The position numbers and the translations under genes are program-made. The notes beneath the pieces were generated by a model. It was not told the DNA's origin, ran no database searches, and saw nothing but the letters and a program-made list of their open reading frames with translations. A stretch of DNA of 36,526 nucleotides from a virus (Duplodnaviria > Caudoviricetes), in IMG/VR virus record IMGVR_UViG_3300020702_000010, positions 1-36,526 of that record; one strand, 5' to 3'. Each line of letters starts with the position of its first letter. Positions within the stretch are counted from its first letter, which is position 1. This document shows, piece by piece, positions 1-36,526 of the stretch.

Positions 1-300
1 CCTGCTGCTATTGTCGGTGATGTCACCTTAGGCCAGTCGCGTATCAAAAACATTAATAAGATCTGGGTGCGCGTCTATAACTCAGGCGGCTTTAGTGCAG
101 GCCCTGATACCTCACACTTAACACCCATTAAGACTCGGCATTATGAGTCACCAGGTACAGCGCCGAACTTAATCACTGATGAGATTCCTTTGTTTGTAAC
201 CTCAAGCTATAACCCATCGGGTCGTGTCACCATTAGACAATCAGATCCTCTGCCCTTAACCATCGTAGATATTACTACCGAGGTGTCCATTGGCGGTTAA
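1..300 (+). CDS. Tail tubular protein B-like, C-terminal part (5'-truncated by the window edge)
   Basis: The frame is open from base 1 (PAAIVGDVTLGQSRIKNINKIWVRVYNSGG...). The C-terminus ...GRVTIRQSDPLPLTIVDITTEVSIGG resembles podovirus tail tubular B ends, and the gene lies just before the internal virion genes. Confidence 0.75.
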   Translation, partial: PAAIVGDVTLGQSRIKNINKIWVRVYNSGGFSAGPDTSHLTPIKTRHYESPGTAPNLITDEIPLFVTSSYNPSGRVTIRQSDPLPLTIVDITTEVSIGG

Positions 301-766
301 GGTCACTAAGCGCTTCCCGACCGACGAAGACATCCTTGAACTAACCGCAAACATGCGCCAGCTTGATATTGATGAGATCAAGGCTGTCACTAATTTAGGG
401 ACTTTAGATTGTGTGGTAGCCTCTGTCCGCAACTCAGAAAAGCACTGCTGCTTTGCGGTCTTTGCTGATGGCGTGCTGGTCTGTATCTATGGTTGCTCGG
501 TTGTGGGTAATCCTTGGCTCTTAGTGACTAATGCTATGGACAGTCATGTTCTTAACTTAACGCGTCGTACCAAACGCATCGTGCGGATGATGTCCAAACG
601 ATGGCCTATATTGTCTAACTATGTTGATGTCAGAAACAAAATGACCATCCGCTGGCTTAAGACCATAGGCTTCACCTTCACCGAAACCATTGAGATCAAG
701 CCCGGATTTCCAGTAATACGCTTTGAAATGGTGCGCGATGAACACACTCTCCCAGATACTGCCTGA
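290..766 (+). CDS. Internal virion protein A-like (T7 gp13/DUF2833, GNAT-like fold)
   Basis: Motifs NMRQLDIDE, PWLL and LSNYVDVRNKMTIRWLKTIGF; position after tail tube B. Confidence 0.75.
   Translation: MAVKVTKRFPTDEDILELTANMRQLDIDEIKAVTNLGTLDCVVASVRNSEKHCCFAVFADGVLVCIYGCSVVGNPWLLVTNAMDSHVLNLTRRTKRIVRMMSKRWPILSNYVDVRNKMTIRWLKTIGFTFTETIEIKPGFPVIRFEMVRDEHTLPDTA
581..612 (+). promoter_or_regulatory. Candidate activator-dependent late promoter, copy inside the gp13-like gene
   Basis: GTGCGGATGAT at 581 and TATATT at 607-612; the motif and spacing match the sites at 29127 and 31943. Confidence 0.35.
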
Positions 767-1187
767 TTCGGTCGATTTTAAAACCGCGATACTTGCAGCC
801 GAAGAAATCCTCCTTAACTCTGACAATCCTATATCTCCCGAAGTTATCCATCATTTTTCACCTGGTGTCTATGCCAGAGAAGTCCGCATTCCTAAAGGCG
901 CTGTGCTTACTGGAAAGATACATAAAACAGAGCATCTTTGTATTCTTAATGGCGATATAGAAATTGCCTCACAAGATGGCAAAGGTCGTTTTACCGGCTA
1001 TCTAACTTTCCTCTCTAAGCCTGGCGTTAAGCGTATCGGCTATGCTCACGAAGATACTGTTTTTACTACCATTCATGCTATTGAAGGCACGGACATCTCT
1101 GAGCTTGAAAGAGCATTAGTCGTTGATACCTTTGAGCAATATGAGAACTATTGCTTAACCTCAAGCAATCAGGAGTTACTGGTATGA
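738..1187 (+). CDS. Cupin/RmlC-like fold phage protein
   Basis: HHFSPGVYAREVRIPKGAVLTGKIHKTEH and PGVKRIGYAHEDTVFTTIH are cupin-like His motifs. The start could be 723 or 738. Confidence 0.65.
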   Translation: MNTLSQILPDSVDFKTAILAAEEILLNSDNPISPEVIHHFSPGVYAREVRIPKGAVLTGKIHKTEHLCILNGDIEIASQDGKGRFTGYLTFLSKPGVKRIGYAHEDTVFTTIHAIEGTDISELERALVVDTFEQYENYCLTSSNQELLV

Positions 1188-1723
1188 GCTGGATTATCGT
1201 TGCAGTTTCTGTTGCTGTTGTTGCTTCAGTTGGATCAGCTACTATGCAGGGTGTGCAGGCTGCACAACAAGCAGACGCAGCCAAAAAAGCAGCAACCTTT
1301 AACGCACAGGTTGCCAGCAATAACGCCACCATAGACGCACAGAACCGGTCATCGTCCTTACAGCAAGGTGAGGTAGAGGCTCAGAACGCTATGCGCAAAC
1401 AAGCCTCGATGATAGGCGATCAACGCGCACAAATGTCAGCCAATGGTATCGATATTACCCAAGGCTCGGCACAAGACATGTTAGCCAGCACCAAGTTCTT
1501 AGGCGGTATCGATGTCAATACCATTCAATCGAATGCCGCGCGTCAAGCCTGGGGCTATAGCGTACAAGGCATGAATGACCAGAATGCAGCCACCATGGAA
1601 ACGTGGAAAGCTAACAGCATTAATCCAGCTGCGATAGGTGCAATGACTGCAGGTGGATCTTTGCTTAGTTCTGTGGGTAGTGCAGCAACGTCTTATGCTG
1701 GCGCTAAATTGGCTAGAGGTTAA
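1184..1723 (+). CDS. Small ejection/internal virion protein (T7 gp14-like)
   Basis: AGGAG at 1171-1175 and an ATGA overlap with the upstream stop. Hydrophobic N-terminus, Ala/Gln-rich body, QRAQMSANGIDITQGSA motif. Confidence 0.7.
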   Translation: MSWIIVAVSVAVVASVGSATMQGVQAAQQADAAKKAATFNAQVASNNATIDAQNRSSSLQQGEVEAQNAMRKQASMIGDQRAQMSANGIDITQGSAQDMLASTKFLGGIDVNTIQSNAARQAWGYSVQGMNDQNAATMETWKANSINPAAIGAMTAGGSLLSSVGSAATSYAGAKLARG

Positions 1724-1732
1724 TAAAAAAAC

Positions 1733-1768
1733 AAAACCCCGACAGCTGGCAGGCCGACGAGGGTTTTT
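1733..1768 (+). terminator. Hairpin / possible bidirectional intrinsic terminator
   Basis: AAAACCCCG...CGAGGGTTTTT inverted repeat with A and T tails. Confidence 0.5.
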
Positions 1769-1795
1769 AACAAACAAACCTGAACAAAGGCTTGA

Positions 1796-1987
1796 ATGAT
1801 TAGCGAAAAGTTTAACAGATTAAAATTACATGTGCATTCAGAAAAAGGCTTAAAAATGAATATTCCCTACAATGAATTTGTTATTAGATGCGTGGGTGTG
1901 GCTATTATCTTATGGTCATTCTCAAGCAATAGCGCCAGTAATAGCCGCTATTCGCTGGTGGTAATCCTGCTAGAACATAAGGAATAG
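1796..1987 (+). CDS. Small membrane protein (moron-like), possibly frameshifted
   Basis: AT-rich ORF with a hydrophobic segment FVIRCVGVAIILWSF. The +1 frame continues AIAPVIAAIRWW*. Confidence 0.4.
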   Translation: MISEKFNRLKLHVHSEKGLKMNIPYNEFVIRCVGVAIILWSFSSNSASNSRYSLVVILLEHKE

Positions 1988-1990
1988 ACA

Positions 1991-4129
1991 ATGAGAGTCC
2001 CAGAATATCAGCAATCAGTCCAACAACAAGGACTACCTAACGCTAGGCTAACCACTCACTACACAGCCGATGACTTCATGGGTGGTACTCAGCAAGCAGC
2101 GCTGCAAGTTGGCACTGAGCTAGCCAAAAGCCTAGCCCATGATGCCACAAATTTAGCGGTTGACCATTATAAAGATCAGCTAGATCAGAATAACAAGATC
2201 CGCATCTTGGCTAGCGCAACCGATATGGGCACCCATATCGATACCGCCATGTATGGCGCTAACGGAGCGTTAACTAAACAAGGGGCAGACGCCTTCCTAG
2301 GTTCTGATGGCAAGTCAGCTATGGATACAGTCTATGACGATGCCGTCAAAAAGCAAGCAGCGATAGCCGACACCCTTGGCACCGACTCGCAAAAGTCCGG
2401 CTTTATGCAGCAATCAACCGCCATGCTTAATGCTATGCGCGGTACCTTGATGAGCCATGAAGCACAAGAGCATCGCGTTTATGCCCAAGGCTCTTTAGAG
2501 GCTAGCACCGCCTATCATGTTAACAACATGAACTATAACAACAACAACGATGACGGACTCACCAAGTCCATCGCGCAAATAAAAGCCAATAGCCTACAGC
2601 TAGCCACCCTCAATGGTAAGCCGCCCTTGTGGGGTGAAGTTAATGCCCAGACTCATATCTCTGGTGCGCTGAACAAAATAACCAGTGATATGATTGATAA
2701 CGGCAACCACGCCGGCGCTAGCAACATCCTTCAGCACTTCTCTCAAGACATGAACCAGAACGACTTGGCGGGTAATTATTCTAAGATGAGCAAGTCCGTA
2801 GACCAGGCCAATGCTATCAGTATAGCAACCTCAACAATGACAGACTTTCGTGGCCGCTTTACCCCACAGAATGGCGATAGAATTAATAATATTACTTGGA
2901 TGACTGAGTCCGGTAATAAGCAGCTTGATGATAAGGGTGAGCCCATCACCAGCCCAAAAGGTGCAATAGGTGCCGCACAGGTCATGCCTAAAACCGCCAG
3001 AGAAGCAGCAAGCTTAGCCGGCTTGCCCTGGGATGAAACTAAATACAAATATGACATTACTTACAACAAAGCCATTGGTGCAGCTTACTTCCAGAAACAA
3101 CTACAGGATAATCAAGGTGACTTAGAAAAAGCCTGGGGCGCTTATAACGCTGGCCCAACCGCACTTAGAAAGGCCATAAGCGCAGCCCAGGCAGACGGCA
3201 CTAATTGGCGTAGCCACCTGCCAGAAGAAACTCAAGCTTATATAGCTAAAAATATCAACGCCTATAACGCGGGCAAGGGCGCCGATGAACCCGCGACCTT
3301 ACAAGAGGTTCAGCAAGCGGCCCTCGCTAAAAACCCTAGCGCCTCGAGCACCGAACGCAAGAACACCCTTGAAGAAGTTAATCGCCAGTATGCCGTGAAT
3401 GCAGCCGCTATAAAAGATCATCAAGAATACAACACCGATCAAGCTTATAAAATGCTTGCTAAGAATGGCGGCAACTATGCCGCGCTACCTCAGTCTGTCA
3501 AAGATGACATTCCCGGCAATCAAATCCAGCATGTACAAGACTTTGCCATTAAGACTACCAAAGGCATCCCGATTGAGACTGACGATAATTTATATTACGA
3601 ACTCTATAGAAATCCCGCCACCTTAAAACTAACCAACTTACTGGCTTTTAGAAACCAGTTAAGCGATGTAGACCTTAAGGGCCTGCAAAAACTCCAAGCT
3701 GACAACAACAAAAGCAATGACCTAACCTCAGTGCGGCCAGCCAAAGCCGTGCTTGATGACTACATGGCTGAGGTCGGCATTAACCCGAATCCTAAGGCTG
3801 ATGATGCAGAAGGCTCAGCAAAGGTCGGCAAGATCTACGGACAATTTCAAACCAATCTCAATAATTTTGAAGAGTCAGCAGGTCACAAGGCCACACCGGA
3901 TGAGATCAATAAACTAGCTCAGAAACTCTTTACCCAGATTGACATAAAGGGGGTGTTTTGGGGAACCAATAAAATAAGCCTTGCCCAACTGAAAGACACT
4001 GATGTTATCAGCGTGCCTACTGATGAGCGCGCGCAAATAGTCCAGCTTTATAAAGCCAAGAATGGCGGAGCTGATCCATCTGACAGCTACATTCTCTCAA
4101 TATATAAAGCCCATAAAGGAATCAATTAA
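1991..4129 (+). CDS. Internal virion/ejection protein with a soluble lytic transglycosylase (SLT) domain
   Basis: SLT motifs TESG, SPKGAIGAAQVMPKTA, AYNAGP and PEETQAY. RBS AAGGA upstream. Confidence 0.85.
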   Translation: MRVPEYQQSVQQQGLPNARLTTHYTADDFMGGTQQAALQVGTELAKSLAHDATNLAVDHYKDQLDQNNKIRILASATDMGTHIDTAMYGANGALTKQGADAFLGSDGKSAMDTVYDDAVKKQAAIADTLGTDSQKSGFMQQSTAMLNAMRGTLMSHEAQEHRVYAQGSLEASTAYHVNNMNYNNNNDDGLTKSIAQIKANSLQLATLNGKPPLWGEVNAQTHISGALNKITSDMIDNGNHAGASNILQHFSQDMNQNDLAGNYSKMSKSVDQANAISIATSTMTDFRGRFTPQNGDRINNITWMTESGNKQLDDKGEPITSPKGAIGAAQVMPKTAREAASLAGLPWDETKYKYDITYNKAIGAAYFQKQLQDNQGDLEKAWGAYNAGPTALRKAISAAQADGTNWRSHLPEETQAYIAKNINAYNAGKGADEPATLQEVQQAALAKNPSASSTERKNTLEEVNRQYAVNAAAIKDHQEYNTDQAYKMLAKNGGNYAALPQSVKDDIPGNQIQHVQDFAIKTTKGIPIETDDNLYYELYRNPATLKLTNLLAFRNQLSDVDLKGLQKLQADNNKSNDLTSVRPAKAVLDDYMAEVGINPNPKADDAEGSAKVGKIYGQFQTNLNNFEESAGHKATPDEINKLAQKLFTQIDIKGVFWGTNKISLAQLKDTDVISVPTDERAQIVQLYKAKNGGADPSDSYILSIYKAHKGIN

Positions 4130-7100
4130 TGGAAGCGCAACGCTCGTATGAAGAGCTAATCAATAATGACGCCATCAACTCTGCCAAGAGTGGCATGCAG
4201 TTTGCGGTGGACAAGCAACCCGATACCGAAGCCAGACTACAAACACTCGCCAAGCAGTACAACTTACCCGTGGATGCCGTCCGCTTAGATCCCAAAGCCA
4301 TTGAGCGCAAGAGCCAGTTAGATGCAGTCGATTATGAGTCACTGGTAAAGACTGCACCCCACACCAACTATTTATTGTCAGACCCCAATAAAGCCGCCGT
4401 TGCTCATGATGATATTCCAAACCTAAGCCAGATAGAAGGCGGACTCAAAGCCTTGCGCAGCCCTGAGCCTAATGCGCTTAATATCGCCTCAGGCTTACTC
4501 AGCAACTTATCTTTTTCGCCCTTACACAGCGCCATCAAAGTGGCATTTCATGATGCCTTTTTTGATGATGGCACGGCCACAGCACAACTGCGCCACAATG
4601 ATTTACTGCGCAAGTCCTTGCAGCAAAAAGACGCGCTAGATAACACCACGCCAGACTTTGAAACCGACACAGCACGGGGCATTTATTCAGGTGCCGCAAG
4701 CTTTATGCAGGCACTGCCGGGCATGGCCGCCTCGGTAGCCACCGCCAATCCACTGCCCATGATCGCCAGTGCTGGGGTTCAACAAGGTTTTCCCGCTTAT
4801 GGCAAATATCTCGATAGAGGTGCGACAAAAGCAGAAGCCGCTTTAGGTGCAGTCGGCGAAGGCACTGCGGAAATGGGCTTTGAAGCCCTGCCCATGGGTT
4901 TCATAGTTAAAAAGTTTGGTAAAGTAGGTGCAGGTGAATTTTTAACAGGCTTGTTTGCTAGAGAAATCCCCTCAGAACAAGCGACTACGATCGCACAAGA
5001 TGCCATTGATACCGCTATTGCCAACCCTGATAAATCATGGGGCGACTTTGTCAATGAGCGCCCAGACGCCGCCTATCAAACCCTATTGGCCACCGTCACC
5101 CAAGGTGGCATCACCGGCGCTATTAGCAGCATTGCTAAAAGAATGACAGACCAGGGTAAGCATGTCGACTCCGCTAACCTTGGCGCAATCAACATTGAAA
5201 AGCTTAACCAACTAGCCGCTGCCAGCAAGGTACTCGCCCGCAGCCCCGACACCATAAAGACCTTCGCTGAGGCAGCCTTGGCCGGTAGCCCGGTTCAAGA
5301 TCTATACATCGATGCCGAAACCTTCTTACAGTCTGGCGTTGCCGAACACGTCGCCGCACTATTGCCCGACGTAGCCGAACAACTGAAAGAGGCCTTACCG
5401 GGTACAGAGATCCGCATCCCCATCAGCGACTACCTAACCCATATCGCCGCCACTGACTATGCAGCCACTTTAAAAGATCATCTACGCCTTGAGGGCGACG
5501 ACTATAGTCCCGCACAAGCGCAAAGCTATATGCAAACTCATGCACAAGAAATGCAGCACGAGATTGACAGCATATTAACCAGCCATCAACAAGCCGACAC
5601 CTTTAGAACCAGCCAAGACACTGTTAAAGCCACGGTGCTAGAGCAGCTCAATAAGCTGAATCGCTTTAGCAGCACCAAGAACGAACTCGACGCCACCTTG
5701 ATCTCGGCACGCATGGCCGTTAGAGCCGCACAGCTGGGCATTACCCCAGAGCAGATGTATGAAAAACAGACGCCAAACTTTGCGGCTGAAGACATAAGTG
5801 GTGGGCCAGTATTTAGTCAGTCTGAGATAGCACGCCAGCAAATAGAGCAATGGACGAAAGATAAGTTGCCTGGCGGTCAAATCGTCCAGTTAGGTTCGCC
5901 ATCCGCTATATTACAGAGTTTTGGAATGGACGATTTACCCATTCACCTTACAAAATCTGTTCTTGATAAAGCAAAAAACAAACATACAGTCGACCCAGAT
6001 GACCTGCTCGGACTAGCGGATGCAATACATTCTCCAATCGCTGTCTTTGCCTCTAAGCAAGGTGATGGGCACTTGGTTGTTTTAACTGAGCTTAAGCATG
6101 CGGATGGAAATATTATCGCGGCACTTGATTTAAATAAATCACGAGATCATTTTGAAATACATGACATCCGAAGCTTGCACCCTAAAAATACCAAAAGCGT
6201 ACTTAAATGGATAGAAGACGGATTATTGCTGGGTTATGAAAAAACCAAAGGCCGCGAATGGCTTGAACGCAACTCCGGGTCCGATTCCCAGCGCGGTCAA
6301 GTCAACGCAGCCTTTGAAGGTGCAAGGATATATGAGGCTGAAAAAAATAGCAATACACCAAACAAAAGTAGTTTTGATGAATCTACAGCGCTTTATCAAT
6401 CTACAAACGAAGCCCCACGCCTTGCTCCCAACGGCAAACCCTCAAACCTAAACCCACTGCAATATGCACAAGTTCGCACAGCAGCGTTTAAAAAGTGGTT
6501 TGGGGATTGGTTGCATAATCCTGAAATGGAAATGACACCGATAAAGCTAGTTGATGACCCTAATCTGCCTATTGATGGGGACGCTAAAACACTATCTAAA
6601 TACTTGCGAGATACATTCGGGAATACTAAGGAAATCAATCAGCAGACAGGTGACGAGATTGGATTCTATCGAGATGGCATTGAAGCATCAGTAAAAAATA
6701 GAAAGCTTTTATCTCGTCGTCTCTATGCCATATTGCCACAATTACTAAGAGAATCAGCTTATGCGGGATATGAAGAAAACACTAAGCTAGATAAAAAACC
6801 GCATGTTTTAGGTTATGAAACCTATTATGCCGCCGTATCTATAGATGGGAAGGTTTATTCGGTAAGAATTGCAGTTGACCGAATTAAAAATGATGTACGA
6901 GGAAGGGGGTATTATTATCATCAAGTTGATGAGGTATCACTAGGCGACGAAGTCGGATCAACCCGGGTTCTATCTGACTCAACGAATCAGGCGAGCACCC
7001 CTTCATCGCCTAATGGCAAAATTATACTAAGCCAACTAACAGGAAAAGTCAATAACGACGCTTCCAAAGTCATCGATGAAAACGGCGAGCCGCTGGTGGT

Positions 7101-10100
7101 TTATCATGGTAGTGATGAGGGCTTTGATACTTTTCTAAAAGAAAAAATAGGCACTAATATTGTCCTTCCCAATGGAGCGCCAAGAGGGTTTTATTTTGCA
7201 AAAGACAAAGCGCTAGCTGAAAAATATGGGAAAACTATAACGGAAGCTTTTATTTCTGGAAAGCCTTTATTAAATAATAGCAAAATTGTTGTTGCTGGCG
7301 AACCCAACCAAATCAAATCAGCCACCGGCAACAACGGTAACTTTGACGGCAATGATGCCAACATCCTACACCAACAACAATACGGCTCTTTCCATCCACC
7401 CACTAACACCATCGCCATCTTCAAACAAGGCAACCTGTCCACAGTCCTGCACGAACTCGGGCACTTCTTCTTTGAAAACGACATCGCCCTAGCGGCTGAA
7501 TTATTCACCAAGCCAGAGCTCACAGCAGGCGAACAACAAATTGTTAGCGATGTTTCGGCCTTACTGAACTGGAGTGGTATTCAAGGCACACTACAAGAAC
7601 AGCTAGACCAATGGTATAGCATGGACATTGAAGAAAAGCGCGGGGCTCATGAACGCACTGCTGAAGCCTTCGAAGCCTATCTATTCACTGGCACAGCGCC
7701 TAGTATTGAACTGCAACACGCTTTTCAAACCTTCCGCACCTGGTTGATCAGTGTTTACAAGTCCTTAAAAGACTTCCTAGCCAGCCACCCAGAAGCCGGC
7801 AAGCTCAACGAAGAAGTCAGTGCTATCTTTGATCGCATGTTAGCGACTGAAGAAGAGATTAAGCTCGCCGAAAAAGCCCGTAGCCTCATGCCCTTATTTG
7901 AGAGCGCCCAAAAAGCTGGTATGTCCGAGGCTGATTTTGCCGCCTATCAAGCACTGGGGGTAGAGGCAACCAACACCGCCATCGATGCCCTACAAGCTAA
8001 AGCCTTAGGGGATATGGAATGGATGGGCCGCGCTCACACTCAATACCTAAAGGCCCTACAAAAAAAGCACGACGAACTCAGGCGCGAAGTACGAAGCCAA
8101 GCACGCACCGACATCATGGCACAACCTGTGTACAGGGCCTATAGCTTCTTAACCGGCAAGCTGAGCAAAGATGACAAGATCGCCCAGCCCACTACCGCTA
8201 AGTCAAACCCTAAACACGTTGATCCGTCTATTGATTCGCTGTTTGTCGCCATCGCCAAACTAGGCGGCTTGCAACGAGGCCAGCTAACAGAAGAATGGAA
8301 CTATGATCACCAAGGCCGGGTACAGATGCCGGTATTCGGTAAGCCGGTAGTGCGTAAAAATGGCGGTCTTTCTATAGAGACGATGGCCGAAAGCCTCATG
8401 GATGAGGGTTACTTAAACATGGACGAGCACGGCAAATATGACCTGCATGAATTTGAAGAAAAATTCTCAGCAGAACTACGCGGCGTTAGCCAATATGCGC
8501 ACAGCGTTGATGGCGGCAATATCACGCAAGAAGACCATAAAGCCCGTGAGGCGGTCATTAACCCTGATGGCTTAGGCGCTGGCCGCTTTGAGCTTTCAGA
8601 GTTACGCGGCATGGATCTACCTGAAGCCGTGCTTAATCTAATGATCAACCTAAAAATGACCGCAAAAGATGGCTTGCATCCTGATATCGTCTCCGATCTC
8701 TTTGGCTTTAGCTCAGGCGATGAGTTAGTTAATGCTCTGGCCAGCGCCGAAAACCCCAAAGCCGCGATAGAGCACTTAACCGATCAACGCATGTTACAAG
8801 AACATGGCGAGCTAGCCACACCCGAAGCCGTAGAAGAAGCTGCCAACCGTGCCGTGCATAATAAGTTTCGTGAGCGCTTACTAAGATCCGAAGCCAATGC
8901 CCTGGCCAAAGCCACCGGCTCCTTGCGCTTACTGGGTAATGCCGCCAAAGAATACACCCAGGCCATGATTAGCCGGCTCAAGGTCAGAGACATTAGGCCC
9001 ATCAACTACTCAAGGGCCGAAGTCAAAGCCGCACGCGCAGCAGAACAGGCTCATAGGAAAGGCGATACCGAGCAAGCGGCCATAGAAAAGCGCAATCAAG
9101 TCTTGAATATGCAAGCCTTTCGCGCGGCGGTGGCGGCTCAAGATCACATCGACAAGATGCTGCGCTACTTTAAGCGTCTGGGTGGGGACGGCCAAAAGAT
9201 CGACGCCGAATATATTGACGTAATTCGTGGCATGTTAGATAAGTTTGATCTACGCGACCAGTCTGGAAAGCATCTGGATGAACAAGCACGGCTACGCGCC
9301 TGGGTACAGTCTCAACTGGCCGAAGGCCAGTTACCCGTTATTGCTGAAAGCTTGTTAAGTCCACAAGAACGCGCAGCTTATGTGGCACAGGTAGAAAGTC
9401 GAGATGAGCACGGCGAACTCATTTACCAAGATGACGAAGAAGCCCTAAAACTCTTAGCCGACGCCATCGATCGCAGTGCCAAGCGCTCTTATAAAGACGC
9501 GACCTATGAAGAGCTGCAAGGCCTCTACGAGACCATTAAGCAAATGGAACACCTAGGCCGACTTAAACACAAACTGCTTACGGCTCAAGATGAGCGCGAC
9601 GCTGACGCTATTTATACCGAAATAACCGACGGCATAATCTTACATGGCGGAGCCGGTGGCAAAAATACCCGCACACCTAATGATGTGTTAGGAAAAATGC
9701 TAGCCGGTATTAAGGATTTTGGCTCAGCACATATCAAAATAGCGACCTGGGCTAGAATCATGGATGGAGGTATAGACAATGGCCCGGTCTGGCGGTTCTT
9801 AGTCAAGCCGGCCAACGCCAGAGCCACACAAGAAACCACCATGAAAGCCGCTGCCACCAAAGAACTCGATGCCATCATGCGACCCATATTAGCCAAGGCG
9901 ACTTTGCGTGATAAAAGCGGCAAGGGCAAATACTTTGCTTCAATCGGCACCTCCTTAAACTGGCAAGAACGCTTCAGCTTCTTGCTGAACATGGGTAATG
10001 AATCAAACCTACAGCGCTTAATGGGCGGCGGCATTGCCACAGTGAAAGAAAACTTAACCATGGCGCAACTACTTGAAGTCGTGGGCACCTTAAGCTGGGA

Positions 10101-11670
10101 TGAGGCCCTAGCCGTACAAAAGATCTGGGATCACTTTGAAAGCTATCGCCCTTTAATTGCAGAAAAAGAAAAAAGAATCTCAGGGGTTGAGCCGCAATGG
10201 GTCGCTATCCGACCGATTGACATCAAGGTCAACGATGGCCGCGTCATCACCTTGCGCGGCGGCTACTTTCCGGTTAAGTTTGATCCGCGCGTTAATCGTA
10301 TGGCCGAAGCTCACGCCTCGGCACAGGACGCTAAAAACCTGATGAAAGCCAGTTACTCAGCAGCTACCACTAACCGCAGTTTCATCAAACAACGGGTAGA
10401 AGAAGTTACCGGTAGGCCGCTACTATTAAACCTAACCGGCTTATATTCAGGAGTTAATGACGTCATTCATGATTTAGCCTGGCACGAATGGGTCATAGAT
10501 GCTAACAAGATTCTAAAAAAGATTGATCCAGCCATTCGTGAATTTTATGGTGCCGACGTTAAAAAGCAATTTGACACCTGGCGCAATGATATTGTCGTAG
10601 GCCAACGCAAATTGGATCACGGCATAGAAAAAGCCGCTGCCTTTGCCCGTCAATATGTATCGGCCTCAGCCTTAACCTTTAATCTGATGTCAGCCGCTAT
10701 GCAGCCCTTAGGTATCGCTAACACCATGGCCAGAATTGGCCCGCACTGGGTTGGTCAAGGTATCGCCATCTATACCGCCAATCCCCTGCAAGCCACCAAA
10801 GACGCACAGCAGAAATCAGAATGGCTACGTAACCGCACCCGCACCCGCTTCCGCGAACTCAATGAACTACGCAATCAAGTACAAGGCCAGACTGCCGCTA
10901 AAGAACTGATGGGCCGTTATGGCTATTGGCTAATGATGCGGGCGCAGATGATGGTGGATATCCCTAGCTGGCATGGCGGTTATGAAAAGGCCATCGCTCA
11001 AGGCTTTGACGAAGACACCGCCATCGCCTTAGCCGATCAAGCCGTTAAGGATTCTCAAGGCGGCGGTGAAGAAGTCGATCAGTCCGGCATCGAGCGAGGC
11101 CATGCTTTAGTTAAACTATTCACCGCCTTTTACGGCTTCATGGGCACTACCTTAAATACCGCCTATGGCTCAACCATCACCGAAAAAAGCAAAGCTAAGA
11201 TAGCCACCAACCTACTACTAACTTTAAGCGTACCCGCCGTATTAGGTTCATTATTAAGATCCGCACTCACACCCGGAGATGATGACGATGAAAACTTAGC
11301 AGGGACCTTAATCAGAGAACAACTGGCCTTTATGATGGGTTTGATAGCCTTTGGTAGAGAGTTTGCAGGCATCACTAAAGATAATCACATGGGCTATTCA
11401 GGGCCAACAGGCCTGCGCCTGATACCCGATACCTTTAAGTTGGTCGATCAGATTAAACAAGGTGACTTTGATACCGCTTTCCGCAAGCAGTTTGTTAATG
11501 TTTTGGGGGATATTAGTGGCTTGCCTGCCGTACAGATTAATAGGACTTGGGATGGTATTGAGGCGCTGAATAGTGGAGATACCAGCAATCCAGCCGCCAT
11601 TGGCTTTGGCTATAAAAAACCACATCATGATCACAGCAATAATTCATCATCATGGCTAAAGGTGTTTTAA
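4129..11670 (+). CDS. Giant ejection (DNA transfer) protein, polyvalent: MuF-C-like, LPD3-like, ART-PolyVal-like and zincin HExxH domains
   Basis: 2513 aa, last gene of the ejection cluster. Motifs APNGKPSNL..VRTAAFKKWFGDW, ASKVIDENGEPLVVYHGS, GFYF, PNQIKSATGNNGNFD and STVLHELGH...HERTAEAFEAY. Confidence 0.8.
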   Translation: MEAQRSYEELINNDAINSAKSGMQFAVDKQPDTEARLQTLAKQYNLPVDAVRLDPKAIERKSQLDAVDYESLVKTAPHTNYLLSDPNKAAVAHDDIPNLSQIEGGLKALRSPEPNALNIASGLLSNLSFSPLHSAIKVAFHDAFFDDGTATAQLRHNDLLRKSLQQKDALDNTTPDFETDTARGIYSGAASFMQALPGMAASVATANPLPMIASAGVQQGFPAYGKYLDRGATKAEAALGAVGEGTAEMGFEALPMGFIVKKFGKVGAGEFLTGLFAREIPSEQATTIAQDAIDTAIANPDKSWGDFVNERPDAAYQTLLATVTQGGITGAISSIAKRMTDQGKHVDSANLGAINIEKLNQLAAASKVLARSPDTIKTFAEAALAGSPVQDLYIDAETFLQSGVAEHVAALLPDVAEQLKEALPGTEIRIPISDYLTHIAATDYAATLKDHLRLEGDDYSPAQAQSYMQTHAQEMQHEIDSILTSHQQADTFRTSQDTVKATVLEQLNKLNRFSSTKNELDATLISARMAVRAAQLGITPEQMYEKQTPNFAAEDISGGPVFSQSEIARQQIEQWTKDKLPGGQIVQLGSPSAILQSFGMDDLPIHLTKSVLDKAKNKHTVDPDDLLGLADAIHSPIAVFASKQGDGHLVVLTELKHADGNIIAALDLNKSRDHFEIHDIRSLHPKNTKSVLKWIEDGLLLGYEKTKGREWLERNSGSDSQRGQVNAAFEGARIYEAEKNSNTPNKSSFDESTALYQSTNEAPRLAPNGKPSNLNPLQYAQVRTAAFKKWFGDWLHNPEMEMTPIKLVDDPNLPIDGDAKTLSKYLRDTFGNTKEINQQTGDEIGFYRDGIEASVKNRKLLSRRLYAILPQLLRESAYAGYEENTKLDKKPHVLGYETYYAAVSIDGKVYSVRIAVDRIKNDVRGRGYYYHQVDEVSLGDEVGSTRVLSDSTNQASTPSSPNGKIILSQLTGKVNNDASKVIDENGEPLVVYHGSDEGFDTFLKEKIGTNIVLPNGAPRGFYFAKDKALAEKYGKTITEAFISGKPLLNNSKIVVAGEPNQIKSATGNNGNFDGNDANILHQQQYGSFHPPTNTIAIFKQGNLSTVLHELGHFFFENDIALAAELFTKPELTAGEQQIVSDVSALLNWSGIQGTLQEQLDQWYSMDIEEKRGAHERTAEAFEAYLFTGTAPSIELQHAFQTFRTWLISVYKSLKDFLASHPEAGKLNEEVSAIFDRMLATEEEIKLAEKARSLMPLFESAQKAGMSEADFAAYQALGVEATNTAIDALQAKALGDMEWMGRAHTQYLKALQKKHDELRREVRSQARTDIMAQPVYRAYSFLTGKLSKDDKIAQPTTAKSNPKHVDPSIDSLFVAIAKLGGLQRGQLTEEWNYDHQGRVQMPVFGKPVVRKNGGLSIETMAESLMDEGYLNMDEHGKYDLHEFEEKFSAELRGVSQYAHSVDGGNITQEDHKAREAVINPDGLGAGRFELSELRGMDLPEAVLNLMINLKMTAKDGLHPDIVSDLFGFSSGDELVNALASAENPKAAIEHLTDQRMLQEHGELATPEAVEEAANRAVHNKFRERLLRSEANALAKATGSLRLLGNAAKEYTQAMISRLKVRDIRPINYSRAEVKAARAAEQAHRKGDTEQAAIEKRNQVLNMQAFRAAVAAQDHIDKMLRYFKRLGGDGQKIDAEYIDVIRGMLDKFDLRDQSGKHLDEQARLRAWVQSQLAEGQLPVIAESLLSPQERAAYVAQVESRDEHGELIYQDDEEALKLLADAIDRSAKRSYKDATYEELQGLYETIKQMEHLGRLKHKLLTAQDERDADAIYTEITDGIILHGGAGGKNTRTPNDVLGKMLAGIKDFGSAHIKIATWARIMDGGIDNGPVWRFLVKPANARATQETTMKAAATKELDAIMRPILAKATLRDKSGKGKYFASIGTSLNWQERFSFLLNMGNESNLQRLMGGGIATVKENLTMAQLLEVVGTLSWDEALAVQKIWDHFESYRPLIAEKEKRISGVEPQWVAIRPIDIKVNDGRVITLRGGYFPVKFDPRVNRMAEAHASAQDAKNLMKASYSAATTNRSFIKQRVEEVTGRPLLLNLTGLYSGVNDVIHDLAWHEWVIDANKILKKIDPAIREFYGADVKKQFDTWRNDIVVGQRKLDHGIEKAAAFARQYVSASALTFNLMSAAMQPLGIANTMARIGPHWVGQGIAIYTANPLQATKDAQQKSEWLRNRTRTRFRELNELRNQVQGQTAAKELMGRYGYWLMMRAQMMVDIPSWHGGYEKAIAQGFDEDTAIALADQAVKDSQGGGEEVDQSGIERGHALVKLFTAFYGFMGTTLNTAYGSTITEKSKAKIATNLLLTLSVPAVLGSLLRSALTPGDDDDENLAGTLIREQLAFMMGLIAFGREFAGITKDNHMGYSGPTGLRLIPDTFKLVDQIKQGDFDTAFRKQFVNVLGDISGLPAVQINRTWDGIEALNSGDTSNPAAIGFGYKKPHHDHSNNSSSWLKVF

Positions 11671-11712
11671 AAATCCTGATAGACTGCGGATTTAATCTGG
11701 CTGGGTAAAATT

Positions 11713-12165
11713 ATGGGTTTTTTATATTACGCGATAACTTTCATGCTATTTATTGCAATTATACAAATATTTGCTTGGCTTTATGCGTGGGGGAAAGGAG
11801 GCTATCAAGATATTAGCGAATGGTTAAGGTGGGTTATATTTCTTCCCATTAGTATAATAGGCGCAGGCGTGCTTTCTATTGCGCTATTAATAAATACACA
11901 TTATCTTTTTCCATTAAAAGAAGAGGTTGGGCTTTGCATAAGCTGGGTAATTATTCCTATGATTTTATTTTACGCCGTTAGTATAACAATTCCACGAGGG
12001 AAGAAAATTATGCCGATGATCTTATGTGCGATATGGGTAGCGCTTAGTATATTTTCTGTTATTAATAATGACCCCAATCAGATTATTAGAGTTATTCAAA
12101 TAATCACAATGTCATGTTTTTTGTTTTTATGGGCAAAAACACCAACGAAGGATTTCTACAAATAA
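11713..12165 (+). CDS. Multi-pass membrane protein (AT-rich moron)
   Basis: About five hydrophobic segments; markedly AT-rich compared with its flanks. Confidence 0.7.
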   Translation: MGFLYYAITFMLFIAIIQIFAWLYAWGKGGYQDISEWLRWVIFLPISIIGAGVLSIALLINTHYLFPLKEEVGLCISWVIIPMILFYAVSITIPRGKKIMPMILCAIWVALSIFSVINNDPNQIIRVIQIITMSCFLFLWAKTPTKDFYK

Positions 12166-12215
12166 AACACATAAACCTAAAAAACCAACAAGCCTTCTTA
12201 GACACTACACAAACT

Positions 12216-12350
12216 ATGGTCAATATAAAAGGTCAACTTGAAGCAGCCGATAGCTTCAAAGCATTATTGGTTGTTTATTTGCCCCAAGCAATTGCGGCTA
12301 TAGGTGTTTTATTAATAGGCGTTGCGGCCGTTATTGCCGCGACAAAGTGA
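12216..12350 (+). CDS. Small single-TM protein
   Basis: MVNIKGQLEAADSFKALLVVYLPQAIAAIGVLLIGVAAVIAATK; preceded in frame by a decayed copy of the endolysin start. Confidence 0.4.
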   Translation: MVNIKGQLEAADSFKALLVVYLPQAIAAIGVLLIGVAAVIAATK

Positions 12351-12386
12351 AGTATTAATCCCCTCAATCATTTTTTCTTAAAAACA

Positions 12387-12863
12387 ATGAACCTACAAAA
12401 TAGACAAGCCTTCCTAGACACCATCGCCCATTCAGAAATAGGTGCTGACTTACTAGCAAAATCAGACAATGGCTATGATGTCATTGTTGGATCTACCGCC
12501 AAGCATCCGCATTTATTTAGCACTTATACCAGCCATCCTAGAATCGTAGTGGATCTAGGTAAGGGTTTAAAAAGTAGCGCCGCCGGACGCTACCAAATCC
12601 TAGCGTGTTATTATGATTGGTACAAAGCTCAGCTTAAGCTGCCAGATTTTGGCAAAGCCTCACAAGATAAGATCGCTTATCAAATGATCAGCGAATGTAA
12701 CGCCCTGCATCTTTTAGATGCCGGTGATTTTGTGGGCGCCGTTAAAGCCTGCTCAAGTCGCTGGGCAAGTTTGCCAGGTGCGAATTATGGACAGCATGAA
12801 AATAAATTAGCTGATTTGCAGATGGCTTATGTGGGGGCTGGTGGAGGGTTAAATATTACCTAA
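12387..12863 (+). CDS. Endolysin, lambda R-like transglycosylase (GH104)
   Basis: AFLDTIAHSE, YDVIVG, HP, SSAAGRYQ, DF..SQD, WASLPG.NYGQ. Confidence 0.9.
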   Translation: MNLQNRQAFLDTIAHSEIGADLLAKSDNGYDVIVGSTAKHPHLFSTYTSHPRIVVDLGKGLKSSAAGRYQILACYYDWYKAQLKLPDFGKASQDKIAYQMISECNALHLLDAGDFVGAVKACSSRWASLPGANYGQHENKLADLQMAYVGAGGGLNIT

Positions 12864-12974
12864 AAGCCTAGTTACAATAGGTTTTTAACTTATTGATTTA
12901 TATGGGCCAGCAATGCGCAACTGGTTACAATAAAAGAGCATTAACATTTTGATTTATAACAGTTGCGGGCTAAT

Positions 12975-13019
12975 CTCTTAATCCATAGGTCCGGGGTTCG
13001 AACCCCCGACACCCCACCA
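12975..13019 (+). tRNA. 3' half of tRNA-Lys(CTT) serving as att core; not a complete tRNA
   Basis: CTCTTAA anticodon loop, T arm CGGGG-TTCGAAC-CCCCG and an ACCA end. No 5' acceptor/D-arm half upstream. Confidence 0.85.
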
Positions 13020-13028
13020 AATAAATCA

Positions 13029-13058
13029 AAGGCTTAGAGTTAAATCTAGGCTTTTTTT
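13029..13058 (+). terminator. Intrinsic terminator that would follow the reconstituted host tRNA
   Basis: GGCTTAGA-gttaaa-TCTAGGC followed by T7. Confidence 0.6.
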
Positions 13059-13206
13059 ATGCCTAAAAAGTCCAAGTGGTTACAAAGGTGGTTACAATTA
13101 ACGGCTTTTAGGTGGTTAATCGCTCTAAAATATCAGTCTTTTTCATGACAATATAATCGCCCTGGATTAGATCAGAACATTAATCTTTAAGTGCGCCTTT
13201 AGCTCT

Positions 13207-13256
13207 GAGTCTGTCAAAACCCGTGTAGTTATGTAACTACAGGGCATGACATACTC
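13207..13256. repeat. Long imperfect palindrome (REP-like hairpin / terminator)
   Basis: GAGT.TGTCA...CCC.TGTAGTTA-tg-TAACTACA-GGG..TGACA.ACTC. Confidence 0.6.
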
Positions 13257-13277
13257 GAAACACTTGGGGTTGTCAAA

Positions 13278-13547
13278 TTAGAGCAACTTTACTAGGGCGG
13301 CGACTAGTCCAGCTTGAGCTAGTAACATTCCAGCAATCCACTTAACCATATCAAATTTGACCTCATTGATTTTTGCCTCAAGGCGCAATTCTGTTTCTTT
13401 TAATCGGCTATCTAATGTTTCATTTGAAACCAAAGTGTTTTGAGCTTCAGTAATAACTCTAATAACTGCTTCTGATTGCTTTTGGTCAAAACCCGCTGTC
13501 TTTAGCTTGTCCACCATGTCTAGCATATCAAAGGTAATGGTTGTCAT
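13278..13547 (-). CDS. DUF1640/CCDC90-like coiled-coil membrane-anchored protein (paralogue 1)
   Basis: ITFDMLDMVDKLKTAGFDQKQSEA head, LKETELRLE stalk, and C-terminal TM MVKWIAGMLLAQAGLVAALVKLL. Confidence 0.85.
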   Translation of the reverse strand: MTTITFDMLDMVDKLKTAGFDQKQSEAVIRVITEAQNTLVSNETLDSRLKETELRLEAKINEVKFDMVKWIAGMLLAQAGLVAALVKLL

Positions 13548-13576
13548 TTTAAACCTCGTTGTTGTTAAATTAATTT

Positions 13577-13819
13577 TTAAAGCAACTTAATCAGTGCGGC
13601 AATCATAGCGAACTGGCCTAGGGCTAAACCTATCCCCCATTTAACCATTCTGTTTTCCATTTCGTAAAGTCTGGCATCAAGATAATCGCGGGTAACGGGT
13701 AATGATTCTGCTTGCGCTTCTTGAAAGGCTTCTGCTACCGCTTCGGCCTTATCTTCTTCAAAACCTGCGTCACGTAATCGCCTGATAAATTTATGTGTGT
13801 CAAAAGTGATAGCACTCAT
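13577..13819 (-). CDS. DUF1640/CCDC90-like protein (paralogue 2)
   Basis: ITFDTHKFIRRLRDAGFEEDKAEA...MVKWGIGLALGQFAMIAALIKLL; AAGGAG RBS. Confidence 0.85.
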   Translation of the reverse strand: MSAITFDTHKFIRRLRDAGFEEDKAEAVAEAFQEAQAESLPVTRDYLDARLYEMENRMVKWGIGLALGQFAMIAALIKLL

Positions 13820-13897
13820 CTTTAGAGCTCCTTTAGGTTAATTTCTTATGTATACCGGAAAGGCTTGTGGCTTGTCAAATTAGCTTTATAGAAGAAC

Positions 13898-15013
13898 TTA
13901 GTTTTTAGTCGGCTTAACCAAGTCCGGCTTAACATCATAAACCTTCATCATTTCTGGTGATCGATGTCCGGCTGAGGCCATGCGGTCGGGTGCGCTGGTG
14001 TCACTAATACCTTTGCGTTTTAAGTCGTGAAAGGTAAATTTGGTAAATTCTACGCCGTCTTTTTTTGCTTGCTCAACAGCTAAAGTGGTTAAGCGCTGCA
14101 TGGCGGTTTGTAGGGTGCTGACGTCTATTTTATCGCCGGTACGCTCGCTGATGAAGACATGGCGGTCACTGGCCTTAATGGGGTGTGGTTGTTTTCTGCT
14201 TTTTAAGATAGCAGTGCGTTTTTGCTTTAACTCGTCCCAGATCGTACGTAGGCGCGGCTGCCATTCGGTGATGTTGGTCTTACTGCCTTTGCGTCTATAG
14301 ATGATTAAGCCATTGTCTTGTTCGTTAGCGTCTGTCAGCTCTAGCACTTCACACATGCGCATTCGGCATAGGTAGGCTAGTTCCATGGCGTATTGCACGT
14401 ACCAATAGCTGGAGGCTTTGGCAATGTTGATTAAATAATGATAATCGAGATCTTCGGTGTAATGTTGGCGTGGGGCGATGGTGATCTTTTTAACACCTGT
14501 ACCTGGATTGATTGGGACTTTTTCATATTCATAAGCCCATGAAAACAGGCGCTTAATGTAACTAAGCTCTTTGTTGGCTCGGCTTTCTGATTCTTCTGCG
14601 CGTTTGTCTCTATATTTCCTGATTAAACCTACGGTCCATTTAGTCAAGGGGATGTCGCCCATTTTACCGCCAGTAGTCGCCCTATTAACGACGGCTTGGT
14701 GACAGTTTAGGTAATCTTTTTGGGTGGAGGCGCTGAGCTTTTTCCAGATATGGGTTTGTTGAAATTCTATTGATAAGGTGGCGAAGGTGGCCACTGTCTT
14801 TTCGGTCTGGGCCTCAACGGCTTGATAGATTTCTGCAAGCTTGGCTTCAGGCCCACAGATGCGTTTATTTTTACGCGTGCCAAACTCGTCATAAAAGCTA
14901 AGCATCCATTTACCCGCACCACTGGCATTAAACCAAACTCGATCCGGCAGTTTGTCTATGTTGATATGGGCGGGTGTATTGATGCTTGAGCGCTTACGAC
15001 CTGGCTTTTTCAT
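13898..15013 (-). CDS. int: Tyrosine recombinase (phage integrase)
   Basis: Catalytic R (RMCE), K (RRKG), HDLKRK, GH and Y (VYD); lies next to attP. Confidence 0.92.
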   Translation of the reverse strand: MKKPGRKRSSINTPAHINIDKLPDRVWFNASGAGKWMLSFYDEFGTRKNKRICGPEAKLAEIYQAVEAQTEKTVATFATLSIEFQQTHIWKKLSASTQKDYLNCHQAVVNRATTGGKMGDIPLTKWTVGLIRKYRDKRAEESESRANKELSYIKRLFSWAYEYEKVPINPGTGVKKITIAPRQHYTEDLDYHYLINIAKASSYWYVQYAMELAYLCRMRMCEVLELTDANEQDNGLIIYRRKGSKTNITEWQPRLRTIWDELKQKRTAILKSRKQPHPIKASDRHVFISERTGDKIDVSTLQTAMQRLTTLAVEQAKKDGVEFTKFTFHDLKRKGISDTSAPDRMASAGHRSPEMMKVYDVKPDLVKPTKN

Positions 15014-15216
15014 AAAATATCAATTTCAGCTTCTGTGTAGTCTAATTTTCCAGATTGTAAGCCCATTGCGGCATTCAGTGCATCAATAGTTGTGTAGATC
15101 CCCGTCTTTCCATATAAGAATCTCACGCCATTTTTTCGTAAACACTTCTCGACATCACTAGCTTGTTTGTAGCCGGTGACTGCTTTAAGTTCGTTGAGAT
15201 CGACTAAGGCACTCAT
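15010..15216 (-). CDS. Excisionase-like protein (DUF4224-like)
   Basis: ELKAVTGYKQASDVEKCLRKNGVRF; ATGA overlap with int. Confidence 0.7.
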   Translation of the reverse strand: MSALVDLNELKAVTGYKQASDVEKCLRKNGVRFLYGKTGIYTTIDALNAAMGLQSGKLDYTEAEIDIL

Positions 15217-15368
15217 GGTATCTTATCCAAATAAGCCAACGAAGGGTGCCTGCCTGCTGGGCTACAGGTTTCGCAGTTTTTACGGGCTCTAATCCGTGTT
15301 GCAAAGATCACCTTACACCTAAGGCATCTTTTGTTTTTAAGCGGGTTAATTGTGTAATGGGCGCTCAT
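15213..15368 (-). CDS. Small Cys4 zinc-finger protein (51 aa, not in the ORF track)
   Basis: MSAHYTINPLKNKRCLRCKVIFATRIRARKNCETCSP...; ATGA overlaps at both ends. Confidence 0.6.
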   Translation of the reverse strand: MSAHYTINPLKNKRCLRCKVIFATRIRARKNCETCSPAGRHPSLAYLDKIP

Positions 15369-15493
15369 GACTTTGCCTTTTCGCGGCTAGCATTAAGTAG
15401 CGCGACAATCTTAAGCGCATAATGCTCGCGCTCTTTAGAGGTAAGTTTGGGGTTATTAAAAATATCCAGTAAGTCCTTTATTTCTTTACTCAT
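15365..15493 (-). CDS. Small hypothetical protein (42 aa, not in the ORF track)
   Basis: MSKEIKDLLDIFNNPKLTSKEREHYALKIVALLNASREKAKS; ATGA overlaps at both ends. Confidence 0.6.
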   Translation of the reverse strand: MSKEIKDLLDIFNNPKLTSKEREHYALKIVALLNASREKAKS

Positions 15494-15795
15494 ATCAACC
15501 CCCTAAGACCAGGCTGCAAGAAATTAATGATTTCCAGTGCCCGACCTTTGTAGGTGAATCCGGATGCTGTTTTAGTCTTAAGAGGTGTTCGTACGTTTCC
15601 CTCATAAGGGTTGTTAGCTAGAAACGAGAGGGCCGCTGCTTTGTCGAAAATATGGGCATTTTTTTCAATACCGACCGGACTTGGAAAATCACGATAACAA
15701 AAACTTGAGCGCAGGCGCTGTTTTAAATTCTCATAACTTAAGCCCTGTTCTGCGGCTATCTCTCTTAAGGTTACTGTGGTCATAAGTTTGCTCAT
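15490..15795 (-). CDS. AlpA/Xis-like winged-HTH protein (paralogue A)
   Basis: VTLREIAAEQGLSYENLKQRL...DFPSPV. Confidence 0.6.
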   Translation of the reverse strand: MSKLMTTVTLREIAAEQGLSYENLKQRLRSSFCYRDFPSPVGIEKNAHIFDKAAALSFLANNPYEGNVRTPLKTKTASGFTYKGRALEIINFLQPGLRGLI

Positions 15796-16085
15796 ATCCC
15801 TACTCTCAAATCAGGCTGTAAGAACTGGATCACGGCTAGGGCTTGGCCTGAGTATTTAAAGACCGCTGGGGCTACGTTTTTTTTGTAGCAGCGCTCGTTA
15901 ATGATGACCGGATTGGCCGCTAAAAAAATTAATAGCTGGGCGTGATCATAATAAAAAGTTTGTTTTATTTTACGCGCAGGCTTGGGGAAGGCGTGGTAGG
16001 CTTTATTTTCTACTATGCGCTTTCTGAGGGCTTGGACGGTAAGGCCTATTATCTGTGCGCAGTGGCTTAGGGTTATCTCTGGCAT
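15792..16085 (-). CDS. AlpA/Xis-like winged-HTH protein (paralogue B)
   Basis: ITLSHCAQIIGLTVQALRKRI...AFPKPA; shares FLAxNP and FxYxGxAL..I.FLQP.LR with its neighbour. Confidence 0.6.
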   Translation of the reverse strand: MPEITLSHCAQIIGLTVQALRKRIVENKAYHAFPKPARKIKQTFYYDHAQLLIFLAANPVIINERCYKKNVAPAVFKYSGQALAVIQFLQPDLRVGI

Positions 16086-16134
16086 GGCTGATCTTCTTTA
16101 TGGGTAATGCGCCGCGTTAGCGGTGCTGGGCTTG

Positions 16135-17079
16135 TTAAGCGACTCGGGTTATTTCAGCCTGTCGTTGTTCGATGTCTGCGTGTAGCCAAGCCAGTTCCTT
16201 AGGCTCTATGTTATCGATAAGATGATCAAGGTCTTCTAGTGAGTCAATCTCACGAAGGGCGGCCCTAAAGCTGGCGTGCTGATGGTCTTGCGCGACGTAA
16301 TCGCTGCAGCCTGAGCCCTTGCCACACTCAAACCAGTCTTCAGCCTTACTCATGCCGTCCCTAATGCTGGTGTATATTTTTCTAGCGGCGACCACTTGGG
16401 CGGGTTGGATGCTGTAGATCCGGCGTTGTATTCTTAGTTCTAGCTGCTCTTTGCTGACGCCTATTTTATGGAAGGATTCGATTAAATTCATAATGCCCTC
16501 GGGGGAGACGTCGGCTTTTGCGCGTAAAGTGGCTTCGCATTGGATGACGGCTGCCTCGACGACATCGCCGGGGATGACTGCTAAAATGCAAGCCCTTAAA
16601 CGTCTAGCACCTTGATTGGCGACCACCTCGTAAATGTCGCGGGGATCTGTTAGGCGTTTAATGGTGTTTTTGCTGGCTCTAACATGTAGCACCTGAAAAG
16701 TAGCCTCGCGGCGGGTATTGGTTTCCACGTCCCAAGCATAGGATTGCACGGTGCTTTCGCCTTCGCGTTGATCTAGCTCTCTAATGCCAAATTGAATATT
16801 GCCCCAGTTTTGGGCGATGGTTTCCGCCAAGCGTATCGACGGGCCGCTAACCTCTTGGCCGCCTTTAGCATATTGATACATAGCGCCTTCGGCTAAGGAT
16901 AGCCTTGTGCAGGCGTTTAAGATTCTATCCATGGCCTGCACTTGGTTGCGAGGGTTTAACCTGGCGATCATCATGGCGGCCTGCACTTCGGCGATAGCGC
17001 GGGTTTGGTCGGTATTGGCCAGTGCGCCCATAGGCTGATTAGGCAGTTGGCTTTGAAAGGGGTTGAGTAAAGGGTTCAT
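16135..17079 (-). CDS. Conserved phage protein, putative single-strand annealing/recombination protein
   Basis: Motifs GPSIRLAE, WGN, AWDVETN and DPRDIYE..ANQGARRLRACIL occur in early-left recombination modules. The function is inferred. Confidence 0.55.
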   Translation of the reverse strand: MNPLLNPFQSQLPNQPMGALANTDQTRAIAEVQAAMMIARLNPRNQVQAMDRILNACTRLSLAEGAMYQYAKGGQEVSGPSIRLAETIAQNWGNIQFGIRELDQREGESTVQSYAWDVETNTRREATFQVLHVRASKNTIKRLTDPRDIYEVVANQGARRLRACILAVIPGDVVEAAVIQCEATLRAKADVSPEGIMNLIESFHKIGVSKEQLELRIQRRIYSIQPAQVVAARKIYTSIRDGMSKAEDWFECGKGSGCSDYVAQDHQHASFRAALREIDSLEDLDHLIDNIEPKELAWLHADIEQRQAEITRVA

Positions 17080-17216
17080 AATAAGCTCCCAATAACAATG
17101 CTTGAATGAATATCGTAAAATTTTGCATAGCGATTGGCAAAGTCAATCACCTCTACCTTCATGCCCAACTCCATTAGGTGGATACAATGCCGTAAGAAGT
17201 TAATATTAGCGCTCAT
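17076..17216 (-). CDS. Small hypothetical protein (46 aa, not in the ORF track)
   Basis: MSANINFLRHCIHLMELGMKVEVIDFANRYAKFYD...; ATGA overlaps at both ends. Confidence 0.55.
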   Translation of the reverse strand: MSANINFLRHCIHLMELGMKVEVIDFANRYAKFYDIHSSIVIGSLL

Positions 17217-17416
17217 TCTTCACCCCACTGATCCACCAAGCTTAAGCTTGAGATGCTTTGGGTGTGGCTGGGCGCTGCTTCGGCGTAAGTAAAGGCTGAA
17301 AAGGCTAAGATAACGACTAATAACAAGGTTGCTGTCCAGAAGCCGGTAGTGACTAGCTGCGCTTGGCCAAGATATAGCTTCTGTCTGCGGCGCTGGTCTA
17401 CGTTGATTAAGTTCAT
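17213..17416 (-). CDS. Small single-TM protein, first recognisable gene of the early-left operon
   Basis: GGAG RBS; TM segment GFWTATLLLVVILAFSAFTY. Confidence 0.6.
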   Translation of the reverse strand: MNLINVDQRRRQKLYLGQAQLVTTGFWTATLLLVVILAFSAFTYAEAAPSHTQSISSLSLVDQWGEE

Positions 17417-17429
17417 GGTGATACTCCAA

Positions 17430-17945
17430 TTAGGTGCTTCGACACTGGTCGAAGCGGCTGTTGCTTGCTTTGGTAAGGCAGGTGGCTCTGCGGCAGTACG
17501 TACTTTTAAAGCTGGTTACTTATTGCCATTAGACGACGGTCAGGACTCATATCAATAACCAGCTTTAAAAACCCTCGGTGACTAGGTTAAATCACCAAGG
17601 GGGTGAAACAATGCGGCTGTTATTTAAAGTTTACTTTAATCAACCCCCGCCTTTTTTCGGTCCGAGGTGGCACCGGCCGCACTTTTTACTGATGACTAAA
17701 GAATTCTGTCTAGGAAACTTTAGCCATCACTAAAAAGGCTGGTTACGGTTCCAGCATCAGCCACTTTTACCCGGTGGCTGATCGTCTTTTCGCTTATTTA
17801 AAGAGCCGCTCAAAGATACTTAGCTCTGCTTTCAGGCTGCGTGCTTGAAATTCTTAGGCCTCGGTGCAAAAACCCCCGCCTGGGTTCGACGGGGTAGTTC
17901 AGGAGTACACTGAGAGTGTTTAGTTCAGCTTGCTGGGCTGTTGAG
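17430..17945 (-). ncRNA. Highly structured early-left leader with a boxA-like element
   Basis: At least six inverted repeats and no credible ORF. The minus strand reads CGGCTCTTTAAATAA at ~17793-17808. Confidence 0.45.
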
Positions 17946-17948
17946 GGA

Positions 17949-17990
17949 TAATATACGCTAACGTATAAATTAATACAAACGAATTCGTAT
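17949..17990 (-). promoter_or_regulatory. PL promoter with two operators (OL)
   Basis: Minus strand TTGTAT-17-TATATT; palindromes ATACGctaaCGTAT (17953-66) and AAACGaattCGTAT (17977-90). Confidence 0.75.
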
Positions 17991-18003
17991 ATTATTTTCC
18001 ATC

Positions 18004-18035
18004 AGGCACAAAAAAACCCGCACAAGGCAGGCTGG
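18004..18035 (-). terminator. Terminator-like hairpin, copy 1 of AGGCACAAAAAACCCGC
   Basis: AGGCACAAAAAAACCCGC-acaag-GCAGG; the first part recurs at 18742. Confidence 0.5.
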
Positions 18036-18088
18036 GCGGTGTGATATATAGCTTTTAAAGCTCTATATAATCAACTATAATAACAGCC

Positions 18089-18364
18089 ATGAAAGCAAAA
18101 TTATTAAGTCGTATTAAACAAACCTATGGTGATGGCCTTATCGAGGGCGTTATCTGGGAAGTACCTGAACCTGTGCCGCCATCAGAGCATCGTATTAAGT
18201 ATCGATTAGTTTATATCGTTGCGGGTGTGCGGGTTGTTGGTTATGACAATAAGCGCGGCAAAGGCGACCATAAGCATCTGCTTGATGATGAGTTGCCTTA
18301 TATTTTTTGCGATCCAGGTGCGCTAATGCGTGATTTTATGAATAATGTTAAGGGGGTTAAGTAA
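18089..18364 (+). CDS. DUF6516/TumE-like putative toxin
   Basis: IWEVPEPVPPSEHRIKYRL...RVVGYDNKRGKGDHKH; TATAAT lies 7 nt before the ATG. Confidence 0.8.
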   Translation: MKAKLLSRIKQTYGDGLIEGVIWEVPEPVPPSEHRIKYRLVYIVAGVRVVGYDNKRGKGDHKHLLDDELPYIFCDPGALMRDFMNNVKGVK

Positions 18365-18732
18365 TGAGTACACTAAATATAACCATAGGTGATGCGCCTG
18401 AATTGGCGCTTGAGCGCTTTGTGACTACTTTTGACTCTGCCTTAAAGGGCGATACTGTTGAGCCTTTTTTTAGTATTGGCTTTGACAATATGTCACAGTT
18501 TGGTGCGGTGTTTACGCCTAAGCGCTGGGAGCTGGTTGAGGCGCTAAAGACCTTTGGGCCTGTGACTATCTATGCCCTGGCTAAACAATTAGGCCGCCAC
18601 TATGCCAATGTACACAAGGATGTGACGGCTCTGTGTGAGTGGCTGGTGATAGAAAAGGACGAAGATAATAAAGTCTTTGTGCCTTGGGATGAGATCGATG
18701 TGCGCTGGCCGCTGTTGAAGCAAGTGGCTTGA
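18364..18732 (+). CDS. HTH DNA-binding protein (HVO_A0114-like), putative antitoxin
   Basis: VFTPKRWELVEAL...TIYALAKQLGRHYANVHKDVTAL...VPWDEI; TAATG coupling to the upstream gene. Confidence 0.8.
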   Translation: MSTLNITIGDAPELALERFVTTFDSALKGDTVEPFFSIGFDNMSQFGAVFTPKRWELVEALKTFGPVTIYALAKQLGRHYANVHKDVTALCEWLVIEKDEDNKVFVPWDEIDVRWPLLKQVA

Positions 18733-18741
18733 TGGGATTTT

Positions 18742-18770
18742 AGGCACAAAAAACCCGCCGTAGCGAGTTT
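18742..18770 (-). terminator. Terminator-like hairpin, copy 2
   Basis: AGGCACAAAAAACCCGC-cgta-GCGAGTTT. Confidence 0.55.
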
Positions 18771-18867
18771 AGGCAATTAGCTAGCTGTTATGTTAAAACA
18801 GATACTTTCACGCGTTATTGCCTCGCAAATCTACTAGCCACAACGCACCCAGCGCTTTATATTCACG

Positions 18868-19050
18868 TTAAAGCTTTCCTGTTAAGCGTAATAACAGGCT
18901 AGTGATAATGGTTATTTGTAATAATCCTACAGCAACAACCCATTTAACTAGATCGGCTTTAGTCTCTGCAATTTCTTTTTGTAATTTTAACTGCCCTTCG
19001 TTAGTGATTAATAAGGCTATAGCTTGAACCTGTGGTGGAGGGGTACGCAT
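18868..19050 (-). CDS. Head-less DUF1640-like protein (paralogue 3; possibly a truncated remnant)
   Basis: LKLQKEIAETKADLVKWVVAVGLLQITIITSLLLRL gives the stalk and TM; the FDT head is missing. Confidence 0.55.
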   Translation of the reverse strand: MRTPPPQVQAIALLITNEGQLKLQKEIAETKADLVKWVVAVGLLQITIITSLLLRLTGKL

Positions 19051-19069
19051 AGAGGGGTAAGGGGTACTA

Positions 19070-19462
19070 TTTTTTTATACCCCCCTAACGCGGCTGATTT
19101 TTATAGTAATTTAATTTATTTTTTATGCTTAAGCTGGGGGGGGTATTTTTTAAATAAGGGGGGTACGTTTTTTTTATACCCCCCTAACGCGGCTGATTTT
19201 TATAGTAATTTAATTTATTTTTTATGCTTAAGCTGGGGGGGTATTTTTTAAATAAGGGGGGTACGTTTTTTTTATGCCCCCCTAACGCGGCTGATTTTTA
19301 TAGTAATTTAATTTATTTTTTATGCTTAAGCTGGGGGGGTATTTTTTAAATAAAGGGGGTACGTTTTTTTTATACCCCCCTAACGCGGCTGATTTTTATA
19401 GTAATTTAATTTATTTTTTATGCTTAAGCTGGGGGGGGTATTTTTTAAATAAGGGGGGTACG
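19070..19462. repeat. Tandem repeat, 4 x 98-99 bp, homopolymer-rich
   Basis: TAACGCGGCTG recurs at 19086, 19185, 19283 and 19381. The G-run is 8,7,7,8 long, and copy 3 has two substitutions. Confidence 0.97.
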
Positions 19463-19968
19463 CTTTCGGTATTGGTATGTTCCTCACGGTAACAATCCGC
19501 ATCTTTGCAGCTTTGCTTGATAGACAGCAAGTAGTCGTCGAACAGGTGTATATTAGTATTAGCTACGGAGTACAAGGCACTAGGCTCTTTTACCCCCCCC
19601 CCCCCCACATTTTCCGCAGGGCTTGTCAAGGCTTTATGTTCGGCTTTTACAGGGTTAGTTTGTGACTGAGCTTGTACTAATGTGTTTACCATCTGCTCAA
19701 TTAGCGCCCTATTTTCTTTGCTTAATTTTTCAATATTTTCATAAAGAGGGACTGGTTTTTCAGCTTCCTCAAAGCCTCTTAATGCAGCTTCTGTTGTGCC
19801 AAGTCCTTTGGCGAGCTTTTGAATTGTGCTACTTCGTGGGTCGCCATGAGTTCCTGATAAGAATCTTTGAATGGTTGGCTGAGGAACGCCTGAATTTTCA
19901 GACAATACTGTAGCGTTCCATCCTCGGGAATCCATTTCATTTTTTAAATTTTTTCGTAACGTAGTCAT
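19411..19968 (-). CDS. cI: CI-like repressor (XRE HTH), no S24 peptidase domain, internal G14 tract
   Basis: LSENSGVPQPTIQRFLSG..DPRSSTIQKLAKGLG. Divergent from cro across the operators. The start is most likely ATG 19968. Confidence 0.85.
   Translation of the reverse strand: MTTLRKNLKNEMDSRGWNATVLSENSGVPQPTIQRFLSGTHGDPRSSTIQKLAKGLGTTEAALRGFEEAEKPVPLYENIEKLSKENRALIEQMVNTLVQAQSQTNPVKAEHKALTSPAENVGGGGVKEPSALYSVANTNIHLFDDYLLSIKQSCKDADCYREEHTNTESVPPLFKKYPPQLKHKK
19593..19606. repeat. C14 (G14 on the coding strand) homopolymer in the repressor gene
   Basis: ta-CCCCCCCCCCCCCC-acat; encodes VGGGGV. Confidence 0.95.
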
Positions 19969-20050
19969 ATAACAAATATACGTTTGATTATTTAATCCGT
20001 CTAATACGTTTGCGTTTGACAAATATACGCTTTCGTATATGATGCTATCC
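19969..20050. promoter_or_regulatory. OR control region: PRM, PR and three operators
   Basis: PR is TTGACA (20016-21)-16-TATGAT (20038-43). PRM on the minus strand is TAGACG-17-TATATT. Operators are ATACGctttCGTAT (20025-38), ATACGtttgCGTTT (20004-17) and a degenerate ATACGtttgatTAT (19978-91). Confidence 0.8.
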
Positions 20051-20242
20051 ATGAACATACAAAATGCCTTAAATGAAATTAGAAATAGCGGCCTTACTGA
20101 TAAGGAAATCGGCGTTATTGTCGATATTCCACAGCCAACAATAAATAGGCTTAGAAATGGTGTGCATGTAGAAACGTCACATACAAGAGCAATGGCAATA
20201 CAGAAATTGGCTCAAGAAATCCGCTCCGACATCTTTGGATAA
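20051..20242 (+). CDS. cro: Cro-like HTH protein
   Basis: GLTDKEIGVIVDIPQPTINRLRNG; the recognition helix QPTI.R matches that of CI. Confidence 0.85.
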   Translation: MNIQNALNEIRNSGLTDKEIGVIVDIPQPTINRLRNGVHVETSHTRAMAIQKLAQEIRSDIFG

Positions 20243-20244
20243 CC

Positions 20245-20559
20245 ATGGCACACGATAAGCGACACGACAGCCTTAGCGATCCTTACAATGGCTCGATTAG
20301 GCTTTCGGACATTCTATCCACTCTAGCGGACTGTCCAAAAATGTTATCCGGTACGCTATTGACTCGATATCCAGTAGATTCAAGAATGAATTTAGTGGTG
20401 GCAGATCTGTATTTAAACAGCATTCCAAAACACCTGCTCCAAGTGTTCGTGTGTTTTCAGATTTTTTTAGCATTGCTGATACGGTATTGGCTACTTTTTC
20501 GCGGTGCTGCTGTTCTTTTGCGCTTAAAGCAAGCATTTCGGGGTTGGCGATATGGATGA
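20245..20559 (+). CDS. Sense ORF overlapping antisense gene 1 (possible overprinted ORF)
   Basis: The ATG is 2 nt after the cro stop. Stop-free across almost all of 20297-20572(-); hydrophobic/basic C-terminus. Confidence 0.4.
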   Translation: MAHDKRHDSLSDPYNGSIRLSDILSTLADCPKMLSGTLLTRYPVDSRMNLVVADLYLNSIPKHLLQVFVCFQIFLALLIRYWLLFRGAAVLLRLKQAFRGWRYG

Positions 20560-20572
20560 GTGCGTAAGTCAT
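20297..20572 (-). CDS. Antisense cargo gene 1, hypothetical
   Basis: Natural amino-acid composition; preceded by the repeated AACAGGTAAAAAC leader. Confidence 0.65.
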   Translation of the reverse strand: MTYALIHIANPEMLALSAKEQQHREKVANTVSAMLKKSENTRTLGAGVLECCLNTDLPPLNSFLNLLDIESIAYRITFLDSPLEWIECPKA

Positions 20573-20574
20573 GT

Positions 20575-20618
20575 GTTTTTACCTGTTATTAAAGTGAGTG
20601 GTTATGTCTGATAATTTT
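20575..20618. repeat. 44-bp cassette junction repeat, copy 1
   Basis: GTTTTTACCTGTTATTAAAGTGAGTGGTTATGTCTGATAATTTT, identical to 20961-21004. Confidence 0.95.
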
Positions 20619-20960
20619 TACGCTGATTTTTATGCTGACAAACTGGGCCTTAATGAGCCTAGTGAAATCATTAGTGAGGGGGTCCGGTATCGGGTACCGC
20701 AAGCACTAATTGCTCCACTTCGTGATGAGTTGCATGCCTTGATAGTGCCTTCAGAATCCCTGCCGCTTGTTGAGATCCGTTCTGCTGAAGACTTTGCGCC
20801 TCTGCGTTTAAGGCTAAGAAAACGTGCGCTTTCGAGGATACGTCTAAACGCACTAATTCTGCGACTACCACTTTTGCAAAAGCTAAGAAAGCATCTTCCA
20901 GCTCTTCTGGTGTTACTGCAGGTGCTTTTGGTGCTGTGGCATGGCTGGTTGTTGTCATAA
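20604..20960 (+). CDS. Sense ORF overlapping antisense gene 2
   Basis: Starts MSDNF..ADKLGLN.PS inside the repeat; its TAA shares a base with the antisense start codon (CATAA). Confidence 0.4.
   Translation: MSDNFYADFYADKLGLNEPSEIISEGVRYRVPQALIAPLRDELHALIVPSESLPLVEIRSAEDFAPLRLRLRKRALSRIRLNALILRLPLLQKLRKHLPALLVLLQVLLVLWHGWLLS
20671..20958 (-). CDS. Antisense cargo gene 2, helical hypothetical protein
   Basis: Repeated leader; aligns without gaps to cargo gene 3. Confidence 0.7.
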   Translation of the reverse strand: MTTTSHATAPKAPAVTPEELEDAFLAFAKVVVAELVRLDVSSKAHVFLALNAEAQSLQQNGSQQAAGILKALSRHATHHEVEQLVLAVPDTGPPH

Positions 20961-21004
20961 GTTTTTACCTGTTATTAAAGTGAGTGGTTATGTCTGATAA
21001 TTTT
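20961..21004. repeat. 44-bp cassette junction repeat, copy 2
   Basis: Identical to 20575-20618; the similarity continues for ~35 bp further. Confidence 0.95.
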
Positions 21005-21424
21005 AACGCTGATAAATTAGGCCTTAATGGGCCTAGCGATCCACCGATAGACATCGCTTTCTATGAAAAGTTGAAGCCTTGGCAATTTGAAGCCTACCTG
21101 CTTAATGAGCGACTGATAGGGCTTGATCTCTTCGGCTTGTCTACCGGTGGCGTGCATTATGCTATTTCCGGTAGCCTAGTTCGCGAGCATCAAAAGACGC
21201 TGAATAACGTGCCAGCCCCACTAAAAAGTTACCCGATTCAGTTTGTTCATGACTCCGATGTGTATCAGCGCGTACTTGAAAAGCATCGCTTAGACGCGCT
21301 GGTGTCATTAGGTTGGTGCGGATTAGTTCGTCAATCAGTACTTGTAGTGCGGCTTGAAAGCAAACTTGCTGCTCTGTCTGCAGCTGTGTTACGTAAATTT
21401 CTGAAGCATTTTTTTCGGTCATAA
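20990..21424 (+). CDS. Sense ORF overlapping antisense gene 3
   Basis: Starts MSDNFNADKLGLNGPS and ends at CATAA (21420-24). Confidence 0.4.
   Translation: MSDNFNADKLGLNGPSDPPIDIAFYEKLKPWQFEAYLLNERLIGLDLFGLSTGGVHYAISGSLVREHQKTLNNVPAPLKSYPIQFVHDSDVYQRVLEKHRLDALVSLGWCGLVRQSVLVVRLESKLAALSAAVLRKFLKHFFRS
21162..21422 (-). CDS. Antisense cargo gene 3, paralogue of gene 2
   Basis: The MTEKNASE start follows GGGTAAAACTT; an extended -10 TGTTAGAAT lies upstream. Confidence 0.7.
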   Translation of the reverse strand: MTEKNASEIYVTQLQTEQQVCFQAALQVLIDELIRTNLMTPARLSDAFQVRADTHRSHEQTESGNFLVGLARYSASFDARELGYRK

Positions 21425-21505
21425 GTTTTACCCGTGTGTTGGTTGAAGGTTGTGAGAAATTGGATTCTAACATACGGGTATTTTTTAATTTTTAAGGGTT
21501 AGGTC

Positions 21506-21706
21506 ATGGCTAGAGAAACTGCAGAACTCAGGGCACAGTTGCCGCGCTTTATTATTGATGTCTTAGATGGTCAATGCGCGGCTTCGGGCGAATGTCGCAC
21601 TAAGTTAGTGGCGGATATTCTGGGTGAGTGGGCTAATCAACGACACCGTGAGGCTATTTTAATTATTAGAGTCGCCGGTAACAAGCCGACTGAGTCGGAT
21701 AAGTAG
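21506..21706 (+). CDS. Small DNA-binding protein in the CII position
   Basis: ELRAQLPRFIIDVLD...RTKLVADILGEWA is a ribbon-helix-helix-like pattern. Confidence 0.55.
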   Translation: MARETAELRAQLPRFIIDVLDGQCAASGECRTKLVADILGEWANQRHREAILIIRVAGNKPTESDK

Positions 21707-21727
21707 CTTTACTTATAAGGAATAACC

Positions 21728-23161
21728 ATGATCGCCCTTTACGATTATCAAGATACCGCGATTGACAGCTTGCGCCAGGCTTATCAGTCTGGCAAAAAAG
21801 CCCCGCTGCTAGTGATGCCTACGGGTGCCGGTAAAACCGTGTGCTTTACTTATATGGCGGAACAAGCTCAGGCTAAAGATAAGCGCGTGTTGTTGGTGGC
21901 GCATCGTAAGGAGTTGGTTAACCAGATCTCTGCGGCGCTGAATGCTTGGGGTGTGAGTCACGGCATTATTACCGCGGGCGCTAAACCGACTCGGCATAGC
22001 GTGCAAGTGGGTATGGTGCAGACTTTGGCTAATCGGATTAAGTTGGATAAGGCTGGGCGCTTTAAGTTTGATTTGGTGATTATTGATGAGGCGCACCACG
22101 CTACCCAAAACAGTACCTGGGGTGCGGTGCTGCAACACAATAGTCGCGCAAAGCTGTTAGGCGTTACCGCAACGCCATGCCGTTTAGATGGCAAGGGTTT
22201 GGGTGTTGAGGCGCAGGGCTTTTTTGATGCGATGGTTTTAGGGCCTAGCGCTGCTAACTTGGTGGAGCGGGGTCGTTTAGCGCGTCCGGTGGTGTATGCA
22301 CCGGCTCAGGGTTTGGATTTGTCGGCGGTTAAGCGCCGTGGTGGTGATTATGTGGCTTCGCAGTTGGTGGCGGCGGTGGATAGATCAGCGATTACCGGCG
22401 ATGCCGTGGCGCATTATCAGCGTTATTGCGATAAGCAAGCGGCCATTGCTTTTACTATTACCGTGGCTCATGCCAGCCATGTGGTTGAGCAGTTTAAGGC
22501 CGCAGGTTATCAGGCGGCGGTGTTAACCGGATCCACGCCGGATAAGGAGCGTGCGCAGATGCTTAAGGATTTGGGCAACGGTAAGCTGCAAATTTTGGCG
22601 AGTTGTAATGTGGTCTCTGAGGGTACCGATATTCCTACGGTGGCGGCGGCTATTTTGCTAAGGCCGACTGAAAGTTATGCGCTGGCCCAGCAACAAATTG
22701 GTAGGGCGTTACGGGCCGCACCTGGTAAAGATAAGGCGATTATTTTAGATCATGCCGGCAATGTGCTGCGCCATGGGCTGCCAACGGATGAGGTTGAGTG
22801 GTCTTTAGAGGGTATGCAGCGTAAGAAGCATAAAGGCGGCTCGCTGGTTAAGACTTGTAATGGCTGTAGCGCCTTGGTGAGCATACGCACGACTCAGTGT
22901 TTGGAGTGTAATTTTGTCTTTCATGCGCCGATAGCAACTGAGCGATCTTTTATTGAAGCTGAGGGTGATTTGGTAGAAATGACGCCTGAGCGGTTGTTAG
23001 AAATTCGCTTGCGCAAACGTCAAGAATTAATCAGCGCTAAAACAAAGCAGCAGTTAGTGGCATTAGGGCAAGAGCGAAATTATAAGCATCCGGCCTTTTG
23101 GGCGGATCGGATTATTGAGGGTCGGGCCAGTTATAGAGCCCAGCAAGGGAGTCATGTGTGA
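21728..23161 (+). CDS. SF2 DEAD/DEAH-box helicase
   Basis: LYDYQ, MPTGAGKT, DEAHH, TATP, QQIGRALR and a C-terminal CxxC-CxxC. Confidence 0.93.
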   Translation: MIALYDYQDTAIDSLRQAYQSGKKAPLLVMPTGAGKTVCFTYMAEQAQAKDKRVLLVAHRKELVNQISAALNAWGVSHGIITAGAKPTRHSVQVGMVQTLANRIKLDKAGRFKFDLVIIDEAHHATQNSTWGAVLQHNSRAKLLGVTATPCRLDGKGLGVEAQGFFDAMVLGPSAANLVERGRLARPVVYAPAQGLDLSAVKRRGGDYVASQLVAAVDRSAITGDAVAHYQRYCDKQAAIAFTITVAHASHVVEQFKAAGYQAAVLTGSTPDKERAQMLKDLGNGKLQILASCNVVSEGTDIPTVAAAILLRPTESYALAQQQIGRALRAAPGKDKAIILDHAGNVLRHGLPTDEVEWSLEGMQRKKHKGGSLVKTCNGCSALVSIRTTQCLECNFVFHAPIATERSFIEAEGDLVEMTPERLLEIRLRKRQELISAKTKQQLVALGQERNYKHPAFWADRIIEGRASYRAQQGSHV

Positions 23162-23174
23162 GTTTAGTTTTGGT

Positions 23175-23477
23175 CTATAACAATTTAACCAGGGCGGCGA
23201 CAATGCCAATAGAAAAGGCCATGAGCGTGCCTAGCTTAATCGTTAGGCGCTGCTCCATCTGGATAAAGCGCGCGTCTACTTGGGCAAAGCTTGAGCCCAT
23301 TTCACGCCGCAATACTTCCATTTCTCGATGTAGGTCCTCTTTAGTCACTAATTCCTTAAGGTTGACTTCAAGCGCTTCTGCTAAGACTTCAGCCTCTGCT
23401 TCGGCTTGTTTGTCTGGTACGCCTGCGGCTTTAAGTCGATTGGCATATTTTAAGGTGTCGAAAGTAATGGCGGCCAT
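23175..23477 (-). CDS. DUF1640/CCDC90-like protein (paralogue 4)
   Basis: MAAITFDTLKYANRLKAAGVPDKQAEA...LVTKEDL...RLTIKLG...AALVKLL; GGAG RBS. Confidence 0.88.
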   Translation of the reverse strand: MAAITFDTLKYANRLKAAGVPDKQAEAEAEVLAEALEVNLKELVTKEDLHREMEVLRREMGSSFAQVDARFIQMEQRLTIKLGTLMAFSIGIVAALVKLL

Positions 23478-23508
23478 TAGGGTTGCTCCAAGGTTTATGT
23501 ATGTTTGA

Positions 23509-23772
23509 TTATAGTAGTTTGACTAGCGCAGCAATGACGGCAACGGCCACAGAAAGCATGGCGCCCATTTTTATGGTTAAGCGTAGCTCTAATTCTTTTA
23601 AATCACGTTTGGTGGAAATATTATCAAGATCATATTCATGTTTAGCCTGCTCAAGTGTTGAGGCAACCGCTGCTTTTTGTAAGCGGGTGATGGTTTCGGC
23701 TTGTTGGTCGCTAAAGCCTGATGATTTTAGCTCGTTAAAAAATTCATGGGTATCAAAGGTAATGGCGGCCAT
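23509..23772 (-). CDS. DUF1640/CCDC90-like protein (paralogue 5)
   Basis: MAAITFDTHEFFNELKSSGFSDQQAE...TKRDLKELELRLTIKMG...AALVKLL. Confidence 0.88.
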   Translation of the reverse strand: MAAITFDTHEFFNELKSSGFSDQQAETITRLQKAAVASTLEQAKHEYDLDNISTKRDLKELELRLTIKMGAMLSVAVAVIAALVKLL

Positions 23773-23826
23773 TAGTGTTCCTATTCAGTTTAATTCTTAT
23801 CATAGTTTAGCACAGGGTTTTAACAA

Positions 23827-26394
23827 ATGAGCCTGCTGTCTAGCGCTGATCAAGATAGTTTTTTAAGGGCGTTATGCGCTGCAGGTTTGCAGGCGCATAG
23901 CGCTAAAGGTTTGGAGGCTGACGGCAAAATCCATCGATATCGCGTCGAGGGTGATAAGTCGGGGTCTTTGAATGGCTGGTATGTGCTGTTTGTTGACGGC
24001 AGTTTATCGGCTGGGGCGTTTGGCAGTTGGAGTACCGGTGCTCAGCATCAATGGTGCGCTAAGTCTGAACAAACCTTGTCACCACAAGAACGCGAACTGT
24101 GGCGACGCAAACAACAGGAGGCTAAGCTGGCACGAGAAGCAGAGCTTAAGGTTGTTAGGCAACAAGCCTCTGAAAAGGCGACTTATTTGGAAGGCATTGC
24201 GCAACTGGCGGCGGTCGGTGGTAGTGATGTAACAAAGGGGGCGACGCATCCTTATTTGTTAGCCAAAGGGGTTAAGCCTTACGGGGTGAAGATCTTGAAG
24301 AAGATGCTCTTGGTACCACTGCGGAACGCGTCCGGGGTGACTACCAGTGTGCAGTTTATTCAAGAAGATGGTAGTAAACGCTTTATGACGGGGGGTGAGG
24401 TTGTTGGTAGTTATTTTTCCATCGGTCAGCATCCGTCGGTGTTATGTGTGTGTGAGGGTTTTGCAACAGGGGCAAGTATTTTTGAGGCCACGGGCTTTCG
24501 GGTTGCAGTGGCGTTTAATGCGGGCAATCTGGCTGCGGTAGCGAAGGTAATGCGGGACAGGTTTCCGGCGTTTACCATTATTATCTGTGCGGATAATGAC
24601 GTTAAAAAGGAGGTTAATACGGGTCTGATTAAAGCGGCAGAAGCTGCGGAGCAGATCCACGGCATGTTGGCGGTTGCCAAGTTCCAAGAATCAGAATTAA
24701 TTAAGGGTAAGTGTCCAACTGACTTTAACGATTTACACCAGTTGCACGGCTTGAGCGCGGTGCGTGAACTACTTGAGAGTGTGATGGCTGCACCTGAGCA
24801 ACACCTTAAGGCGGCCATGCCTGAAACAAAGTCGGTCAAGCAGACGCTTAAAGACTTTGAGCTGTTGATTGATGAGTCTGATGACTTTGATTTTTTGACC
24901 GATGAGTTGTTGGGGCGCTTAGCGGTGTCTGATTTGCCGCCGCCTGCCTTGCATCATTTGACGGCTAAGGCGGCTAAGAAGGCGAGTGTGCCTAAGCATT
25001 CGTTGTTGGAGGTTGTCAGTGCTTATCGTAATGGCGACAATGCTAAGAAGCTGGGGGATTATGAGGATAGGATTAACGAGCTTAATCTGAGTCATGCGCT
25101 GTTGCCGATTGGTGGGCGCATGGTGGTGATGAACTTGGGCTATGATCCAGAAACAGAGCGCAAGCTGTTTACTTTTTCGGCTAAGGCAGACTTTGAGATG
25201 CGTTATTGCAATCGTAAGGTCTTCAGTAAGGGCGAAGAGGTGGGCTTGGGTACGTTCTGGATGAATCATGCCCGTCGTGCTGAGTTTGATGGCATGGTGT
25301 TTTCACCAGGGTTAGATCGGCCGGGCTATTTAAATTTGTGGACCGGCTGGGGTGCTGAGCCTAAGGCGGGTAACTGCCAGCTGTATTTAGACTTTGTCTA
25401 TGATGTGTTGTGTTCGGGTGACGGTGATTTGTTTGATTATATTATCCGTTGGTCTGCGCATTTGTTGCAACGCCCCCAGGAGTTGCCAGAAACGGCGCTG
25501 GTGTTTCGGGGTGCTGAGGGTATTGGTAAGAATACTTTTGTAGATCCGTTAAGTGACATTGTCGGCCGTGAACATTTCTTAACCTTGACCTCGATGGGGC
25601 AAATTACCGGGCGTTTTTCGGGGCACATGGCCACGTCGCTGTTGGTGTTTTGTAATGAGTCGGTGTGGGGTGGTGATAAGTCGGCGCAAGGCGTACTTAA
25701 ATCCATGATTACCGATAATTTGCAGCCTATTGAGTTTAAAGGTCGCGATTTGGTGATGGTTAAAAGCTATCGCCGGATGATTTTTGCGACTAATGAAACG
25801 TGGGCTGTGCCAAGAGGCGAGGGTGATCGCCGCTATGTGGTTACTGATGTCAGTGATAAGCGTAAGGGTGATTATGCTTATTTTAAAGCCATCCGTGACG
25901 AAATGAGTGCGGGCGGTACTGAGGCGTTGATGGCTTATTTATTAGCCATAGATATTTCCCAGTGGCATCCGCGCTCTATACCTGGCAAGTTACAACTGTG
26001 CGGCTGGGAGCTTAAGATTCAATCGGGCGGTTCTATCGTGCAGTGGTGGTTTGATATGTTACAGCAAGGCTGGTTAAAGACTGCGCGTTATGCGGAGGAT
26101 GATGTTTGGCCGCCGATGTTGTTGGTTGCTGAATTGCAAGCGGCGTATTTGGCGTGGTGTGTGAGTTATAAGATTACCCATCCTGAGCATTCGGTGGTGG
26201 TGGGTAGGAAGCTTAAAGACTGGGGTATTCATAAGGTTAGGCCGCGTCATGACAACCCAAACCGAAGTGCTTTTTATCAGTTGCCTGATTTGGAGCAGTC
26301 TCAAGAGCTATTTTCGACGCGCTTTTCTATCCCCCCCGCGGTGTTTGAAAGCGTTGAGCTTGTGGCTGGCCATGGTGACCATGGCGGAGGCTAA
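23827..26394 (+). CDS. Toprim primase fused to an SF3 helicase (DUF5906/P4 alpha-like)
   Basis: HPYL..KG, CEGFATG, CADND and DFND (Toprim). GAEGIGKN Walker A, LVFCNE and IFATN (SF3). Confidence 0.9.
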   Translation: MSLLSSADQDSFLRALCAAGLQAHSAKGLEADGKIHRYRVEGDKSGSLNGWYVLFVDGSLSAGAFGSWSTGAQHQWCAKSEQTLSPQERELWRRKQQEAKLAREAELKVVRQQASEKATYLEGIAQLAAVGGSDVTKGATHPYLLAKGVKPYGVKILKKMLLVPLRNASGVTTSVQFIQEDGSKRFMTGGEVVGSYFSIGQHPSVLCVCEGFATGASIFEATGFRVAVAFNAGNLAAVAKVMRDRFPAFTIIICADNDVKKEVNTGLIKAAEAAEQIHGMLAVAKFQESELIKGKCPTDFNDLHQLHGLSAVRELLESVMAAPEQHLKAAMPETKSVKQTLKDFELLIDESDDFDFLTDELLGRLAVSDLPPPALHHLTAKAAKKASVPKHSLLEVVSAYRNGDNAKKLGDYEDRINELNLSHALLPIGGRMVVMNLGYDPETERKLFTFSAKADFEMRYCNRKVFSKGEEVGLGTFWMNHARRAEFDGMVFSPGLDRPGYLNLWTGWGAEPKAGNCQLYLDFVYDVLCSGDGDLFDYIIRWSAHLLQRPQELPETALVFRGAEGIGKNTFVDPLSDIVGREHFLTLTSMGQITGRFSGHMATSLLVFCNESVWGGDKSAQGVLKSMITDNLQPIEFKGRDLVMVKSYRRMIFATNETWAVPRGEGDRRYVVTDVSDKRKGDYAYFKAIRDEMSAGGTEALMAYLLAIDISQWHPRSIPGKLQLCGWELKIQSGGSIVQWWFDMLQQGWLKTARYAEDDVWPPMLLVAELQAAYLAWCVSYKITHPEHSVVVGRKLKDWGIHKVRPRHDNPNRSAFYQLPDLEQSQELFSTRFSIPPAVFESVELVAGHGDHGGG

Positions 26395-26633
26395 CAATGA
26401 CCATAGATAAAAAAAACCTCAGCCCGCGCCGTTCGTGGGGTGGTCATAGCGGTCATAGCGACCATAGCACTAAATCGCCCACGTCTGACAGTGCTATAGG
26501 CATACCCTAGCCATAGGTAGGGTGTTTGTTATTTTAATTATTTAAAAAAGATCTATGACCGCTATGACCGCTATGACCACACTAATAGATTCAATAACTT
26601 AGGTGGCCATAGCTTGACCATAGCGACCATGGT
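26368..26633. promoter_or_regulatory. Putative replication origin with convergent iterons
   Basis: About 12 copies of G(G/A)(T/C)CAT(A/G)G in both orientations around an AT-rich core (26527-26553), directly after the primase-helicase gene. An IHF-like TTCAATAACTTA is present. Confidence 0.75.
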
Positions 26634-26645
26634 TAGAGAGGATTT

Positions 26646-26822
26646 ATGAGTGATAAGAAACAACAGTGGTTAGCCATTCAGGAGCAAGCGCCAGCGCTGG
26701 CTGCTTGGCTGGTTGAGATGAATAAGCTGTTTGGTAAGCCTGTGGCGTTGCGGATTGAGTTTCCTTCGGGCTTGGTGGTTGAGTCGGGTAGTATCAGGCA
26801 GCCGCGTACGCCTTTACATTAA
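26646..26822 (+). CDS. Small hypothetical protein (58 aa, not in the ORF track)
   Basis: GAGAGGA RBS; MSDKKQQWLAIQEQAPALAAWLVEMNKLFGKP... Confidence 0.65.
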   Translation: MSDKKQQWLAIQEQAPALAAWLVEMNKLFGKPVALRIEFPSGLVVESGSIRQPRTPLH

Positions 26823-26838
26823 ATACAGTTAAACACTT

Positions 26839-27384
26839 ATGACTAATAAAATAGATGAATGGGATCAAACAGAAATCTTCGGTGATGGTATTTGTGTGGT
26901 GTGTGGCCAGGATGTTGAGCCGACCTTAAGCAAAGGTAAGTTGGTGCTGCTGATGTGGTGCTCTTCGGCTTGTACTCAGTCTTATGCGGCTCGGTTTTTA
27001 ACCGACAAACAGGCGGTGTTCTTTAAGGAATACTTGCTTGATTTGAATGCCACGCAAGCGGCGCTTAGATCGGGTTATTCTGCTAAAACTGCGCGGGTGA
27101 TTGGCTCTGAGAACCTGACAAAACCTGCTATAAAACAAGCCATTAGCCTTGCTATGACCGAAAGAGCTAGCCATTTAAAGCTGACGGCGACTAAGGTGAT
27201 GACGGATATTGAGTTGGTAAGATTAGATGCCATTAAACCGCTGGGTTCGCAGTCGATGAATAATCATGGTGCGGCGTTAAAGGCTAGTGAACTCCAAGGC
27301 CGGCATATGCAGTTGTTTGTCGATAAGGTTGAGCACTCAGGCGGTCAGACTTTACAGGTGATTACCGGGGTTGATGCAGAATGA
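26839..27384 (+). CDS. terS: Terminase small subunit with an N-terminal Cys4 extension
   Basis: LTDKQAVFFKEYLLDLNATQAALRSGYSAKTARVIGSENLTKP. Confidence 0.9.
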   Translation: MTNKIDEWDQTEIFGDGICVVCGQDVEPTLSKGKLVLLMWCSSACTQSYAARFLTDKQAVFFKEYLLDLNATQAALRSGYSAKTARVIGSENLTKPAIKQAISLAMTERASHLKLTATKVMTDIELVRLDAIKPLGSQSMNNHGAALKASELQGRHMQLFVDKVEHSGGQTLQVITGVDAE

Positions 27385-27441
27385 CTATGGGTATGGTGGT
27401 AGCGATGGCTTTTGTGTTGGCGGTTATTGTGGGGCGCTTAA

Positions 27442-28758
27442 ATGATAGAGCCGATTAGGTTACGCTACTTTCCTAGGGATTGGCAAAAAGAATGCCACGC
27501 TAATCGCAAGCGCTTTACGGTACTAGCTCTACATCGACGTGCCGGCAAAACAGAGCTAGCTATTATGGAGCTGCTAGACAAAGCCATGAAGTTTAAGCTT
27601 GAGATGGGCCAGTTCTTTTATGTGGCGCCTTTTCTAAAGCAGGCTAAAGCGATTGCTTGGTCACGGCTTAAGCAGAAGGTGGCGCCTTTGGTGCCTTATG
27701 GGGCTGTGATTATTAATGAGTCTGAGCTATCGGTGACTATCGCTGCTAACAACTGCCTGATTCGTATTTTTGGTGGCGATAATCCTGACGCGATGCGCGG
27801 GGTTCGTTTGGATGGCATTGTTATTGATGAGGTGGCACAGATTAAGGCGGAGGTGTGGCAGGATATTATTCAGCCGGCCTTATCAGATAGGCTGGGCTGG
27901 GCGCTGTTCATTGGTACGCCTTCGGGCATCAATTTATTCTCTGAGCTGTATTTTAGGTCCGGCAGTTATGACGATTGGCATAGTGCAAAATATACCGTCT
28001 ACGATACCCACTCGCTTGATGAGGCTGAGGTCGAAAGGCTTAGGCGCGATATGGCTGAGACTTCTTTCGCCAGGGAATACCTATGTGACTTTACCGCGGC
28101 TGGTGACAATCAGTTGATGTCCTTATCTGATGTTGAAGCGGGCGCAACTCGAACAATACCGGATAGAGATATCATCTATGCGCCTAAAATACTGGGTGTC
28201 GATCCTGCTCGCTTTGGTGATGATCGATCAGTCATCTTTATGCGCCAAGGACTAGCAACTCACAAGCCTATCATTCTGCGTGGCATAGATAACATGGCAT
28301 TAGCTCAACGGGTAGCCTCTGAGATTATGGAGCATAAGCCTGATGCGGTATTTATCGATGCGGGTGCGGGTTCTGGTGTGATAGACAGGCTGCGTCAGCT
28401 GGGCCATGAGGTCACAGAGGTAGCCTTTGCCGGTAAACCTACCGATGGTCGCTATCTTAATAAGCGCGCCGAAATCTGGTGTGAGTTACGCGACTGGCTA
28501 ACGGGTGGCGGCTGTATTCCCAACGACCAAGGCCTTAAGCAAGACTTAGCCTCACCGACTTACTTCTATAACTCTGCTGGTAAGATTCAGCTTGAATCTA
28601 AAGATGAGATTAAGAAGCGTGGCCTGCCTTCCCCTGATATTGGTGACGCCTTAGCCCTGACCTTTTCATTCCCGGTGATTCCTAAGAAAGACACTCACCA
28701 TTCTTCTAACAGGCCGCGCAACGATGCTATGCGTGGCCATGATCCCTTTGCGAGATAA
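27442..28758 (+). CDS. terL: Terminase large subunit
   Basis: HRRAGKT, IVIDE, IGTP, FAREY, GVDPARFGDD, SPDIGDALAL. Confidence 0.95.
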   Translation: MIEPIRLRYFPRDWQKECHANRKRFTVLALHRRAGKTELAIMELLDKAMKFKLEMGQFFYVAPFLKQAKAIAWSRLKQKVAPLVPYGAVIINESELSVTIAANNCLIRIFGGDNPDAMRGVRLDGIVIDEVAQIKAEVWQDIIQPALSDRLGWALFIGTPSGINLFSELYFRSGSYDDWHSAKYTVYDTHSLDEAEVERLRRDMAETSFAREYLCDFTAAGDNQLMSLSDVEAGATRTIPDRDIIYAPKILGVDPARFGDDRSVIFMRQGLATHKPIILRGIDNMALAQRVASEIMEHKPDAVFIDAGAGSGVIDRLRQLGHEVTEVAFAGKPTDGRYLNKRAEIWCELRDWLTGGGCIPNDQGLKQDLASPTYFYNSAGKIQLESKDEIKKRGLPSPDIGDALALTFSFPVIPKKDTHHSSNRPRNDAMRGHDPFAR

Positions 28759-28760
28759 CC

Positions 28761-29123
28761 ATGATTAAATGGCTTAGAGCATCCCATTGTGCCGTTCCCC
28801 TATCTTATCCTTGTTTAATGATGTTAGCGTCGGGTGATTCAGTCATTGGCGTATTCACACCTGATATGAAGGTCATCGCTTGGACGGTGGTTAATCTGCC
28901 TGACTGGTTGATGCTAAAGACCGGCGCAGGATCTGGCAGAGTTCGTGGCGAGAACCATCCAAAGGCTACGCTATCAGACGATGATTGCGCCACCATTAGG
29001 TCCGCGTATGATACTGGATCGTTCAGCTATCAAGACTTAGCTGGCAAGTTCGACTGCTCCAAGTCTACGGTTAGAGACATCATCAAAGAGCGCACGCGCT
29101 TTAGTGAGCGCCTGCATAAGTAA
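28761..29123 (+). CDS. HTH protein, candidate late regulator (start uncertain)
   Basis: RGENHPKATLSDDD...SYQDLAGKFDCSKSTVRDII. Confidence 0.6.
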   Translation: MIKWLRASHCAVPLSYPCLMMLASGDSVIGVFTPDMKVIAWTVVNLPDWLMLKTGAGSGRVRGENHPKATLSDDDCATIRSAYDTGSFSYQDLAGKFDCSKSTVRDIIKERTRFSERLHK

Positions 29124-29126
29124 GCC

Positions 29127-29158
29127 GTGCGGATGATAATTAATTGAGCTGATAAGCT
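29127..29158 (+). promoter_or_regulatory. Candidate late promoter upstream of the portal operon
   Basis: Intergenic GTGCGGATGATAA with TAAGCT at 29153-58. Confidence 0.5.
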
Positions 29159-29186
29159 CTCACTAACTTTAAAAGTGAGAGTCATT

Positions 29187-29399
29187 ATGTGTTCAGCTCC
29201 GGATATCCCAGCACCACCGCCACCACCGCCACCACCTCAATTAGCTCATGCGCCTGATGTTAAGGCTGTGGTCGCTGATGTGGGTACGCAAAACGTAGCA
29301 CAAGGCGGTGGCGGGGTTACTACTACTCTATTAACGGGCGGCCAAGGCGATCCAATTGCTGCTGGCACGCTGGCTAAGAAGACCTTGCTAGGCTCTTAA
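29187..29399 (+). CDS. Small Pro-rich pre-portal virion protein
   Basis: MCSAP...PPPP...TLLTG...KKTLLG, typical of the gene preceding the portal in this phage group. Confidence 0.75.
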   Translation: MCSAPDIPAPPPPPPPPQLAHAPDVKAVVADVGTQNVAQGGGGVTTTLLTGGQGDPIAAGTLAKKTLLGS

Positions 29400-31067
29400 G
29401 TGTCAGAAGAACTCAAGCTACTTAATAGCCGCTGGAACGCTCTAAAGATGGAGCGTTCTACTTGGCTACAGCATTGGTCAGACGTGAGTCGTAACTTACT
29501 GCCGGTCAATGGCCGCTATTTTATAGGCGATAGAAACAAGGGCTTTAAAAGACACAACACTATTTATGATTCAACTGGCACTAGGGCGCTTAGAGTCTTA
29601 GCTGCTGGCATGATGTCTGGCATGACCTCGCCCTCACGACCTTGGTTTAGGTTATCGGTTACCGATACAGACTTGATGGAGTTTCAGCCGGTTAAAATAT
29701 GGCTGAATGCCGTATCAGATCAAGTTAGCGATGTGTTGGCTAAATCAAACTGCTATCGCGTCTTACACTCTATGTATGAAGAGCTAGGCGCCTTTGGTAC
29801 AGCCTCTGCTTTAATCGCTGAAGATTATAACAATGTTATCCATCTACATCCTTTCACGATTGGTGAGTATGCCATCACGACTGACTGGAAGGGTGAGGTT
29901 AATACTTTATACAGAGAGTTTGACAAGACGGTCGCTGAAATCGTCGGTGAGTTCGGTTTAGAGAACTGCTCATCTGTCGTTAAGTCTGCTTATCAGCGTG
30001 GCAGTCTCGATCAGTGGGTGACCTTGATCCACGCTATTGAGCCTAGAGCTGATCGAGATCAGAGTAAAAAAGACAATCTTAATATGCCGTTCAAGTCGGT
30101 GTACTTCGAGCGTAATGCTGGTGATAAGAAGGTTCTGCGCGAATCAGGTTATCAGACCTTCCCTTGCGTAGCACCTCGCTGGACTACCGTCGGTGGCGAT
30201 ATCTATGGCGTTTCACCCGGCATGGAAGCACTAGGCGATATTAAACAATTACAAGCCCAGCAGTTTAGAAAGTCTCAAGCTATCGATTATCAAGCCAATC
30301 CCCCTATTCAAGTGCCATCGAGTATGAAGAATAGAGAGATCGAGTTATTCCCCGGCGGTATCTCTTATTACGATGCCTCCTCTGGCACCCAAGGGGTCAA
30401 GACCGCCTTTGAGGTCAATCTTAATCTCCAGACTTTGCTCATGGATATTCAAGATGTGCGTACCCGTATTAATGGGGCGTTCTTCTCTGATATTTTCATG
30501 GCGATCAGTCAGCAAGATACGCGCATGACCGCTACAGAAGTGGCTGCGCGTAATGAAGAGAAGATGCTGATGCTGGGGCCAGTGGTTGAGCGCTTAAATA
30601 ATGAGCTACTTGATCCACTGATCGAGACAGTCTTCGAGCGGCTACTGACTGCCGGCATGTTACCACCCCCTCCTGAAGAGTTAGCCGGCCATGATCTTAA
30701 TATCGAATATGTATCTATGCTGGCTCAGGCTCAAAAGGCTGTGTCAGTCAATGGTATCGACCGATTTGTCTCAAGCATGGGACAGATTGCTACCTTACGC
30801 CCTGATGTCCTGGACAAGTTTGACCCTGATCATTGGGTGGATGTCTACTCGGACAAGCTGGGTATTGATCCAGAACTGATTATCAGTGGTGAGCAAGTTG
30901 GCTTAATCCGTCAACAACGCGCACAAGCTCAAGCACAGCAACAAAAACAGGCGCAGCTGATGGAAATGTCACAAGCGGCCAAGAATCTCGGACAAACCTC
31001 AACTCAACCCGGTACAGCCACTGGCGACATGCTGTCCAAACTTCAAGGACAACAACCCCATGGCTAG
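29400..31067 (+). CDS. Portal protein (head-to-tail connector)
   Basis: GMTSPSRPWF, YGVSPGMEALGD, MTATEV..R..EKMLMLGPV.ERL. Confidence 0.95.
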   Translation: MSEELKLLNSRWNALKMERSTWLQHWSDVSRNLLPVNGRYFIGDRNKGFKRHNTIYDSTGTRALRVLAAGMMSGMTSPSRPWFRLSVTDTDLMEFQPVKIWLNAVSDQVSDVLAKSNCYRVLHSMYEELGAFGTASALIAEDYNNVIHLHPFTIGEYAITTDWKGEVNTLYREFDKTVAEIVGEFGLENCSSVVKSAYQRGSLDQWVTLIHAIEPRADRDQSKKDNLNMPFKSVYFERNAGDKKVLRESGYQTFPCVAPRWTTVGGDIYGVSPGMEALGDIKQLQAQQFRKSQAIDYQANPPIQVPSSMKNREIELFPGGISYYDASSGTQGVKTAFEVNLNLQTLLMDIQDVRTRINGAFFSDIFMAISQQDTRMTATEVAARNEEKMLMLGPVVERLNNELLDPLIETVFERLLTAGMLPPPPEELAGHDLNIEYVSMLAQAQKAVSVNGIDRFVSSMGQIATLRPDVLDKFDPDHWVDVYSDKLGIDPELIISGEQVGLIRQQRAQAQAQQQKQAQLMEMSQAAKNLGQTSTQPGTATGDMLSKLQGQQPHG

Positions 31068-31353
31068 ACAATTATTTTCAACTGTAGGTTATACGGTTGG
31101 CGCTAAAGAATACACAGAGCTTGAAGGTGTGCCAACCACTGCGACGGACGCCACTGCTTTAGTCAGCGGCCCTTGTACTGGCATTGCTGTTACCGGCGCT
31201 GGTAACGTCGCGGGTACTTTGGCATCAGGTGGTACCTTCTTATTAACCGGCTTAAGTGCGAACCAGATCGTTAAAATCAACGCCTCTATTATCGCCGCGA
31301 CTTCAACCACTGCGACCGGCATCTTTGCCTTGTACCCAGCGGGAACAATCTAA
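31060..31353 (+). CDS. Head spike base-like protein, divergent paralogue
   Basis: GIAVTGAGNVAGTLASG...IAATSTTATGIFALY parallels the next gene. Confidence 0.55.
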   Translation: MARQLFSTVGYTVGAKEYTELEGVPTTATDATALVSGPCTGIAVTGAGNVAGTLASGGTFLLTGLSANQIVKINASIIAATSTTATGIFALYPAGTI

Positions 31354-31631
31354 TGGCTCAATATCCTAATACCCTGGCGTCATCCAATGACATGTATACC
31401 AGTTATTCGGATGCTTATGCGGTTGTTCCGAATGACTCAACTGACTTTACTCAAGGCGCTACTAGGGCCATCTATGTCGGTGGTGCTGGCACGATTAGTT
31501 TAATCATGGCTAGTGGTAATGCTGTGACTATGACTGTACCAGTTAATGCGATTGGTTTCGTTATCAACTTAAGAGTTAAGCGCATCTTAGCTACCGGCAC
31601 AACGGCCACTCTGATCTTAGGCTTGTACTAA
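31353..31631 (+). CDS. Head spike base protein (RcGTA Rcc01079-like)
   Basis: AVVPNDSTD...TRAIYVGGAGTI...RVKRILATGTTAT.ILGLY. Confidence 0.7.
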   Translation: MAQYPNTLASSNDMYTSYSDAYAVVPNDSTDFTQGATRAIYVGGAGTISLIMASGNAVTMTVPVNAIGFVINLRVKRILATGTTATLILGLY

Positions 31632-31632
31632 C

Positions 31633-31959
31633 ATGAAAATGCTCAGTATGAAGAAAGATGGCGACGACAGTGGCGATGCTGCTTACTGCATGTCCGCTAA
31701 GTATGGTTATGGCTTAACGCTGCACTTAGATGAAGACCAGTGCGAGGCGTTAGGTATCTCTAAAGCATTGAAGGCTGGCACACAAGTCACCTTACAAGCC
31801 ATTGCCATCGTCACCTCTGCAACTGAATCATTAGAGCGTGATGGCGACGATAAAGGCACTGATGTCAGTATCTGTTTACAGATCACTGATATGGGCTTGA
31901 CAACCGGATCTACACTTAAGAATGCCGCTAATCTGCTTTACGGTGTGGATGATAAATAA
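31633..31959 (+). CDS. Capsid staple protein (epsilon15 gp10-like)
   Basis: YGYGLTLHLDEDQCEALGI...LQITDMGL. Confidence 0.7.
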   Translation: MKMLSMKKDGDDSGDAAYCMSAKYGYGLTLHLDEDQCEALGISKALKAGTQVTLQAIAIVTSATESLERDGDDKGTDVSICLQITDMGLTTGSTLKNAANLLYGVDDK

Positions 31960-31975
31960 CTCAGTCGGTTACGCT
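31943..31975 (+). promoter_or_regulatory. Candidate late promoter upstream of the scaffold/capsid genes
   Basis: GTGTGGATGATAA with TACGCT at 31970-75. Confidence 0.45.
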
Positions 31976-32275
31976 ATGGATGAAGATTTACGAGCGCAAC
32001 GGGAACAGCTTAGAAAGATTCATCTGGCCGCCGAGTCGCAAGACTTTCAAGCCATCGCTACTTTACCAGAAGGCCGTCGTTTACTCAGGCGCTTGATGGG
32101 TGAGTGTGGGGTCTTTCAAACGAGCTTCACTGGTGAAGGCTTGACCGCCGCACATAAAGAAGGTAAGCGGGTTATAGGATTATGGGTACTGGAGCAATTT
32201 AATAACTGCCCAGATTTATACATACAATTACTTACGGAACAAACTAATGACCGAAGAAATAGCATCGACGACTGA
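31976..32275 (+). CDS. Bbp19-like protein
   Basis: PEGRRLLRRLMGECGVFQTSF...EGKRVIGL. Confidence 0.75.
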   Translation: MDEDLRAQREQLRKIHLAAESQDFQAIATLPEGRRLLRRLMGECGVFQTSFTGEGLTAAHKEGKRVIGLWVLEQFNNCPDLYIQLLTEQTNDRRNSIDD

Positions 32276-32810
32276 AGAAGTTGCGACTGATGTTGTCATT
32301 GAACCGACTACAGAAACCACTTTATTGTCAGCAGAAGCGCCTGAAGCGCCTGCCGAGATAGAGTACACCGACTTCACGTATCCCGAAGGTACAGTGGTTG
32401 ACGAAACTATCCAGGACGCCTTTAAAACAGCGGCCAAGGAAGCGGGTTTAACCCAAGCGCAAGCGCAACACCTGACAGATATGGGAGGCTTGATGAGAGC
32501 TAAAGTAATGGCCGACCATCAAGCTGCACAAGCACAGGTCTATACCGACTGGGCAGAACAGTCACGCTCTGATAAAGAGTTTGGCGGTGCAAAAATGGAC
32601 GAGAACCTGGCTATCGCAAGCAAAGCGATCAACGCTTTTGCCACGCCTGAACTGAAAGCTCTACTCGACCAGACGGGTATCGGTAATCATCCTGAGATGA
32701 TCCGAGCCTTTTATCGAGCAGGCAAAGCAATGTCAGAAGATAACTTAGTACCTGGGGGTAAAGGCCCAGCCGCTACGTCATCACTGGCTGATCGACTTTA
32801 TCCACAATAG
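32247..32810 (+). CDS. Capsid scaffolding protein
   Basis: Acidic N-terminus, DKEFGG, TGIGNHPEMIRAFYRAGKAMSED; lies before the major capsid gene. Confidence 0.8.
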   Translation: MTEEIASTTEEVATDVVIEPTTETTLLSAEAPEAPAEIEYTDFTYPEGTVVDETIQDAFKTAAKEAGLTQAQAQHLTDMGGLMRAKVMADHQAAQAQVYTDWAEQSRSDKEFGGAKMDENLAIASKAINAFATPELKALLDQTGIGNHPEMIRAFYRAGKAMSEDNLVPGGKGPAATSSLADRLYPQ

Positions 32811-32820
32811 GAAGTAAATA

Positions 32821-33825
32821 ATGGCAACTTTAGCAACTGGCGCTTTAACATTGGCAGATTGGGCCAAGCGTCTTGACCCCGATGGCAAGGGACCTGCGGT
32901 AGCAGAGCTTTTGTCGCAATCTAATGAAGTTTTAGAAGATGCGGTTTTCCAAGAAGGCAACTTGGCGACTGGTCACCGTGTCATCATCCGTACTGGTTTA
33001 CCGACTGCCTATTGGCGTTCGATCAACCAAGGTATTCCAACCAGCAAATCGACTACTGCGCAAGTAGATGAGTCAATCGGCATGTTAGAAGCCTACGCTA
33101 AGATCGATAAAGACTTAGCTTTACTAAACGGAAATACCAATGCTTTTAGACTGTCTGAAGATTCAGCGTTCTTGGAAGCGATGAACCAAGCTCAAGCTAG
33201 TACATTATTGTACGGCAACCCAGCCACTGACCCACGTCAGTATTTAGGTTTAGCTCCACGTTATGGCGCTATCTCTGGTGCGGGTAATGCTCAAAACGTC
33301 ATCGACGCAGGCGGTGTATCAACTAACAATACTTCTATTTACTTAGTGGTTTGGGGTGATAACACTACTTTCTGCACCTTCCCTAAAGGGTCTAAAGCTG
33401 GTTTGTCTCATGACGATCAAGGTGAATTGGTTGTTTATGACGCTAACTCTAACCCTTACCAAGCCTTCCAAACGCATTACCAATGGAAGAATGGCTTAGT
33501 TGTTAAAGATTGGCGTTATGTCGTTCGTATTTGTAACATCAATACCGCTAACTTGGTTGCTGAATCTGCAGCTGCTGACATTATCAAATTGATGTCACGC
33601 GCTTTAGACCGTATCCCTAGCCTTGGTATGGGTCGTCCTGCTTTCTATATGAACAGAACCGTGTACTCAATGTTAAGAATACAAGCGTTGAACAAATCAC
33701 AAAACGTCTTAGATATTAACAGCGGTCTAAATCAATTCGGTACACCAACGAGCTGGAACACTTTTGAAGGTGTGCCATTACGTCGTGTCGACCAGATCTT
33801 AAACACAGAAGCGAGAGTGGTGTAG
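32821..33825 (+). CDS. Major capsid protein (BPP-1 Bbp17 / epsilon15 gp7-like)
   Basis: TLADWAKRLDPDG, ELLSQSNE, RTGLP, GLVVKDWRYVVRICNI, GVPLRRVDQILNTEARVV. Confidence 0.95.
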   Translation: MATLATGALTLADWAKRLDPDGKGPAVAELLSQSNEVLEDAVFQEGNLATGHRVIIRTGLPTAYWRSINQGIPTSKSTTAQVDESIGMLEAYAKIDKDLALLNGNTNAFRLSEDSAFLEAMNQAQASTLLYGNPATDPRQYLGLAPRYGAISGAGNAQNVIDAGGVSTNNTSIYLVVWGDNTTFCTFPKGSKAGLSHDDQGELVVYDANSNPYQAFQTHYQWKNGLVVKDWRYVVRICNINTANLVAESAAADIIKLMSRALDRIPSLGMGRPAFYMNRTVYSMLRIQALNKSQNVLDINSGLNQFGTPTSWNTFEGVPLRRVDQILNTEARVV

Positions 33826-33827
33826 TC

Positions 33828-34301
33828 ATGGCTTATGTAGACAACAACTTATTATTATCTGGCTCGATCTCATCGACCGGTGCAGTCGCAGGACAAACCG
33901 TATTCAGTGCGGGTACTTCGGTACTAAGCACGAACACAGTGGACCTCGGTGTGGCTCGTGACATGGGTGAAGGCACTGATTTATTCGGACGCTTTGAATA
34001 TACAGTCGCAGCGGTAGGCGGCACATCCATCGAGATGCAAGTGATCTCGGCTACTGATGCGGCCTTAACTACTGCGGTTACTGTATTAGGCACAACTGGC
34101 CCTATTGCTGTAGCGTCTTTAACCATAGGCTCGCGTTTTGCTTGTGACATCAACCCACAAATTGGCTCTAAAGGTCAGCGTTATTTGGGTTTACGTTATA
34201 TCTCTGTAGGTACAACTACGGCTGGATCGGTTTTCGGTGACTTAGGTGCTGAAATCCAAGACGGCCAAAAGTTCTATCCTAGCGGTTTTGCACTTTTATA
34301 A
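33828..34301 (+). CDS. Capsid cement protein (Bbp16-like)
   Basis: STNTVDLGVARDMGEG, QRYLGLRY, YPSGF. Confidence 0.8.
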   Translation: MAYVDNNLLLSGSISSTGAVAGQTVFSAGTSVLSTNTVDLGVARDMGEGTDLFGRFEYTVAAVGGTSIEMQVISATDAALTTAVTVLGTTGPIAVASLTIGSRFACDINPQIGSKGQRYLGLRYISVGTTTAGSVFGDLGAEIQDGQKFYPSGFALL

Positions 34302-34310
34302 GGAGGCTTT

Positions 34311-34451
34311 ATGGCACGTTACAAAGTATTGGTACAAAGTTTTATTAATGATGCGTTAGTCGCAGAGGGTGACATCATCGAGCTTGATGATAAGGCCGAA
34401 GTCGCTGACAACTTAGAGTTGATCGTAGAACCTAAAGAACCAAAGAGTTAA
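34311..34451 (+). CDS. Small virion-associated protein (46 aa, not in the ORF track)
   Basis: AAGGAGG RBS; MARYKVLVQSFINDALVAEGDIIELD...NLELI. Confidence 0.75.
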   Translation: MARYKVLVQSFINDALVAEGDIIELDDKAEVADNLELIVEPKEPKS

Positions 34452-34458
34452 AGACCAT

Positions 34459-34484
34459 GCCCCCTGCTAGCGTGGGGGGTTTTT
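34459..34484 (+). terminator. Intrinsic terminator after the capsid genes
   Basis: GCCCCCTGC-ta-GCGTGGGGGGT followed by TTTT. Confidence 0.7.
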
Positions 34485-34507
34485 CTAAGCAAAAGAGTCC
34501 ATCCCTA

Positions 34508-34726
34508 ATGATCGAGATTATTCAATTTACCACAGGCATTATGGATGCGCTTTCAGCTATGTTGACTAGCCTATCAACACTTATTCCTCAAATTATAGCG
34601 GGTGCTTCTGTACTTGCAGCCTTTATGCCTCCTCCTGATGGTGAGTCAACCTTGGCAAAGGTTCACGCTGCTATCAACTGGATAGCCTTTAACTTTAAGC
34701 ACGCGACCAATAGGCCGGCAGAATGA
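34508..34726 (+). CDS. Small membrane protein, holin candidate (start uncertain)
   Basis: Hydrophobic, immediately upstream of the spanins, with an ATGA overlap. Confidence 0.5.
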   Translation: MIEIIQFTTGIMDALSAMLTSLSTLIPQIIAGASVLAAFMPPPDGESTLAKVHAAINWIAFNFKHATNRPAE

Positions 34727-35196
34727 TCTATGCGCTACTTATTATAGGCGTCTTTGGTTTTGGTGCTGGCTTTGGCGTTGCTTACAAAATAGACAGCGCT
34801 GCTATTAGCGAGTTACACCAGGCTATTCAAGCTAGTAATGAACAAGCAACTAGCGCATTAGCTAGTAGTCAAGAACGAGTAGCACAAGCTCAGGCAGCTG
34901 CTAAAGATGCAAACACTAACTTGGAATTATCACATGCCCAGTCAATTACAACGATCAATGCTTATCACGACGCTCTTAAGTCTAAGCGCTTGTTCGACCC
35001 CGGTGCTAAAAACAGTGATTGCACCGTGCCAACAAATTCAGCTACCAGAATCCCTGCTCACTCAGCCGAACCTACCGAGCTTTCAGCAGGACTTACAGAC
35101 TTTCTTTTATCCCAAGCCCTCGCAGCCGATCAAGTAGCTGTGTACGCACAATCATGCTGGTCATTCGTTAATCGTAATTGTGGGATAGGAAAATGA
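34723..35196 (+). CDS. Rz: Inner-membrane spanin (Rz-like)
   Basis: N-terminal TM, coiled coil and C-terminal Cys; contains an embedded lipoprotein ORF. Confidence 0.8.
   Translation: MIYALLIIGVFGFGAGFGVAYKIDSAAISELHQAIQASNEQATSALASSQERVAQAQAAAKDANTNLELSHAQSITTINAYHDALKSKRLFDPGAKNSDCTVPTNSATRIPAHSAEPTELSAGLTDFLLSQALAADQVAVYAQSCWSFVNRNCGIGK
34934..35137 (+). CDS. Rz1: Outer-membrane spanin (Rz1-like), embedded in the +1 frame
   Basis: MPSQLQRSMLITTLLSLSA-C lipobox; Pro-rich mature part. Confidence 0.8.
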   Translation: MPSQLQRSMLITTLLSLSACSTPVLKTVIAPCQQIQLPESLLTQPNLPSFQQDLQTFFYPKPSQPIK

Positions 35197-35429
35197 ATAT
35201 TGATAGGGATGACCTGCGATTATTGCTTGAAGAGATACTAGAAGATAGATCGCATGTCGATCAACAGCTTCATGTTGAAGAACACGAATGGATCAGAGGG
35301 CAGATTAACTTACAGCGCGCTCGCAAAGAATTAATGTGGGAAGCGGCTAAAACCCTCACACAGTGGTCAGTCTTAGGTATCGCTGGTGCTATCATTTATT
35401 ACCTACAAACAGGACACTGGTCTAGCTAA
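35193..35429 (+). CDS. Small C-terminal-TM protein (holin/antiholin-like)
   Basis: Charged N-terminus and TM WSVLGIAGAIIYYL. Confidence 0.55.
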   Translation: MNIDRDDLRLLLEEILEDRSHVDQQLHVEEHEWIRGQINLQRARKELMWEAAKTLTQWSVLGIAGAIIYYLQTGHWSS

Positions 35430-36235
35430 TGACAATACAAAATACAACGATTCGGAAAGCCGGTCCTAGTCTAGGCAATGGGATTAATACTTTATTTCCT
35501 TTTACTTTCAAAGTATTTGTTACTACTGATGTATTGGTTACTTATCTTAATTCAGTATCGGCGCAGTCCTCTTTGGTATTAGGATCTGATTACAGTATTA
35601 GCTTAAATGCAGATCAGAATGCAGCTCCAGGTGGCGTTGTTACTTTGTTATGGGCGCCAGCAGCAGCTACTTATATTACTTTGACGTCTCAAGTCGCAAA
35701 TACACAAAATTTAGCATTAACTAATTCAGGTGGATTTTATCCGCAATCGATTAATGATGCACTAGATAGAGTCGTTATTCAGGTTCAACAACTTGCTGAG
35801 CAAATGAGCAGAACCTTTCAGATTTCAGTTTCTTCGATAGGTTCGCCAGGTGCTTATATTTCTGATTATTTAGCACAAGCAGCGTTATCTGCTACAACAG
35901 CTGCAGCTTATGCTTTAGCTGCGAAAAATTCAGTAGCATCTGTTTCAGCGCTATCAGTAAGCTGCACGTCATCAGGATCTGCGGCGGCGTTATCTGCAAC
36001 TGCGGCGGCGAATTCAGCTATATCCGCCACAGCGCCATCAGCAATAGCTTTAGCAAACTATATTGATTTATTTTTCCCATCAAGCAAAGCAGTAACATTT
36101 ACTTCAATTTACGTGAGTGGTGGCTGGGATATGGGTGATATTTCTCAAGCAACATTTACTAATGAATCATCGTCTCGATGTATCAACTTAGCATCAGACG
36201 CAACCGCATCTTTTAATTTTGGCACTGTGCCTTAA
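35429..36235 (+). CDS. Short tail fibre/adaptor with a T7 gp17-like N-terminal domain
   Basis: GNG..TLFPFTFKVF, LVLGSDYSI and GGFYPQSINDALDR..IQVQQLAE, followed by an Ala/Ser-rich stalk. Confidence 0.8.
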   Translation: MTIQNTTIRKAGPSLGNGINTLFPFTFKVFVTTDVLVTYLNSVSAQSSLVLGSDYSISLNADQNAAPGGVVTLLWAPAAATYITLTSQVANTQNLALTNSGGFYPQSINDALDRVVIQVQQLAEQMSRTFQISVSSIGSPGAYISDYLAQAALSATTAAAYALAAKNSVASVSALSVSCTSSGSAAALSATAAANSAISATAPSAIALANYIDLFFPSSKAVTFTSIYVSGGWDMGDISQATFTNESSSRCINLASDATASFNFGTVP

Positions 36236-36252
36236 CCCGGAGTTTATATTTT

Positions 36253-36526
36253 ATGTCAGATCAAATACAACGCAGAGGTGGCACAACAGCTCAGCACACT
36301 ACTTTTACCGGCGCATTACGTGAATTAACTATTGATACTGATAAAAAAACAGTAGTCGTCCATGATGGCGTTACTGCTGGTGGCTTTCCGCTACTGCGTC
36401 AAGATTTAAATAATCTCCCTTCTGGGACTGGATTTGCTCCATTAGCCTCGCCTACTTTCACGGGTGTAGTAACAATTCCTTCTGGTGCTAATATTGCTGG
36501 ATTTGCTCCATTAGCCTCGCCTACTT
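36253..36526 (+). CDS. Tail fibre with an Mtd N-terminal-like domain (3'-truncated by the window edge)
   Basis: IQRRGGTTAQHTTFTGALRELTIDTDKKTVVVHDGVTAGGFPL, then GFAPLASPT repeats. Confidence 0.8.
   Translation, partial: MSDQIQRRGGTTAQHTTFTGALRELTIDTDKKTVVVHDGVTAGGFPLLRQDLNNLPSGTGFAPLASPTFTGVVTIPSGANIAGFAPLASPT
36428..36526 (+). repeat. Tail-fibre repeat with a 69-bp period
   Basis: CTGGATTTGCTCCATTAGCCTCGCCTACTT at 36428 and 36497. Confidence 0.9.

Follow-up and report, generated by a model that had tools for sequence, protein, structure and literature searches.

The window considered here is a whole 36.5-kb phage contig (36,526 nt) recovered from freshwater metagenomes. The host is presumably a methanotroph, since a prophage carrying the third of the cassettes described below sits in a Methylococcaceae genome bin. 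The cI/cro switch is composed of a leftward cI-like repressor gene (19411–20058, minus strand; HTH_3, E = 1.8e-7, and PHROG repressor families) and a rightward cro-like gene (20039–20242, plus strand; phrog_6831, E = 9e-11). The cI-like coordinates are those of the longest ORF, and the true start probably lies further in. A putative PR-like promoter (TTGACA-16-TATGAT, 20016–20043, plus strand) agrees with the consensus at 11 of 12 positions. The gene that closes the region (21506–21706, plus strand) had no match in Pfam or PHROG and is called the cII-position gene from its position only; its homologues come after the hairpin in related loci. Helicase and primase genes lie downstream of it.

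Three cassettes and their junctions

Three cassettes sit between the cI/cro switch and the cII-position gene, each pairing a sense ORF (P1–P3, plus strand) with an antisense cargo gene (M1–M3, minus strand). All six ORFs reported in the preliminary description are present: P1 (20245–20559, 104 aa) and M1 (20297–20572, 91 aa), P2 (20604–20960, 118 aa) and M2 (20671–20958, 95 aa), and P3 (20990–21424, 144 aa) and M3 (21162–21422, 86 aa). With M1–M3 nested antisense between cro and the cII-position gene, the region has the layout of a noncontiguous operon. The finer geometry described at that time is also correct: codon position 1 coincides in all three overlaps, P1 starts 2 nt past the cro stop, and in cassettes 2 and 3 the sense TAA shares its T with the antisense CAT (CATAA). 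Between the P1 stop and the M1 start there remain 13 nt, and the sense strand has untranslated gaps of 2, 44, 29 and 81 nt. P3 consists of about 57 non-overlapping residues and a tail overlaid on M3. The M3 frame could open at 21473; its homologues begin MTEKN (21422), and all 7 aligned loci keep the CA of the reverse-complemented start codon unchanged. P1 contains a 19-residue hydrophobic stretch at residues 67–85 (KD 2.19) and P2 a C-terminal hydrophobic 19-mer (KD 2.05).

Searches of Pfam and the PHROG families returned no match for any of the six ORFs. No DNA homologue of cassettes 1 and 2 was found outside this phage, the helicase relatives L002–L004 are without a cassette, and searches of cultured phages for the region, for the TDRPDL protein discussed below and for the hairpin found no relatives. 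An unstranded RNA contig over 21123–21393, of depth 2 and from a single RNA run, is not evidence of expression. In run X17, the more abundant (dominant) cassette 1 allele has a replaced interior over window positions 20265–20535; both ends are kept, the length of 265 letters compared to 271 is an in-frame difference, and the interior letters are not visible.

The minus-strand genes are real, since diverged protein homologues exist for each: at 91% and 71% identity for M1, at 73% for M2, and at 90% and 70% for M3, which has a pN/pS of 0.32. M1 is predicted to have a ferredoxin-like fold (pLDDT = 72) and M3 a helical bundle (pLDDT = 91). Fold comparison of the cargo gave non-specific folds, with no specific match for M1, and none of the three genes could be given a function. 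For M1, Cas2 and VapD were considered and set aside, since they appear only among many tied ferredoxin folds. M2 had no match in Pfam, PHROG or PADLOC, and PADLOC gave nothing better than E = 0.027, none of it convincing. A profile search with M3 over 1.84 billion proteins yielded one match, itself an input sequence, and Atlas matches for P3 and M1 were all below 0.9. A comparison of M2 and M3 does not establish paralogy. A distant homologue of M1, next to a transposase in a bacterial genome (L130:1495–1806), contains four stops in the register that this phage keeps open. By analogy with Olg1 of phage Fc02, the cargo would most likely consist of superinfection exclusion or defence genes.

Two features are absent from the preliminary description: an 86–98 nt junction repeat and a terminal hairpin. 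Copy 1 of the repeat (20568–20665) holds the M1 ribosome site, a -10-like hexamer (20619–20614, minus strand) and the P2 start; copy 2 (20954–21039), which folds only weakly, holds the M2 ribosome site, TAAAAT (21005–21000, minus strand) and the P3 start. The terminal copy begins 4 nt after the P3 stop and forms a conserved hairpin (21429–21480) that, together with its U-tract (to 21493), is terminator-like on the plus strand. The consensus of 12 loci folds at -19.8 kcal/mol on the plus strand compared to -0.1 kcal/mol on the minus strand, compensatory changes occur at 6 of its 17 pairs, and a U-tract mostly follows. A strand-specific stem and U-tract, as predicted here from sequence, are the marks of an intrinsic terminator. 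A simple terminator scan missed the hairpin because its loop is long, and a search of Rfam gave no match.

The hairpin arms hold a leftward extended -10 (TGTTAGAAT, hexamer 21469–21464) and the M3 ribosome site. Read on the minus strand, the motif TGnTA(G/A)AAT, a predicted promoter, is found in 12 of 12 aligned loci, and the -10-like hexamer ends 41 nt before the ATG in all three M genes. The minus-strand RNAs of M3, M2 and M1 are accordingly predicted to have their 5' ends near 21457, 20993 and 20607. The internal junctions have lost the strong hairpin (-9 compared to -23.6 kcal/mol for the terminal copy) and kept the hexamer, with the next sense start inside. Since the internal repeats have both of these features, the predicted leaders of the M1 and M2 messages would overlap the start sites of P2 and P3.

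Stop depletion and selection on the sense frames

In this phage, no register is harder to keep free of stops than the position-1 register, which has 0.070 stops per codon. Among 85-codon windows of its ordinary genes, 5 of 6529 are stop-free in this register, compared to 109 of 6554 and 396 of 6529 in the other two. The codon shuffle proposed in the preliminary description was carried out by synonymous resampling from phage codon usage with the proteins fixed, and gave P(no stop) = 0.010, 0.016 and 0.067 for M1, M2 and M3. A stricter null, in which each gene's own synonymous codons are permuted, gave only 0.06, 0.08 and 0.49. The joint probability of three open frames is approximately 1e-5, or 2e-3 under the stricter null. 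In M1, 12 residue pairs beyond the P1 stop had been counted at which a stop is avoided; this number holds for pairs with an A-starting second codon, and all stop-susceptible pairs come to 14. Five cargo homologue proteins contain no residue pair that forces a stop, which is a weak test. It is confirmed that open sense frames run over three real minus-strand genes, and do so in the register richest in antisense stops.

Cassette 3 occurs alone, at 85% DNA identity, in an unrelated prophage (L011) whose cro, cI and helicase genes are unrelated to those of this phage. The sense frame stays open in the L011 P3, which starts 3 nt after cro. Over 43 non-overlapping codons, the two P3 sequences differ by 14 synonymous and 8 replacement codons (positions 7/4/19), a pN/pS of 0.16. 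The non-overlapping part of P3 is under protein selection, and thus the sense frames are not pure spacers. Together with the stop depletion and the open L011 frame, this value backs the earlier claim of selection on both strands.

Within the overlap, synonymous divergence of M3 is 0.17 compared to 0.63 in the adjoining part (Fisher p = 0.007), and it is similarly depressed in the pair L014/L027. The low divergence suggests either that residues of the P3 tail matter too or that recombination has occurred. The pN/pS of the overlap (0.74–0.80) equals that of a non-open control frame (0.73), and the P3 structure model reached a pLDDT of 0.38. Each sense ORF probably serves two purposes: its N-terminal part makes a real protein, and its tail is kept open.

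Cargo exchange and sense chains in other prophages

Copies of the DNA of 21419–21500 are also present in other prophages, where the adjoining minus-strand genes differ and include KTSC and zinc-finger cargo; in 8 of 13 loci the sense stop lies at the cargo start codon. Seven genome matches with three mismatches were left out of this locus set, and 9 of 17 viral pattern matches, which were without cro/cII context, were dropped. Each of the 13 hairpin loci (window 21434–21502, for example) also has a short sense ORF that crosses the hairpin and usually ends near the cII-position start; no null was computed for these ORFs. An int-alpA RNA (RF02996) scored above the gathering score at L038:4664–4730.

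In the hairpin-bearing, Methylococcaceae-linked set, strictly coupled or unbroken chains cross 5 of 8 cargo families to within 30 nt of the cargo start, compared to a null mean of 0.7 and a maximum of 4 in 2000; the gene end of L034 is uncertain in this count. The L017, L018 and KTSC families are without a strict crossing chain, and it follows that crossing is not obligatory.

Through a conserved sense protein, a GC-rich clade was reached whose analogous hairpins are mostly without a U-tract. After 7 of 67 matches were dropped (no CAT, or truncated), this clade provided 60 usable cassettes in 25 cargo families, one of which, of 11 codons, was left out. The cro-coupled frame enters the cargo in the position-1 register in 21 of 24 families, and 18 of 24 are crossed with hand-picked starts, or 16 of 22 by an automatic rule, compared to null means of 5–6.7. 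Sixteen crossed families were reached in 1 of 1000 simulations. A control with real repressor-side genes (91 of 441 real compared to 533 of 4386 resampled spans) showed the null to be approximately 1.7-fold too lenient; after scaling, the null is about 10 of 22 families and p is approximately 0.01. Many chains switch frame mid-gene at ATGA, GTGA or TGATG, which keeps ribosome cover but not one protein, and some sense N-termini are paired with more than one cargo family.

An unannotated sense family, CLITDRPDL...WTT, adjoins an antisense KTSC gene (L056:2501–2770, L064:2438–2722) in both AT-rich and GC-rich prophages. One member, in L027, adjoins a different cargo.

A second relay lies further along the same operon, between the helicase and primase genes of this phage (23158–23830, plus strand), and crosses both of the operon's other antisense genes. 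Frame A (23158–23508) and frame B (23501–23830) are joined by a GTGA overlap with helicase, an 8-nt overlap with each other and an ATGA overlap with primase (-4, -8, -4). They span two antisense CCDC90/DUF1640-like genes (23175–23477 and 23509–23772) and have almost no sequence outside them. The open frames over these genes are unremarkable on their own (P = 0.31 and 0.20); none of five co-oriented CCDC90 paralogues is stop-free in that register (Fisher p = 0.048). Five CCDC90-like sequences, whole genes or fragments, lie in the window, and each is on the minus strand: 13278–13547, 13577–13819, 18868–19050 and the two given above.

A proposed ribosome relay, its rivals and its relatives

The frames, their depletion of stops, their coupling to cro, the conserved promoter motif and plus-strand hairpin, and the exchange of cargo were observed directly. 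From these we infer how the block is transcribed, translated and terminated and whether Rho is involved. The interpretation to which we lean, by a narrow preference, is that the region is a variable cargo slot in a temperate-phage early operon, in which minus genes are expressed by the lysogen and stop-free sense frames keep ribosomes on the cro transcript until the hairpin. M1–M3 would be transcribed in the lysogen from their own leftward promoters while CI shuts PR, and the predicted leaders of the M1 and M2 messages, whose sequence is the complement of the P2 and P3 start codons and ribosome sites, may damp leaky sense translation. Upon induction, ribosomes would leave cro and restart on P1, P2 and P3 in turn, covering RNA that Rho would treat as antisense; Rho is described as suppressing untranslated and antisense RNA (PMC12360218). 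This cover would keep the cro transcript from terminating before the cII-position and replication genes. A ribosome terminating at the P3 stop would also cover the 5' arm of the hairpin.

Ribosome continuity is favored because of the frame switching and the tight coupling. Against it, the gaps of 29–81 nt require fresh initiation, and against a role for Rho, the excess of C over G that is usual at Rho sites is missing from the sense strand. The preliminary description had proposed that the sense frames are 'bridge' ORFs, and this idea survives in part: chains cross unrelated cargo above the null, often with a change of frame mid-gene, but the 43 codons of P3 are under selection and 3 of 8 related families are uncrossed. 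Pure bridging also does not predict the register bias (21 of 24). Since P3 residues are selected, the register is biased and a sense family travels with KTSC, real proteins are probably made as well, and sense genes with a dual purpose and relay tails are, on a slight balance of probability, preferred to pairs that act purely at the protein level.

That second reading is a tentative one, clearly behind the first. It holds that the sense ORFs are kept for their proteins, either as dual-coding pairs in which both products exclude phages, as with Olg1 and Gp10 of Fc02, or with a sense product that neutralises the cargo on induction, as with Ith and Ati; continuity would then be ordinary operon coupling. 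The low pN/pS of the non-overlapping part of P3, the depressed synonymous change in M3 and the hydrophobic 19-mers of P1 and P2 are consistent with it, as is the association of TDRPDL proteins with KTSC cargo in both Methylococcaceae-linked and GC-rich loci. The register itself gives two proteins most freedom (PMC2542354), and Fc02 gene 10/olg1 shares both position and register, with exclusion by both products (PMC9936078). However, frames switch inside cargo genes, the overlap evolves like the non-open control, the P3 model is poor, frames A and B have nearly no sequence of their own, and certain sense N-termini are found with several cargo families.

Of the two explanations offered in the preliminary description, bridging is better supported than the other, in which the sense products are membrane toxins silenced by protein-coding antisense mRNAs as in type I-like addiction modules. 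No positive evidence was obtained for toxins, and this explanation is unlikely. P1 and P2 do have hydrophobic 19-mers and net positive charge, and the antisense-over-ribosome-site geometry fits for P2 and P3, whose start sites the M1 and M2 leaders would cover given the predicted transcript ends. However, the Leu/Arg-rich composition is partly forced by the register, Leu and Arg being its commonest residues in ordinary genes, and relays split such tails into different frames. No promoter belonging to the P ORFs themselves is evident, and the one upstream of them is repressor-controlled, so they would be off in the lysogen anyway. Type I toxins are short and hydrophobic, typically under 60 aa, and have their own stable transcript; P1–P3 are 104–144 aa, lie in the cro operon and match no toxin family.

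Less probable again is a slot that serves as a nursery for new genes, where a fixed promoter, ribosome site and CAT-AA geometry turn the antisense of a sense tail into cargo. It would explain the shared register and the many orphans, and it is in keeping with 25 cargo families among 60 cassettes, the 8 of 13 loci with coincident sense stop and cargo start, and the one or two homologues of M2 and M3. However, the KTSC cargo is an old Pfam family, and the four same-register stops in the remote chromosomal homologue of M1 point to import followed by stop loss. Most improbable, and largely refuted already, is that the sense frames lie open by chance, as shadows of the minus genes: the M3 permutation result and the somewhat lenient nulls allow for it, and the joint probability under either null, the conservation and selection seen with L011 and the recurrence over unrelated cargo all oppose it.

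A broader version of the relay interpretation is speculative, and we consider it doubtful. It would make the hairpin and promoter a widespread unannotated socket for backward genes, in which translation replaces N-type antitermination, the relay opens the terminator, and cargo mRNAs pair with relay starts, adding a second, RNA-based lock that holds back lysis in the lysogen. A real relay would account for the tolerance of phages to accessory genes that run backward inside an essential operon. Annotation pipelines usually drop one strand of overlaps, and thus a class of phage ORFs and a hypervariable cargo site are easily missed. The cargo of the slot also offers ready candidates for exclusion or defence genes, because in the one pair with this layout that has been published both products exclude phages.

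That pair, gene 10/olg1 of the Pseudomonas phage Fc02, is the closest published case. The gene after ner is overlapped antisense by a gene that is transcribed in the lysogen from a distal promoter, and Gp10, found in the pellet fraction, and Olg1 each exclude phages when plasmid-expressed (PMC9936078). As in this phage, a sense gene directly after the cro equivalent (ner) is open over an antisense gene in the position-1 register. According to the Fc02 record, gene 10 starts 13 nt after ner with an N-terminal part of its own, runs over a 7.96-kDa olg1 candidate in the same register, and stops 1 nt before the olg1 start codon; beyond it, a 42-codon frame is joined to the following gene through ATGA. 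Unlike this phage, Fc02 is transposable, has a single pair, and has an upstream element without a strand-specific hairpin. The accessible text of the Fc02 paper reports exclusion by both products and does not mention a relay, the register or selection (PMC9936078). M2 compared to Olg1 gave a shuffle p of 0.027, the best of six comparisons, with an hhalign probability of 0.5%, which does not establish homology, and the other comparisons of Olg1 and Gp10 with cassette proteins revealed none.

In λ, the leftward promoter PRE and the terminator tR1 lie between cro and cII, and PRE yields RNA antisense to cro. There is no cargo in the λ interval; PRE depends on CII, and tR1 is overcome by N/nut. 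Unlike PRE, the promoter here resembles a constitutive extended -10 and is placed inside a long hairpin. Translation-gated read-through occurs in P4 kil/icd and P1 c4-icd-ant, where RNA pairing controls ORF translation. Gated termination is also described for tnaC-type leaders, in a source that names tR1 as the prototype Rho site (PMC12360218), and in Gifsy-1 orf45-anrP coupling a translated ORF controls read-through (PMC4825925). The leaders of all four systems are short and, unlike P1–P3, do not lie over an opposite-strand protein gene.

Tha/Ith in a cI operon (PMC11087260) and Tai/Ati in a late operon (PMC11364771) are noncontiguous operons with a proven protein inhibitor as partner. They share with this phage an antisense gene with its own promoter (here predicted) inside a phage operon, with expression that switches between lysogeny and lysis; near-complete coding overlap and coupled frame chains are not described in the accessible portions of those reports. 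The phase-1 (123:132) opposite-strand overlap is known to be both the most abundant phase and the one under least constraint (Rogozin 2002 and Kingsford 2007, via PMC2542354). The same register is used here, with whole genes spanned in series. The architecture is real, selected and widespread, and is a variant of the noncontiguous operon. A single pair has been published before. The literature searched, which takes in few subscription papers, gave no report of a sense-frame relay across antisense cargo, and neither the relay statistics nor the hairpin socket nor the tandem array turned up in it.

Several other features of the window may be noted. Directly downstream of cI, approximately four tandem 98-nt AT-rich units with G and C runs occupy 19038–19457; the final unit and the end of the cI ORF overlap, and the region may be assembly-sensitive. 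A TumE-like toxin gene followed by an HVO_A0114-like HTH gene (18089–18732) is a probable toxin-antitoxin pair. Several short repeats of ATGACCGCT/GACCATAGC are located 3' of primase (26400–26640) and may represent a replication origin.
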